From a virus (lineage: Duplodnaviria > Heunggongvirae > Uroviricota > Caudoviricetes), in the IMG/VR virus record IMGVR_UViG_2802429240_000009, positions 1 to 26,735 of that record: a DNA stretch of 26,735 bases; one strand, given 5' to 3'. Position numbers and translations under genes: made by a program. The notes under the pieces are model-generated. The model made no database searches and was not told the DNA's origin. It saw only the letters and a list, made by a program, of their open reading frames with translations. This document shows, piece after piece, positions 1 through 26,735 of the stretch (positions within the stretch are counted from its first letter, which is position 1; each line of letters starts with the position of its first letter).

Positions 1-1164
1 TTACGCCTTCTTTATATCCTCCATAATTCCAGAGTGGGACATATTTGGGACATTATCACCAAAAATGTCGTCTATTTTCCTCGCATGCTCTGTCAAATGA
101 TTAGGCGCAAGGTGAGCATACCTACGAACCATTTCTATGGACTCCCATCCGCCCATTTCCTGAAGCACTGATAATGGGACGCCTGACTGAATCAGCCAGC
201 TTGCCCAGGTGTGTCTGAGGTCATGGAAACGGAAATCTTCAATTCCTGCACGACGACAAGCTGATAGCCATGATGTTTTGCTGTCGATGCGCATCTTCCT
301 GACCGCAGGCGTTGATGTTCCATCTGCTCGCTTAGCCGCCTTGGTATGTACAAACACCCATTTGTGATGCTTGCCTATTTGATCACGCAACACTTTACAG
401 GCGGTATCGTTCAGCGCCACACCAATGGCGCGGTTTGATTTGCTCTCTTCTGGATTCACCCAGGCAACTCGTCGCTGCATGTCGATTTGTTGCCATTCCA
501 GATTTATGATGTTCGACTTTCTCAGACCAGTTGCCAGCGCAAACTTGACGACAGATTTCAGTGGTTCGGGGCACTCATCAATAAGGCGTTTTGCTTCCTC
601 CTTTTCCAGCCATCTGACTCGCTTGTTTCTGACCGCTGGTATATTGATTACAGGAGCTTTTTCCAGCCACTTCCAGTCGCGTTCTGCAGCACGGAGAATG
701 GCCTTTATCATGGCAAGATGCTTTGCCTTTGTCTGAGTTGATACTGGCTTTGGTTCATAAACAGGCGGTTCTTTACCTTTCCTGATGGCGGCCTGAACTT
801 TCTGTTTCCATATTTCTTTCGTCTTTCTGTTATGCATTCTGCTTACAGCAGAGTAAATCTTTGCCTCCGAGATATCTTTAAGCCTTATACCCTCAAAATG
901 TTCAAGCCAGAACTCAATCCGGCTTTTATCTGAATCGAGAGATTTTTTATCAGCTTTTTCCTCAAGCCATCTTAGGCAGGCCTCTTCAAAAGTGACATCA
1001 GGTAAATCCCCTAGCTTTTCTACTCGCCAGAGTTCTGCTTTTCGCTTGTCGTGCAACTCCTGAGCTTGCCGCTTGTCCTTTGTGCCAAGAGATTCCTTAA
1101 TTCGTTTCCCGCCCGGGAGCGAATACGAGGCATACCATATTTCATTTCTGCGGAAGAGTGACAT
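1..1164 (-). CDS. int: Phage tyrosine integrase (387 aa), phage-21/DLP12-type
   Basis: Full-length ORF on the minus strand with stop at window position 1-3. The C-terminal region has the tyrosine-recombinase signature ([11 protein letters not shown]...[16 protein letters not shown]). It sits at the prophage end next to an excisionase ORF. The attachment site would lie left of the window. Confidence 0.9.
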
Positions 1165-1391
1165 TTTCTTTCCTCTGTTATGCCATCACCCGCGCTCACC
1201 TGGACAGTATGCAGCGGAGACTGAAGCGCCGCAATGCAGGCTTGCCGTGTTGTGAGGTAAGGAGATTTTGGCTTGGTTGGATCTTTGCGTGTTGCCTGTA
1301 GGCGGCCTGTTCGTATCCAGTTGGTGGCGGTTGGTCTGGATATCTTAAGAAACTGACAGGCCTCATCGAGTGTGAGGCTGTATGATTCCAT
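1020..1391 (-). CDS. xis: Excisionase / AlpA-family HTH DNA-binding protein; 3' part overlaps int
   Basis: The stretch [31 protein letters not shown] is a typical Xis/AlpA helix-turn-helix. GAGGT lies 5 nt upstream of the ATG at 1391. The frame runs 145 nt into the int coding region, so the true functional 3' end is uncertain. The ORF-track start at 1421 is an upstream extension. Confidence 0.5.
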
Positions 1392-1641
1392 GGTTACCTC
1401 TGCTTTTTGAACGCATGTCACGTAACTTCTTAATGTGTTCTGCCGTTTCGATCTCTTCTGCTATCCGATCTGCATCAGCTTTATTCACAGGTTCAAAGTC
1501 ATGATTAAAGCGGAACATGCTGGCGATACATGTTCTGCCTTTTCGGATGTAGTGAACTTTGTTGTGGGTAGAACGCAGGATTTTGCAGGGAGTGCCGTGG
1601 TGGTCGACGTACCAGGTGTTAGGAAAAATGATTCTGAACAT
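1363..1641 (-). CDS. Hypothetical early-left protein (92 aa)
   Basis: ORF with GAGGTG Shine-Dalgarno 6 nt upstream of the ATG. It is co-oriented with and tightly packed among the early-left genes. No motif recognised. Confidence 0.5.
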   Translation of the reverse strand: MFRIIFPNTWYVDHHGTPCKILRSTHNKVHYIRKGRTCIASMFRFNHDFEPVNKADADRIAEEIETAEHIKKLRDMRSKSRGNHGIIQPHTR

Positions 1642-1688
1642 TTTTACACCTCAGTTGGACGATGTTGAAATTTGCTGCTTTGAGGCCA

Positions 1689-1907
1689 TCACAGTCCCCA
1701 TTGTTTGTTCTTAAGTTCGATCTCCTCCTGGCAACTTGCACAAGTCCGACAACCCTGAACAGCCAGGCGTCTTCGCTCATCTATCGGATCGCCACACTCA
1801 CAACAATGAGTTGCGGATACAGTCTGGTAGTTCAGACGACGCATTTTTATTGCTGTATTGCGCTGTAATTCTTCGATTTCTGATGCTGAATCAATGATGT
1901 CTGTCAT
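1689..1907 (-). CDS. TraR/DksA-family C4 zinc-finger protein (72 aa)
   Basis: C-terminal CxxC-(17)-CxxC spacing (CCECGDPIDERRR...CRTCASC) typical of phage TraR-like proteins, as commonly found in lambdoid early-left regions. Confidence 0.7.
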   Translation of the reverse strand: MTDIIDSASEIEELQRNTAIKMRRLNYQTVSATHCCECGDPIDERRRLAVQGCRTCASCQEEIELKNKQWGL

Positions 1908-1960
1908 CTTTCATTAATCCCTGAATTGTTGATTAATACGCTTGAGGGTAAATGCGAATA

Positions 1961-1985
1961 ATAAAAAAGGAGCCTGTAGCTCCCT
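1961..1985 (-). terminator. Weak candidate intrinsic terminator downstream of the DGQHR gene (minus orientation)
   Basis: On the minus strand a GGAGC/GCTCC stem (1969-1983, 5-nt loop) is followed by a U-tract (A-run 1963-1968 on the plus strand). The stem is short. Confidence 0.3.
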
Positions 1986-2060
1986 GATGATTTTGCTTTT
2001 CATGTTCACCGTTCCTTAAAGACGCCGTACAGCATGCTGATATGAGACAATGTTGATTCA

Positions 2061-3125
2061 TTAAGTTGATTCCAGACTTCCTTTGGTAAAAGCTTGTATC
2101 AGTCTGTTTGCTGCTGCTTTCTGCGCTGCCACATTGGCAATAACAGATAGTTTTTCCTGGCTGGCTTTCGTGCAGATCCCCGCCCAGTTATCCATCAGAA
2201 AAAAATCCTCTCTTTCTGCAGAGCTGGTAGTTGCACATAGTTTTTCGATCATAGAAGTTATTTCTGCGATGGAATGATTAACCATCATCTGTTGAACCGC
2301 AAAACCGAAAGCGTTAATCATTACTCCATGGAACTGAATATAATCGCGCTTGTACGTAGCGTGGTGTACACCATGTCGGATTGAGTCAATCTGAGTTAGT
2401 GTAATCCATGCCTCCCAGACAGATTCTATATATCCCATTTCAAGTTGTTGATTGCCGTTCCTGGCGAACTTTGACGTTGCATCAGTGAGTGCCTTGAAAC
2501 TCACCCACATATTACTTTTTAATGGCACTACGTTGTGTTCAAAATCGGTTATATCGGCAAATACAGTATGTTGGGTCAGGAAGGATATCATTCCCTGAGC
2601 AATATCATCCCGGCCGTTATACGCCATATTGATGGTCGCTGATGGCTTAGAAACGTTGTTATTTATGTCCGAAAAGAACTGCTGCCGGGTTTTTAGCGGC
2701 AGATTCATTGTAAGCATCATGGGAACCATGAGCGTTGATGGGGAACTTCGGCAAAATATCTCAATGCCAGCTGCACGATGTTGACCATCAAAAAGTTTTA
2801 TTTCGGCGTCGAGGGGAATTCTGGCTATACCAACATTTGTGTTGCCAAACGGTACAAATTCTATATTCGAATCACAGTTACCTACGAGAGGGGGAATGAT
2901 AAAAGGCTCATTTCTTGAGTCTGCGTTAGTGAGATAATTTAAAAATTTTCGTACTCGATTTGGATTAATTTCTCGCTGAGAGCGTTCCAGTGTATGGCCG
3001 TAATTATCTGAAGCGAGGAAACGAGCCAGCGATCTTCCTGGTATGGTAAGGAAGAGTGTAACAGTACCACCCTGTACACCTTGCGATGCCGGAAATTCGA
3101 ATGAATGATTACCAACCTGACTCAT
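2061..3125 (-). CDS. DGQHR-motif protein (DndB-like, ParB/sulfiredoxin-fold superfamily), 354 aa; accessory gene
   Basis: The literal motif IKLFDGQHRAAGIEIF is present in the protein. AGGAGG lies 7 nt upstream of the ATG. The gene sits where lambda carries its dispensable orf63/orf61/ea22/ea8.5 genes. Confidence 0.7.
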   Translation of the reverse strand: MSQVGNHSFEFPASQGVQGGTVTLFLTIPGRSLARFLASDNYGHTLERSQREINPNRVRKFLNYLTNADSRNEPFIIPPLVGNCDSNIEFVPFGNTNVGIARIPLDAEIKLFDGQHRAAGIEIFCRSSPSTLMVPMMLTMNLPLKTRQQFFSDINNNVSKPSATINMAYNGRDDIAQGMISFLTQHTVFADITDFEHNVVPLKSNMWVSFKALTDATSKFARNGNQQLEMGYIESVWEAWITLTQIDSIRHGVHHATYKRDYIQFHGVMINAFGFAVQQMMVNHSIAEITSMIEKLCATTSSAEREDFFLMDNWAGICTKASQEKLSVIANVAAQKAAANRLIQAFTKGSLEST

Positions 3126-3280
3126 ATATCCTCCTGTTTATTATTTATCTTCTCAGCCAGCCGCTGTGCTTTCAGTGGATTTCTGATAACAGAAAGGCCG
3201 GGAAATACCCAGCCTCGCTTTGTAACGGAGTAGATGAAAGTGATCGCGCCTACCCGGATATTATCGTGAGGATGCTTCAT
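3122..3280 (-). CDS. Small early-left ORF (52 aa) translationally coupled to exo and to the DGQHR gene
   Basis: Its ATG overlaps the exo stop (ATGA) and its TGA overlaps the DGQHR start (ATGA). Translation is [52 protein letters not shown]. It resembles, from memory, the small lambda ORF just downstream of exo. It is below the ORF-track size cutoff. Confidence 0.4.
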
Positions 3281-3957
3281 CGCCATTGCTCCCCAAATAC
3301 AAAACCAATTTCAGCCAGTGCCACGTCCATTTTTTCGATGAACTCCGGCACCATCTCGTCAAAATTCGCCATGTACTTTTCATTCCGCTCAATCACGACA
3401 TAATGCAGGCCTTCACGCTTCATACGCGGGTCATAGTTGGCAAAGTACCAGGCATCTTTTCGCGTCACCCACATGCTGTACTGCACCTGGGCCATGTAAG
3501 CCGATTTTATGGCCTCGAAACCACCGAGCCGGAACTTCATGAAATCCCGGGAGGTAAACGGGCATTTCAGTTCAAGGCCGTTGCCGTCACTGCATAAACC
3601 ATCGGGAGAGCAGGCGGTGCGCATACTTTCGTCGCGATAGATGATCGGGGATTCAGTAACATTCACGCCGGAAGTGAATTCAAACAGGGTTCTGGCGTCG
3701 TTCTCGTACTGTTTTCCCCAGGCCAGCGCCTTAGCATTAACTTCCGGAGCCACACCGGTGCAAACCTCAGCCAGCAGGGTGTGGAAGTAGGACATTTTCA
3801 TGTCAGGCCACTTCTTTCCTGAGCGGGGCTTTGCTATCACGTTGTGAACTTCTGAAGCGGTGATGACGCCGAGCCGTAATTTGTGCCATGCATCATCCCC
3901 CTGTTCGACAGCTCTCACGTCGATCCCGGTACGCTGCAGGATAATGTCCGGTGTCAT
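3277..3957 (-). CDS. exo: Lambda-type 5'-3' exonuclease (Red alpha), 226 aa
   Basis: Near-identical over its full length to lambda Exo as recalled ([43 protein letters not shown]...). Confidence 0.95.
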
Positions 3958-4739
3958 GCTGCCACCTTCTGCTCAGTGGCTTTCTGTTTCAGGAATCCAA
4001 GAGCTTTCACTGCTTCGGCCTGTGTCAGTTCTGACGATGCGCGAATGTCGCGGCGAAATATCTGGGAACAGAGCGGCAATAAGTCGTCATCCCATGTTTT
4101 ATCCAGGGCGATCAGCAGAGTGTTAATCTCCTGCATGGTTTCATCGTTAACCGGAGTGATGTCGCGTTCTGGCTGACGTTCTGCAGTGTATGCAGTATTT
4201 TCGACAATGCGCTCGGCTTCATCCTTGTCATAGATACCAGCAAATCCGAAGGCCAGACGGGCACACTGAATCATGGCTTTATGCCGTAACATCCGTTTGG
4301 GATGCGACTGCCACGGCCCCGTGATTTCTCTGCCTTCGCGAGTTTTGAATGGTTCGCGGCGGCATTCATCCATCCATTCGGTAACGCAGATCGGATGATT
4401 ACGGTCCTTGCGGTAAATCCGGCATGTACAGGATTCATTGTTCTGCTCAAAGTCCATGCCATCAAACTGCTGGTTTTCATTGATGATGCGGGACCAGCCA
4501 TCAACGCCCACCACCGGAACGATGCCGTTCTGCTTATCAGGGAAGGCGTAAATTTCTTTCGTCCACGGATTAAGGCCGTACTGGTTGGCGACGATCAACA
4601 ATGCGATGAACTGCGCATCGCTGGCATCACCTTTAAATGCCGTCTGGCGAAGAGTGGTGATCAGTTCCTGTGGGTCGACAGAATCCATGCCGACACGTTC
4701 AGCCAGCTTCCCTGCCAGCGTTGCGAGTGCTGTACTCAT
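3954..4739 (-). CDS. bet: Lambda-type single-strand annealing protein Bet (Red beta), 261 aa
   Basis: Near-identical to lambda Bet ([68 protein letters not shown]...). Its stop overlaps the exo start. Confidence 0.95.
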
Positions 4740-4744
4740 CCGTT

Positions 4745-5041
4745 TTATACCTCTGAATCAATATCAACCTGGTGGTGAGCAATGGTTTCAACCATGTACT
4801 GGATGTGTTCTGCCATGCGCTCCTGAAACTCAACATCGTCATCAAACGCACGGGTAATGGCTTTTTTGCTGGCCCCGTGGCGTTGCAAATGATCGATGCA
4901 TAGCGATTCAAACAGGTGCTGGGGCAGGCCTTTTTCCATGTCGTCTGCCAGTTCTGCCTCTTTCTCTTCACGGGCGATCTGCTGGTAGTGACGCGCCCAG
5001 CTCTGAGCCTCAAGACGATCCTGAATGTAATAAGCGTTCAT
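4745..5041 (-). CDS. gam: Gam, RecBCD inhibitor (98-aa short form)
   Basis: Matches lambda GamS ([21 protein letters not shown]...[10 protein letters not shown]). The upstream frame does not continue into the long Gam N-terminal extension. Confidence 0.9.
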
Positions 5042-5116
5042 GGCTGACCTCCTGAAAATGGCTGTGAAAATATCGCCCGCGAAATGCCAGGCTGATTAGG
5101 AAAACAGGAAAGGGGA

Positions 5117-5407
5117 TTAGTGATTCAGGCCGTTACCGCGTCCGTCGAGAAAAACTTCCACGAGCAAATCACGGGTATAAGTGCGCTCGATGCCGCGATG
5201 CAGATAAAGCCGTCCGCGTAAATTAGCTGATGCAGTCCAGGTACCATCTTTGTGTTTGACCAGCATTCCTGGCATGACCGCACCTCGATTAACGGTCTGC
5301 GTTCCATAATGTTGATGAACCATAAAAACTCCTGCCCGTAAGCTGGGCTGCTGAACATATAGAGACTTCTGCGCGTATTCAGGCGGTGGATGGCCGCCGG
5401 TTGTCAT
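5117..5407 (-). CDS. Hypothetical protein (96 aa), first ORF downstream of pL
   Basis: ORF occupying the position of N/cIII/kil in lambda, but with no arginine-rich motif and no recognisable family. An alternative 77-aa frame overlaps it (5125-5358). The ribosome-binding site is weak, so coding status is uncertain. Confidence 0.3.
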
Positions 5408-5600
5408 AACTAAGCCGCCTCGTTGAAGCGACTAAGGTATGAAATGTTGAGTTAATTTCAGCTGGTCACACCGACGTTCACGCGTCCGTTTCACCCCTCG
5501 CACTCCCCGAAGCCTGCTGAAATTCAAACTGCGGATCTAAGCGGTCATCGCAACGGTGAATCAGGTAGTTGCCGTATCGTTGTGTTGTTGCGATGAACTT

Positions 5601-5643
5601 ATTTAAAACTATAGTTGTTTTATCGTCAACAACAAAAGTTGTT
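5601..5643 (-). promoter_or_regulatory. pL-like promoter with operator-like dyads (OL)
   Basis: In minus orientation: -35 TTGACG (plus 5624-5629), 17-nt spacer, -10 TTAAAT (plus 5601-5606). The spacer carries AAAACAACTATAGTTTT, differing by one base from the element in the pR spacer. A second dyad, AACAAC-AAAA-GTTGTT (5628-5643), overlaps the -35. Confidence 0.5.
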
Positions 5644-5770
5644 TTATTGGTTGTTTTAGATATAACTGGTTGTATTTAGGATGGATTTATTTTGTGACTT
5701 GAATCGCATAGCGATAACTGAAGCGAGGTTATGGTGGTTTTTTTAACGGTGTGTGTGATGAGGGGAGGGC

Positions 5771-5797
5771 AAAAGAAAACCCGGCACGGTGACCGGG
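5771..5797 (-). terminator. Intrinsic terminator downstream of cI
   Basis: In minus orientation a CCCGG-UCACCGUG-CCGGG stem-loop (plus 5780-5797) is followed by UUUUCUUUU (plus 5771-5779). It lies about 120 nt after the cI stop. Confidence 0.55.
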
Positions 5798-5918
5798 ATT
5801 CTTACGCCGTTAGGTAAAGATATTATTGCGGTGGCTTAATATTACTACCTAGAGCAAAGATAGGAATTAGTTCTTTACTGAATGAGCACAATGCCCAGTT
5901 GATAATTTTTAATTGGTA

Positions 5919-6608
5919 CTACCCATGCTTCCTATATGTCTGCGGCATGCTCCCAATAACCTTACCGAAGATGAACACCCGGTTCATCTCGTCTTTCTCG
6001 ATCGGGTCCCACGGTGAGTAGCTTTTGTTATCAGAGATGACCAGCAGCTTATCCTTCATCATTTGCAGGCGCTTTACATGGGCTGTGTCGTCGTACAGAA
6101 ACGCATAGATACCATCACCGTCGAAAGATTTAACTGTGATATCAACGAACAGCAGATCACCTGGTTCGATCGTTCCTGACATGCTGTCACCACGCACGTT
6201 AATGATGCGGATATTTTCCGCCTTCCTACCATCGAACATGTGACGAGCATCGTCAAACGAGTACTCAACCGAGCGTAGAACTTCTACAAACTCACGGTTG
6301 ATGACTCCCGGCCCAGCACTGACTTCTATATCAAGAACGTCAATCTTGAAGTATTTGGAATGGCTGACAGTTGATTGTATTGGTTGCACTGTACTGTCTG
6401 ACATATTTCCAACGCCAGAAGATAACCATTCTGCGCGCACACCCAAAGCGTTCGCGATCTCCACGATTTTAGTTGTTTGATTAGCTTTCCCTGTTTCGAT
6501 TTTCTGAATAGCAGCCTGGCTAACCCCGACCAAATCCCCAAGCGCCTTTTGTGTAAGGCCTCGCGCTAATCTGGCTTCTTTAAGTCTTTCTGAGAGTGTT
6601 GTTTTCAT
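5919..6608 (-). CDS. cI: CI-type prophage repressor (N-terminal HTH plus C-terminal S24 LexA-like autopeptidase), 229 aa
   Basis: HTH region LTQKALGDLVGVSQAAIQKIETG, and Ser/Lys dyad context (VRGDSMSGTIEPGDLLFVD ... AHVKRL). The start at 6608 is preferred over the ORF-track start at 6674, which would overlap the pR -35 and operator. A pRM-like -10 lies 6 nt upstream, so the transcript is probably leaderless. Confidence 0.8.
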   Translation of the reverse strand: MKTTLSERLKEARLARGLTQKALGDLVGVSQAAIQKIETGKANQTTKIVEIANALGVRAEWLSSGVGNMSDSTVQPIQSTVSHSKYFKIDVLDIEVSAGPGVINREFVEVLRSVEYSFDDARHMFDGRKAENIRIINVRGDSMSGTIEPGDLLFVDITVKSFDGDGIYAFLYDDTAHVKRLQMMKDKLLVISDNKSYSPWDPIEKDEMNRVFIFGKVIGSMPQTYRKHG

Positions 6609-6614
6609 AGTCCA

Positions 6615-6685
6615 AATGTACAACCAAGGTTTTATTCCATCAAACGAAAATGGTTGTTGACTAAAAACAACCATAGTTTTAATCT
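6615..6685. promoter_or_regulatory. Divergent pRM/pR promoters with operator dyads (OR)
   Basis: pR on the plus strand: -35 TTGACT (6657-6662), 17-nt spacer, -10 TAATCT (6680-6685), then GGAGG and the cro ATG at 6713. pRM on the minus strand: -35 TTGATG (plus 6638-6643), -10 TACATT (plus 6615-6620). A perfect 9-bp-arm palindrome ATGGTTGTT-N7-AACAACCAT (6650-6674) overlaps the pR -35, and AAAACAACCATAGTTTT (6664-6680) fills the pR spacer. Confidence 0.6.
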
Positions 6686-6712
6686 TGATTCAAATTAACC
6701 ACGGAGGTTGTT

Positions 6713-6943
6713 ATGAACCCAGCTATCAAAACAGCGATCAATATCGTTGGTTCACAAAAGAAACTGGGCGCTGCTTGCGAAGTTTCACAGCAGGCCGTCT
6801 ATAAGTGGCTTCACAACAAAGCAAAGGTATCCCCTGAACATGTCGGCAGCATTGTTACGGCTACTGGTGGAGTAGTGAAGGCATACCAGATTCGCCCGGA
6901 TCTTCCGAAGTTGTTTCCACACACCGAAAAGAACGCAGCTTAA
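6713..6943 (+). CDS. cro: Cro-like / YdaS-family HTH regulator (76 aa)
   Basis: Small HTH protein (KKLGAACEVSQQAVYKWLHNK) transcribed divergently from cI immediately downstream of pR. Confidence 0.7.
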   Translation: MNPAIKTAINIVGSQKKLGAACEVSQQAVYKWLHNKAKVSPEHVGSIVTATGGVVKAYQIRPDLPKLFPHTEKNAA

Positions 6944-7012
6944 ATTTCCATTTCACGCTCTTTAACAATAAGCAATCAACTTAACAGTCAATTCAAACTA
7001 AAGGAGTCAATT

Positions 7013-7552
7013 ATGCAACCACTTACATACCAACAGACTAGCGGATTTAGCCCGACTGCGGTGATAAATCGTTCTCAAACAAAACAGGTGCCAGGCCACG
7101 AAAAAATCCGTGATGCCGTCCGCGCCTGGTCGGCTGTAGATAATCAGGATGTCGTTGCCACACTCATTGTGAATGAGTATCGGGAGCAGGGCGGCGGCAC
7201 CATCGATTTCCCTGATGATGTCAGCCGTGCACGCCAGAAGCTGTTCCGCTTCCTCGATAACAAATTCGATTCTGAAAAATACCGAAATAACGTGCGTGAA
7301 CTGACCCCGGCAATTCTGGCGGTACTACCGCTGGAATATCGCGGTTACCTGGTTGAGCAGGATAGCTTCATGGCTAGGTTGGCTGAAATGGAAAAGGAAC
7401 TCAGTGAGGCAAAACAGGCTGTCATTCTCAACGCACCACGCCACCAGAAACTGAAGGAAATTAGTGAAGGTATTGTGTCGATGTTTCGTGTGGACCCAGA
7501 TCTGGCTGGTCCATTGATGGCGATGGTTACTACCATGCTGGGGGCGATATGA
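7013..7552 (+). CDS. cII-position protein, possibly YdaT-family (179 aa)
   Basis: ORF with AAGGAG Shine-Dalgarno between cro and O. The motif EYREQGGG resembles what I recall of YdaT-family proteins that pair with Cro-like YdaS in Rac-type immunity regions. Its stop overlaps an ATG at 7549 (ATGA). Confidence 0.55.
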   Translation: MQPLTYQQTSGFSPTAVINRSQTKQVPGHEKIRDAVRAWSAVDNQDVVATLIVNEYREQGGGTIDFPDDVSRARQKLFRFLDNKFDSEKYRNNVRELTPAILAVLPLEYRGYLVEQDSFMARLAEMEKELSEAKQAVILNAPRHQKLKEISEGIVSMFRVDPDLAGPLMAMVTTMLGAI

Positions 7553-7638
7553 CAGGTTCAGAAATGGCGAAAGCCGGTCTGCTGGAACAGAACCGACTTT
7601 CAGGTGCAAATCGTAACACACTCATTGCGGGAGGAATT

Positions 7639-8568
7639 ATGGCAAACACTGCTGAGATATTCAATTTTCCAGTGCCGGATGCGGCACAAAAGGAGCCGCG
7701 CGTGGCAGATCTCGATGATGGTTATACGCGCATTGCAAATGAGTTGCTGGAAGCTGTGATGCTGACCGGATTAACACAGCACCAGCTTCTGGTCTTTCTG
7801 GCTGTCATGCGCAAAACATATGGCTTTAATAAAAGACTGGATTGGGTGAGCAACGAGCAACTTTCCGAATTGACCGGGATATTGCCGCACAAGTGTTCTG
7901 CTGCAAAAAGCGTTCTGGTAAAGCGTGGGATTCTTATTCAGAGCGGGCGGAATATCGGCATTAATAATGTGGTCAGTGAATGGTCAACATTACCCGAATC
8001 AGGTAAGAAAAATAAAGTTTACCTGAAAGAGGTAAATTTACCTGAATCAGGTAAGAAAAGTTTACCCAAATCAGGTAAAGGCGTTTACCCGAATCAGGTA
8101 AACACAAAAGACAAACTAACAAAAGACAATATAAAACCTTTTTCGTCCGAGAATTCTGGCGAATCCTCTGACCAGCCAGAAAACGATCTTCCTGTGGTGA
8201 AACCGGATGCTGCAATTCAGAGCGGCAGCAAGTGGGGGACAGCAGAAGACCTGACCGCCGCAGAGTGGATGTTTGACATGGTGAAGACTATCGCACCATC
8301 AGCCAGAAAACCGAATTTTGCTGGGTGGGCTAACGATATCCGCCTGATGCGTGAACGTGACGGACGTAACCACCGCGACATGTGCGTGCTGTTCCGCTGG
8401 GCATGCCAGGACAACTTCTGGTCCGGTAACGTGCTGAGCCCGGCCAAACTCCGCGATAAGTGGACCCAACTCGAAATCAACCGTAACAAGCAACAGGCAG
8501 GCGTGATAGCCAGCAAACCAAAACTCGACCTGACGAACACTGACTGGATTTACGGGGTGGAGCTATGA
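7639..8568 (+). CDS. O: Replication initiator O (hybrid: divergent N-terminal iteron-binding domain, lambda-like C-terminal domain)
   Basis: N-terminus MANTAEIFNF...VADLDDGY parallels lambda O; C-terminus (AEWMFDMVKTIAPSARKPNFAGWANDIRLMRERDGRNHRDMCVLFRWACQDNFWSGNVLSPAKLRDKWTQLEINRNKQQAG...) is lambda-like. GGGAGG precedes the ATG at 7639. An alternative coupled start at 7549 exists. The gene contains the iteron array. Confidence 0.8.
   Translation: MANTAEIFNFPVPDAAQKEPRVADLDDGYTRIANELLEAVMLTGLTQHQLLVFLAVMRKTYGFNKRLDWVSNEQLSELTGILPHKCSAAKSVLVKRGILIQSGRNIGINNVVSEWSTLPESGKKNKVYLKEVNLPESGKKSLPKSGKGVYPNQVNTKDKLTKDNIKPFSSENSGESSDQPENDLPVVKPDAAIQSGSKWGTAEDLTAAEWMFDMVKTIAPSARKPNFAGWANDIRLMRERDGRNHRDMCVLFRWACQDNFWSGNVLSPAKLRDKWTQLEINRNKQQAGVIASKPKLDLTNTDWIYGVEL
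7990..8145. repeat. Origin of replication: five near-palindromic iterons plus an AT-rich tract inside O
   Basis: Iterons of consensus TTTACC(C/T)GAATCAGGTAA at 7990-8006, 8018-8036, 8037-8054, 8061-8079 and 8084-8102, followed by the A/T-rich stretch 8103-8145. This is the same architecture as ori-lambda. Confidence 0.8.
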
Positions 8569-9266
8569 AAAACATCGCCGCACAGATGGTTAACTTTGAC
8601 CGTGAGCAGATGCGTCGGATCGCCAACAACATGCCGGAACAGTACGACGAAAAGCCGCAGGTACAACAGGTAGCGCAGATCATCAATGGTGTGTTCAGCC
8701 AGTTACTAGCAACTTTCCCGGCGAGCCTGGCTAACCGGGACCAGAACGAACTGAACGAAATCCGCCGCCAGTGGGTGCTGGCTTTCCGGGAAAACGGGAT
8801 CACCACAATGGAACAGGTTAACGCAGGAATGCGCGTAGCCCGTCGGCAGAATCGACCATTCCTGCCATCACCCGGGCAGTTTGTCGCCTGGTGCCGGGAA
8901 GAAGCATCCATTACCGCCGGGCTGCCAAACGCCAGCGAGCTGGTTGATATGGTTTACGAGTATTGCCGGAAGCGTGGCCTGTATCCGGACGCAGAGTCTT
9001 ATCCATGGAAATCGAACGCGCACTACTGGCTGGTTACCAACCTGTACCAGAACATGCGAGCCAATGCGCTGACTGACGCGGAATTACGGCGCAAGGCTGC
9101 CGATGAACTGACCTGTATGACAGCGCGAATTAACCGTGGTGAGGCTATACCTGAACCAGTAAAACAACTTCCTGTCATGGGCGGTAGACCTCTAAATCGT
9201 GCACAGGCTCTGGCGAAGATCGCAGAAATCAAAGCTAAGTTTGGGCTTAAAGGAGCAAGTGTATGA
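8565..9266 (+). CDS. P: Replication protein P (DnaB helicase loader), 233 aa
   Basis: Near-identical to lambda P as recalled (MKNIAAQMVNFDREQMRRIANNMPEQYDEKPQVQQVAQIINGVFSQLLATFPASLANRDQNE...). Confidence 0.95.
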   Translation: MKNIAAQMVNFDREQMRRIANNMPEQYDEKPQVQQVAQIINGVFSQLLATFPASLANRDQNELNEIRRQWVLAFRENGITTMEQVNAGMRVARRQNRPFLPSPGQFVAWCREEASITAGLPNASELVDMVYEYCRKRGLYPDAESYPWKSNAHYWLVTNLYQNMRANALTDAELRRKAADELTCMTARINRGEAIPEPVKQLPVMGGRPLNRAQALAKIAEIKAKFGLKGASV

Positions 9267-9565
9267 CGGGCAAAGAGGCAATTATTCATTACCTGGGGAC
9301 TCATAAGAACTTCTGTGCGCAGGACGTTGCCGCGGTAACAGGCGCAACCGTAACCAGCATAAATCAGGCTGCGGCTAAAATGGCGCGGGCAGGAATCCTG
9401 GTCGTTGATGGTAAGGTCTGGCGAACGGTGTATTACCGGTTCGCTACCAGAGAAGAACGGGAAGGAAAGGTGAGCACGAATCTGATTTTTAAGGAGTGTC
9501 GCCAGAGTGCCGCGATGAAACGGGTATTGAGGGTATATAAAAGAACATCAATGGGTACACAATGA
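9263..9565 (+). CDS. ren: Ren protein (100 aa)
   Basis: Close match to lambda Ren (MTGKEAIIHYLGTHKNFCAQDVAAVTGATVTSINQAAAKMARAG...). Start overlaps the P stop. Confidence 0.9.
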   Translation: MTGKEAIIHYLGTHKNFCAQDVAAVTGATVTSINQAAAKMARAGILVVDGKVWRTVYYRFATREEREGKVSTNLIFKECRQSAAMKRVLRVYKRTSMGTQ

Positions 9566-9632
9566 TGAAACAGGTGAGTTGAGTTCAAACTGTAGTACAA
9601 TTCTCTCCAGTTTGAACAGGAAAGAATATGCT

Positions 9633-9965
9633 ATGAACCCTTATATTTATCTTGGTGGTGCAATACTTGCAGAGGTCATTGGTACAACCTTAATGAAGTT
9701 TTCAGAAGGTTTTACACGGTTATGGCCATCTGTTGGTACAATTATTTGTTATTGTGCATCATTCTGGTTATTAGCTCAGACGCTGGCTTATATTCCTACA
9801 GGGATTGCTTATGCTATCTGGTCAGGAGTCGGTATTGTCCTGATTAGCTTACTGTCATGGGGACTTTTCGGCCAACGGCTGGACCTGCCAGCCATTATAG
9901 GCATGATGTTGATTTGTGCCGGTGTGTTGGTTATTAATTTATTGTCACGAAGCACACCACATTAA
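9633..9965 (+). CDS. emrE: EmrE small multidrug resistance (SMR) efflux transporter, 110 aa
   Basis: Matches E. coli EmrE essentially residue for residue from MNPYIYLGGAILAEVIGTTLMKFSEGF, including the conserved Glu14. The ORF-track start at 9579 is an upstream extension covering a hairpin. AT-rich relative to the backbone. Confidence 0.95.
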   Translation: MNPYIYLGGAILAEVIGTTLMKFSEGFTRLWPSVGTIICYCASFWLLAQTLAYIPTGIAYAIWSGVGIVLISLLSWGLFGQRLDLPAIIGMMLICAGVLVINLLSRSTPH

Positions 9966-9995
9966 AATAATTTGTTTCTAAACGACTAAAATATG

Positions 9996-10036
9996 GAGGC
10001 TCTTATATTTATATGAGCCTCGTTTTATGCTTTTTG
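9996..10036 (+). terminator. Intrinsic terminator after emrE
   Basis: GAGGCTC (9996-10002) and GAGCCTC (10015-10021) form a 7-bp stem with a 12-nt AT loop, followed by GTTTTATGCTTTTTG. Confidence 0.6.
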
Positions 10037-10219
10037 TTAATGTCTTTATTTTTTATGTATTCTTTTGTGCTTTCAAGATTATGGCGTAAGAAAATTGCAA
10101 TACGATTATTGTTGTATATTCAAGATAATGTGACCTTAATTGTCTTTTTAAATAAAAATTAAACAAAAATTATATCCCACCACTAAGGTTTATAAAAGCA
10201 TACGTTAGCAGGTGTCACC

Positions 10220-11746
10220 ATGAAAAAAGCCATAGCATATATGCGATTTTCATCACCAGGTCAGATGTCTGGTGACTCATTAAACCGACAGAGAAGACTT
10301 ATTGCTGAATGGTTAAAGGTAAATAGTGATTATTATCTTGATACCATAACATATGAAGATTTAGGATTAAGTGCATTCAAAGGAAAGCATGCACAATCAG
10401 GAGCTTTTTCGGAATTTTTAGATGCTATAGAGCATGGTTATATATTGCCAGGAACTACATTGTTAGTTGAAAGTCTGGACAGACTTTCAAGAGAAAAAGT
10501 CGGTGAAGCGATTGAACGTCTGAAATTGATTTTGAATCACGGTATTGATGTTATAACTCTTTGCGACAATACAGTCTATAATATTGACTCTTTGAATGAG
10601 CCATATTCATTAATAAAAGCCATACTTATAGCACAAAGGGCAAATGAAGAAAGCGAGATAAAGTCAAGTCGGGTTAAATTATCATGGAAGAAAAAACGGC
10701 AGGATGCACTGGAATCAGGTACGATTATGACGGCGTCTTGTCCGAGATGGCTCTCATTGGATGACAAAAGAACGGCTTTTGTTCCAGACCCCGACAGGGT
10801 GAAAACTATTGAGCTAATTTTTAAACTCAGGATGGAAAGGCGCTCATTGAATGCAATAGCCAAGTATTTAAATGATCATGCTGTAAAGAATTTCTCAGGA
10901 AAAGAAAGTGCATGGGGACCTTCTGTAATTGAAAAATTATTAGCGAATAAAGCTCTGATAGGTATATGCGTACCTTCATATCGTGCAAGAGGGAAAGGGA
11001 TAAGTGAAATCGCTGGCTATTATCCCAGAGTCATATCAGATGATTTGTTTTACGCTGTACAGGAAATTCGGTTGGCACCTTTTGGTATTAGCAATAGTAG
11101 CAAGAATCCTATGCTAATAAATCTACTTCGAACAGTTATGAAGTGTGAGGCTTGTGGTAATACCATGATTGTTCATGCGGTATCTGGAAGTTTGCATGGC
11201 TATTATGTTTGTCCGATGAGAAGATTACATCGATGTGACAGGCCATCAATAAAAAGAGATTTGGTTGATTATAATATCATTAATGAATTGCTTTTTAATT
11301 GTAGCAAAATTCAACCAGTTGAAAACAAGAAAGATGCTAATGAAACTTTAGAGTTAAAAATTATTGAGCTTCAGATGAAAATTAATAATTTAATTGCTGC
11401 ATTATCTGTTGCGCCTGAAGTTACCGCTATAGCAGAAAAAATCAGAGTATTAGATAAGGAATTACGAAGGGCTTCTGTATCATTAAAAACTTTGAAGAGT
11501 AAAGCGGTGAGCTCACTTGGTGATTTTCATGCTATTGACTTAACCAGTAAAAATGGGCGAGAGCTATGTCGTACACTTGCCTATAAAACATTCGAAAAAA
11601 TCATAATCAATACAGATAATAAAACCTGTGATATCTATTTTATGAATGGCATTGTTTTTAAACACTATCCTTTAATGAAAACAATATCCGCCCAGCAGGC
11701 GATAAGTACTCTCAAATATATGGTTGATGGTGAGGTTTATTTTTGA
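10220..11746 (+). CDS. ybcK: Large serine recombinase (resolvase/invertase-type catalytic domain, recombinase domain, zinc ribbon), 508 aa
   Basis: N-terminal AIAYMRFSSPGQ with the probable catalytic Ser, then LNRQRRLI. Cys pairs CEACGN...YYVCPMRRLHRC form the zinc ribbon, and the C-terminus is coiled-coil-like. Size and position after emrE match DLP12 ybcK as I recall it. AT-rich. Confidence 0.85.
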   Translation: MKKAIAYMRFSSPGQMSGDSLNRQRRLIAEWLKVNSDYYLDTITYEDLGLSAFKGKHAQSGAFSEFLDAIEHGYILPGTTLLVESLDRLSREKVGEAIERLKLILNHGIDVITLCDNTVYNIDSLNEPYSLIKAILIAQRANEESEIKSSRVKLSWKKKRQDALESGTIMTASCPRWLSLDDKRTAFVPDPDRVKTIELIFKLRMERRSLNAIAKYLNDHAVKNFSGKESAWGPSVIEKLLANKALIGICVPSYRARGKGISEIAGYYPRVISDDLFYAVQEIRLAPFGISNSSKNPMLINLLRTVMKCEACGNTMIVHAVSGSLHGYYVCPMRRLHRCDRPSIKRDLVDYNIINELLFNCSKIQPVENKKDANETLELKIIELQMKINNLIAALSVAPEVTAIAEKIRVLDKELRRASVSLKTLKSKAVSSLGDFHAIDLTSKNGRELCRTLAYKTFEKIIINTDNKTCDIYFMNGIVFKHYPLMKTISAQQAISTLKYMVDGEVYF

Positions 11747-11857
11747 GTAATAATCACTTTTTCAACCGTGCTATAGTAAGAAAGTTAGGTAAGTACAATA
11801 AAATTATCTATCCTGAACGAAGCGTCCTGAGCTATGATTTTACTATAGGGACTGCCA

Positions 11858-12181
11858 ATGGATGCTGGCGTTCTCGTTCTAGCAGTTCAACAATCCCCAA
11901 TCACAAAACAATTCACTGATAACGAACTTTGCACACTCGCCTGGTTATGGCGAGCAGGGAATGTGATGTTAATTGCCTACCAGAACGTTACTCATCTTCT
12001 TCAGGATGCGGAGCATGGTGAAGCTGGTCACTTCACTTCCATCGAGCAAGAATATCCCCAGATACTCAACAGAGCGCGAGCAATCCTCGTCCGAGAAACG
12101 GCACATGTAAAACTTCAGCCGTGGCAGGATGATAAGTGGAGTCGAGTATTGCCGCATTTACCTCAGAATCTGTTTCAATAA
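11858..12181 (+). CDS. Hypothetical protein (107 aa)
   Basis: ORF only, with a weak ribosome-binding site and no recognisable motif. Its base composition is more GC-rich than the flanking AT-rich genes. It is followed by a perfect 10-bp hairpin. Confidence 0.3.
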   Translation: MDAGVLVLAVQQSPITKQFTDNELCTLAWLWRAGNVMLIAYQNVTHLLQDAEHGEAGHFTSIEQEYPQILNRARAILVRETAHVKLQPWQDDKWSRVLPHLPQNLFQ

Positions 12182-12199
12182 AGGCGCTAGTTAGTAAGG

Positions 12200-12225
12200 C
12201 TTCCGTCATTCTGCGATGACGGAAG
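12200..12225. other. Perfect 10-bp stem / 6-nt loop hairpin (CTTCCGTCAT-tctgcg-ATGACGGAAG) with no U-tract
   Basis: Read directly from the sequence. It lies 19 nt after the stop of the 107-aa ORF and 130 nt upstream of the HNH gene. Confidence 0.5.
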
Positions 12226-12355
12226 TGCGGGCTGCGTACGGGAGAGCAATTGCATGAATAATATAAATATTCCGCTCACTCCATATAGCGATTTCTGATA
12301 CAAACTTATCTATTGTGGTAAAATTATAGAAACAAACTTATAGCGTACTAACCAT

Positions 12356-13138
12356 ATGGACAATATTAATAAACACGGGCTCTCAAGAAGAATACCTGAG
12401 ACAATAAAACGTCAGATAAGGCAAAGGTGCGGCTTTGGCTGTGTAATTTGTGGATTTGGATTTTATGATTATGAGCATTTTAAACCTGACTTCGTTGATG
12501 CCAAAGTACATGATCCGAATGGAATGACACTTCTTTGCTCCCAATGCAATCAAAAAAGAGCTCGTGGTAGACTTTCAGCACAGACAGTGGAAATAGCTGA
12601 CAGAAATCCCAAGTGCTTACAGGCTGGTTTTGCAAATGAAATGTTTGATTTTCATAATGAGCCTATAACAGTAAAATTTGCAGGAGTGACGTTTCATAAC
12701 TGTCAAAATTTGATTGTAGTCAATGAACAACCCATTCTTTCTGTGAAACCTTCACCCATACCACATGGACCGATGCTTTTATCAGGAATTTTCTGTAATT
12801 CTATTGGTAAGGAGACTTTACTGATAGATGAAAATGAATGGAAAGCTAAATCAGACAATTGGGATGTGGAGTGTACCGGCCCGCGTATAACAATACGACG
12901 TGGGCCAGGAGAGTTTGCCCTCGTTCTAAAAATGGAACCTCCAACAGGATTGATTGTTGAGCGTCTTGATATGTTGTATGAAGGGGTCAGGATGAAAGGA
13001 GATAAAGATCTGCTGGAAGTTTCGATTAATGGAGGTCCCTTGCACAGATGGCAATCATGCTCAATGTCAAATTGCCATACAGGGCTTGCGATTCAGGGCG
13101 GTATTAGAGCTGCTAATGATCCTTTGTATTGCGCCTAA
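12356..13138 (+). CDS. HNH-nuclease-domain protein with an uncharacterised C-terminal domain of about 190 aa (260 aa)
   Basis: N-terminal Cys4 HNH signature: CGFGCVICG ... YDYEHFKPDF ... DPNGMTLLCSQCNQ. The remainder is unrecognised. AT-rich. Confidence 0.7.
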   Translation: MDNINKHGLSRRIPETIKRQIRQRCGFGCVICGFGFYDYEHFKPDFVDAKVHDPNGMTLLCSQCNQKRARGRLSAQTVEIADRNPKCLQAGFANEMFDFHNEPITVKFAGVTFHNCQNLIVVNEQPILSVKPSPIPHGPMLLSGIFCNSIGKETLLIDENEWKAKSDNWDVECTGPRITIRRGPGEFALVLKMEPPTGLIVERLDMLYEGVRMKGDKDLLEVSINGGPLHRWQSCSMSNCHTGLAIQGGIRAANDPLYCA

Positions 13139-13178
13139 ATCCACTAAATTGATTTTCAACAATCAACTTGCCATAATT

Positions 13179-13211
13179 AAGTCACCGGAGTTTGAACTCC
13201 TCCGGTGACTT
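13179..13211. other. Perfect 12-bp stem / 9-nt loop hairpin (AAGTCACCGGAG...CTCCGGTGACTT) at the island/nin boundary
   Basis: Read directly from the sequence. It lies 41 nt after the HNH stop, with no convincing U-tract on either strand. Confidence 0.5.
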
Positions 13212-13330
13212 CTGCGCTAAACGGGGACGTTTATGCGCACATACAATCCAACCTCTCTTCTCCATTCTCAGATGCAGAAATGCACCTGCGATATTTTGCA
13301 TCCAGCGTTTGATCTCTGCGGAGGTGAAGC

Positions 13331-13786
13331 GTGAACCTCCCACAAGATGGTATCAAATTGCATCGCGGTAACTTCACCGCTATCGGTCGGCAGATCCAGC
13401 CTTATCTGGAGGACGGCAAATGCTTTCGCATGGTGCTTAAACCGTGGCGCGAGAGACGCAGTCTTTCCCAGAATGCACTCAGCCACATGTGGTACAGCGA
13501 AATCAGTGAATACCTCATCAGCAAGGGTAAAACGTTCGCCACTCCAGCTTGGGTAAAAGATGCTCTCAAACACACATATCTCGGTTATGAAACCAAAGAC
13601 CTGGTTGATGTCGTAACCGGTGATATCACCACTATCCAGTCGTTACGCCATACCTCCGATCTTGATACCGGAGAGATGTATGTCTTCCTGTGTAAGGTTG
13701 AAGCCTGGGCGGTGAATATTGGCTGCCACCTGACTATTCCGCAGAGCTGCGAGTTCCAGCTGCTCCGCGACAAGCAGGAGGCGTAA
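13331..13786 (+). CDS. ybcN: NinB/Orf-family recombination protein (151 aa)
   Basis: Position at the head of the nin region and a NinB-like motif ([20 protein letters not shown]). The stop overlaps the ninE start (TAATG). Size matches DLP12 YbcN as recalled. Confidence 0.75.
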
Positions 13787-13956
13787 TGGCTACACCGCTT
13801 ATTCGTGTCATGAACGGACACATCTACAGAGTACCAAATCGTCGTAAGCGTAAACCTGAGCTGAAGCCATCCGAAATACCAACACTGCTCGGATATACCG
13901 CCAGCTTGGTTGATAAAAAATGGTTGCGACTGGCAGCAAGGAGGAGTCATGGCTGA
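13786..13956 (+). CDS. ninE: NinE (56 aa)
   Basis: Translation by hand gives [56 protein letters not shown]. It is below the ORF-track cutoff and coupled to both neighbours. Confidence 0.7.
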   Translation: MATPLIRVMNGHIYRVPNRRKRKPELKPSEIPTLLGYTASLVDKKWLRLAARRSHG

Positions 13957-14239
13957 TTTGAGAAAAGCAGCGCGTGGTCGGGAATGCCAGGTAAGAATCC
14001 CTGGCGTATGTAATGGCAATTCTGAAACGTCTGTACTGGCACATATCCGGCTGGCTGGATTGTGCGGTACCGGTATCAAACCGCCAGACCTGATTGCCAC
14101 CATTGCATGTTCTGCCTGCCACGACGAAATCGACCGCCGCACACATTTTGTCGATGCTGCATATGCAAAAGAATGCGCGCTGGAAGGTATGGCGAGAACA
14201 CAGGTTATCTGGCTGAAAGAGGGGGTTATTAAGGCGTGA
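13949..14239 (+). CDS. ybcO: Nin-region Cys-rich protein, YbcO-like (96 aa)
   Basis: Starts [23 protein letters not shown], carries four or more Cys and sits between ninE and rusA. The start is chosen at the ATG overlapping the ninE stop. Confidence 0.75.
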
Positions 14240-14598
14240 ATACCTACAGTATCACATTACCCTGGCCTCCGAGCAATAATCGCTATTACCGCCATAATCG
14301 CGGGCGCACGCACGTCAGTGCAGAGGGGCAGGCATACCGCGATAACGTCGCCCGAATCATTAAAAACGCAATGCTGGATATCGGCCTGGCTATGCCTGTG
14401 AAAATCAGCATTGAGTGCCACATGCCGGATTGCCGTAGCCGTGACCTGGATAATCTGCAAAAAGCCGCTTTTGACGCACTCACTAAAGCAGGTTTCTGGC
14501 TGGATGATGCTCAGGTCGTTGATTACCGCGTTGTGAAGATGCCTGTTACCAAAGGTGGGAGGCTGGAACTGACCATCACCGAAATGGGGAATGAATGA
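14236..14598 (+). CDS. rusA: RusA Holliday-junction resolvase (120 aa)
   Basis: Matches E. coli RusA as recalled ([56 protein letters not shown]...[51 protein letters not shown]). GTG start. Confidence 0.95.
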
Positions 14599-14735
14599 TG
14601 TTTGAGTTTAATATGGCAGAACTTCTTCGCCACCGCTGGGGGCGTCTGCGCTTATATCGTTTCCCCGGCTCTGTTTTGACCGATTACCGAATACTGAAGA
14701 ATTACGCCAAAACACTGACAGGAGCAGGAGTATGA
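14595..14735 (+). CDS. ylcG: Small nin-region protein, YlcG-like (46 aa)
   Basis: Its ATG overlaps the rusA stop. Translation is [46 protein letters not shown]. Below the ORF-track cutoff. Confidence 0.5.
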
Positions 14736-14820
14736 AGTCAGAGATAACAATCAACTAATACTGTTTTGTTGATTTTTGCTTGTAATTGGCGTTCTGGTCT
14801 GAGTTTTGTGGAGTAAGTTG

Positions 14821-15198
14821 ATGCGTGATATTCAGATGGTTCTTGAGCGTTGGGGAGCGTGGGCGGCTAATAATCATGAAGATGTGACCTGGTCGTCCAT
14901 TGCCGCCGGTTTTAAGGGATTAATTCCTTCAAAAGTAAAATCTCGCCCGCAATGTTGTGACGATGACGCGATGATCATTTGCGGGTGCATGGCCCGTCTG
15001 AAAAAGAACAACAGCGATTTGCATGATTTATTGGTGGACTATTATGTCGGCGGCATGACTTTTATGGCGCTTGCACGTAAGCATGGGCGATCTGATTGTT
15101 GGGTTGGCAGGATGCTCCAGAAAGCTGAGGGCGTAGTGGAGGGTATGCTGATGGTGTTGGATCTCCGATTGGAGATGGATGCTGATTGTTCGAAATAA
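14821..15198 (+). CDS. Q: Late-gene antiterminator Q (phage-82/DLP12 QuuD type), 125 aa
   Basis: [35 protein letters not shown]...[12 protein letters not shown] matches the Q82 family. GGAG lies 7 nt upstream of the ATG at 14821. The ORF-track start at 14806 is a TTG extension. Confidence 0.9.
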
Positions 15199-15210
15199 TT
15201 AAAGGAAAAG

Positions 15211-15239
15211 TTGCTGTCTGATTCTCATTAGTCTAACAT
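15211..15239 (+). promoter_or_regulatory. Candidate late promoter pR' (with the Q-utilisation region just downstream)
   Basis: -35 TTGCTG (15211-15216), 17-nt spacer, -10 TAACAT (15234-15239). It is positioned immediately after Q and about 80 nt upstream of a strong terminator, as expected for pR'/tR'. Confidence 0.4.
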
Positions 15240-15296
15240 TTTAAATGTTGGAATCGCAACGTAGTTATTATCATATAACAGCTTGTTTCCTGATTT

Positions 15297-15325
15297 AGCC
15301 AGCCTCCCCAAAGGCTGGTTTTTTT
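15297..15325 (+). terminator. Strong intrinsic terminator (tR'-like) downstream of Q
   Basis: CCAGCCT (15299-15305), loop CCCCAA, AGGCTGG (15312-15318), followed by seven T residues (15319-15325). Confidence 0.65.
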
Positions 15326-15353
15326 CTAATAAGTATTATTTCGGGTAGGGATT

Positions 15354-15878
15354 TTATTGTTTAACCCATAATAATTCATTGACATTGAATCCCAACTTTT
15401 GAGCGGTTCGCACATAGTCTGCTTTTACTTTATCTGGAATAGTTGGGGTCCTTGCCAGAATCCATAGGTATTCTCTGTTCGGACCACTGACAAGAGCATA
15501 CTTATACTCATCATCCAGTTTGATTACATTATAGCCACCATAGAAGGGGCCAAAAAACGAAACCTTCAACGCTGCAGTTTTAGTATCTCCAGTAAAGTAT
15601 GCTTTACCTTCGCTCTCGCTCCATTTATTTTTCGTTGGATCGTATCCACGGTTAAGTACACGAATCCCTCCGTCGTTCCGTTTTCCATAGGTAGCGCTGA
15701 CCTGTTCCAGACCACGTTCGAACCGGTTCTCGAGGCGAGCTATTTCATACCATTTTCCGAGGTAGCGGTTGGCGTCAAAATTTGTAATCGGCTGCACACC
15801 TTTAGGTGGTGTCGGGGCCTTACATGCTATAAGAGTGAAAGAGAGTGCAATGCCAGTCAACACAGGCCATAACTTCAT
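15354..15878 (-). CDS. Bacterial lipocalin (Blc-like) outer-membrane lipoprotein, 174 aa
   Basis: Lipoprotein signal peptide with lipobox (MKLWPVLTGIALSFTLIAC). Lipocalin motifs (NFDANRYLGKWYEIARLENRFERGLE, KVSFFGPFYGGYNVI, YLWILARTP) resemble E. coli Blc as recalled. Opposite strand to the late operon and AT-rich. Confidence 0.8.
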   Translation of the reverse strand: MKLWPVLTGIALSFTLIACKAPTPPKGVQPITNFDANRYLGKWYEIARLENRFERGLEQVSATYGKRNDGGIRVLNRGYDPTKNKWSESEGKAYFTGDTKTAALKVSFFGPFYGGYNVIKLDDEYKYALVSGPNREYLWILARTPTIPDKVKADYVRTAQKLGFNVNELLWVKQ

Positions 15879-15910
15879 AATAAATCCTGTACTTTTGATA
15901 GTTGAGAGTA

Positions 15911-15960
15911 AGTATGAAAGATAGATGATTACGACCGATCACTTAAAGAACTTTCATACT
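15911..15960. promoter_or_regulatory. 10-bp inverted repeat (AGTATGAAAG-N30-CTTTCATACT) in the divergent promoter region
   Basis: Read directly from the sequence. It lies between the lipocalin gene start (15878) and the DUF523/DUF1722 gene start (16071). Confidence 0.3.
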
Positions 15961-16070
15961 ATATTAGGAATAGTCTATAACAGAAAAATTGTCAGTGATG
16001 ACGCCAGAAAGGCAATTTATTCCGTGCACTACACAGTTTATGTGTTAATGAATTAGTCAAGGGGGAGAAT

Positions 16071-17030
16071 ATGATAAAAAAACCTGTGATTGGAATCAGC
16101 GGTTGTTTGGCCGGCTCTGCTGTTCGTTTTGATGGTGGTCACAAAAGAGCTGACTTTTTAATGGACAAATTAGTGGAATGGGTAACATTCAGACCAGTAT
16201 GTCCGGAAATGGCTATAGGGCTGCCAGTTCCGCGTCCTGCTCTACGTCTTGTGCGCTCGACGCAAGGAAATATACGGATGTGTTTCAGCCACGACCAGAA
16301 TGAGGATGTGACAGAGAGAATGACAGAGTTTAGTCGTTCTTATATGGACAAATTAAAGGATGTATCGGGGTTTGTGGTTTGTGCTAAATCTCCCAGCTGT
16401 GGCATGGAGCGCGTGCGTGTCTATGATGAAAATGGTAATCGAGGTCGTAAAGATGGAGTGGGACTATTTACGAGCACTTTGATGGAAAAGTTTTCCTGGC
16501 TACCGGTTGAAGAGGATGGGCGATTACATGATCCAGTGCTTCGTGAGAATTTTGTTGAAAGAGTTTTTGCTTTGCATGAGCTCAATCACCTTTACAAGGA
16601 GAAATTATCAAGAAGAGAGTTATTAGCTTTTCATAGTCGTTATAAGCTTCAGTTGTTGGCGCATAGTCAGGCAGGCTATAAAGATATGGGACCATTTGTG
16701 GCTGCAATACACGAGTGGGCGGACCTTGAATCATACTTTGAGGTGTATCGTGATAAGCTGATGGCGATTCTCAGAAAACCTGCATCACGTAAAAATCACA
16801 CGAATGTGCTGATGCATATACAGGGGTATTTTAGTAACTACTTAAGTACACGCCAGCGTAAAGAGTTGAGCGAGGTTATACTTAACTATCGTTCTGGCAC
16901 ATTACCTCTTCTTGCGCCGTTGACTCTGCTGAAGCATTATCTGGGTGAGTATCCTAATGATTACTTGCTTACACAGAATTACTTCGCTCCCTATCCGGAC
17001 GAACTGGCTCTAAGACTGATGGTAAATTAA
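16071..17030 (+). CDS. DUF523 (TudS-like, Cys-ligated Fe-S) / DUF1722 (YbgA-like) fusion protein, 319 aa
   Basis: N-terminal half has conserved Cys residues in a DUF523-like arrangement (GISGCLAG, VCPE, CAKSPSCG). The C-terminal half resembles YbgA/DUF1722 (ELLAFHSRYKLQLLAHS). GGGGGAG Shine-Dalgarno. This is a family assignment from memory. Confidence 0.65.
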   Translation: MIKKPVIGISGCLAGSAVRFDGGHKRADFLMDKLVEWVTFRPVCPEMAIGLPVPRPALRLVRSTQGNIRMCFSHDQNEDVTERMTEFSRSYMDKLKDVSGFVVCAKSPSCGMERVRVYDENGNRGRKDGVGLFTSTLMEKFSWLPVEEDGRLHDPVLRENFVERVFALHELNHLYKEKLSRRELLAFHSRYKLQLLAHSQAGYKDMGPFVAAIHEWADLESYFEVYRDKLMAILRKPASRKNHTNVLMHIQGYFSNYLSTRQRKELSEVILNYRSGTLPLLAPLTLLKHYLGEYPNDYLLTQNYFAPYPDELALRLMVN

Positions 17031-17372
17031 TTGTATGCGATATCATCCAAAAGGATGAGTTCCTGCATGCAAGATATTTACAATCGTAAAAACTACACTA
17101 TGATACCCAGAGTGTCAGTTTGTATAAAAACTCTGTTTACGCTGAAGAAACCATTGAGATGCAACTTAAAGTTGGTAAACATGCCAGTCAAAATATATAA
17201 TATTATGATTCCACGCAGCTATATATAATATAACAGATTGGTTTAATAATTTGTCTTTGTGAGTTAAATACATAATTTTATACTTGTGATGCAATGAGAT
17301 TTTCCTTATTGTTGAACTGGCGAATATTGATTTTCCACCTATACTTACCTGGTGTAACCCCAATGATATCAG

Positions 17373-18113
17373 GTGGATAATATGCCATACATATGTTCTA
17401 TCATTTTGGTGTTGAACTCGTTTGATGTCCGAATTGGTAAAGAAGATATTTTGTTTAAAAAAGGAAGTGCTGTTCTCATTGATTACAATTTAAAAGATTT
17501 TTTTTCATCAAATATAGATCATGTAATGATCGTAGATGTTGAAGAGAAAACAGTTAATGATTTCTTTAAAAGCAACACACTCTCACCTTTTTCTGTAAGA
17601 AGGTTTTATCCGGCATACTTGATGGTGGAATGTGAAGATTTTTCATTGTTAAAGAACTTGATTGCATGCTTGAATTGTGATGGCAGAACTGTGGATTTTG
17701 TTAGAAATCAAATATCACTTGCATGTCTTGCTATCTTATCTTCAGAGAAAATAGTGCAAAGTTTTTTATTTGGATGTCTTAATAGTTTAGGAAGTAAAGT
17801 TAAGGCTATTATTCACACGGATATATCTGCAGCATGGAGACTTTGTGATATATCTTCAAGACTGTATCTGAGTGAAAGTCTGTTAAAAAGAAAATTAAAG
17901 CACGAAGGCTTATCATTTAGTAAGTTAATTCTTGAAGAGCGAATGGTGATGGCGGAAAGGTTATTAAGCTACAATTTATATTCTGTTGGAAAAGTTGCTG
18001 AGATATGCGGTTATGAAAACACGTCATATTTTGTAAGTGTTTTCAGAAGATATTTTGGTGTTCCTCCCCATCAATATTCATCAAGACTTTTTTTAGAAAA
18101 AGACATGATGTAA
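17373..18113 (+). CDS. AraC/XylS-family transcriptional regulator (246 aa)
   Basis: C-terminal double HTH of the AraC family (VGKVAEICGYENTSYFVSVFRRYFGVPPHQY). Very AT-rich, with an AT-rich 340-bp upstream region. Confidence 0.8.
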   Translation: MDNMPYICSIILVLNSFDVRIGKEDILFKKGSAVLIDYNLKDFFSSNIDHVMIVDVEEKTVNDFFKSNTLSPFSVRRFYPAYLMVECEDFSLLKNLIACLNCDGRTVDFVRNQISLACLAILSSEKIVQSFLFGCLNSLGSKVKAIIHTDISAAWRLCDISSRLYLSESLLKRKLKHEGLSFSKLILEERMVMAERLLSYNLYSVGKVAEICGYENTSYFVSVFRRYFGVPPHQYSSRLFLEKDMM

Positions 18114-18174
18114 CGTGATGCGTTTTAATGATTTTGTAATTTTCGTATTTAATAATTGTATGATGCTTTCAGCT

Positions 18175-18206
18175 ACGCCAGAATAATCGCTGGCGTTTTT
18201 CTTTTT
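18175..18206 (+). terminator. Intrinsic terminator after the AraC-family gene
   Basis: ACGCCAG (18175-18181), 8-nt loop, CTGGCGT (18190-18196), followed by TTTTTCTTTTT. Confidence 0.6.
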
Positions 18207-18301
18207 GAATAGATGTTCAAGCCTTACGCTAATGTAACTTCTATACCTTTCCTCTTCGTTCCGAACCGTGTACACCATCCGTTATTTGCGGAGGTGAGGC
18301 T

Positions 18302-18517
18302 ATGAAATCCATGGATAAGTTAACAACGGGCATTGCCTACGGCACCTCCGCAGGCAGTGCTGGCTACTGGTTTTTACAGCTGCTCGATAAAGTCACGCCC
18401 TCACAGTGGGCAGCAATAGGTGTGCTGGGTAGCTTGGTATTTGGCTTGCTGACGTACCTGACAAACCTTTATTTCAAGATTAAAGAAGATAAGCGCAAGG
18501 CTGCGAGAGGTGAATAA
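18302..18517 (+). CDS. S: Phage-21-type pinholin S (71 aa) with dual-start motif
   Basis: [26 protein letters not shown]... matches S21 as recalled. Met1/Met4 give the antiholin/holin dual start. Confidence 0.9.
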
Positions 18518-19014
18518 TGCCTCCATCATTACGAAAAGCCGTTGCTGCTGCTATTGGTGGCGGAGCAATTGCTATAGCATCAGTGTTAATCACTGGCTCA
18601 AGTGGTAACGATGGTCTGGAGGGTGTCAGCTACATACCATACAAAGATATTGTTGGTGTATGGACTGTATGTCACGGGCATACAGGAAAAGACATCATGC
18701 TCGGTAAAACGTATACCAAAGCAGAATGCAAAGCCCTCCTGAATAAAGACCTTGCCACGGTCGCCAGACAAATTAACCCGTACATAAAAGTTGATATACC
18801 GGAAACAACGCGCGGCGCTCTTTACTCGTTCGTTTACAACGTGGGCGCTGGCAATTTCAGAATATCGACGCTTCTTCGCAAAATAAACCAGGGCGATATC
18901 AAAGGCGCATGTGATCAGCTACGTCGCTGGACATATGCTGGCGGTAAGCAATGGAAAGGTCTCATGACTCGTCGTGAGATTGAGCGTGAAATCTGTTTGT
19001 GGGGTCAGCAATGA
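18517..19014 (+). CDS. R: SAR endolysin (R21-type lysozyme), 165 aa
   Basis: N-terminal Gly/Ala-rich signal-anchor-release segment ([20 protein letters not shown]) followed by a lysozyme domain. The start overlaps the S stop. Confidence 0.9.
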
Positions 19015-19472
19015 ACAGAGTAACCGCGATTATCTCCGCTCTGGTTATCTGCATCATCGTCTGCCTGTCATGGGCTGTTAATCATTACCGTGATAACGCC
19101 ATTACCTACAAAGCCCAGCGCGACAAAAATGCCAGAGAACTGAAGCTGGCGAACGCGGCAATTACTGACATGCAGATGCGCCAGCGTGATGTTGCTGCAC
19201 TGGATGAAAAATACACGAAGGAGTTAGCTAATGCGAAAGCTGAAAATGATGCTCTGCGTGATGATGTTGCCGCTGGTCGTCGTCGGTTGCACATCAAAGC
19301 AGTCTGTCAGTCAGTGCGTGAAGCCACCACCGCCTCCGGCGTGGATAATGCAGCCTCCCCCCGACTGGCAGACACCGCTGAACGGGATTATTTCACCCTC
19401 AGAGAGAGGCTGATCACTATGCAAAAACAACTGGAAGGAACCCAGAAGTATATTAATGAGCAGTGCAGATAG
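19011..19472 (+). CDS. Rz: Spanin inner-membrane subunit Rz (153 aa)
   Basis: The ATG overlaps the R stop (ATGA). N-terminal TM segment and coiled-coil-like remainder. Rz1 is embedded in the +1 frame. Confidence 0.85.
19231..19413 (+). CDS. Rz1: Spanin outer-membrane lipoprotein Rz1 (60 aa), embedded in Rz
   Basis: Lipobox (LVVVGC) followed by a proline-rich stretch ([15 protein letters not shown]), lying entirely inside Rz in another frame. Confidence 0.8.
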
Positions 19473-19503
19473 AGCTGCCCATATCGATGGGCAACTCATG
19501 CAA

Positions 19504-19797
19504 TTATTGTGAGCAATACACACGCGCTTCCAGCGGAGTATAAATGCCTAAAGTAATAAAACCGAGAAATCCATTTACGAATGTTTGCTGGGTTTCTGTT
19601 TTAACAACATTTTCTGCGCCGCCACAAATTTTGGCTGCATCAACAGTTTTCTCCTGTCCAATTCCCGAAACGAAGAAATGATGGGTGATGGTTTCCTTTG
19701 GTGTTACTGCTGTCGGTTTGTTTCCAACAGTAAACGTCTGTTGAGCACATCCTGTAATAAGCATTGCCAGAGCGGCAGAAAACAACATTTTTTTCAT
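19504..19797 (-). CDS. bor: Bor lipoprotein (serum-resistance lysogenic-conversion protein), 97 aa
   Basis: MKKMLFSAALAMLITGCAQQTFTV... matches lambda Bor as recalled. Opposite strand to the late genes. The ORF-track start at 19845 is an upstream extension. Confidence 0.9.
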   Translation of the reverse strand: MKKMLFSAALAMLITGCAQQTFTVGNKPTAVTPKETITHHFFVSGIGQEKTVDAAKICGGAENVVKTETQQTFVNGFLGFITLGIYTPLEARVYCSQ

Positions 19798-20276
19798 CTT
19801 ATTATCCTGCATTGTTAAAAACGGCAGAATCCTATGTGACAACAATTAAACGATAGTTAAATGGATTGATGAAAATTAAAACTATATAGGTGGATGCTCA
19901 GCCTATTGGAGGAGGGGGGGGGCACTCAGAATCCTGTGGAATGAAATAAACCGCTCTATCTGTCCATTACCCTTTTAGCTGCGCTGTATCGTCGCCGTAT
20001 TCCCGCATTAACCATGACCGTAGCCCGACGGGGAATTCCTTCTGCGTGAGTGTGCGGGAATAATCAAAAACGATGCACACCGGGTTTTTACCGCGTTTAT
20101 GGTTCGCGGGGGTGTCCCTCATGCTCGCCAGTCCTGTGCGGGGGTGGAAGAAACAGGACGTGTATTCAGGTCTGTGTGACTGTGGTCGCAAGACTTTTGT
20201 CGTTCAGCTATTAAATCCCATTACGAAGTAGACCAGAACGGCCAACGGGTCCTTTCCGGCGATCCGACAGGTTACG

Positions 20277-20288
20277 GGGCGGCGACCT
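20277..20288. other. cosN cohesive-end sequence (GGGCGGCGACCT); cosB extends to about 20460 and cosQ lies upstream
   Basis: The junction CAGGTTACG|GGGCGGCGACCTCGCGGGTTTTCGCTATTTATGAAAATTTTCC reproduces the lambda right-end/left-end join from memory. It lies immediately upstream of Nu1. Confidence 0.85.
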
Positions 20289-20465
20289 CGCGGGTTTTCG
20301 CTATTTATGAAAATTTTCCGGTTTAAGGCGTTTCCGTTCTTCTTCGCCGTAACTTAATGTTTTTATTTAAAACACCCCCTGAAAAGAAAGGAAACGACAG
20401 GTGCTGAAAACGGGCTTTTTGGCCTCTGTCGTTTCCTTTCTCTGTTTTTGTCCGTGGAATGAACA

Positions 20466-20985
20466 ATGGAAGTCAATAAAAAGCAGCTGGCTGACATTTT
20501 CGGTGCGAGTATCCGTACCATTCAGAACTGGCAGGAGCAGGGAATGCCCGTTCTGCGAGGCGGTGGGAAGGGTAATGAGGTGCTTTATGACTCTGCCGCC
20601 GTCATAAAATGGTATGCCGAAAGGGATGCTGAAATTGAGAACGAAAAGCTGCGCCGGGAGGTTGAAGAACTGCGGCAGGCCAGCGAGACAGATCTGCAGC
20701 CAGGGACTATTGAGTACGAACGCCATCGACTTACGCGTGCGCAGGCCGACGCACAGGAGCTGAAAAATGCCAGAGACTCCGCTGAAGTGGTGGAAACCGC
20801 ATTCTGTACTTTCGTGCTGTCGCGGATCGCAGGTGAAATTGCCAGTATTCTCGACGGGATCCCCCTGTCGGTGCAGCGGCGTTTTCCGGAACTGGAAAAC
20901 CGACATGTTGATTTCCTGAAACGGGATATCATCAAAGCCATGAACAAAGCAGCCGCGCTGGATGAACTGATACCGGGGTTGCTGA

Positions 20986-21011
<26 letters not shown>
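20466..21011 (+). CDS. nu1: Terminase small subunit Nu1 (181 aa)
   Basis: Near-identical to lambda Nu1 (MEVNKKQLADIFGASIRTIQNWQEQGMPVLRGGGKGNEVLYDSAAVIKWYAERDAEIENEKLRREVEEL...). Confidence 0.95.
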
Positions 21012-24692
<3,681 letters not shown>

Positions 24693-24712
<20 letters not shown>

Positions 24713-25661
24713 TCTCCCGCATATTGCCAGCATGGCTTTTAATGAGCCGCTGATGCTTGAACCCGCCTATGCGCGGGTTTTCTTTTGTGCGCTTGCAGGC
24801 CAGCTTGGGATCAGCCGCCTGACGGATGCAGTATCCGGCGACAGCCTGACTGCCGGAGAGGCACCCGCGGCGCTGGCGTTATCCGGTGATGATGACGGAC
24901 CACGACAGGCCCGCAGTTATCAGGTCATGAACGGCATCGCCGTGCTGCCGGTGTCCGGTACGCTGGTCAGCCGGACGCGGGCGCTGCAGCCGTATTCGGG
25001 AATGACCGGTTACAACGGCATTATCGCCCGTCTGCAACAGGCTGCCAGCGATCCGATGGTGGACGGCATTCTGCTGGATATGGACACACCGGGCGGGATG
25101 GTGGCGGGAGCATTTGACTGTGCTGACATCATCGCCCGTGTGCGTGACATAAAACCGGTATGGGCGCTTGCCAACGACATGAACTGCAGTGCAGGTCAGT
25201 TGCTTGCCAGTGCCGCCTCCCGGCGTCTGGTCACGCAGACCGCCCGGACAGGCTCCATCGGCGTCATGATGGCTCACAGTAATTACGGTGCTGCGCTGGA
25301 GAAACAGGGCGTGGAAATCACGCTGATTTACAGCGGCAGCCATAAGGTGGATGGCAACCCCTACAGCCATCTTCCGGATGACGTCCGGGAGACACTGCAG
25401 TCCCGGATGGATGCAACCCGCCGGATGTTTGCGCAGAAGGTGTCGGCATATACCGGCCTGTCCGTGCAGGCTGTGCTGGATACCGAGGCTGCAGTGTACA
25501 GCGGTCAGGAGGCCATTGATGCCGGACTGGCTGATGAACTTGTCAACAGCACCGATGCGATCACCGTTATGCGTGAGGCACTGGATGCACGTAAATCCCG
25601 TCTCTCAGGAGGGCGAATGACCAAAGAGACTCAATCAACAACTGTTTCAGCCACTGCGTAA
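24693..25661 (+). pseudogene. C: Head protease/scaffold C, truncated at about codon 322 by IS insertion
   Basis: GTG start at 24693 preceded by AGGAGG and overlapping the end of B, as in lambda. Protein VTAELRNLPHIASMAFNEPL... follows lambda gpC until ...TTVSATA, then a stop. Lambda C is about 439 aa, and the sequence after 25657 is unrelated IS DNA. Confidence 0.8.
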
Positions 25662-25710
25662 TCGGCTCATTTAAACCGTCTGGTCTGTTTCCTCCGGCTC
25701 TACAAAAATA

Positions 25711-26388
25711 ATGTCCATCATTTTTAATGGACACTATCGTATGAAACACCGGACCTGGATCACTGAAGCTTTACGTCTTCACTTTGAAGAACATTTACCC
25801 CGGGTTGTGGCCGGGCGTCACCTGGGTGTACCAAAATCAACAGTTTGTAGTATGTTCGTGCGCTTTCGGAGAGCTGGCCTTTCGTGGCCTTTGCCCGCAG
25901 GCATGTCGGAGCAGGAACTTGATGCCTGCCTTTACGGACAATTTTCCACGGTACCAGTCGTACGTCCTGAAAGCACCGTTATATCCGAAGCCCCCGTGGT
26001 AAAAAAACGTCCCCGGCGGCCCAACTTCCCTTATGAGTTTAAAATCGCCTTAGTGGAGCAGTCACTGCAGCCCGGAGCCTGTGTGGCGCAGATCGCCCGG
26101 GAAAACGGAATCAACGATAACCTGCTCTTCAACTGGCGCCATCAATACCGGAAAGGTGGCATGCTGCCTTCCGGAAAAAATATGCCGGCACTGCTTCCCG
26201 TGACGTTAACGCCGGAGCCGGATAATAAAATCCCGGCCCCCGCACAGGAACCAGAGCAGATAAATACACCGTCCGACAGTCTGTGCTGTGAGCTGGTTCT
26301 GCCGGCCGGAACTCTCAGGCTTAAAGGCAAACTGACGCCGGCGTTATTACAGACACTTATCCGCGAAATAAAAGGGAGCAGCCACTGA
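25711..26388 (+). CDS. tnpA: IS66-family accessory protein TnpA (orf1), 225 aa; start uncertain (alternative ATG at 25741)
   Basis: Contains RPNFPYEFKIALVEQSLQPGACVAQIARENGINDNLLFNWRHQYRKG, an IS66 orf1-type HTH region as recalled. Confidence 0.7.
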   Translation: MSIIFNGHYRMKHRTWITEALRLHFEEHLPRVVAGRHLGVPKSTVCSMFVRFRRAGLSWPLPAGMSEQELDACLYGQFSTVPVVRPESTVISEAPVVKKRPRRPNFPYEFKIALVEQSLQPGACVAQIARENGINDNLLFNWRHQYRKGGMLPSGKNMPALLPVTLTPEPDNKIPAPAQEPEQINTPSDSLCCELVLPAGTLRLKGKLTPALLQTLIREIKGSSH

Positions 26389-26735
26389 TGATATCTCTCC
26401 CTGCAGGTTCGCGTATCTGGCTGGTTGCAGGTATCACCGATATGCGAAATGGCTTTAACGGCCTGGCCTCAAAAGTTCAGAACGTCCTGAAGGATGACCC
26501 GTTCTCCGGACACCTGTTCATCTTCCGCGGACGCCGGGGTGACCAGATAAAAGTGTTGTGGGCTGACAGCGACGGACTGTGCCTCTTCACCAAACGCCTG
26601 GAGCGGGGCCGCTTCGTCTGGCCGGTCACCCGTGACGGCAAGGTGCACCTTACTCCGGCCCAGTTATCCATGCTTCTTGAAGGTATCAACTGGAAGCACC
26701 CGAAACGAACGGAACGCGCTGGAATCCGCATATAA
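26388..26735 (+). CDS. tnpB: IS66-family TnpB (orf2), 115 aa
   Basis: MISLPAGSRIWLVAGITDMRNGFNGLASKVQNVLKDDPFSGHLFIFRGRRGDQIKVLWADSDGLCLFTKRLERGRFVW is characteristic of IS66 Orf2. The ATG overlaps the tnpA stop, and the stop is at the window end. Confidence 0.85.
   Translation: MISLPAGSRIWLVAGITDMRNGFNGLASKVQNVLKDDPFSGHLFIFRGRRGDQIKVLWADSDGLCLFTKRLERGRFVWPVTRDGKVHLTPAQLSMLLEGINWKHPKRTERAGIRI

Follow-up and report, generated by a model that had tools for sequence, protein, structure and literature searches.

A DndB-Family DGQHR Protein Encoded by an Exchangeable Cassette in the Early Operon of a Lambda-Type Prophage

Introduction

What might a protein of the DndB family do in the early operon of a lambda-like E. 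coli prophage? The question is raised by an open reading frame located on the minus strand at positions 2061–3125 of the window, i.e., the whole stretch of 26,735 nucleotides of viral DNA analyzed in this work. So far, DndB and DpdB have been described solely as components of DNA-modification systems that comprise several genes and defend bacteria. An initial annotation of the locus had recognized a literal DGQHR motif in the encoded protein and had suggested a role in phage exclusion, anti-restriction, or the sensing of DNA modification. Searches of the literature on DGQHR, DndB-like proteins, prophages, leading regions, and pOXA-48 did not retrieve any study of this clade.

Identity and Domain Organization of the Protein

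The gene codes for a protein of 354 residues, which corresponds to RefSeq WP_021557045.1 (“DGQHR domain-containing protein”) and to PHROG 7901, a group of unknown function. Profile searches returned 188.8 bits for the TIGR03187 DGQHR domain (cutoff 58.85; E 1.5e-55) and 158.2 bits for the Pfam family DndB (PF14072; cutoff 29.1), the latter being the only domain revealed by a Pfam scan. Since both scores are far above the curated cutoffs, a chance occurrence of the motif can be rejected; the profile scores, the three motifs described below, and the N-terminal fold all place the protein in the DGQHR domain/DndB superfamily, as initially annotated. With TIGR03233, the DndB equivalog, the protein scores 106.9 bits where 328 are required, which is far too low for a true DndB, and the NCBIfam DpdB model gave no match at an E value of 0.01 or better. 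Furthermore, the phage and plasmid DGQHR proteins cluster together, separately from the operon-linked DndB. A megablast search with the gene against the phage collection yielded zero matches, and the relatives in that collection were recovered by a protein-level search. The protein is a DndB-family member belonging to mobile elements, outside any Dnd system.

The N-terminal half (about residues 1–200; 2526–3125, minus strand, as for all the features of the gene given below) has the anticipated ParB-like fold, i.e., that of a ParB/sulfiredoxin domain predicted to bind NTP. The QR pair, DGQHR, and FxxxN motifs of DGQHR domains, as defined in PMC4619093, are represented by RSQRE (residues 48–52; 2970–2984), by the signature pentapeptide DGQHR itself (residues 113–117; 2775–2789), and by FSDIN (residues 151–155; 2661–2675), respectively; all of them are invariant in 34 orthologs, including each of the residues R48, S49, Q50, R51, and E52. 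The DGQHR motif is the counterpart of the phosphate-binding motif GxxR of ParB and GCHR of sulfiredoxin (PMC4619093, PMC10164549). An HTH, a ParA-binding motif, and a CTP-type GERR box are absent from the protein, and both a ParB HTH domain and ParA are absent from the protein and its neighbors. We infer that the protein would bind NTP and DNA.

The C-terminal domain (residues 205–354; 2064–2513) is all-helical; no convincing solved structural relative was found for it, and it gave no HNH, DUF1524, or HEPN match. The alignment of the orthologs and the comparison with DndB revealed in this domain a conserved (K/R)-x5/6-H stretch, YKRDYIQFH (2328–2354), common to DndB (LRQDYVHAH); it corresponds to K259-R260-x5-H266, with K259 and H266 invariant and R260 changed to K in several orthologs. 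A HEPN domain with an Rx4-6H motif has been proposed for the C-terminus of DndB (PMC3632139), and the stretch is possibly a vestige of that HEPN-like motif. A HEPN fold for the domain as a whole is not supported, as no recognizable four-helix match to solved HEPN structures was obtained.

The Cassette and Its Position in the Early Operon

The comparison with a sister prophage (99.4% identical) revealed that the gene lies within an exchangeable cassette (2042–3121), delimited by blastn breakpoints at 2041/2042 and 3121/3122 and representing the sole stretch of positions 1–6000 of the window that does not align to the sister prophage. In the latter, the slot is filled by a Dam methyltransferase followed by a small gene. 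The 3′ end of this small gene persists next to the cassette as a remnant of nine codons (MLYGVFKER plus the stop codon; 2006–2035, minus strand), which is the scar of a cassette exchange or deletion. Between the cassette and orf73, the backbone common to both prophages includes a terminator-like G+C hairpin with a trailing T run (1967–1985, minus strand; consensus match only).

The backbone gene downstream, outside the cassette, is a homolog of orf73 (1689–1907, minus strand), encoding a TraR/DksA C4 zinc-finger protein (PMC8614690) that is 86% identical to its lambda counterpart, in agreement with the initial annotation. The gene upstream is a homolog of orf60a (DUF1317, 54 residues; 3122–3286, minus strand). 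The initial view that the whole lambda block from orf63 to ea8.5 had been replaced is correct for orf63 and orf61 only, orf60a and orf73 having been retained. No similarity of the protein to orf63 or orf61 was detected.

The TGA stop codon of orf60a overlaps the ATG of the DGQHR gene (ATGA, 3122–3125), and a Shine–Dalgarno sequence (AGGAGG, 3130–3135) is embedded in the last codons of orf60a, 4 nt upstream of the start codon. The gene is thus translationally coupled to the small upstream ORF, as initially proposed. There is no intergenic region of its own upstream of the gene, and a consensus scan, which cannot exclude a promoter, found no promoter-like site upstream on its strand. The gene is located just downstream of gam-bet-exo, and it is coupled to a lambda-type pL early operon, at variance with the early-left moron initially assumed.

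As already suggested, no Dnd or Dpd partner accompanies the gene, none being annotated at the locus of the exact allele or in the sister prophage. Moreover, a search of the whole window for the four methyltransferase families that accompany the orthologs (see below) gave no hit.

Distribution and Selection

The DGQHR gene is carried by 284 out of 5,426 complete E. coli genomes; this and the Dam cassette in the sister's slot confirm that it is accessory rather than a conserved core gene. An intact ORF is retained by 282 of the 284 carriers. Purifying selection on the stand-alone allele of E. coli is evident from the 17 synonymous versus 5 non-synonymous variant codons within it and from a dN/dS of 0.07 relative to the 73% clade. 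As a separate observation, the L057 allele of the gene is disrupted.

The same slot harbors the methyltransferase alone in 244 E. coli genomes and the DGQHR gene alone in 284. Since each of them persists without the other, neither needs the other. The dndC gene was found in only 207 of the 5,426 genomes; hence, at least 77 carriers of the DGQHR gene lack Dnd, the co-occurrence with a host Dnd system being only bounded by these two totals (207 versus 284).

Genes Adjacent to the Homologs

The gene stands alone in this prophage, as annotated, but not typically elsewhere: orthologs are mostly followed by orphan methyltransferases, and plasmid homologs adjoin anti-restriction genes. In other Enterobacterales, a same-strand DNA methyltransferase gene was found 0–502 bp downstream in 43 out of 62 evaluable orthologous loci, with neighbors scored on long alignments only; these loci represent 6 of the 15 clusters at 90% identity, the remaining nine de-replicated clusters having no adjacent methyltransferase. 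The downstream enzymes belong to four unrelated families (MT-A70, Dam, N6_N4, and C5), all of them found behind one DGQHR lineage. In the Salmonella phage SPN1S, the DGQHR gene is followed by MT-A70, and in a Vibrio phage the homolog (32% identity) has a C5 methylase next in order; Klebsiella-type orthologs have no adjacent methyltransferase. It is also conceivable that the adjacency simply results from accessory genes inserting at a common hotspot.

Other neighbors are more varied. Some homologs adjoin RdgC, ParA/ParB, or a ParB-HTH protein, and the recombination genes preceding the orthologs belong to different families (lambda Red, RecT/RecE-like). Inspection of the sequence downstream of a homolog sharing 25% identity (L028) pointed to dndC-, dndD-, and dndE-like genes. 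Among 14 longer relatives, no fusion of the DGQHR domain to a methyltransferase or a nuclease was found, the only fusion being to MutS domain I.

Homologs sharing about 40% identity are harbored by 1,071 plasmids, 885 of which are conjugative. The sampled ones are located in leading regions, where their neighbors are ArdB/ArdR, antirestriction, PsiA, ssb, or DUF4942 genes. In IncL/M plasmids, the homolog shares the leading region with RadC, DUF4942, ssb, and an antirestriction protein, and it is transcribed toward oriT; ardB-ardR lie immediately downstream of it in IncN-like plasmids, as does psiA at other loci. Thus, in both kinds of element the gene belongs to the first-expressed region of an invader, beside anti-defense genes, i.e., the pL exo-xis region of phages and the leading region of plasmids. 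According to PMC11541004, anti-defense genes and orphan methyltransferases are enriched in the leading regions of plasmids.

The DUF4942 protein of the IncL/M leading region is a putative methyltransferase. The pOXA-48 copy of the homolog is split by IS1, and the epidemic pOXA-48 lineage nonetheless spreads well. The pKM101 regulator ArdK was also considered as a DGQHR homolog and rejected, since it is an HTH factor whose structure has been solved.

Possible Functions of the DGQHR Protein

We tentatively propose, with a confidence somewhat short of even, that the protein is an early- or entry-phase accessory of the DNA-modification and anti-restriction functions of the element carrying it. The methyltransferase neighbors and the anti-restriction context of the plasmid leading regions are the reason why an accessory of this kind, acting in counter-defense or DNA modification, is favored over prophage-encoded exclusion; accordingly, among the roles initially listed, the context would favor those linked to anti-restriction or DNA modification. 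The counter-defense role is inferred, all its functional support being guilt by association. Several of the observations above speak against the proposal: the persistence of the methyltransferase and of the DGQHR gene each on its own in one slot, the clusters and Klebsiella-type orthologs devoid of a neighboring methyltransferase, the possible insertion hotspot, the lack of methyltransferase fusions, the homologs that adjoin RdgC or ParAB instead, and the success of the pOXA-48 lineage with an IS1-split copy.

The protein would be made early from the pL operon via its coupling to orf60a and would act on DNA at entry or in the early lytic phase. Since the adjacent methyltransferase is absent from this prophage, it would have to work alone or with host enzymes. 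Two routes can be depicted. In the first one, the protein would speed up or license the modification that protects the DNA of the element, carried out by any methyltransferase at hand, in analogy with the DpdB ATPase for DpdA and with lambda Ral for EcoKI; that the protein facilitates modification, or shields DNA, is unlikely when considered singly. In the second one, NTP-gated DNA binding would control modification or anti-restriction genes, as DndB does for dndCDE. Such transcriptional control is unlikely to the same degree, and a DndB-style autoregulator would need an operator and a promoter, so that their apparent absence from the cassette counts against it.

As an alternative, the protein might serve prophage-encoded defense or superinfection exclusion, as a ParB-like NTPase that senses foreign or modified DNA and blocks incoming phages in the way of the DUF262 domains of GmrSD, BrxU, SspE, and DndI. 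This appears improbable: the protein has no nuclease or effector domain (DndB being its only Pfam match and its C-terminus having no HNH, DUF1524, or HEPN), and its homologs beside anti-restriction genes in leading regions and early operons are on the attacker's side. In addition, the absence of a promoter-like site belonging to the gene, together with its coupling to the repressed pL operon, argues against expression in the lysogen and, thus, against exclusion.

Equally improbable is a modulator of development or host physiology which, like other exo-xis genes, would tune the lysis–lysogeny choice or induction through binding to DNA or to a host factor, standing in for orf63 and orf61. The gene occupies exactly their position, exo-xis genes affect lysogenization and induction, with orf60a, orf63, and orf61 reported to be pro-lytic (PMC8614690), and DndB is a transcription factor (PMC4507180). 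However, the protein resembles neither orf63 nor orf61, and a modulator would leave unexplained the plasmid leading-region homologs and the methyltransferase, ArdB, and PsiA neighbors.

It is still less probable that the protein assists recombination, replication, or partition, as a ParB-like NTPase organizing or protecting phage DNA for Red or for segregation. The position just downstream of gam-bet-exo, the homologs adjoining RdgC, ParA/ParB, or a ParB-HTH protein, and the fusion to MutS domain I are in line with this idea, but here there is neither a ParA partner nor the HTH domain of ParB, nor any setting of the parS type, the differing recombination families preceding the orthologs imply no specific link, and the alternative occupant of the slot is a methyltransferase.

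Very doubtful is a role aimed specifically at countering Dnd/Ssp (phosphorothioate) or Dpd (7-deazaguanine) systems, in which a DndB mimic would repress or hijack the modification machinery of the host. It would be in keeping with the homology to DndB, the repressor of dndBCDE, and with the occurrence of Dnd systems in E. coli, but at least 77 carriers lack Dnd, a shared operator specificity is unlikely at 23% identity, and less phosphorothioate modification in the host would not shield unmodified phage DNA from DndFGH. Finally, a functionless remnant left after the loss of a neighboring methyltransferase, to which the nine-codon scar, the L057 allele, and the IS1-split pOXA-48 copy might point, is scarcely believable given the ORF intact in 282 of 284 genomes, the 17:5 ratio of synonymous to non-synonymous variant codons, the dN/dS of 0.07 between clades, and the invariance of all the catalytic-type motifs.

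Extending the early-entry accessory beyond this prophage, the DndB-like proteins of phages and plasmids might represent an unrecognized and widespread class of entry-phase counter-defense factors, i.e., NTP-gated ParB-fold DNA clamps or remodelers that either shield incoming DNA or quickly render it modifiable by any methyltransferase present, whether encoded by the element or by the host. We regard this generalization as speculative and distinctly less probable than the accessory role itself; if true, it would explain why interchangeable orphan methyltransferases, ArdB, and PsiA are the neighbors of these genes, both in phages and in some 1,000 conjugative plasmids, among which are IncL/M plasmids with carbapenemases.

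These proteins form a distinct branch of the DndB family on the opposite side of the conflict, their genes being located in the early operons of phages and the leading regions of plasmids. If the branch helps incoming DNA escape restriction, the anti-defense repertoire would gain a new protein family and the ParB-fold NTPases a function outside chromosome segregation. This, in turn, would bear on the dissemination of clinically important resistance plasmids of the IncL/M and IncN types, as well as of the prophages of E. coli, Salmonella, and Klebsiella. The question can be tested on natural variants, which include the gene on its own, a cassette with only the methyltransferase, the complete module, and the plasmid copy interrupted by IS1.

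Comparison with Known Systems

The closest comparison is with DndB (DptB), to which the protein is homologous over residues 1–285, with 23% identity to E. coli DndB and an hhalign probability of 99.6%. In both proteins, the ParB-like domain precedes a helical one, and the QR, DGQHR, FxxxN, and (R/K)x5-6H motifs are shared; the gene order is also alike, since in dnd operons and in the loci of DGQHR orthologs the gene comes first and DNA-modification genes follow. DndB regulates dndBCDE as a DNA-binding repressor of the downstream modification genes (PMC4507180). Unlike DndB, the protein studied here is borne by phages and plasmids, with no dndCDE or dndFGH nearby and no apparent promoter/operator region of its own. 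DpdB is a DNA-stimulated ATPase that DpdA needs in order to modify DNA and that forms no stable complex with it (PMC10164549); it differs in having DGQQR in place of DGQHR, and neither DpdA (TGT-like) nor any other dpd gene accompanies the gene here. Moreover, a DndB-like protein has been found to bind both ATP and GTP (bioRxiv 10.1101/2025.10.10.680097).

The DUF262-family proteins GmrSD, BrxU, SspE, and DndI are defenders and, unlike them, the 354-residue protein lacks a C-terminal DUF1524/HNH nuclease and has the genomic context of an invader. Lambda Ral is an early lambda protein that alleviates EcoKI restriction by boosting modification. The DGQHR protein has no sequence or fold relationship with Ral, and its own anti-restriction role is that of a candidate; what it has in common with Ral and with orphan methyltransferases (PMC11541004) is the early expression from an invader, and with the latter also the slot.

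Lastly, the fold is shared with the ParB-CTPase-fold proteins of mobile elements, such as KorB, an NTP-gated DNA clamp repressing plasmid genes, PadC, and ParB–methyltransferase fusions, whereas the canonical ParB of ParABS systems is set apart by its ParA and its HTH, both absent from the protein and its neighbors. Fusions of the ParB fold to DNA methyltransferases have been reported to be enriched in prophages, and an anti-defense role has been suggested for them (bioRxiv 10.1101/2025.10.10.680097); they parallel the order of DGQHR gene and methyltransferase described above, which here involves two separable genes.

Identity of the DGQHR protein and extent of its family

An intact ORF of 354 codons lies at positions 2061-3125 of the window (minus strand). 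The DGQHR motif, from which the initial annotation had assigned the product to this family, is present at residues 113-117 (nt 2775-2789); the QR pair (RSQRE, nt 2970-2984) and the FxxxN motif (FSDIN, nt 2661-2675), further hallmarks of DGQHR domains (PMC4619093), are encoded on the same minus strand. Profile searches bore out the assignment with a match far above chance, since the protein scored 188.8 bits against TIGR03187 (DGQHR domain, cutoff 58.85) and 158.2 bits against Pfam DndB PF14072 (cutoff 29.1); it also matched the PADLOC DndB model (126 bits) and PHROG 7901, labelled "unknown function" (716 bits). The score against the true-DndB equivalog model was only 106.9 bits (cutoff 328); the protein is therefore a member of the superfamily and not DndB itself. 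A generic RefSeq annotation of the gene already exists, and its family membership was already known.

The family is small, as an exhaustive HMMER search of 1.84 billion proteins retrieved only 586 representative clusters at E values up to 1e-3. In a crude neighbour-joining tree, the prophage and plasmid proteins of Enterobacterales (31-42% identity to the window protein) clustered together, separate from operon-linked DndB (22% identity). Fourteen long relatives were scanned for fusions, and the only informative one was to MutS domain I, the mismatch-binding domain, which is joined to a full DndB domain in a relative of 591 aa (P0231). We found no literature on stand-alone, phage-borne or plasmid-borne DGQHR/DndB-like members.

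Gene neighborhood

The window is a lambdoid prophage at the argU/DLP12 attachment site, and the DGQHR gene is located where expression of the element begins earliest. All on the minus strand, it is preceded by gam (4745-5041), bet (3954-4739), exo (3277-3957) and a DUF1317 gene homologous to lambda orf60a (3122-3286), and followed by a TraR/DksA zinc-finger gene (1689-1907), a DUF4222 gene (1363-1641) and the integrase gene (1-1164). The coupled small ORF that had been noted upstream is the DUF1317 gene, whose stop codon and the start codon of the DGQHR gene overlap in the sequence ATGA, with AGGAGG 4 nt upstream. The TraR-like gene noted downstream is likewise present, and shares 86% identity with a lambda ORF that lacks annotation (30401-30613) and corresponds to orf73 (PMC8614690). 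The lambda order is exo, orf60a, orf63, orf61, orf73, ea22, ea8.5, xis, int; since counterparts of orf60a and orf73 flank the DGQHR gene, a replacement of lambda genes did occur, but it concerned only orf63 and orf61 and not the whole orf63-to-ea8.5 block, as initially proposed.

In agreement with the reported lack of Dnd and Dpd partners, RefSeq annotates neither Dnd or Dpd genes nor a methyltransferase gene in an identical-allele locus and in a 99.4%-identical sister prophage, and blastx with the four methyltransferase families found beside orthologues gave no match across the whole window. Elsewhere, low-GC stretches (0.31-0.40) occur at about 9,500-12,000 and 17,000-18,000, their counterparts in the sister annotation being DLP12-type cargo (emrE, ylcJ, ybcK recombinase) and an HTH gene; a gene for an iss/bor lipoprotein is located near 19.5 kb.

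An exchangeable cassette under selection

The sister prophage (NZ_CM183923) is 99.4% identical across 96% of the window, and within positions 1-6000 only 2042-3121, that is the DGQHR ORF plus 19 bp, did not align. The sister harbors there a Dam-type N6-adenine methyltransferase gene and a 71-codon gene; the DGQHR gene and an orphan methyltransferase are interchangeable in this slot. On the left, the junction coincides with the ATGA overlap; on the right, it falls within the 3' end of the 71-codon gene, of which nine codons remain (MLYGVFKER and stop, window 2006-2035). A terminator-like hairpin (1967-1985, a consensus match only) belongs to the backbone common to both prophages. Among 5,426 complete E. 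coli genomes, 284 carry the DGQHR cassette (with 99% identity or more in every case), 244 the complete Dam cassette and 207 dndC, so that at least 77 DGQHR carriers lack Dnd. In line with the accessory slot assumed in the initial annotation, the gene is thus an exchangeable cassette and not a core gene.

The 16 distinct sequences of the E. coli allele differ at 17 synonymous and five non-synonymous variant codons, and comparison with the 73%-identical clade gives a dN/dS of 0.07; the stand-alone allele is kept under purifying selection. The sole broken copy among 32 E. coli-allele loci (IMGVR_UViG_2718218171_000003, about 8001-9062) has its ORF in fragments and is otherwise 99.4% identical. 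A 100% identical protein is encoded by a 5,474-bp contig of a "Bacillota bacterium" MAG (JAEWTL010000063.1) with the E. coli prophage order gam-bet-exo-DUF1317-DGQHR-TraR-DUF4222-int, which is most likely mis-binned E. coli DNA; the identical gene at 831794-832855 of CP099174.1, an E. coli record of 1.31 Mb classed as a plasmid, probably lies on a mislabelled chromosome fragment.

Phage and prophage relatives

Across the prophages and temperate phages of Enterobacterales, orthologues sharing 55-73% identity are widespread; examples are Salmonella SPN1S, SPN9TCW and SPC32H and prophages of Klebsiella. The ORFs flanking the gene at 108 loci were retrieved and clustered. A same-strand DNA methyltransferase gene starts 0-502 bp downstream in 43 of the 62 evaluable orthologous loci (6 of 15 clusters after de-replication at 90% identity), either directly after the DGQHR gene or one small gene later. 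Four unrelated Pfam families are represented among these methyltransferases, MT-A70, Dam (PF05869), N6_N4 and C5, all of which occur behind the largest single DGQHR lineage; methyltransferases have therefore been swapped repeatedly beside a near-constant DGQHR gene. No adjacent methyltransferase was found in the Klebsiella-type clade, nor in any of the 32 E. coli-allele loci. The intervening gene (loci such as L084 and L070) is one of two alternatives. The product of the first has 154 aa, a Cys-rich C-terminus and no match in Pfam; that of the second has 179 aa, contains repeated HTH motifs and resembles GcrA weakly, below the threshold. Each is a candidate third component of the module.

Among more distant homologues, that of a Vibrio phage (32% identity) precedes genes for a C5 methylase and then an integrase, and that of a Pseudoalteromonas phage sits amid PAPS-reductase-like genes and a C5 methylase. 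The gene for RdgC, a recombination-associated DNA-binding protein, follows the homologue in two unrelated lineages, in Gilliamella (L027, 9071-9955) and in Vibrio phage PS14A.1 (L111, 7703-8878). As a control, the Halobacteriovorax homologue (25% identity) precedes dndC-, dndD- and dndE-like genes, as judged by inspection of their sequences. In an E. coli Dnd island (L109, from NZ_CP017251.1), a second "DGQHR domain-containing protein" lies between dndE and dptH (L109, 6608-7768) and adjoins a short ORF annotated as DndB; the two may be the halves of a single gene from the Dnd-associated DGQHR family (TIGR04172).

Plasmid relatives

According to tblastn, 1,071 of 72,556 plasmids carry homologues, most matches showing about 42% identity and covering about 88% of the protein, and 885 of these plasmids are conjugative. 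IncL/M plasmids show a same-strand run of RadC-like JAB, HTH, DGQHR, small ORF, DUF4942, Hha, DUF1380, antirestriction (PF03230) and ssb genes, which stops on the side of oriT, immediately ahead of mobA and the gene for the traI relaxase; this end places the run in the leading region, transcribed toward oriT. In plasmids of pOXA-48 size (about 63.6 kb), the homologue is split into two pieces by IS1 (e.g., NZ_CP068321.1, 30197-31929); these plasmids fit the pOXA-48 IncL lineage in size and host range, and pCTX-M3-like IncL/M plasmids have the gene intact.

IncN-like plasmids harbor the DGQHR gene directly upstream of ardB-ardR, beside mucAB and ccg genes; in conjugative ones of about 40 kb (as in L116, from NZ_CP116079.1, 6989-9311), a 425-aa protein is encoded between mucAB and ccg, and this allele occurs in 19 plasmids. 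Its identification as ArdK was rejected, ArdK being an HTH factor. In Buttiauxella, Dryocola and Pseudescherichia loci psiA comes directly after the homologue; on the contigs L019-L024 the latter has 438-460 aa and is followed by PsiA (PF06952, E 2.8e-41). In plasmid leading regions psiB usually precedes psiA, that is, it holds the position taken here by the DGQHR homologue. Leading regions are enriched in anti-defence genes and orphan methyltransferases and contain many phage-related families, and DUF4942 (YdiA-like) is among the large enriched families labelled putative methyltransferases; DGQHR proteins are not singled out, the supplement having only one seven-member family labelled DGQHR (PMC11541004).

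Possible function

Elsewhere than in the window, methyltransferases or anti-restriction/anti-SOS genes usually accompany the DGQHR gene. We tentatively propose that the protein serves the establishment of the element against host restriction: it might facilitate protective modification, with DpdB and Ral as precedents, or regulate modification or anti-restriction genes, with DndB as precedent. All the functional support is association. Against this proposal, either gene, methyltransferase or DGQHR, can be maintained where the other is absent, their adjacency could come from a shared hotspot, and no DGQHR-methyltransferase fusion was present in the 14 longer relatives.

Phage exclusion, one of the functions initially suggested, appears unlikely, because the protein has no effector domain, a consensus scan revealed no promoter of the gene's own and the contexts fit an invading element rather than a defender. 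A lysis-lysogeny modulator, akin to the other exo-xis genes among which it lies, is an equally doubtful candidate. Rather less probable is an accessory of recombination or partition; RdgC is a second recurrent neighbor, for which the anti-restriction reading does not account. A specific anti-Dnd or anti-Dpd mimic is still more improbable, and a decaying remnant is hardly credible; selection maintains the gene even alone.

The gene represents a DndB-family branch that is decoupled from Dnd and situated amid the counter-defence genes of mobile elements. The natural variants make function directly testable, and the IS1-split and intact IncL/M copies represent a natural knockout pair.

Comparison with characterised relatives

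The window protein is a DndB-family, ParB-fold protein of mobile elements. Searching the PDB by sequence and with Foldseek gave no significant match; the structural comparison gave 7.8 for PadC, 5.7 for sulfiredoxin, 5.3 each for SbnI, the pNOB8 ParB N-terminal domain and KorB, 5.0 for SerK and 4.3 for BrxU. According to a ParB-fold survey, a DndB-like protein binds ATP and GTP, and fusions of ParB folds to DNA methyltransferases are enriched in prophages (bioRxiv 10.1101/2025.10.10.680097). The window protein would be expected to bind NTPs and DNA.

DndB is a repressor of dndCDE and recognises palindromic sites in the dnd promoter (PMC4507180). The E. coli DndB aligns with residues 1-285 of the window protein (23% identity, hhalign probability 99.6%), and its (R/K)-x5/6-H stretch is conserved as YKRDYIQFH (nt 2328-2354). 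DpdB is a homodimeric ATPase stimulated by DNA and is needed by DpdA for the insertion of preQ0 into DNA, although the two form no stable complex; its motif is DGQQR (PMC10164549), whereas that of the window protein is DGQHR.

Follow-up and report, generated by a model that had tools for sequence, protein, structure and literature searches.

A conserved unannotated leader element between pL and kil in a common lambdoid prophage lineage of Escherichia coli without N or put

How is the early left operon of a lambdoid prophage expressed when no recognisable antiterminator is encoded behind its leftward promoter? N with nut in lambda and the put RNA of HK022 are the textbook routes to delayed-early expression in lambdoid phages. 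Proteins of the N family are about 100 amino acids long, carry an arginine-rich motif (ARM) at the N-terminus and are encoded just downstream of pL; in the HK022 type, putL lies just downstream of pL, a second copy, putR, lies downstream of pR, and read-through of terminators depends on the beta' zinc-binding domain. An earlier note on the present locus had recognised no N antiterminator and proposed that gam, bet, exo and int rely either on a put-like RNA in the leader or on the absence of terminators, with the leader and an ORF of 96 amino acids as candidates for an undescribed mechanism. The window analysed here, a stretch of 26,735 nt, was examined with these alternatives in mind.

The ORF map and database matches place the window in the early region of a lambdoid prophage. 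Escherichia phage PhiR34_1 is 100% identical to it over bases 5000-6000; the full annotation of this phage contains lambda-like virion genes, a Q antiterminator and a nin region of the DLP12 type (SMR efflux transporter, ybcK-ybcO, rusA), and lacks N. On the minus strand of the window lie int (1-1164, from the ORF map and database matches), xis-like ORFs and, by annotation of identical and related phages, exo (3277-3957), bet (3954-4739) and gam (4745-5041). Also on the minus strand is a cI-like repressor with HTH and S24 peptidase domains (5919-6674; Pfam Peptidase_S24 E 1.5e-18, HTH_3 E 6.5e-13), which is named cI in PhiR34_1 and whose true start is likely MKTT... near 6608. On the plus strand, cro (6713-6943) is followed by a YdaT-family protein at the cII position (7013-7552, Pfam E 8.5e-30), with O and P beyond it. 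The immunity region thereby resembles the YdaS-YdaT type of Rac and CP-933P, in which YdaS and YdaT have been described as Cro and CII analogues (PMC8630535, PMC9986795). No N or Nun homologue was found by Pfam and PHROGs among the ORFs downstream of pL, nor in the PhiR34_1 annotation, which bears out the claimed lack of an N antiterminator; likewise, cIII, ea10 and ral are absent, as had been claimed, and pL leads directly into kil-gam-bet-exo. The records of PhiR34_1 and Perceval show that viable plaque-formers carry the same leader, and plaque formation by phages with this leader has been reported (PMC9928086).

The promoter itself had been placed correctly at 5601-5629. It is a leftward sigma-70 promoter with -35 TTGACG (5629-5624), a spacer of 17 nt and -10 TTAAAT (5606-5601), and its -35 aligns with TTGACC in other immunity types; together with the OL operators it occupies 5601-5647 on the minus strand. 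A 17-nt operator repeat has copies at 5607-5623 and 5631-5647. A 19-nt operator at 5603-5621 overlaps pL and recurs as a 95% inverted copy at pR/OR (6664-6682), beside cro, so that the OL/OR arrangement is as expected. The pL transcript should start near 5594. Upstream of pL, the cI transcript ends at an intrinsic terminator on the minus strand (5780-5797), a GC-rich stem of six pairs followed by TTTTCTTTT. Relatives have morons (GevAT, SIR2) inserted in the interval from cI to pL.

The ORF of 96 amino acids first read behind pL (5117-5407, minus strand) consists of a 68-aa Kil and, upstream and in frame with it, a mini-ORF. With PHROG 294, "Kil protein for bacterial septation inhibition", the match extends over residues 20-96 of the ORF and profile positions 4-80 of 83 (E 1.2e-38). 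The NCBIfam KilR/FtsZ-inhibitor model NF008465 aligns from Met29 (E 1.8e-17, positions 1-70 of 73, below the NCBI subfamily cut-off of 92 bits) and covers residues 1-68 of the shorter protein. In RefSeq relatives the product annotated by PGAP is a 68-aa "phage encoded cell division inhibitor"; its start corresponds to ATG 5323, has an AGGAG Shine-Dalgarno (SD) sequence in front of it and falls exactly where the leader match ends. In some of the relatives, deletions of 1 nt and 2 nt interrupt the frame upstream of 5323. The ORF, matched full-length by the profile, is thus a member of the Kil/KilR FtsZ-inhibitor family, with kil at 5117-5323 on the minus strand; the longer reading arises because the stop of the mini-ORF was lost in this lineage and the frame continues into kil. 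The statement that kil is missing was therefore wrong, and the supposed unknown regulator is an ordinary gene. Since kil starts at ATG 5323, the untranslated leader is about 271 nt long; the roughly 190 nt given before holds for the distance from the transcript start to ATG 5407 (about 187 nt) but not for the leader as a whole. A KilR-family protein as the first gene after pL is shared with Rac KilR and lambda Kil, but here kil stands directly behind pL after a conserved leader, which the Kil loci of Citrobacter, Kluyvera, Enterobacter and Silvania lack.

With the leader (5324-5600) as query, 2231 of 5426 complete E. coli genomes gave a match, and no PGAP annotation lies under it in the genome matches listed. 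By alignment, the sequence common to different immunity types begins at about 5560 (O157 type) or about 5595 (2013C-3264 type) and runs to kil. When IMG/VR was scanned with a 19-mer from the core, more than 100 copies were retrieved, which reduce to 88 distinct variants; a further scan, for which the hairpin at 5404-5382 served as anchor, yielded 78 loci with the 3' part of the leader but without its 5' part. The leader is consequently a composite of a lineage-specific 5' portion of about 150 nt and a 3' cassette of about 120 nt that is common to many lambdoid phages.

The cassette (5324-5445, minus strand) occurs in dozens of lambdoid contigs of IMG/VR and in HK639, CobraSix and S9-5, with one copy per locus or phage. 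Its elements follow in the order CAUACC, hairpin H3, UUAGUU-AUG-ACAACCGGCGGCCAUCCACCGCC (the start of the mini-ORF together with hairpin H4), the GCGCAGAAGUC box, an SD-proximal hairpin and the SD. H3 (5410-5436, minus strand; 9-11 pairs) ends 2 nt before ATG 5407 and is a real conserved hairpin: 96.2% of the cells are paired as against 28-52% with the partners slid, both sides change in 7 of the 11 pairs, and the covariation score of 0.638 compares with 0.12 at most. The mini-ORF starts at ATG 5407 (MTTGGHPPP) and overlaps H4 (5398-5382), the two together spanning 5382-5407 on the minus strand; it has no stop in the window and runs into kil. In other phages it is 16-24 codons long with a conserved TAA end in 42 of 56 distinct cassettes, which is suggestive of reading-frame conservation, but only 5 of 10 length classes stay in frame, so that the mini-ORF counts as putative. 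On the kil side, at 5329-5348 (minus strand), a GCCC/GGGC hairpin (5348-5334) abuts the AGGAG of kil (5333-5329). The octamer UUCAGCAG at 5355-5348 repeats 5521-5514, and in both single-sequence and alignment folds either copy can pair with GCUGAA at 5462-5457. The most likely role of the cassette is to set up how the opening gene of the kil and recombination block is translated.

The 5' portion consists of a hairpin, H1, and a G-rich core that is referred to here as Segment A. H1 (5545-5596, minus strand; arms UCAUCGCAAC and GUUGCGAUGA; fold z -2.6) carries in its loop TACCTGATTCA (5567-5557), the same sequence as the iteron core at ori, and is not kept in the O157-type immunity, where its 5' arm is replaced. 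Segment A (5446-5560, minus strand, 115 nt) is lineage-specific and common to at least three immunity types. Its nucleotide diversity was measured in 24 family members, all of them loci retrieved with an anchor outside it. Segment A showed a pi of 0.023, as compared with 0.058, 0.057 and 0.131 for the first, second and third codon positions of kil and 0.143 for the kil-gam spacer; the third codon positions and the spacer thus exceed it five- to sixfold, and a sample anchored on the 19-mer gave a similar picture. This contrast points to purifying selection on Segment A, though mosaic kil alleles and recent spread could inflate it. No significant conserved fold emerged from RNAalifold on 52-88 variants against column shuffles (z -0.9 and -0.8, in a shallow alignment of at least 93% identity), and wobble-compatible polymorphisms in the leader were not enriched over shuffles. 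The covariation analysis that the earlier note had proposed for the leader has therefore a divided outcome, with H3 covarying but no significant fold for the core. Neither a homologue nor a second copy of Segment A was found by blastn and nhmmer in the window, in the phage collection outside the family, or in the Kil loci of Citrobacter, Kluyvera, Enterobacter, Silvania and Pseudocitrobacter.

Does the left operon need antitermination at all? From pL to the end of exo at 3277, the minus strand contains only three weak terminator-like sites with stems of 5-6 bp, two of them inside genes. Since no strong intrinsic terminator stands between pL and exo, kil, gam, bet and exo would effectively be immediate-early genes that need neither N nor put; that gam, bet and exo do without antitermination is the most likely reading, "terminator-free" being meant of intrinsic terminators only, as Rho-dependent ones are invisible in sequence. 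The situation in other phages with the same cassette is different. Of 68 distinct contexts outside the family, at least 43 have a hairpin followed by a T-run directly before the cassette, as against none of 26 within it, and putL lies a few hundred bases upstream of the cassette in 24 of 77 non-family loci. In HK639 two terminators are annotated at the cassette junction; the window has a copy of the second without a T-run.

Beyond exo the path from pL is no longer clear. A terminator-like hairpin just past exo (3194-3216, minus strand) is conserved in the family and lies inside a DUF1317 ORF in relatives, and a strong intergenic intrinsic terminator with an 8-bp stem, TTTTTATTATT (1967-1985, minus strand), likewise family-conserved, separates the recombination block from TraR, xis and int. 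Both precede TraR, xis and int on the pL transcript, so that the proposed absence of terminators accounts for expression through exo but leaves xis and int behind the hairpins at 3216-3194 and 1985-1967. The conservation of these hairpins means that some read-through device may exist; xis and int would depend on leak-through, on a promoter of their own or on an unrecognised antitermination activity.

The best explanation overall, which is preferred tentatively and at slightly less than an even chance as a whole, is that the window represents a lambdoid prophage of the DLP12/Perceval/PhiR type that lacks an early antiterminator protein and has a Rac-like (YdaS/YdaT) immunity region, its left operon being terminator-free behind a composite leader. 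Such a lineage would have lost both its early antiterminator and the terminator that the antiterminator served, with pL brought directly onto kil-gam-bet-exo. From pL, as judged from sequence, a leader of about 271 nt would be transcribed, and then kil, gam, bet and exo as immediate-early genes; the leader would act as a 5' untranslated region that governs the translation, or the Rho exposure, of the toxic first gene. Its 5' portion, with Segment A as the core, would most likely act in cis as an RNA on the pL transcript; speculatively, it may shield the long untranslated leader from Rho, or it may tune the expression of toxic Kil, for instance through the alternative UUCAGCAG/GCUGAA pairings. 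Three observations are not explained by a terminator-free operon: Segment A is strongly conserved, more so than would be expected of a mere spacer; it lies where related phages have putL; and conserved terminators stand ahead of xis and int.

These three observations are what an antiterminator RNA would accommodate. Segment A, perhaps with H1, could represent a new class of cis antiterminator RNA, a put analogue unrelated in sequence that allows read-through of the hairpins at 3216-3194 and 1985-1967 to xis and int. It occupies the position of putL: in two related loci (L150 and L151) the cassette next to which Segment A lies here comes immediately after pL-putL, and putL abuts it in HK639-like contigs. 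The phage has neither N nor put, conserved intrinsic terminators lie within the path of pL, Segment A is retained across immunity types, and it varies less than any other stretch of the region. The likeness to HK022 and HK639 thus lies in an N-less lambdoid phage with a non-coding element directly downstream of pL.

The similarity to put, however, ends with position. A covariance model was trained on eight put RNAs (putL and putR of HK022 and putL of HK639, phiEt88, CobraSix, S9-5, UPF_BP1 and PdC23), whose alignment has the expected two-stem structure with compensatory changes. This model (R1) recovered all training sites, scored 51-101 bits on known and held-out sites, and found the held-out putR of UPF_BP1 and phiEt88 at E about 1e-12; with filters off and E up to 10 it matched neither the leader nor the region after cro. 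When the leader was aligned locally with each put RNA, the scores were at the level of shuffled sequence, and the two-stem put consensus (GAACGGCGCG...GUCGG...GGCGGGUUCAGGAUGAACGGCAAU) does not occur in the window by sequence and structure. Resemblances noticed by eye between CGGGGAGUGCGAGGGGU and CGGGAGCGCGGCGGGU and between GAAACGGACGCG and GAACGGCGCG are, by the same alignment test, due to chance. The search of the leader for two-hairpin put-like elements thus gave nothing, and the put-like RNA of the HK022 type invoked by the earlier note can be set aside. Other known elements fared no better. Rfam release 15 had no match at gathering over the whole window and only chance-level ones at E up to 10 in 5250-7100, no ops/RfaH element was found on the minus strand of the leader, and the left and right early leaders have nothing in common beyond 10-11-mers. 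The prophage sRNAs AgvB/AsxR and Pas were rejected as the identity of the leader, as the literature places them at other positions.

Against an unrelated RNA of the same function, furthermore, stand the absence of any second copy of Segment A in the right operon, where HK022-type phages have putR, and of a terminator immediately downstream of it, which most put phages have. Segment A has no statistically supported fold or compensatory changes, and what speaks for such an RNA is positional only. A new antiterminator RNA reaching xis and int is accordingly considered unlikely. Still less likely is that the core at 5560-5446 is a new cis-acting RNA that renders the polymerase or the transcript termination-resistant, a second and structurally unrelated class of antiterminator RNA in place of putL. 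Of the two candidates for an undescribed mechanism, the leader may still qualify by the part that is strongly conserved and in the putL position, Segment A; the ORF, which is Kil, does not.

The opposite possibility is that the leader has no function and is a recombination scar joining pL to the kil module, its conserved look stemming from recent spread through E. coli. All copies of the leader are at least about 93% identical, no diverged homologue turned up in other genera, and the leader gave no structure signal. The Kil homologues of Citrobacter, Kluyvera, Enterobacter and Silvania do without it, and at the one Silvania locus examined in detail (L016) the gap between repressor and kil is much shorter, about 200 nt. 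A scar is difficult to reconcile with the five- to sixfold lower diversity of Segment A in the same 24 genomes that supplied the kil third positions and the kil-gam spacer, and with its being kept while the neighbouring immunity module was swapped. It is as improbable an account, in our judgement, as the antiterminator RNA reaching xis and int, and the terminator-free operon with a composite leader is preferred to it.

Host Nus factors acting alone on boxA might also suppress Rho-dependent termination and so provide early antitermination, as is described for rrn operons, suhB and CRISPR arrays, which likewise use boxA without N (PMC7665894). A perfect boxA, GCTCTTTAACAA, is present on the plus strand at 6957-6968, 14 nt after the cro stop and at the nutR position; it is the only 12/12 match to the consensus GCUCUUUAACAA in the window, and an exact 12-mer at this place is very unlikely by chance. 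The resemblance to those systems is a lone consensus boxA with neither boxB nor N; the difference is that here it is confined to the right operon and to one immunity type. In the scan of the window for boxA none was found in the pL leader, the other matches (up to 2 mismatches) being only at 17.6-17.9 kb. Phages of the same immunity type have the boxA after cro, whereas the O157 and 2013C-3264 types, which have the same pL leader, do not. Being right-only and restricted to one immunity type, it is no explanation for pL and no general trait of the family, but transcripts from pR may be protected through Nus factors in phages with this type of immunity. Nus factors on boxA as the source of early antitermination are accordingly rated as quite improbable.

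A nut of the lambda type, with boxA and boxB, is missing from both early operons, boxA being found only after cro with no boxB-like hairpin behind it. The locus shares with lambda the promoter and operator layout, the consensus boxA at the nutR position and an arginine-rich micro-ORF of the RERR type downstream of pL; it differs in having no N protein, no boxB and no left boxA, and in a micro-ORF of only 20-31 codons with an unconserved reading frame. This micro-ORF (5432-5494, minus strand) comprises SD GGGGAG (5508-5503), GTG 5494 located 8 nt behind it, MKRTRERRCDQLKLTQHFIP and TAG (5434-5432), and is in frame with kil. Among the 88 variants the start is ATG in 10, and the stop is TAG in 28 and CAG in 60; a 5-nt duplication shifts the frame in four variants, and the start is lost in one. 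By tblastn it has no homologue outside the family, and neither Pfam nor PHROGs match it. A relic of an N gene was considered and rejected, as the tblastn matches lie only within the family. The earlier note had found no ARM and nothing N-like in the ORF behind pL, and had named an N-like ARM protein in an unexamined frame as the finding that would overturn it. Its view stands for the ORF itself, which is Kil and by Pfam and PHROGs has nothing N-like about it, but an N-like RERR does exist in the micro-ORF of the leader, which is unlikely to be a gene in view of its polymorphic frame. The ARM core of lambda N is TRRRERRAEKQ. That the micro-ORF yields a minimal N-like ARM peptide, or an ARM-Kil fusion in the CAG variants, which binds the leader RNA and antiterminates is highly improbable: KRTRERRCDQ resembles the lambda core, an SD lies 8 nt before the start and the single common polymorphism within the ARM leaves the residue unchanged, but in the window the peptide ends at TAG after 20 codons, without the NusA-binding and polymerase-binding parts of N, indels of 5, 2 and 1 nt break the frame, and no boxB-like hairpin is common to the left and right operons.

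With these alternatives weighed, the terminator-free left operon with its composite leader is still the preferred explanation, with the reservation about xis and int stated above. What remains is a conserved, unannotated leader element in a common E. coli prophage lineage, which is to be taken as a lead and not as a demonstrated mechanism.

The lineage described here, with neither N/nut nor put, is among the commonest E. coli prophages, judging from the 2231 of 5426 complete genomes that contain its leader, and it yields viable phages. If its left operon is simply without terminators, a large share of lambdoid phages would be able to do without early antitermination. If instead the conserved leader core does have an activity, a new RNA device would be at work, either on transcription or on the expression of a toxic division inhibitor; and were it an antiterminator RNA, about 40% of sequenced E. 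coli genomes would have prophages that contain it. The 3' cassette, with its covarying hairpin and polyproline mini-ORF, is a separate, uncatalogued RNA motif that marks the start of the kil and recombination block in many phages.

The 3' part of the pL leader, located directly before kil (minus strand, window positions 5324-5445), is a cassette that recurs in the early-left operons of many lambdoid phages. It is also present in L007 (3650-3770), L009 (3360-3436) and L010 (2492-2566), loci of related phages, and at ~78 IMG/VR loci (L142-L218), with one copy in each. The cassette combines two hairpins, one strongly covarying and one a GC hairpin, with a mini-ORF and a GCGCAGAAGUC box, and is not among the Rfam families. 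It usually lies directly 3' of a terminator and 5' of varied genes. Beside putL, the HK022-type antiterminator RNA, and Segment A, the lineage-specific conserved leader core, a third arrangement was found ~110 nt upstream of the cassette in the IMG/VR loci L149, L170 and L200. There, TTGACTGTGGAA, a repeat resembling a promoter/operator, precedes ~60 nt of structured sequence (beginning CACGCGCCGGGCGTG) and a terminator, which leads directly into the cassette; the arrangement has no put match. In PhiR34_1, the deposited annotation carries a 77-aa ORF in another frame in place of kil (window 5125-5358, minus strand), which appears to be a mis-call because the family matches fall in the kil frame.

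In the right operon, a perfect consensus boxA, GCTCTTTAACAA, is located 14 nt 3' of the cro stop codon (6957-6968, plus strand), at the nutR position, with neither a boxB hairpin beside it nor an N gene. This boxA is kept in phages with the window's immunity type and missing in relatives of other immunity types. The HK639 record (L219 13911-13970) has an annotated "M3-like RNA" in its right operon, 3' of the YdaT-like cII gene and replacing putR; comparison by eye revealed no obvious likeness to the window's leader.

Relatives carry inserted cargo between their repressor gene and pL (L002 3805-5233; L005 2049-3650; L006 2851-3792), such as a GevT/GevA toxin-antitoxin pair, a SIR2-family protein and a 313-aa hypothetical protein; rexAB occupies the equivalent position in lambda. 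In the window, this gap is free of inserts. A 354-aa ORF (2061-3125, minus strand), flanked by terminator-like hairpins at 3194-3216 and 1967-1985, resembles a moron insertion within the pL operon; its counterpart position in PhiR34_1 is filled by orf61 and orf63.

In the first leader hairpin, the loop (5557-5567, minus strand) contains TACCTGATTCA, which is identical to the core of the iterons within the O gene (five 19-bp copies of TTACCTGATTCGGGTAA type, 7996-8110) but lacks the second half-site of the iteron. This may be chance or a single candidate O-protein half-site on the pL leader. Two minus-strand copies of UUCAGCAG were also found, one in Segment A (5514-5521) and the other just 5' of the kil Shine-Dalgarno hairpin (5348-5355), with a single GCUGAA (5457-5462, minus strand) between them. 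Since either copy is able to pair with this one GCUGAA, the resulting structures would be mutually exclusive and could constitute a putative switch.

Follow-up and report, generated by a model that had tools for sequence, protein, structure and literature searches.

Between conserved flanks, known moron and defence hotspots contain cargo that varies widely and is mostly AT-rich, and we used as comparison systems the defence hotspots of P2 and P4 (PMC9122126), the prophage-borne systems found by functional screening in E. coli (PMC9519451) and the PADLOC models for PD-lambda-1 and BstA. E. coli K-12 itself carries a DLP12-type emrE–ybcK region between ren and ybcN. In K-12, the untranslated region that leads into ybcK is reported as the Rho/NusG-dependent terminator t_ybcK, and Rho-dependent termination ahead of the gene restricts ybcK transcription (PMC4150792).

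Here we analyse a 26,735-nucleotide stretch of phage DNA (the window; IMG/VR record IMGVR_UViG_2802429240_000009), in which a block of about 3.6 kb occupies the same place as the K-12 region and shows the same pattern of conserved flanks and AT-rich, variable cargo as known hotspots (Table 1). emrE, ylcJ and ybcK are about 97–98% identical to their K-12 counterparts, as are the genes on either side. The genes after ybcK differ: K-12 has ybcL–ybcM; the viable phage Perceval, which carries emrE and a gene annotated as 'Large serine recombinase, DLP12 YbcK homolog', has an alpha/beta hydrolase; and the window has a Bro/P22AR_C remnant with an HNH-beta gene, a pairing that just 82 of 5426 complete E. 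coli genomes share. Set against more than 100 related loci, the block is an ordinary mosaic accessory-gene hotspot with two uncharacterised genes, and its present content is probably the current filling of a two-slot moron/defence hotspot, not a single nested mobile element. In the searchable literature, we came across no account of a ren–ybcN junction with two slots split by a Bro-N/P22AR_C gene.

Table 1 Features of the block and its flanks (positions in the window)
Feature	Position	Strand	Description
Prophage integrase	1–1164	minus	Tyrosine recombinase, PF00589 5.5e-47
ren	9263–9565	+	Annotated 'protein ren' in sibling loci
Hairpin 5′ of emrE	9583–9617	+	10-bp stem, −13.4 kcal/mol, z = −1.9; inside module A
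emrE	9633–9965	+	110-aa small multidrug-resistance efflux transporter with Glu14
ybcK leader	9966–10219	+	AT-rich (GC 0.27), with 49-aa ylcJ ORF (10013–10162)
Intrinsic-terminator-like hairpin and U-tract after emrE	9996–10027	+	Overlaps ylcJ start codon
ybcK	10220–11746	+	Intact large serine recombinase, 508 aa; Pfam Resolvase, Recombinase, Zn_ribbon_recom
Module B	11858–12181	+	107-aa ORF, 3′ remnant of 202-aa Bro-N/P22AR_C antirepressor-like gene
Hairpin at module C start	12199–12226	+	12-bp stem, fold z = −2.6
Promoter-like site before HNH gene	12295–12324		Promoter scan match
Module C protein	12356–13138	+	260 aa, N-terminal HNH nuclease domain and C-terminal all-beta domain
Conserved backbone element	13149–13239	+	At right breakpoint; homology restarts at 13149 in all configurations
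ylcH and ybcN	13233–13786	+	33-aa ylcH (13233–13334) and ybcN (13331–13786), first backbone genes past the hotspot

An AT-rich block assembled from separate modules

A first-pass annotation had described an AT-rich block between GC-balanced flanks, and base composition bears this out. GC content is 0.380 over positions 9539–13148, against 0.511 for O–P–ren and 0.493 for 13149–15200, and no other 3.6-kb stretch of the window is as GC-poor; non-overlapping segments of the same size have a mean GC content of 0.483 ± 0.051 and a minimum of 0.392. The gene content is borne out as well, namely emrE, ylcJ, YbcK, the 107-aa ORF and the 260-aa HNH-type protein, and YbcK is a second, integrase-sized recombinase from a family other than that of the prophage's tyrosine integrase. 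Because the GC dip is real and the catalytic Ser and Arg residues of YbcK are intact, the earlier description holds against both uniform composition and a disabled recombinase. Horizontal acquisition of AT-rich cargo at the ren/nin junction is likewise supported.

Comparative genomics revealed the expected presence/absence polymorphism at this junction, but placed its boundaries elsewhere than had been claimed. Homology with the lambda-like locus L003 and with L004 and L009 ends at 9529–9538, within the last ren codons; the left recombination breakpoint assigns about nine ren codons to the cargo, and Ren C termini vary by configuration among sibling loci. On the right, homology resumes with or without emrE and ybcK. 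The two hairpins said to open and close the block both exist, but since homology stops at 9529–9538 and restarts at 13149, the left hairpin is internal to the emrE module and the right one is backbone. Internal breakpoints at 11755, 11812, 12031 and 12161–12174 split the block into modules of separate history, as do their differing frequencies in the 5426 E. coli genomes: 1424 (26%) carry ybcK, 82 carry the HNH module (all at least 99% identical) and 2619 carry a contiguous emrE–ybcL–ybcM arrangement without ybcK.

These boundaries bear directly on the proposal that the whole of 9570–13215 is one integrative element that YbcK mobilises, or once mobilised, with the hairpins as attachment sites. 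An intact integrase-type serine recombinase does lie within an AT-rich block with hairpins near both ends, and an inverted 11-nt match, GAGTTCAAACT, is shared by the left hairpin and the right hairpin's loop. However, most ybcK loci lack this match and their loop reads GCYTGAACAA, a variant that also occurs in L011 without emrE or ybcK, so we regard the match as chance. Moreover, the right hairpin and everything from 13149 onwards are present in the ybcK-less phages L004, L009 and L011, which have no emrE and in which the same junction swaps unrelated cargo. The left hairpin is carried with a ybcK-less chromosomal emrE islet (L010), with one uncompensated mismatch and with homology beginning at window position 9556. 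At least three modules make up the block, without att-like or terminal repeats at its limits; no copy of it was found in any other context, and ybcK keeps its ren–emrE context in all 80 IMG/VR loci as well as in each E. coli locus examined. The whole-block reading is thus largely refuted and scarcely credible. Our search likewise found no cognate att sites for YbcK, with no att-like or inverted repeats at the block ends and no flanks conserved among orthologues. Serine-integrase sites are short imperfect palindromes with only a 2-bp core in common, so the absence of att sites is weak evidence against mobility.

Cargo turnover in a two-slot hotspot

Sibling phages carry PD-lambda-1 or other genes in slot 1, and BstA, a HEPN protein (with partner), ybcL–ybcM, an esterase, small proteins or nothing in slot 2. 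The validated defence genes BstA (slot 2; PADLOC 3.8e-121) and PD-lambda-1 (slot 1; 2.4e-198) thereby fill the very slots seen in the window, and the HEPN protein occupies slot 2 of L011. At least 10 length classes separate ybcK from the right boundary among the 80 IMG/VR loci. Unlike the comparison hotspots, not all of the cargo here is defence-related, as emrE, ybcL–ybcM and the esterase illustrate.

In the two-slot arrangement, the hotspot sits between P, ren and the nin-type genes ylcH–ybcN of DLP12-like lambdoid phages. Slot 1 contains module A (about 9530–11857), comprising emrE with its own terminator, the AT-rich leader and ybcK; insertion of this module probably cut short the adjacent 202-aa Bro-N/P22AR_C gene in a single event, of which module B is the remnant, and slot 2 contains module C (12182–13148) as a single-gene HNH cassette. 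The small ORF of the first-pass annotation is present, but as the 3′ half of a larger gene and not as a gene in its own right. It matches Pfam P22_AR_C (1.1e-13), and the intact gene in L009 and L011 has both Bro-N and P22_AR_C. The first nine codons of the ORF are new junction sequence, with the frame joining at VQQSPITKQF, and all variants of the truncated ORF share MDAGVLVLA, which argues that truncation occurred once. Module B has a dN/dS of 0.14–0.80.

The breakpoint positions suggest homologous recombination at conserved flanks, where P/ren ends on the left side and at the structured ylcH leader on the right. Such recombination, homologous and illegitimate, between co-infecting or resident lambdoid phages would account for cargo turnover; YbcK would not drive that turnover and would instead act on recombination sites outside the island. 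emrE, through efflux, and the HNH protein, as a probable exclusion or defence nuclease, would then represent host-benefit cargo. EmrE is matched by Pfam SMR PF00893 (3e-35) and phrog_1395 (4.9e-58) and is annotated emrE in RefSeq. Downstream of it, the fold of 9985–10035 reaches −14 kcal/mol (z = −3.8), with GUUUUAU directly after the stem. YlcJ matches Pfam YlcJ (2.4e-35). In several siblings ylcJ is frameshifted by annotation.

YbcK as an accessory large serine recombinase

Sequence and modelling indicate that YbcK is a complete, functional-looking large serine recombinase. Residues R9, S11, D87, R88 and R91 and four zinc-ribbon cysteines are invariant across 18 orthologues, and six ybcK alleles give dN/dS values of 0.00–0.16, pointing to purifying selection. 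The AF2 model contains a catalytic domain, alphaE helix, recombinase domain, zinc ribbon and coiled coil, and Foldseek matches it to solved serine integrases over its full length (E = 2e-18 to 5e-14), for which phmmer detected no sequence similarity, this being too low. YbcK resembles phiC31, Bxb1 and PDB 9dxd in domain order, catalytic residues, zinc ribbon and coiled coil, but has an extra C-terminal alpha/beta subdomain (444–507), and its gene lies away from the prophage end in the window and coexists with a tyrosine integrase. PDB 9dxd is a serine integrase solved in att-site and RDF complexes.

YbcK might alternatively act as a second integrase of the whole phage, with attP elsewhere and a second chromosomal site. 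The full serine-integrase architecture suits such a role, an orthologue is the last phage gene before host DNA in several genera, where an integrase would sit, and a gene in the early operon would be made on infection. Yet the junctions that can be read bear the marks of tyrosine integrases. At the prophage end of L106, a 45-nt fragment matches part (3′ half) of annotated E. coli tRNA-Thr genes at 100% identity, a scar typical of tyrosine-integrase integration, and the L012 prophage adjoins ssrA. The ybcK orthologue itself adjoins a tyrosine integrase in L108 and L112, and in Pantoea L016 it occupies the same post-replication slot of a prophage with its own tyrosine integrase. In the window, 9 kb separate ybcK from the prophage end, and no attP could be recognised close to the gene. 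We consider a dual-integrase phage improbable. YbcK instead appears to be an accessory gene of temperate enterobacterial phages that have a tyrosine integrase or its scar; together with purifying selection, this distribution favours an accessory role. As ybcK lies in sense orientation downstream of O, P and ren, YbcK would be made upon infection or induction through antiterminated read-through.

The history of the gene is a separate question. ylcJ–ybcK forms a discrete ~2.08-kb indel when the K-12-type island L007 is compared with the widespread emrE–ybcL–ybcM islet, and YbcK orthologues are found as solitary genes in many places: following tail fibres or O/P, close to Q/lysis, in a plasmid-like context and beside a P2-like integrase; Atlantibacter copies in different contexts share homology only from −68 bp to the stop codon. 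This indel and the gene-sized unit at many positions fit a gene that once moved alone and count against a hotspot-only view, and insertion of ylcJ–ybcK (~2.1 kb) into older emrE–ybcL–ybcM cargo survives as an account of that history. A stronger version, in which ylcJ–ybcK, made up of leader, recombinase and short flanks, is or was a solo serine-recombinase mini-element put into the emrE–ybcL spacer and perhaps still mobile, is conceivable but doubtful. The indel has AT-rich, poorly defined junctions whose only repeat is a 6-bp AATAAT, the search revealed no inverted repeats or conserved ends for the unit, and neither the 1424 E. coli genomes nor the 80 IMG/VR loci hold ybcK in a second context. 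A gene-sized unit without shared flanks suits ordinary phage gene shuffling as well as self-mobility, and a deletion in the lineage of the islet would explain the indel just as well.

A structured leader at the right boundary

The right hairpin is part of a conserved structured leader of ylcH–ybcN that is kept whatever the cargo. The element comprises a promoter-like TTGATT-N6-AATCAA ... CATAAT stretch, hairpin 1 (13179–13211; 12-bp stem, −20 kcal/mol, z = −5.75) and hairpin 2 (13213–13239), which closes on a GGGA loop and whose 3′ arm contains the ylcH start codon. The element as a whole folds with z = −7.0, and no Rfam family matched it. Covariation supports the fold, with six pairs changed on both sides against 2.1 ± 1.0 in shuffles and 89% of cells paired against 27–57% in slid controls. 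The ylcH stop overlaps the ybcN start; both genes follow the RefSeq annotation of an identical locus, and YbcN matches NCBIfam PRK09741 (4.7e-83).

This conserved, palindrome-containing element could be imagined as a repeated boundary at which YbcK drives integron-like cassette exchange in the adjacent slot, particularly as the variable slot of the K-12 type starts a few bases past the ybcK stop codon (11755) and L009 and L011 each have two copies of the element, directly repeated on either side of a cassette. We judge this highly improbable: both phages with the duplication lack ybcK, the right boundary and cargo diversity also occur without it, and left breakpoints of slot-2 cargo are scattered over the four internal positions listed above, not one site. 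Stem variants are C-to-U changes that keep G–U pairs, which argues for structure at the RNA level on the sense strand and not for a double-stranded DNA site.

Module C encodes a candidate defence nuclease

Position and fold suggest that the module C product is probably a single-gene anti-phage or exclusion nuclease. Its HNH domain is of the beta-beta-alpha-metal fold and includes both a Cys4 zinc site and an invariant His; the full protein gave no significant PADLOC, Pfam or NCBIfam match. Promoter and terminator consensus scans, which include the site before this gene, gave overall matches not above chance. The HNH fold and residence in a defence-type slot are shared with EcoKMcrA, TagI (type IV restriction), CBASS Cap5, Septu PtuB and retron-associated HNH proteins; unlike these systems, module C has no partner ATPase or SAVED domain, and its beta-rich C-terminal domain resembles neither the sensor nor the DNA-binding domains of any of them. 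Enterobacter and Klebsiella phages have HNH-beta homologues in the same region after the replication genes, and a Pseudomonas prophage carries one as a counter-oriented moron.

An AT-rich block between ren and ylcH

The DLP12-like lambdoid prophage in the window carries, in order, its own tyrosine integrase, a CI-type repressor, O, P, ren, the AT-rich block, ylcH, ybcN, ninE, ybcO, rusA, ylcG and Q. From 8500 to 14700 it matches the E. coli 1517k chromosome at 100% identity, and 4545 of 5426 complete E. coli genomes match parts of that stretch. The first-pass annotation had described the block as AT-rich cargo in a GC-balanced backbone, and its base composition agrees: a GC content of 0.380, compared with 0.511 across O-P-ren and 0.493 in the next 2 kb, makes it the lowest-GC 3.6-kb stretch of the window. 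The gene list was also borne out; the block contains emrE, ylcJ (a 49-aa ORF), the recombinase gene ybcK, a 107-aa ORF carrying a P22AR C-terminal domain, and a gene for a 260-aa HNH protein with no Pfam match, whose HNH nuclease start was seen by fold comparison. EmrE (MNPYIYLGGAILAE) is a full-length member of the SMR family (PF00893, residues 3–94 aligned to profile positions 2–93 of 93, 3e-35), retains the essential membrane-embedded residue Glu14 and is accompanied by a terminator-like hairpin (z = −3.8). Consensus promoters (16 versus 12.3 ± 3.3 in shuffled sequence) and terminators (3 versus 2.9 ± 1.9) did not exceed expectation.

A second AT-rich block with an AraC-type regulator inside it lies between Q and the lysis genes, just downstream of genes for a lipocalin and a 2-thiouracil desulfurase/DUF1722 protein, and looks like another cargo slot. 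The early-left region holds a gene for a DndB-like (DNA-sulfur-modification-associated) protein, possibly a further accessory gene of defence type, and a YdaT_toxin-domain protein is encoded at the cII position just upstream of the replication gene.

Features of the AT-rich block, the prophage and the compared loci (positions refer to the window unless another locus is named)
Feature	Locus	Position	Strand	Remark
Tyrosine integrase	window	1–1164	minus	PF00589, 5.5e-47
DndB-like protein	window	2061–3125	minus	PF14072, 3.8e-46
YdaT_toxin-domain protein	window	7013–7552		8.5e-30
Left end of homology	window	9529–9538		
AT-rich block	window	9539–13148		GC 0.380
Left hairpin	window	9583–9617		10-bp stem, z = −1.9
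Breakpoint, K-12 type	window	11755		then ybcL-ybcM
Breakpoint, O157 type	window	11812		without more cargo
Breakpoint, alpha/beta-hydrolase type	window	12031		
Breakpoint, several types	window	12161–12174		
Right restart of homology	window	13149		
Boundary element	window	13149–13239		
Boundary element	L009	3134–3235, 5069–5169		two copies
Boundary element	L011	1794–1894, 4116–4216		two copies
Right hairpin (hairpin 1)	window	13179–13211		12-bp stem, z = −5.75
Lipocalin	window	15354–15878	minus	
2-thiouracil desulfurase/DUF1722	window	16071–17030		
Second AT-rich block	window	17000–18250		GC 0.32
AraC-type regulator	window	17373–18113		
emrE-ybcL-ybcM islet	L010	5001–7931		E. coli chromosome, fliE to yedK
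emrE-ybcL-ybcM islet	L157, L158	5078–6937		E. coli chromosome, fliE to yedK
Inverted repeat downstream of ybcK	L007	~3740–3805		13 bp, perfect
HNH-beta homologue and RES-domain toxin gene	L101–L103	9806–11185		Enterobacter
ybcK orthologue and gene for 555-aa protein	L105	8145–11530		Citrobacter koseri
67-aa ORF	L106	11736–11939		
tRNA-Thr fragment	L106	12084–12128		45 nt

Limits and unity of the block

We compared the junction first among eight annotated E. coli configurations and subsequently with over 100 other loci. At the left side, homology to a lambda-like locus without cargo (L003) and to loci with other cargo (L004 and L009) ends in the last approximately nine codons of ren, so that the C termini of Ren differ among phages. 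On the right, homology restarts at exactly the same nucleotide in every configuration, with or without emrE and ybcK. The two hairpins that had been taken as the ends of the block both exist, the right one far above shuffled stability and the left one marginally, but neither marks an end of the island: given these breakpoints, the left hairpin lies within the emrE module and the right hairpin is conserved backbone. The left hairpin is also present at the chromosomal emrE copy, with one uncompensated stem mismatch. An 11-nt match, GAGTTCAAACT, connects the left hairpin in inverted orientation with the loop of the right one. It was rejected as chance, because the loop differs in most ybcK loci and the same variant of it is found in L011, a locus with neither emrE nor ybcK.

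The block had further been proposed as a possible single element, or remnant of one, nested inside the prophage. Composition and gene content stand as described, but the boundaries and the unity of the block do not: it has internal breakpoints and no repeats above chance, and its ends are those of a general hotspot for unrelated cargo. No copy was found at another genomic site, ybcK being located downstream of ren-emrE throughout the E. coli genomes and 80 ybcK-bearing IMG/VR prophage loci, and a search of 9400–13400 returned no terminal or inverted repeats above chance, just short low-identity matches, at a sensitivity that short imperfect sites could escape. In those 80 loci ren, emrE, ylcJ and ybcK are linked wherever the contig is long enough. 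The idea that the entire block is one element ranks last among the alternatives and is hardly credible.

A probable two-slot hotspot with alternative cargo

The interior of the block varies extensively downstream of ybcK. Across the 80 IMG/VR loci, the spacing between ybcK and the right boundary falls into at least 10 length classes that match different cargos. What follows ybcK may be nothing, a 169-aa protein, a pair of 90-aa and 105-aa proteins, a 118-aa protein, the 260-aa HNH protein (as in the window), the 314-aa protein BstA (PADLOC 3.8e-121), ybcL-ybcM, a lipoprotein esterase on the opposite strand, or IS2 and IS66 insertions. Loci free of emrE and ybcK are arranged as ren, a first slot, a full-length 202-aa gene with Bro-N and P22AR_C domains, a second slot and the right boundary; slot 1 holds, for example, PD-Lambda-1 (2.4e-198), and slot 2 the 169-aa protein or a HEPN protein (3e-06) with a partner. 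At least four distinct cargos occupy slot 1 and at least eight occupy slot 2, with the flanking genes conserved, and BstA, PD-Lambda-1 and HEPN proteins are known defence systems among them. The BstA match comes from the sibling locus L033/L005; the slot-2 protein of the window has no match to that profile.

The 107-aa ORF of the window is the 3′ half of the 202-aa Bro-N/P22AR_C gene, with nine junction codons before the reading frame joins that of the full gene at VQQSPITKQF, and the identical new N terminus of all variants shows that the gene was truncated once. Constraint on this ORF (dN/dS 0.14–0.80) is weaker than on ybcK. The three modules of this composite block are of very unequal frequency. 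The HNH module occurs in 82 of the 5426 complete E. coli genomes and ybcK in 1424; all copies of the HNH module are at least 99% identical, suggesting recent spread.

The right boundary element begins with a promoter-like palindrome (TTGATT-N6-AATCAA), followed by CATAAT, hairpin 1 and hairpin 2. The start codon of ylcH lies in the 3′ arm of hairpin 2, the GGGA loop of which looks like a ribosome-binding site, and the stop codon of ylcH overlaps the start of ybcN. The hairpin pair is very stable (z = −7.0). Among 19 distinct sequences, six base pairs have changed on both sides (2.1 ± 1.0 in shuffles), and 89% of cells are paired, compared with 27–57% in slid controls. Stem changes from C to U that retain G-U pairs point to a structure acting in the sense-strand RNA. 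No Rfam family matched this element or any other hairpin. In the lambda-like L003, a GC-rich hairpin and then a T-run lie just before ninB, and in lambda the position of the boundary element is thus presumably held by the terminator tR2. The element occurs twice in L009 and L011, around the Bro gene and slot 2, as direct repeats of about 100–140 bp at which homologous recombination could gain or lose the cassette. The boundary element may act in translational or termination control and may also be a substrate on which cassettes are gained and lost.

A mosaic two-slot accessory and defence hotspot is probably the right explanation of the block, and the best available. Cargo would be swapped through recombination at the conserved flanks, and YbcK, an intact serine recombinase, would be accessory and would play no part in moving the island. 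That YbcK drives the cassette exchange is very improbable and third among the rivals; cargo also alternates in loci that lack its gene. The hotspot reading amounts to ordinary prophage mosaicism, and its value lies mostly in the mapped hotspot and two uncharacterised genes. Since BstA and PD-Lambda-1 occupy the ren/ybcN hotspot of DLP12-type phages, defence screens could usefully take in its uncharacterised cargos, which are the 260-aa HNH-beta protein (an N-terminal HNH and a C-terminal all-beta domain), the 169-aa protein, the 118-aa protein and the pair of 90-aa and 105-aa proteins.

A chromosomal islet related to the emrE module

In about half of the complete E. coli genomes (2619/5426), emrE, ybcL and ybcM are contiguous without ylcJ and ybcK, as a fixed chromosomal islet between fliE and yedK with 90–92% identity to the DLP12-type island. 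The islet ends with a diverged phage boundary element and a fragment of ylcH, which identifies it as a phage leftover and makes it a clear case of phage cargo surviving its phage. The K-12-type island is longer than the islet by 2.08 kb, made up of ylcJ, ybcK and 310 bp, so ylcJ-ybcK either joined an older emrE-ybcL-ybcM cargo or has dropped out of it. The junctions of this indel are AT-rich and share only a 6-bp repeat, AATAAT. A solo ylcJ-ybcK mini-element is first among the rivals in remaining credibility, although unlikely; no second ybcK context was found within E. coli, and a partial ybcK in H100 that might have been another context proved to be a plain deletion in a decaying prophage.

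In the K-12-type locus L007, a perfect 13-bp inverted repeat, AAAATACGTGACA ... TGTCACGTATTTT, with its arms 24 bp apart, lies downstream of ybcK in the accompanying 310 bp, which the window does not have. Protein binding or termination could be the function of this repeat.

YbcK as a large serine recombinase

The first-pass annotation had called the 508-aa YbcK a second, integrase-sized recombinase, and its sequence bears this out. It contains Resolvase (PF00239, 7.7e-19), Recombinase (PF07508, 2.3e-14) and zinc-ribbon (PF13408, 8.2e-08) domains, and R9, S11, D19, R23, Q24, D87, R88 and R91 of the catalytic domain, the helix-E motif and zinc-ribbon residues C309, C312, C331 and C339 are invariant among 18 orthologues with 41–61% identity. 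An AF2 model (pLDDT 79) shows the catalytic domain, long helix E, recombinase domain, zinc ribbon and an extra C-terminal subdomain, with a two-helix coiled coil (369–397 and 402–430). A phmmer search against PDB sequences found no match, and fold comparison was required: Foldseek aligned the model over its full length with solved att-bound serine integrases including phiC31 and Bxb1 (E = 2e-18 to 5e-14). YbcK thus has the catalytic domain, recombinase domain and zinc ribbon with embedded coiled coil of large serine recombinases. The dN/dS among six E. coli alleles is 0.00–0.16, and this purifying selection speaks for a functional protein, with site-specific recombination as its putative activity.

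The emrE-ybcK module has been annotated before in K-12 and in isolated phages including Perceval. In K-12, the untranslated region 5′ of ybcK is a Rho/NusG-dependent terminator (PMC4150792), and ybcK overexpression or deletion alters solvent tolerance (PMC7181518). Searches of the literature on ybcK, the hotspot, dual integrases and protein accessions returned these facts and no mechanistic description. From established lambda biology, antiterminated early transcription should reach a gene placed, like ybcK, in sense orientation behind O, P and ren, and ybcK is therefore predicted to be expressed when the phage infects or is induced.

In other Enterobacterales, the orthologues are found at classic accessory sites of temperate phages. 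In Atlantibacter, Yersinia, Erwinia, Ewingella and several IMG/VR contigs the gene is the last phage gene past the tail fibres, beside host DNA; in Atlantibacter sp. RC6 (60% identity) and in a Pantoea prophage with its own tyrosine integrase (42%) it follows the replication genes, as in the window. Further orthologues are close to Q and the lysis genes, one separates host genes from the int-CI-CII end of a P2/186-like prophage, and one has a plasmid-like context. Among orthologues, no conserved flank exceeds 13 nt and all-versus-all DNA homology is only gene-sized.

The terminal position of some orthologues beside host DNA might make YbcK a second integrase of the whole phage. The readable junctions instead bear marks typical of tyrosine-integrase integration. 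In L106, a fragment that matches a portion of annotated E. coli tRNA-Thr genes at 100% identity lies at the prophage–host junction, about 550 bp beyond the orthologue, and ARAGORN found no complete tRNA in this locus; the L012 prophage adjoins ssrA. Tyrosine integrases are encoded next to the orthologue in L108 and L112. Weakened by these findings, the second-integrase explanation is improbable and ranks second among the rivals, and from the junctions we infer that the YbcK family is accessory rather than the integrase of its carriers. A tail-fibre invertase of the Gin/Cin type was likewise rejected, as no inverted copies of tail-fibre or assembly genes lie beside the recombinase.

A further reading, tentative and doubtful, is that YbcK belongs to a conserved class of large serine recombinases that, as accessory enzymes, accompany tyrosine integrases in temperate enterobacterial phages and have their target outside the island. 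Their genes would lie at accessory positions, either past the tail fibres beside att or behind the replication genes. Read-through early transcription would allow YbcK to act, for example, on a secondary attachment site or on a rival prophage, satellite or plasmid, and its role would then differ from integration of the carrier phage. A quarter of complete E. coli genomes, K-12 included, encode YbcK, a complete serine integrase that is under purifying selection. A serine integrase that is orthogonal and native to E. coli would also be of practical interest in genome engineering.

Several orthologue contexts have features of their own. An 11-nt piece of the L106 tRNA-Thr fragment, AATCAGTAGGT, recurs just past the recombinase terminator in L106, L117 and L118. 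In the same three loci a conserved 67-aa ORF accompanies the recombinase, and homology of the three contexts stops after its stop codon; this ORF is a candidate recombinase partner or directionality factor, and no counterpart is evident in the window. In a plasmid- or ICE-like setting with TraD and MobA/MobL in Citrobacter koseri (L105), the orthologue is divergent from the adjacent gene for a 555-aa protein with a faint Shufflon_N match, which hints at a possible invertase function in part of the family.

The HNH-beta protein

The 260-aa protein has the beta-beta-alpha-metal fold, catalytic His and Cys4 zinc site of HNH nucleases. Its family, with members of about 260 residues and 50–79% identity in Enterobacterales, Burkholderia, Comamonas, Pseudomonas and Vibrio, has no Pfam or NCBIfam match and no significant PADLOC match. 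The window differs from Septu (PtuA/PtuB), in which a PtuB-type HNH protein is encoded next to the PtuA ATPase. Homologues lie directly behind replication gene P in Enterobacter, in the nin-like region of a Klebsiella phage, counter-oriented in the early region of a Pseudomonas prophage, and beside an XRE-type regulator and an IS in Comamonas. The slot shared with BstA or HEPN proteins, together with the HNH-beta fold, favours a defence or exclusion nuclease as the most likely function by analogy; a new single-gene anti-phage system is a secondary possibility. In the Enterobacter loci, within a Rac-like prophage, a RES-domain toxin gene is located two small ORFs downstream of the HNH-beta homologue, both in the post-replication region.

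Follow-up and report, generated by a model that had tools for sequence, protein, structure and literature searches.

The interval between the antiterminator gene Q and the holin gene S holds stx in 933W-type phages and nmpC in the DLP12 prophage of E. coli K-12, and with nmpC and bor cargo genes are known that lie antisense to late transcription. Mathieu et al. 2020 counted a lipocalin gene, blc, among the morons that are common in infant-gut lambda phages (PMC6969025). For a second kind of cargo, the RudS family with its members RudS_vir, RudS_KT and RudS_ST, overexpression is reported to lower 4-thiouridine (s4U) and to shorten the UVA growth delay, and RudS_vir of phage 1H12, assayed in 2024, reduced the s4U content of tRNA on overexpression in E. 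coli and had, despite good expression, the lowest tRNA desulfidase activity among the enzymes tested (PMC11417400). The viral gene was handled there as an isolated sequence, and E. coli was stated to be without RudS (PMC11417400). The Salmonella RudS gene, orf319, lies next to the gene for MlrB, which represses it. A third kind of cargo are the prophage AraC-like regulators of EHEC O157:H7, namely PatE (z0321, OI-8/CP-933H), PsrA and PsrB, of which PatE, an acid-resistance activator, and PsrB act on host genes, activating gadE/hdeAB and repressing LEE (review PMC10877973).

Here we describe a locus in which these three kinds of cargo meet. In an E. coli prophage (the window, i.e. the whole analysed stretch of 26,735 nt), a cargo slot at 15199-18301, bordered by an antiterminator gene of the Q21/Q933W family on one side and a holin gene of the S21 type on the other, carries three passenger genes: a lipocalin gene, rudS and the gene for an AraC-like regulator. 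Each part of this block is a member of an already known family. We consider, with a probability of roughly 0.7, that the interval is an exchangeable late-operon cargo slot of a Q21-family lambdoid prophage, in which two morons travel together and work as proposed below.

The cargo slot between Q and the lysis genes

The features of the slot and its borders are as follows.

14821-15198, plus strand: antiterminator Q gene, 125 aa by the RefSeq start (Pfam PF06530, E 2.5e-51)
15199-15296, plus strand: Q-proximal leader, expected site of PR' and the Q-loading elements
15297-15327, plus strand: intrinsic terminator (tR'-like) with a 9-bp stem and U7, from a terminator scan
15354-15878, minus strand: gene for a Blc-type lipocalin, predicted outer-membrane lipoprotein, 174 aa (Pfam Lipocalin_2, NCBIfam Blc)
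15879-16070, no strand: divergent lipocalin/rudS intergenic region with an inverted repeat and a degenerate dyad
16071-17030, plus strand: rudS, a TudS (DUF523) and DUF1722 fusion, 319 aa (Pfam PF04463 and PF08349)
17031-17381, plus strand: AT-rich, indel-rich spacer with the predicted regulator promoter, 32% G+C
17382-18113, plus strand: AraC/XylS-family regulator gene, 243 aa, PatE/YdeO-like (Pfam HTH_18, HTH_AraC)
18175-18206, plus strand: intrinsic terminator after the regulator gene, from a terminator scan
18302-19472, plus strand: lysis cassette S (P21-type holin), R (lysozyme) and Rz (Pfam Phage_holin_2_1, Phage_lysozyme)

With Q ending at 15198 and the P21-type holin gene starting at 18302, the Pfam and NCBIfam matches confirmed that the three genes stand where a first, sequence-only reading had placed them, between Q and the lysis genes. 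The prophage is homologous to K-12 DLP12 up to 15180, near the 3' end of Q, and again from 18291, the ribosome-binding site of S; since nmpC occupies the slot between identical breakpoints in K-12 DLP12, the slot is swappable, with the same two limits in both prophages. The cargo is also dispensable, as related prophages exist without it, with 2,274 genomes carrying related quuD alleles and neither leader nor block. Past the cargo, S-R-Rz are the first late genes that are essential. The slot is thus the one that holds stx in 933W-type phages, whose Q likewise belongs to the Q21/Q933W family; in contrast to stx and nmpC, the block contains no toxin, porin or tRNA genes and carries a stress and regulation set instead. 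The description of the cargo as three AT-rich genes holds only for the AraC gene, which together with its preceding spacer has 32% G+C, whereas the lipocalin gene and rudS have 44% G+C compared with 47% in the whole window.

The trio had seemed not to be a described unit, but the same three genes are present in phage 1H12, in the order gp64 (Q), gp65 (Blc), gp66 (RudS_vir), gp67 (AraC-like) and gp68 (holin), so that RudS_vir itself lies in an orthologous Q-blc-rudS-araC-S block, and both the listing of blc as a moron and the function of RudS were already on record. The phages of Mathieu et al. 2020 (Lambda_ev series, 1H12, 2E9) carry an 89% variant of the block.

Q, leader and late transcription

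PF06530 is the family termed Q21/Q933W in a preprint (10.1101/651190), and the CE10 annotation of the gene reads antiterminator Q family protein. The Q open reading frame opens at TTG 14806, and a remote similarity links the protein to Q21 of known structure (6P18/6P1B, E 1.9e-8). The following leader, in which a candidate PR' can be read by eye (-35 TTGCTG at 15211-15216, -10 TAACAT at 15234-15239), is 96% conserved among three block variants, shares almost nothing with K-12 DLP12 and is always linked to this Q allele, Q and leader occurring together in 1,078 genomes (at least 80% coverage). The terminator behind it folds at 15297-15320 followed by U7 (-14.9 kcal/mol, z -3.9), is stronger than the one after the AraC gene and has an invariant stem in all three block variants. 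In a Q21-type antitermination cassette, Q is followed by PR', a sigma-dependent pause element, a Q-binding element and a terminator; two of these parts can be recognised here, a Q of the right family, itself only a distant relative of Q21, and a strong terminator at a distance of 100-130 nt from it. Because the block stands between Q and the holin gene in isolated phages (1H12, the Lambda_ev series and IdasGreatGrand), late transcription would have to cross it, and this architecture supports the proposal that the plus-strand cargo is read through by late transcription.

A foreign Blc-type lipocalin

The lipocalin gene, antisense to late transcription as are nmpC and bor, encodes a protein with a Lipocalin_2 domain (PF08212, E 7e-44) that passes the NCBIfam Blc subfamily model NF007786 (316 bits, cut-off 267) and matches the Blc structures in the PDB at E 1e-68. 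Its translation begins with the signal peptide MKLWPVLTGIALSFTLIA-C19-KA, in which the lipobox L-I-A-C places the predicted lipidation on Cys19, and the +2 residue is Lys and not Asp, hence no inner-membrane retention signal. Fold family, lipobox and length are shared with E. coli Blc (b4149), yet the identity is 58.8% to K-12 Blc and 72-82% to Blc of Cedecea, Serratia, Pantoea and Klebsiella, and by these sequence comparisons the phage protein is a second, foreign paralogue and not a copy of E. coli blc. WP_000780581.1, a 100% match to this protein, is among the proteins detected in the lysogenic strain CCUG 70745 by proteomics, where its level rose 2-3 fold on meropenem (PMC13459554). This identification comes from one strain, with an accession assigned by the authors of that study.

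RudS, a predicted tRNA 4-thiouridine desulfidase

Both domains of the 319-aa protein are recovered at E ~1e-40 (PF04463, the DUF523 or 2-thiouracil desulfurase domain, at residues 7-149, PF08349 at residues 192-309), the same TudS and DUF1722 fusion and the same length as in RudS_vir and RudS_ST (Salmonella ORF319/STM1389). The cysteines that serve as ligands of the [4Fe-4S] cluster, Cys12, Cys44 and Cys110, are present and have the same numbering as in RudS_vir and RudS_ST, the catalytic Glu46 (CPE motif) and Ser107 and Ser109 (SPSCG motif) are there too, and a partial alignment with TudS (6Z92) spans the first cysteine and the CPE motif. Since it is 93.4% identical to gp66 of phage 1H12 (RudS_vir) and 70-76% identical to the chromosomal 319-aa RudS of many Enterobacterales, the protein is, by sequence, a RudS-family [4Fe-4S] tRNA 4-thiouridine desulfidase with predicted activity. 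The domain call of the earlier reading, which had left the protein at DUF523/DUF1722, therefore stood, and a function can now be added, the copy in the same block of 1H12 having been assayed. Contrary to the statement that E. coli is without RudS, about 20% of the complete genomes of this species have a prophage-borne rudS. The E. coli chromosome has only the DUF1722 stub YbgA.

Chromosomal RudS genes are under the control of MerR-type regulators (LitR, MlrB), whereas the phage copy has no adjacent one. A scan for a rudS promoter yielded 9/12 matches at best and nothing convincing, and no MlrA-type operator with at least 14/22 matches at canonical spacing was found in the lipocalin/rudS intergenic region. 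With neither a convincing lysogen promoter nor a MerR-type operator, RudS may therefore be made mainly in lytic growth.

A PatE/YdeO-like regulator with a predicted promoter and terminator of its own

The regulator starts at 17382, as in RefSeq, with an in-frame GTG at 17373, and has a C-terminal double helix-turn-helix (PF12833 and PF00165, residues 161-237), whose closest match is GadX 3MKL (E 2.6e-20). The best NCBIfam model is YdeO, aligned at residues 1-234. Tried as an equivalog of YdeO, GadX or HilD, the protein remained below the cut-offs (127 against 348, 86 against 500 and 87 against 354 bits), and its sequence marks it as a relative of these three and not as an orthologue. An AF2 model (pLDDT 76.6) has Rns, CsvR and ToxT as best full-length matches, pointing to a predicted fold of the Rns/CsvR/ToxT type.

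With homology along its full length, the N-terminal domain included, the regulator is 54% identical over 235 residues to ECs_0287 of Sakai, which we infer to be PatE (z0321) from its Sp1/OI-8 position. As a full-length homologue of this protein it fits the claim that prophage AraC-like regulators rewire their host. At 247 and 243 aa, PatE and the window regulator are similar in size, and both are prophage-borne, AT-rich and preceded by the same promoter architecture; in contrast, PatE sits at a prophage end and comes, like the Psr proteins, from EHEC, while the window regulator is placed in the Q-to-S slot alongside lipocalin and RudS and occurs mostly in non-EHEC strains. With 54% identity to PatE and a score below the YdeO cut-off, its targets may differ.

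A sigma-70 promoter is predicted upstream of the gene (-35 CTGGCG at 17317-17322, 17-nt spacer, -10 TATACT at 17340-17345). The genes for the homologues in Sakai Sp1 (PatE), L013 and Lambda_2E9, which as proteins are only 54-64% identical, are preceded by the conserved pattern (T)TGGCA-17/18-TATACT. The spacer at 17031-17381 has a mean identity of only 78% among block variants, with indels. The terminator after the gene (stem 18175-18196 plus U-run, -11.3 kcal/mol, z -2.3) is likewise kept in all three block variants although the flanks diverge, and fold and conservation together bear out the claim that the AraC gene is followed by its own terminator. Of the promoters that the plus-strand genes were thought to have in the lysogen, the one of the AraC gene is thus family-conserved, and for rudS the promoter scan gave no convincing counterpart.

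Proposed working of the block

In the reading that we prefer, the first moron would be the divergent pair of lipocalin (minus strand) and RudS (plus strand), in the layout of a chromosomal module minus its MerR gene, and the second the PatE/YdeO-group AraC regulator with its own sigma-70 promoter and terminator. In the lysogen, lipocalin and regulator would be expressed from their own promoters, and the regulator would act on AT-rich host promoters, e.g. those of the GAD/hdeAB acid-resistance genes, by analogy with PatE and PsrB. RudS would convert tRNA 4-thiouridine to uridine and let E. coli erase the UVA-sensitive s4U8 mark, an activity known from the 93%-identical 1H12 protein. On induction, RNA polymerase would take up Q at the promoter that directly follows the Q gene, and the modified polymerase would pass the terminator at 15297-15327, cross the lipocalin gene antisense and then rudS and the regulator gene in the sense direction. 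It would ignore the terminator at 18175-18206 as well and enter S-R-Rz, as suggested by the architecture and by viable phages that share this layout.

It is possible, though less likely than not, that RudS is chiefly a lytic-cycle auxiliary, a bulk product of the late transcript that strips s4U8 after UV/SOS induction, so that virion protein synthesis is not stalled by UVA cross-linking, by uncharged tRNA or by the growth delay that ppGpp brings about. Consistent with such a role, rudS is oriented like the late transcript, has a strong Shine-Dalgarno sequence and shows neither a clear promoter nor a clear operator, overexpression of RudS reduces s4U and shortens the UVA growth delay (PMC11417400), and viable phages retain the gene under purifying selection. 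Against it, RudS_vir is the weakest tRNA desulfidase tested (PMC11417400), and rudS also persists in defective prophages unable to run a lytic cycle, e.g. the one of CE10, which is interrupted by IS elements. For the lipocalin and regulator genes this role is compatible with the main explanation.

A wider and speculative idea, which we think rather doubtful as a whole, is that a tRNA-modification eraser has become a phage-transmitted, strain-variable trait of E. coli. Late-operon rudS would then serve the phage after UV/SOS induction, Q-dependent RudS stripping s4U8 with less UVA cross-linking and ppGpp-mediated growth delay and late proteins still being made, and in the lysogen the MerR-freed rudS, the foreign Blc and the PatE-like regulator would form a portable stress-tolerance package.

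Origin of the two units

A chromosomal lipocalin / MlrA-like MerR / RudS module was found in Serratia rubidaea, Phytobacter massiliensis and a metagenomic contig, and Salmonella SPI-2 mlrB-orf319 offers a further chromosomal comparison for RudS. The divergent orientation of lipocalin and RudS in the module is that of the phage, and the proteins are 72-82% identical, with the similarity limited to the coding regions; the module has a MerR/MlrA-like gene and an operator, whereas the phage lacks both and has an AraC-type gene downstream instead. Homologues of the latter occur alone: P0013 (64% identical) immediately follows a lambda-type Q, and PatE lies at the prophage end in Sakai Sp1. As the pair matches the chromosomal module and the AraC homologues occur by themselves, the block is composite in origin, and on sequence grounds the trio comprises two units, the lipocalin/RudS pair and the AraC gene. 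Within E. coli, the trio nevertheless travels as one unit.

The dedicated regulator of the chromosomal module, absent from the phage, and the repression of Salmonella orf319 by its neighbour MlrB raise the question of whether the AraC-like protein stands in for the missing MerR regulator and governs the two divergent promoters, of the lipocalin gene and of rudS, perhaps via the repeats in 15879-16070, the trio being one regulatory unit with a mainly local task and not one of host rewiring. Tight linkage of the trio in E. coli and an intergenic region that is 96% conserved among block variants speak for this. The region contains a perfect 10+10 inverted repeat with a 30-nt gap (15911-15920/15951-15960) and the degenerate dyad AAATTGTC (15986-15993) / GGCAATTT (16011-16018). 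However, the inverted repeat, proposed earlier as a binding site of the regulator, is not kept as a palindrome: it matches at 9/10 and 8/10 in two other variants, with non-compensatory changes, and through this decay is a weak operator candidate. Together with AraC homologues that occur without lipocalin or RudS, the action of PatE and PsrB on host genes (PMC10877973) and a dS of 0.32-0.60 for the AraC gene versus 0.05-0.30 for lipocalin and rudS, which suggests a separate history, this makes control of the pair by the AraC-like protein unlikely.

Distribution and selection

The whole block is present (at least 80% coverage) in 992 of 5,426 complete E. coli genomes, about one in five, and in 12 phage records, and is therefore not a chance cluster of ORFs. 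Counted singly in the same genomes, the lipocalin gene was found in 1,042, rudS in 1,064, the araC gene in 996 and Q with its leader in 1,078, and three backbones carry the block: DLP12-type prophages at argU, Qin-type prophages and Jouyvirus phages.

Some copies are damaged. The rudS gene of BL21(DE3) is broken off by an IS3 at 147 nt, the AraC gene of strain SRY157 is replaced by an IS1, and the lipocalin gene is missing from some other genomes, as would be expected if the block were hitch-hiking or decaying cargo without function, with linkage to Q and to the lysis genes as the only reason for its retention. This is very improbable given a dN/dS of 0.07-0.26 across all three genes (block variants, dS up to 0.6), indicating purifying selection, intact copies in about 1,000 genomes and three backbones, conserved catalytic residues and a detected lipocalin protein. 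Least probable of all is an anti-phage defence or superinfection-exclusion system, for which one could adduce the slot as a typical hotspot of prophage accessory genes and an outer-membrane lipoprotein that could in principle mask a receptor, as none of the three proteins has a match in PADLOC-DB and all three have clear non-defence family assignments.

The Q-to-S slot of a DLP12-type prophage holds a moron cluster

The window holds a DLP12-type lambdoid prophage that is for the most part intact, with genes for an integrase, a RecT/exonuclease pair, a CI-like repressor, O, P, emrE, a ybcK-like recombinase, the series ybcN-ninE-ybcO-rusA-ylcG, Q, the lysis genes, bor/iss and terminase, and a near-identical prophage (98.6% over 12.5 kb) is found at the argU tRNA gene of strain CE10. 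The three genes that the sequence-only reading had noticed between Q and the lysis genes, with the lipocalin on the opposite strand, are all present at that place, and the block is a late-operon moron cluster laid out as follows:

Q gene (PF06530, Pfam), ending at 15198
15297-15320 plus U7 (to 15327), Q-proximal intrinsic terminator, 100 nt past Q, -14.9 kcal/mol, z -3.9
15354-15878, minus strand, lipocalin gene, 174 aa
16071-17030, plus strand, rudS (DUF523+DUF1722), 319 aa
350-nt spacer before the AraC-type gene, 32% G+C
17382-18113, plus strand, AraC-type gene, 243 aa
18175-18196 plus U-run (to 18206), predicted terminator of the regulator gene, -11.3 kcal/mol, z -2.3
18302, start of the holin gene S

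Homology to the DLP12 prophage of K-12 breaks off at 15180, a few codons short of the end of Q, and restarts at 18291, the ribosome-binding site of S; in K-12 the same breakpoints enclose the porin gene nmpC, disrupted by IS5. The family PF06530 is the "Q21/Q933W family" of a structural preprint (10.1101/651190), and the solved Q21 protein is a remote sequence relative of the window's Q (E 1.9e-8). Because of the shared breakpoints and the PF06530 Q, the slot and the Q type are the same as in 933W-type phages, which carry stx in this slot behind the same kind of Q. The leader between Q and the terminator (15199-15296) is 96% conserved across the block variants and nearly unalignable to K-12, and a candidate promoter TTGCTG-17-TAACAT (15211-15239) may be read within it. 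The architecture suggests that Q-modified polymerase reads through rudS and the AraC-type gene, and this is strengthened by the isolated phages 1H12, Lambda_2E9 and other Lambda_ev phages, and IdasGreatGrand, which share exactly the same layout.

The description of the three genes as AT-rich held for one of them and the spacer before it: the AraC-type gene and its upstream spacer have 32% G+C, whereas the lipocalin and rudS genes have 44%, against 47% for the window as a whole. The AraC-type gene has a family-conserved sigma-70 promoter, and no convincing promoter for rudS was found in the block. The own terminator claimed for the AraC-family gene was recovered as the predicted stem and U-run at 18175-18206. 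Scans of the block with Rfam and for tRNA genes returned no RNA family and no tRNA gene, and defence-system models gave no match to the block proteins.

Among the non-coding repeats, TATAACAG has three copies outside the coding sequences of the block (15274, 15976 and 17229, plus strand) and four in the whole window, compared to 0.61 copies expected for the window. Only the copy at 15274, directly before the Q-proximal terminator, is conserved among the variants, and a similar ATATAACAG lies 3' of quuD in K-12; the element may be -10-like or a pause element. The inverted repeat at 15911-15960, put forward earlier as a binding site of the regulator, was not upheld as an operator, the palindrome being perfect (10+10) in the window and reduced to 9/10 and 8/10 in the two other block variants by non-compensating changes.

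The cassette is linked, common and under selection

The proposed check for presence or absence across related prophages was carried out on 5,426 complete E. coli genomes, counting each feature at a coverage of at least 80%. The whole block was found in 992 of them, the lipocalin gene in 1,042, rudS in 1,064, the AraC-type gene in 996, and this Q allele with its leader in 1,078. A further 2,274 genomes carry related quuD alleles with the match confined to Q and with other cargo. Partial copies of the block are explained by IS insertions and deletions. The cassette resides on three backbones, namely DLP12-type prophages, Qin-type prophages and the Jouyvirus 'Lambda' phages, and all three genes are under purifying selection (dN/dS 0.07-0.26).

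The middle gene encodes a RudS-family protein

RudS, the name given in 2024 to fusions of TudS and DUF1722, is a [4Fe-4S] desulfidase converting tRNA 4-thiouridine to uridine, and one of the enzymes assayed, RudS_vir (PMC11417400), is gp66 of Escherichia phage 1H12. In this phage the genes follow in the order gp64 (Q), gp65 ('Lipocalin Blc'), gp66 (RudS_vir), gp67 (AraC-like, 'hypothetical protein') and gp68 (holin), and its block is the 89% DNA variant of the window's block. Identity between gp66 and the window protein is 93.4%, and the latter keeps Cys12, Cys44, Cys110, Glu46 and Ser107/Ser109; on this comparison the middle gene is identified as rudS. Overexpressed RudS_vir reduced s4U in tRNA, but less than the other RudS enzymes, and gave the shortest lag on 4-thiouracil (PMC11417400).

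According to the same study, E. coli is without RudS, possessing nothing more than YbgA, a stand-alone DUF1722 protein. However, this is not general, given the 1,064 genomes with at least 80% of rudS, and an intact prophage rudS is present in about one fifth of complete E. coli genomes. The statement is true of K-12, and true of BL21 only through a truncated copy: the Qin-type version in BL21(DE3) (NC_012892.2, 1584683-1592701) and E. coli B retains intact Q and lipocalin genes, but IS3 truncates rudS beyond its first 147 nt and the remainder of the block is missing. BL21(DE3) was the expression host of the published RudS assays (PMC11417400). Since prophage rudS is strain-variable, levels of s4U in tRNA and near-UV responses may vary by strain for this so far overlooked reason.

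Two further proteins, of 403 aa (RudS 99% identical to that of the window, joined to GGDEF) and 500 aa (RudS 76% identical, joined to DUF3833), are probably fusions from frameshift or read-through. Additionally, Salmonella enterica serovar Derby and related contigs have a gene for a 73%-identical RudS in a prophage fragment with an integrase remnant and DUF1367, beside ttcA, which makes RudS phage cargo in Salmonella too, apart from the SPI-2 copy orf319.

The lipocalin is Blc-like and detected as a protein

The minus-strand product scores above the cut-off of the NCBIfam Blc subfamily, matches the crystal structures of E. coli Blc (E 1e-68), and its translation shows a lipobox, L-I-A-C19, followed by Lys at +2. 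Its identity to the host Blc is just 58.8%, in contrast to 72-82% for Blc of Cedecea, Serratia, Pantoea and Klebsiella. Of 19 lambda phages from the infant gut, over half were already reported to carry 'blc' as a moron (PMC6969025). Moreover, the protein is 100% identical to WP_000780581.1, which was quantified in the proteome of the clinical strain CCUG 70745, where it rose 2-3 fold within 15 min of meropenem and was regarded by the authors as ordinary Blc (PMC13459554); this identity provides protein-level evidence of expression in a lysogen.

The AraC-like regulator is a probable PatE relative and has a conserved promoter

The C-terminal half of the regulator is a standard AraC double helix-turn-helix, with the DNA-binding domain of GadX nearest among solved structures. 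It has 54% full-length identity to ECs_0287 of strain Sakai, the sole AraC-type gene in prophage Sp1, which we infer to be PatE (z0321) from the correspondence of Sp1 with OI-8/CP-933H and from PMC10877973; PatE activates gadE/hdeAB acid resistance and represses LEE genes (PMC10877973). The YdeO model aligns with the regulator end to end, at 127 bits versus an equivalog cut-off of 348. An AlphaFold model (pLDDT 76.6) has Rns, CsvR and ToxT as best full-length matches (E 1e-11 to 1e-8, TM about 0.43), and by fold alone this predicted structure belongs to the fatty-acid-responsive Rns/ToxT architectural class.

Upstream of the gene lies a conserved sigma-70 promoter, (T)TGGCA-17/18-TATACT (17317-17345, -10 at 17340-17345), which also precedes PatE, the copy in Lambda_2E9 and a homologue of 64% identity. 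It is retained although the PatE-type regulators share no more than 54-64% protein identity, and this comparison is good evidence for independent expression of the regulator. An anti-Shine-Dalgarno hairpin (17334-17340 with 17371-17377), considered as a control of regulator translation, was rejected at fold z-scores of -1.2 and -0.8, and its upstream arm would be untranscribed because it falls within the spacer of that promoter.

The regulator is a very common, uncharacterised addition to the PatE/Psr prophage regulators, through which EHEC governs both its type III secretion and its resistance to acid, and the block's member is found mainly in commensal, ExPEC and APEC backgrounds. Scanned with the AraC alignment, species-representative genomes gave only three loci and no enterobacterial chromosome. 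A 98%-identical copy with an identical upstream region, on a 3.2-kb contig binned as 'Candidatus Nanosynbacter' (JARKOR010000151.1), almost certainly reached that metagenome-assembled genome as wrongly binned E. coli prophage DNA.

The block appears to be two units by origin

In Serratia rubidaea, Phytobacter massiliensis and a metagenomic contig, a lipocalin gene (174-177 aa) is divergent from an MlrA-like MerR gene, followed by RudS. The proteins of this chromosomal module are 72-82% identical to those of the phage, the likeness being limited to the coding regions, and the phage pair shares this orientation yet lacks the MerR gene. In Salmonella, both the neighbouring MlrB and MlrA repress orf319 (RudS) via an operator over its promoter. 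Possible repression of the phage rudS by host MlrA via a retained operator was assessed with a 22-position MlrA consensus (threshold 14/22 at canonical spacing), with which the csgD site of K-12 scored 20/22, Serratia rudS 18/22 and the RudS gene of metagenomic contig L022 16/22. While MlrA-type dyads precede the RudS genes of Serratia and L022, the phage intergenic region had nothing at or above 14/22 at canonical spacing; it has just a degenerate dyad whose spacing exceeds this by one base. In other enterobacteria RudS is last in a different operon (SDR, amine oxidase, DUF1365, CFA-synthase-like, DUF2878, DUF3833); the 175-aa protein preceding DUF3833 in the Citrobacter operon was considered as a lipocalin and shows no similarity.

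An old pairing of RudS with the AraC gene would have followed if ORF242 of Salmonella SPI-2, beside ORF319 (RudS_ST), were an AraC homologue, but ORF242 is MlrB, of the MerR family. A 64%-identical AraC homologue stands alone, directly behind a lambda-type Q, PatE is at a prophage end, and a 242-aa homologue adjoins a phage methyltransferase. Among the block variants dS is 0.32-0.60 for the AraC gene versus 0.05-0.30 for the lipocalin and rudS genes. Judged by these comparisons, the AraC gene has a history separate from that of the lipocalin/rudS pair, and the pair and the AraC gene appear as two units by origin. In E. coli today, nonetheless, the three genes make up a single linked cassette. 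This provides an example of how the slot is filled, a chromosomal stress module captured without its regulator being joined to a separate regulator moron, and the joined cargo then spreading as one linked Q-to-S cassette over three prophage backbones.

Proposed working of the block

In the lysogen, the lipocalin (protein detected) and the regulator (conserved promoter, own terminator) would be expressed independently, and the regulator, by analogy with PatE and PsrB, would act on AT-rich host promoters, e.g., of the GAD island. Upon induction, Q-loaded polymerase would pass the terminator at 15297-15327, cross the lipocalin gene in antisense, as happens with nmpC and bor in related phages, transcribe rudS and the AraC gene, ignore the terminator at 18175-18206 and enter S-R-Rz. 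RudS would then be abundant exactly upon prophage induction by UV damage, which makes a putative role in shielding translation from s4U8 photo-cross-linking an attractive idea.

No part of the block falls outside the families already described, and two of its three genes had been noticed in these same phages before. The general understanding of such systems stays unchanged in principle. In the literature searched, we did not find the combination, its two-part origin, the tight linkage to one Q allele or the prevalence described.

Other features of the prophage

Another cargo-like gene, DndB-like (2061-3125, minus strand; PF14072, DNA-sulfur-modification-associated, E 4e-46), separates the integrase gene from exo/RecT. 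The most AT-rich stretch of the window is 9500-12000 (31-39% G+C). Within this stretch, an EmrE-type SMR efflux gene (9579-9965) and the gene of a 508-aa serine recombinase (10220-11746) are arranged as emrE-ybcK in DLP12 of K-12. Where K-12 and CE10 have ybcL-ybcM, a plus-strand ORF of 260 aa (12356-13138) encodes a protein with a Cys-rich N terminus and no Pfam match. Directly past Rz, a Bor/Iss-type lipoprotein gene (19504-19845, minus strand, PF06291; annotated iss in CE10) is antisense and adds to the late operon a second minus-strand moron for an outer-membrane lipoprotein.

Follow-up and report, generated by a model that had tools for sequence, protein, structure and literature searches.

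A predicted tRNA 4-thiouridine desulfidase (RudS) among the late genes of a lambdoid Escherichia coli prophage

The window analysed here is a stretch of 26,735 nucleotides of tailed-phage DNA in which an open reading frame, located among the late genes of a DLP12-type prophage, is predicted to be an intact prophage copy of RudS, the tRNA 4-thiouridine (s4U) desulfidase. This identification is drawn from the sequence, as the fusion of a TudS domain to a DUF1722 domain defines the RudS family. In the fuller explanation, which is considered very probable, the gene specifies a functional RudS that acts on the s4U of intact tRNA and is carried as cargo in the slot between Q and S, with late expression and a UVA effect; within this explanation, the sequence and model data show the architecture with its catalytic residues, the fold, the close identity to a tested enzyme, purifying selection and a window devoid of MerR, while how the gene is expressed and what advantage it brings are the parts that we infer. 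The enzyme activity is already known for this phage lineage and has little weight as a discovery.

Domain architecture and catalytic residues

The rudS coding sequence (positions 16071 to 17030, plus strand) is a single ATG-to-stop open reading frame that encodes a TudS-DUF1722 fusion of 319 aa; it is supported by Pfam, by identity to the phage enzyme RudS_vir and by RefSeq, and has a Shine-Dalgarno-like GGGGGAG run immediately 5' of the ATG. The TudS/DUF523 catalytic domain (aa 7-149; 16089 to 16517, plus strand) is delimited by PF04463 (2-thiour_desulf, formerly DUF523; profile 1-141 of 141, E = 3.1e-40, 137.9 bits), residue conservation and the AlphaFold2 model, while the DUF1722 helical domain (aa 192-309; 16644 to 16997, plus strand) is delimited by PF08349 (profile 1-117 of 117, E = 2.6e-40, 137.8 bits), an all-helical fold in the model and residue mapping. 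Both Pfam scores are well above the gathering cut-offs, and these full-length matches (each E about 1e-40) bear out the DUF523/DUF1722 assignment made in an earlier, sequence-only reading of the gene. The two domains reside in one uninterrupted polypeptide, which is the architecture of RudS; the 319-aa protein with its fused DUF1722 differs from a stand-alone TudS, which is a single domain of about 150-170 aa.

RefSeq names the protein a 'YbgA family protein' (WP_000592545.1, strain SCU-102), PHROGs lists the product as of unknown function, and the sole NCBIfam match is to the YbgA model PRK10167 (aa 160-315, E = 2e-56). YbgA of E. coli (b0707) is a stand-alone DUF1722 protein of unknown function that is encoded beside photolyase; it is homologous to the C-terminal half of the window protein but is devoid of the catalytic domain. 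A YbgA-like role in which the N-terminal domain is catalytically irrelevant, as might be read from the RefSeq name and the PRK10167 match to the C-terminal half, is scarcely credible: the match spans only aa 160-315 and, at 190.3 bits, falls below the equivalog cut-off of 237, the complete set of N-terminal catalytic residues is conserved, and overexpression of YbgA is without effect on s4U (PMC11417400).

Residue conservation is based on an alignment of 145 sequences, comprising the window protein and 144 homologues of 37-76% identity; these homologues were taken from the 6548 matches at E <= 1e-3 among 1.84 billion representatives. The predicted [4Fe-4S] ligands include C12 and C44, each the same residue in 143 of the 145 sequences, and C110, which is part of an SPSCG motif and is the same residue in 141; this numbering matches that of RudS_vir and RudS_ST in Table 1 of PMC11417400. 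Among the predicted catalytic residues, E46 and S107 are each retained in 144/145, R55 in 143/145 and S109 in 136/145. The conserved cysteines noticed earlier in the N-terminal half are, thus, present as C12, C44 and C110. Of these, C12 and C44 pair by phmmer with C10 and C43 of TudS (PDB 6Z92), as do E46 and R55 with E45 and a conserved Arg; no PDB matches other than TudS are found by phmmer. Sequence alignment to TudS does not extend to C110, as phmmer and a 26-sequence profile cover only the first ~60 TudS residues, and C110 is instead assigned as a ligand from three other lines: the Pfam match over the full profile, conservation within the family, and the structural match by Foldseek. Based on these ligand residues, the window protein is predicted to bind an oxygen-labile [4Fe-4S] cluster.

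An AlphaFold2 model of the window protein, generated from 95 sequences, has a mean pLDDT of 96.3 and a pTM of 0.92. When the model is compared to the PDB by Foldseek, only TudS entries are significant (five, including 6z92, 6z93, 6z96 and 6zw9; probability 1.0), with TM-scores of 0.71-0.76 to the TudS crystal structures as normalised to the TudS target, which corresponds to the N-terminal half; the helical DUF1722 half has no Foldseek match in the PDB. The catalytic fold and the ligand and catalytic motifs are, thus, common to the window protein and TudS (DUF523Vcz, PDB 6Z92/6Z96), although TudS is only 26-27% identical to the window protein and does not have a DUF1722 domain.

RudS_KT (Pseudomonas putida PP_0741), the reference of the family that has been characterised by biochemistry and mutagenesis, shares the two-domain architecture, and equivalents of its C17, C49, C114, E51, R60, S111, S113, R24, G27, S243 and R244 are all present in the window protein. 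In RudS_KT, residues E51, S111, S113 and R60 are essential and residues S243 and R244 of DUF1722 are important (PMC11417400). The RudS_KT numbering was transferred by way of P0149, a homologue of matching numbering that is ~41% identical to the window protein and serves as a stand-in for the RudS_KT sequence itself, being the best proxy at 19 of 36 RudS_KT fingerprint residues; the mapping of E152, R155, N202 and N203 looks shifted in this proxy alignment and is unreliable. By the same register-matched proxy, S239/R240 are the equivalents of S243/R244 and are invariant in 26 enterobacterial and phage sequences, while among the 145 diverse sequences the first position is S/T in 119 and the second is R in 88. 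R19 and G22 are the equivalents of R24 and G27, N26 of RudS_KT is D in the window protein, and F20 occupies the position of Y25, a residue for which the Y25F substitution is neutral in RudS_KT (PMC11417400).

Activity of RudS enzymes and the proposed tRNA substrate

RudS is a TudS-DUF1722 [4Fe-4S] desulfidase that converts the s4U8 of tRNA to U (Jamontas et al., Nucleic Acids Res 2024, PMC11417400). Each of six RudS orthologues decreases tRNA s4U (by 4.7- to 26-fold) when overexpressed in E. coli, whereas stand-alone TudS and E. coli YbgA are without effect in the same overexpression set (PMC11417400). One of the six, RudS_vir, is encoded by gene H3V29_gp66 of the lambdoid coliphage 1H12 and significantly reduces s4U in E. 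coli tRNA as monitored by LC-MS/MS after overexpression; its C12A, C44A and C110A mutants were constructed, and the RudS Cys mutants are inactive with the exception of one Thermus variant (PMC11417400). The published RudS activity data are from plasmid overexpression throughout and include no lysogen or induced prophage (PMC11417400).

RudS_vir (1H12 gp66, YP_009909557.1) and the window protein are both of 319 aa and align gap-free with 298/319 residues identical (93%); of the 21 substitutions, none is at a catalytic or ligand position. While RudS_vir is from an isolated phage, the window rudS is from a DLP12-type prophage. The sequence-only reading did not know this type of activity to be described for lambdoid prophages, an impression that is corrected by the tests of the 93% identical RudS_vir reported in 2024 (PMC11417400). 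Its suggestion that tRNA s4U is the substrate fares better, in that the RudS family erases tRNA s4U experimentally (PMC11417400) and the window allele is predicted from its sequence to do the same.

In the proposed mechanism, the TudS domain would hold the [4Fe-4S] cluster on C12, C44 and C110, and the free fourth iron would take the sulfur of 4-thiouridine. E46, placed by R55, S107 and S109, would activate a water molecule, with oxygen replacing sulfur to form uridine. The DUF1722 helical domain, as the proposed binding module, would dock the tRNA near the anticodon arm; because of this docking, the enzyme is expected to act on s4U8 (and s4U9) of the intact tRNA and not on free bases.

An alternative function is TudS-like salvage, in which free 4-thiouracil, 4-thiouridine or 4-thio-UMP from tRNA turnover would be recycled for phage replication. 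The catalytic domain of the window protein is indeed a TudS domain, and TudS is a stand-alone [4Fe-4S] enzyme that desulfurates thiouracil/4-thio-UMP and is inactive on tRNA in vivo. Two properties of RudS_vir are also in line with salvage, namely the rescue of a uracil auxotroph (pyrF) on 4-thiouracil after a lag that is the shortest of the six RudS, and a tRNA desulfidation that is lower than predicted by a relatively high level of soluble protein (PMC11417400). Salvage is nevertheless unlikely, as tRNA s4U is significantly reduced by RudS_vir and not by stand-alone TudS, none of the RudS equals TudS as a rescuer of growth or supports growth on 2-thiouracil (PMC11417400), and the DUF1722 domain (including S239/R240), which would be needless for a free-base enzyme, is under strong purifying selection. 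The thiolated nucleotide pools that were put forward earlier as an alternative target are, thus, retained as at most a side activity, which for RudS_vir extends to 4-thiouracil (after a lag) and not to 2-thiouracil. Within the preferred reading of RudS as an enzyme of intact tRNA, the form found in this phage lineage may be weaker or broader than other RudS, since RudS_vir desulfidates tRNA less and has the shortest lag on 4-thiouracil.

The Q-S cargo slot and the probable origin of the cassette

The gene order of the window (YbcO, RusA, Q, Blc-like on the minus strand, rudS, AraC-like, holin, lysozyme and Rz) is that of a lambdoid late region, and rudS has the orientation of Q and the lysis genes. 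The phage late setting that was previously perceived is, thus, upheld by Q upstream and holin/lysozyme/Rz downstream of rudS. Phage 1H12, which is also among the DNA-level matches, has the same order, with Q followed by a Blc lipocalin (minus strand), gp66, a 243-aa hypothetical protein (the AraC-like gene) and holin. In the window, the late antiterminator gene Q (14806 to 15198, plus strand; PF06530, E = 2.5e-51; RefSeq start equivalent to 14821) is directly followed by a terminator-like hairpin with a T-run (15297 to 15330, plus strand; consensus scan), which lies between Q and blc, is unchanged in three alleles, and is a candidate for the tR' of the late promoter module. Sigma-70-like matches are not enriched in the region (13 compared to 10.3 +/- 3.4 in shuffled sequence), and the late promoter pR' was not located.

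The Blc-like gene (15354 to 15878, minus strand) encodes an outer-membrane lipocalin lipoprotein of 174 aa (PF08212, E = 7e-44) that scores 316 bits against the NCBIfam Blc subfamily, for which the cut-off is 267. It is divergent from rudS and separated from it by an AT-rich spacer of 192 bp (15879 to 16070), which is presumed from its sequence to be the site of any own promoters, is 95% conserved in four alleles, and has only weak promoter-like matches. A perfect inverted repeat of 10 nt in this spacer was considered and set aside as probably due to chance, as no co-variation of its arms is seen in other alleles. No LexA box is detected upstream of rudS, the single match with one mismatch (16084) being within the coding region. 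Downstream of rudS, the third gene of the cassette (17373 to 18113, plus strand; PF12833, PF00165) encodes an AraC/YdeO-like regulator, is of very low GC content (~31%), has YdeO as its best NCBIfam match (below the cut-off of that model), and specifies a protein 54% identical to an AraC regulator of an O157:H7 prophage. A second terminator-like hairpin (18175 to 18206, plus strand; consensus scan) is positioned between the AraC-like and holin genes, and the lysis cassette of holin, lysozyme and Rz (18302 to 19472, plus strand; PF04971, PF00959, PF03245) bounds the Q-S cargo slot on its downstream side. Scans of the window for Rfam families and tRNAs give no matches.

Lambdoid late operons are laid out as the Q gene, pR'-tR', cargo and S-R-Rz, with stx of the Stx phages placed likewise. 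By analogy, rudS would be read through under Q antitermination, as 'moron' cargo that a DLP12/lambda-type prophage carries in its Q-S slot. Strong transcription after induction is expected from this read-through since rudS is co-oriented with, and downstream of, the expected late promoter; low-level expression of rudS in lysogens may also occur. In DLP12 (K-12-like) of BL21(DE3), the slot of rudS is instead occupied by an nmpC porin gene that is split by IS1, and the Q-proximal and holin-proximal spacers of the window are not alignable with those of this prophage because the Q type differs. Mathieu et al. (2020) describe blc as a frequent lambda moron, and their passages on lipocalin, blc and morons do not discuss the adjoining gene.

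The relatives of the window RudS suggest where the cassette came from. The enterobacterial RudS of chromosomes and plasmids (including the Salmonella ORF319/RudS_ST type) share a length of 319 aa and 70-76% identity with the window protein, and the closest relatives outside of E. coli are chromosomal (Citrobacter at 76%; Serratia, Klebsiella, Enterobacter and Salmonella at 70-74%; all 319 aa). Their genes are found in several contexts: (i) in Citrobacter and Klebsiella, rudS is the last gene of an SDR/amine oxidase/DUF1365/CFA-synthase-like/DUF2878/DUF3833 operon, (ii) in a Serratia-type contig, a lipocalin gene (minus strand) precedes MerR-MlrA-like and then rudS, (iii) in E. cloacae, rudS is flanked by MerR and an AAA ATPase, and (iv) on the E. 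coli plasmid pCFSAN061762, a truncated lipocalin (minus strand) is followed by MerR, uraH, rudS and an AAA ATPase. By contrast, the phage rudS has neither the MerR/MlrA-like neighbour nor the SDR-to-DUF3833 operon of the enterobacterial copies. Similarly, while the rudS of Pseudomonas is located in a light-inducible operon with LitR and photolyase (PMC11417400), neither a MerR/LitR regulator nor photolyase is encoded near the window rudS. A MerR homologue is not detected in the whole 26.7-kb window, nor is a remnant of merR or uraH by tblastn; a MAFFT alignment, inspected for a retained MerR promoter in the spacer, hints at a shared TA(C/G)TATATT segment, but tblastn and blastn-short give nothing significant. 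Identity of the phage Blc to the rudS-linked lipocalins of Serratia and the E. coli plasmid amounts to 77-80%, compared to only 60% for the chromosomal Blc of K-12. In the simplest reading of these sequences, blc and rudS were probably captured jointly from an enterobacterial lipocalin/MerR/rudS locus with loss of the MerR-type regulator.

Distribution, selection and proposed role in lysogens

The rudS gene is widespread in E. coli. Among 5426 complete genomes, 1183 (~22%) contain it, 1111 of them at a coverage of at least 80%, and it has 1202 chromosomal and 60 plasmid locations; the 3.1-kb cassette is found in 1156 of the 5426. The RudS paper states that E. coli lacks RudS and makes no mention of prophages (PMC11417400), and the same is said in a 2026 review. 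Such an absence is true of K-12 and B strains and false for ~22% of complete genomes. The lack of RudS in laboratory strains is explained by nmpC occupying this slot, as in DLP12 of BL21(DE3).

A relative is also found on 153 viral contigs of IMG/VR. Of the best 80 of these 153 loci, all have an intact 319-aa open reading frame with all nine key residues (22 protein alleles), and 71 retain the full order of Q, blc, rudS, AraC-like and holin. The rudS alleles of the window and 1H12 differ at 8% of nucleotides (dN = 0.032, dS = 0.297, dN/dS = 0.108), while blc has a dN/dS of 0.06 in the same comparison. The gene is under purifying selection and is not debris.

These data bear on whether rudS is a silent, functionless passenger of a decaying cryptic prophage, kept by its position between essential phage modules. 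The SCU-102 prophage, which bears an identical cassette, is defective (with a truncated capsid gene and an insertion of another element), the adjoining AraC-like gene is often frameshifted or parted from rudS by IS elements, and the AT-rich region may be silenced by H-NS, all of which fit such a passenger. The reading is, however, very improbable given a dN/dS of 0.11 over substantial synonymous divergence and the intact reading frame in 80/80 of the best IMG/VR loci. Moreover, the cassette is also carried by plaque-forming temperate phages from infant stool (1H12 and related Lambda_* phages), and the IS insertions strike the flank and spare rudS itself.

With rudS regarded as a functional gene, its proposed effect is on the host response to near-UV light. 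In RudS-expressing cells, tRNA would lose s4U, the near-UV photosensor, and UVA-triggered tRNA cross-linking would be blunted, along with the growth delay and stringent response. Expression of RudS_KT reduces the UVA growth delay (PMC11417400). The proposed loss of the MerR switch that controls chromosomal rudS and the expected placement on the Q late transcript raise the tentative and rather doubtful possibility that the prophage RudS is deregulated, such that it either erases s4U8 at induction or confers sunlight tolerance on lysogens. Lambdoid prophages are classically induced by UV light. Were s4U8 erased upon UV induction, tRNA would escape cross-linking, neither growth delay nor the stringent response would follow, and the synthesis of late proteins could continue; alternatively, low expression in the lysogen could endow roughly a fifth of E. 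coli strains with sunlight tolerance, a trait that the field at present takes this species to lack.

An intact prophage rudS that is under selection is, thus, harboured by ~22% of complete E. coli genomes under the label 'YbgA family protein', and the choice of strain could be a confounder wherever s4U, UVA growth delay or 4-thiouridine labelling is studied in natural isolates. As an eraser of tRNA modification that resides in a late operon without its usual regulator, the prophage rudS would provide a tractable system for asking whether a temperate phage alters the tRNA modification of its host at induction.

Contents and sequence signals of the Q-to-holin slot

The contents of the slot between the late-gene antiterminator gene Q and the holin gene vary among DLP12-type prophages (comparison locus L096 12552-15788 vs 14806-18517 of the window). 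The DLP12 slot of BL21(DE3), represented by L096, holds an nmpC porin gene split by IS1, whereas that of the window holds blc, rudS and the AraC-like gene; the spacers flanking the slot could not be aligned between these two types. A terminator-like hairpin of 9 pairs followed by a run of seven T residues lies about 100 nt past the Q stop codon (15297-15320), is unchanged in three alleles that otherwise diverge and is a candidate for tR', the terminator of the late promoter module.

The blc-rudS intergenic region includes a perfect 10-nt inverted repeat (AGTATGAAAG at 15911-15920 and CTTTCATACT at 15951-15960) with a 30-nt spacer. Both arms are altered in other alleles by changes that do not restore the pairing; thus, the repeat is probably due to chance. 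A scan of the whole window for the LexA-box core (CTGT-N8-ACAG, up to 1 mismatch) finds 16 matches, compared to 8.3 +/- 2.5 expected, with none upstream of rudS. The sole perfect match (6083-6098) resides within a repressor-like ORF (5919-6674).

The AraC/YdeO-like gene and damage to the cassette

The third gene of the cassette (17373-18113, + strand, GC ~31%) encodes an AraC/YdeO-like regulator; of the 5426 E. coli genomes, 1608 carry homologues. The protein shares 54% full-length identity with an AraC regulator of an E. coli O157:H7 prophage (L011 5664-6407), which is located at ~333 kb and, by this position, may be the acid-resistance regulator PatE of OI-8. Insertions of IS2, IS3 or IS911, as well as frameshifts, recurrently disrupt the AraC-like gene and the gap that separates it from rudS (L004 6279-7011, L005 6168-7396 and the database DNA matches H5, H15 and H16); in these same loci, rudS and blc are undamaged.

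Genomic settings and fusions of rudS

A distinct rudS lineage (70% amino-acid identity) is found at 60 places on E. coli plasmids. It is exemplified by pCFSAN061762 (L003, NZ_CP042902.1 77542-81520), in which a truncated lipocalin gene (- strand) is followed by MerR-MlrA-like, uraH, rudS and AAA ATPase genes, and the block adjoins IS26 and a class 1 integron.

Two fusions are noted, each in a single database protein: (i) P0002 (E. coli, 403 aa), in which a 99%-identical RudS is joined to a GGDEF domain (PF00990) on one contig and which could be an artefact of assembly or gene calling, and (ii) P0006 (500 aa), in which DUF3833 is fused to RudS. A DUF3833 gene also occurs in Citrobacter and Klebsiella (L006-L008 and L013), where rudS closes a conserved operon and is preceded by genes for an SDR, an amine oxidase, DUF1365, a CFA-synthase-like protein, DUF2878, a 175-aa protein without a Pfam match, and DUF3833. 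On Salmonella enterica contigs (L009 and L010), the gene for a 73% identical RudS lies beside dbpA and ttcA, the tRNA 2-thiocytidine synthase gene, and is followed downstream by a DUF1367 phage-type gene and then by Usp and porin genes; this neighbourhood resembles what is left of a prophage at the ttcA site.
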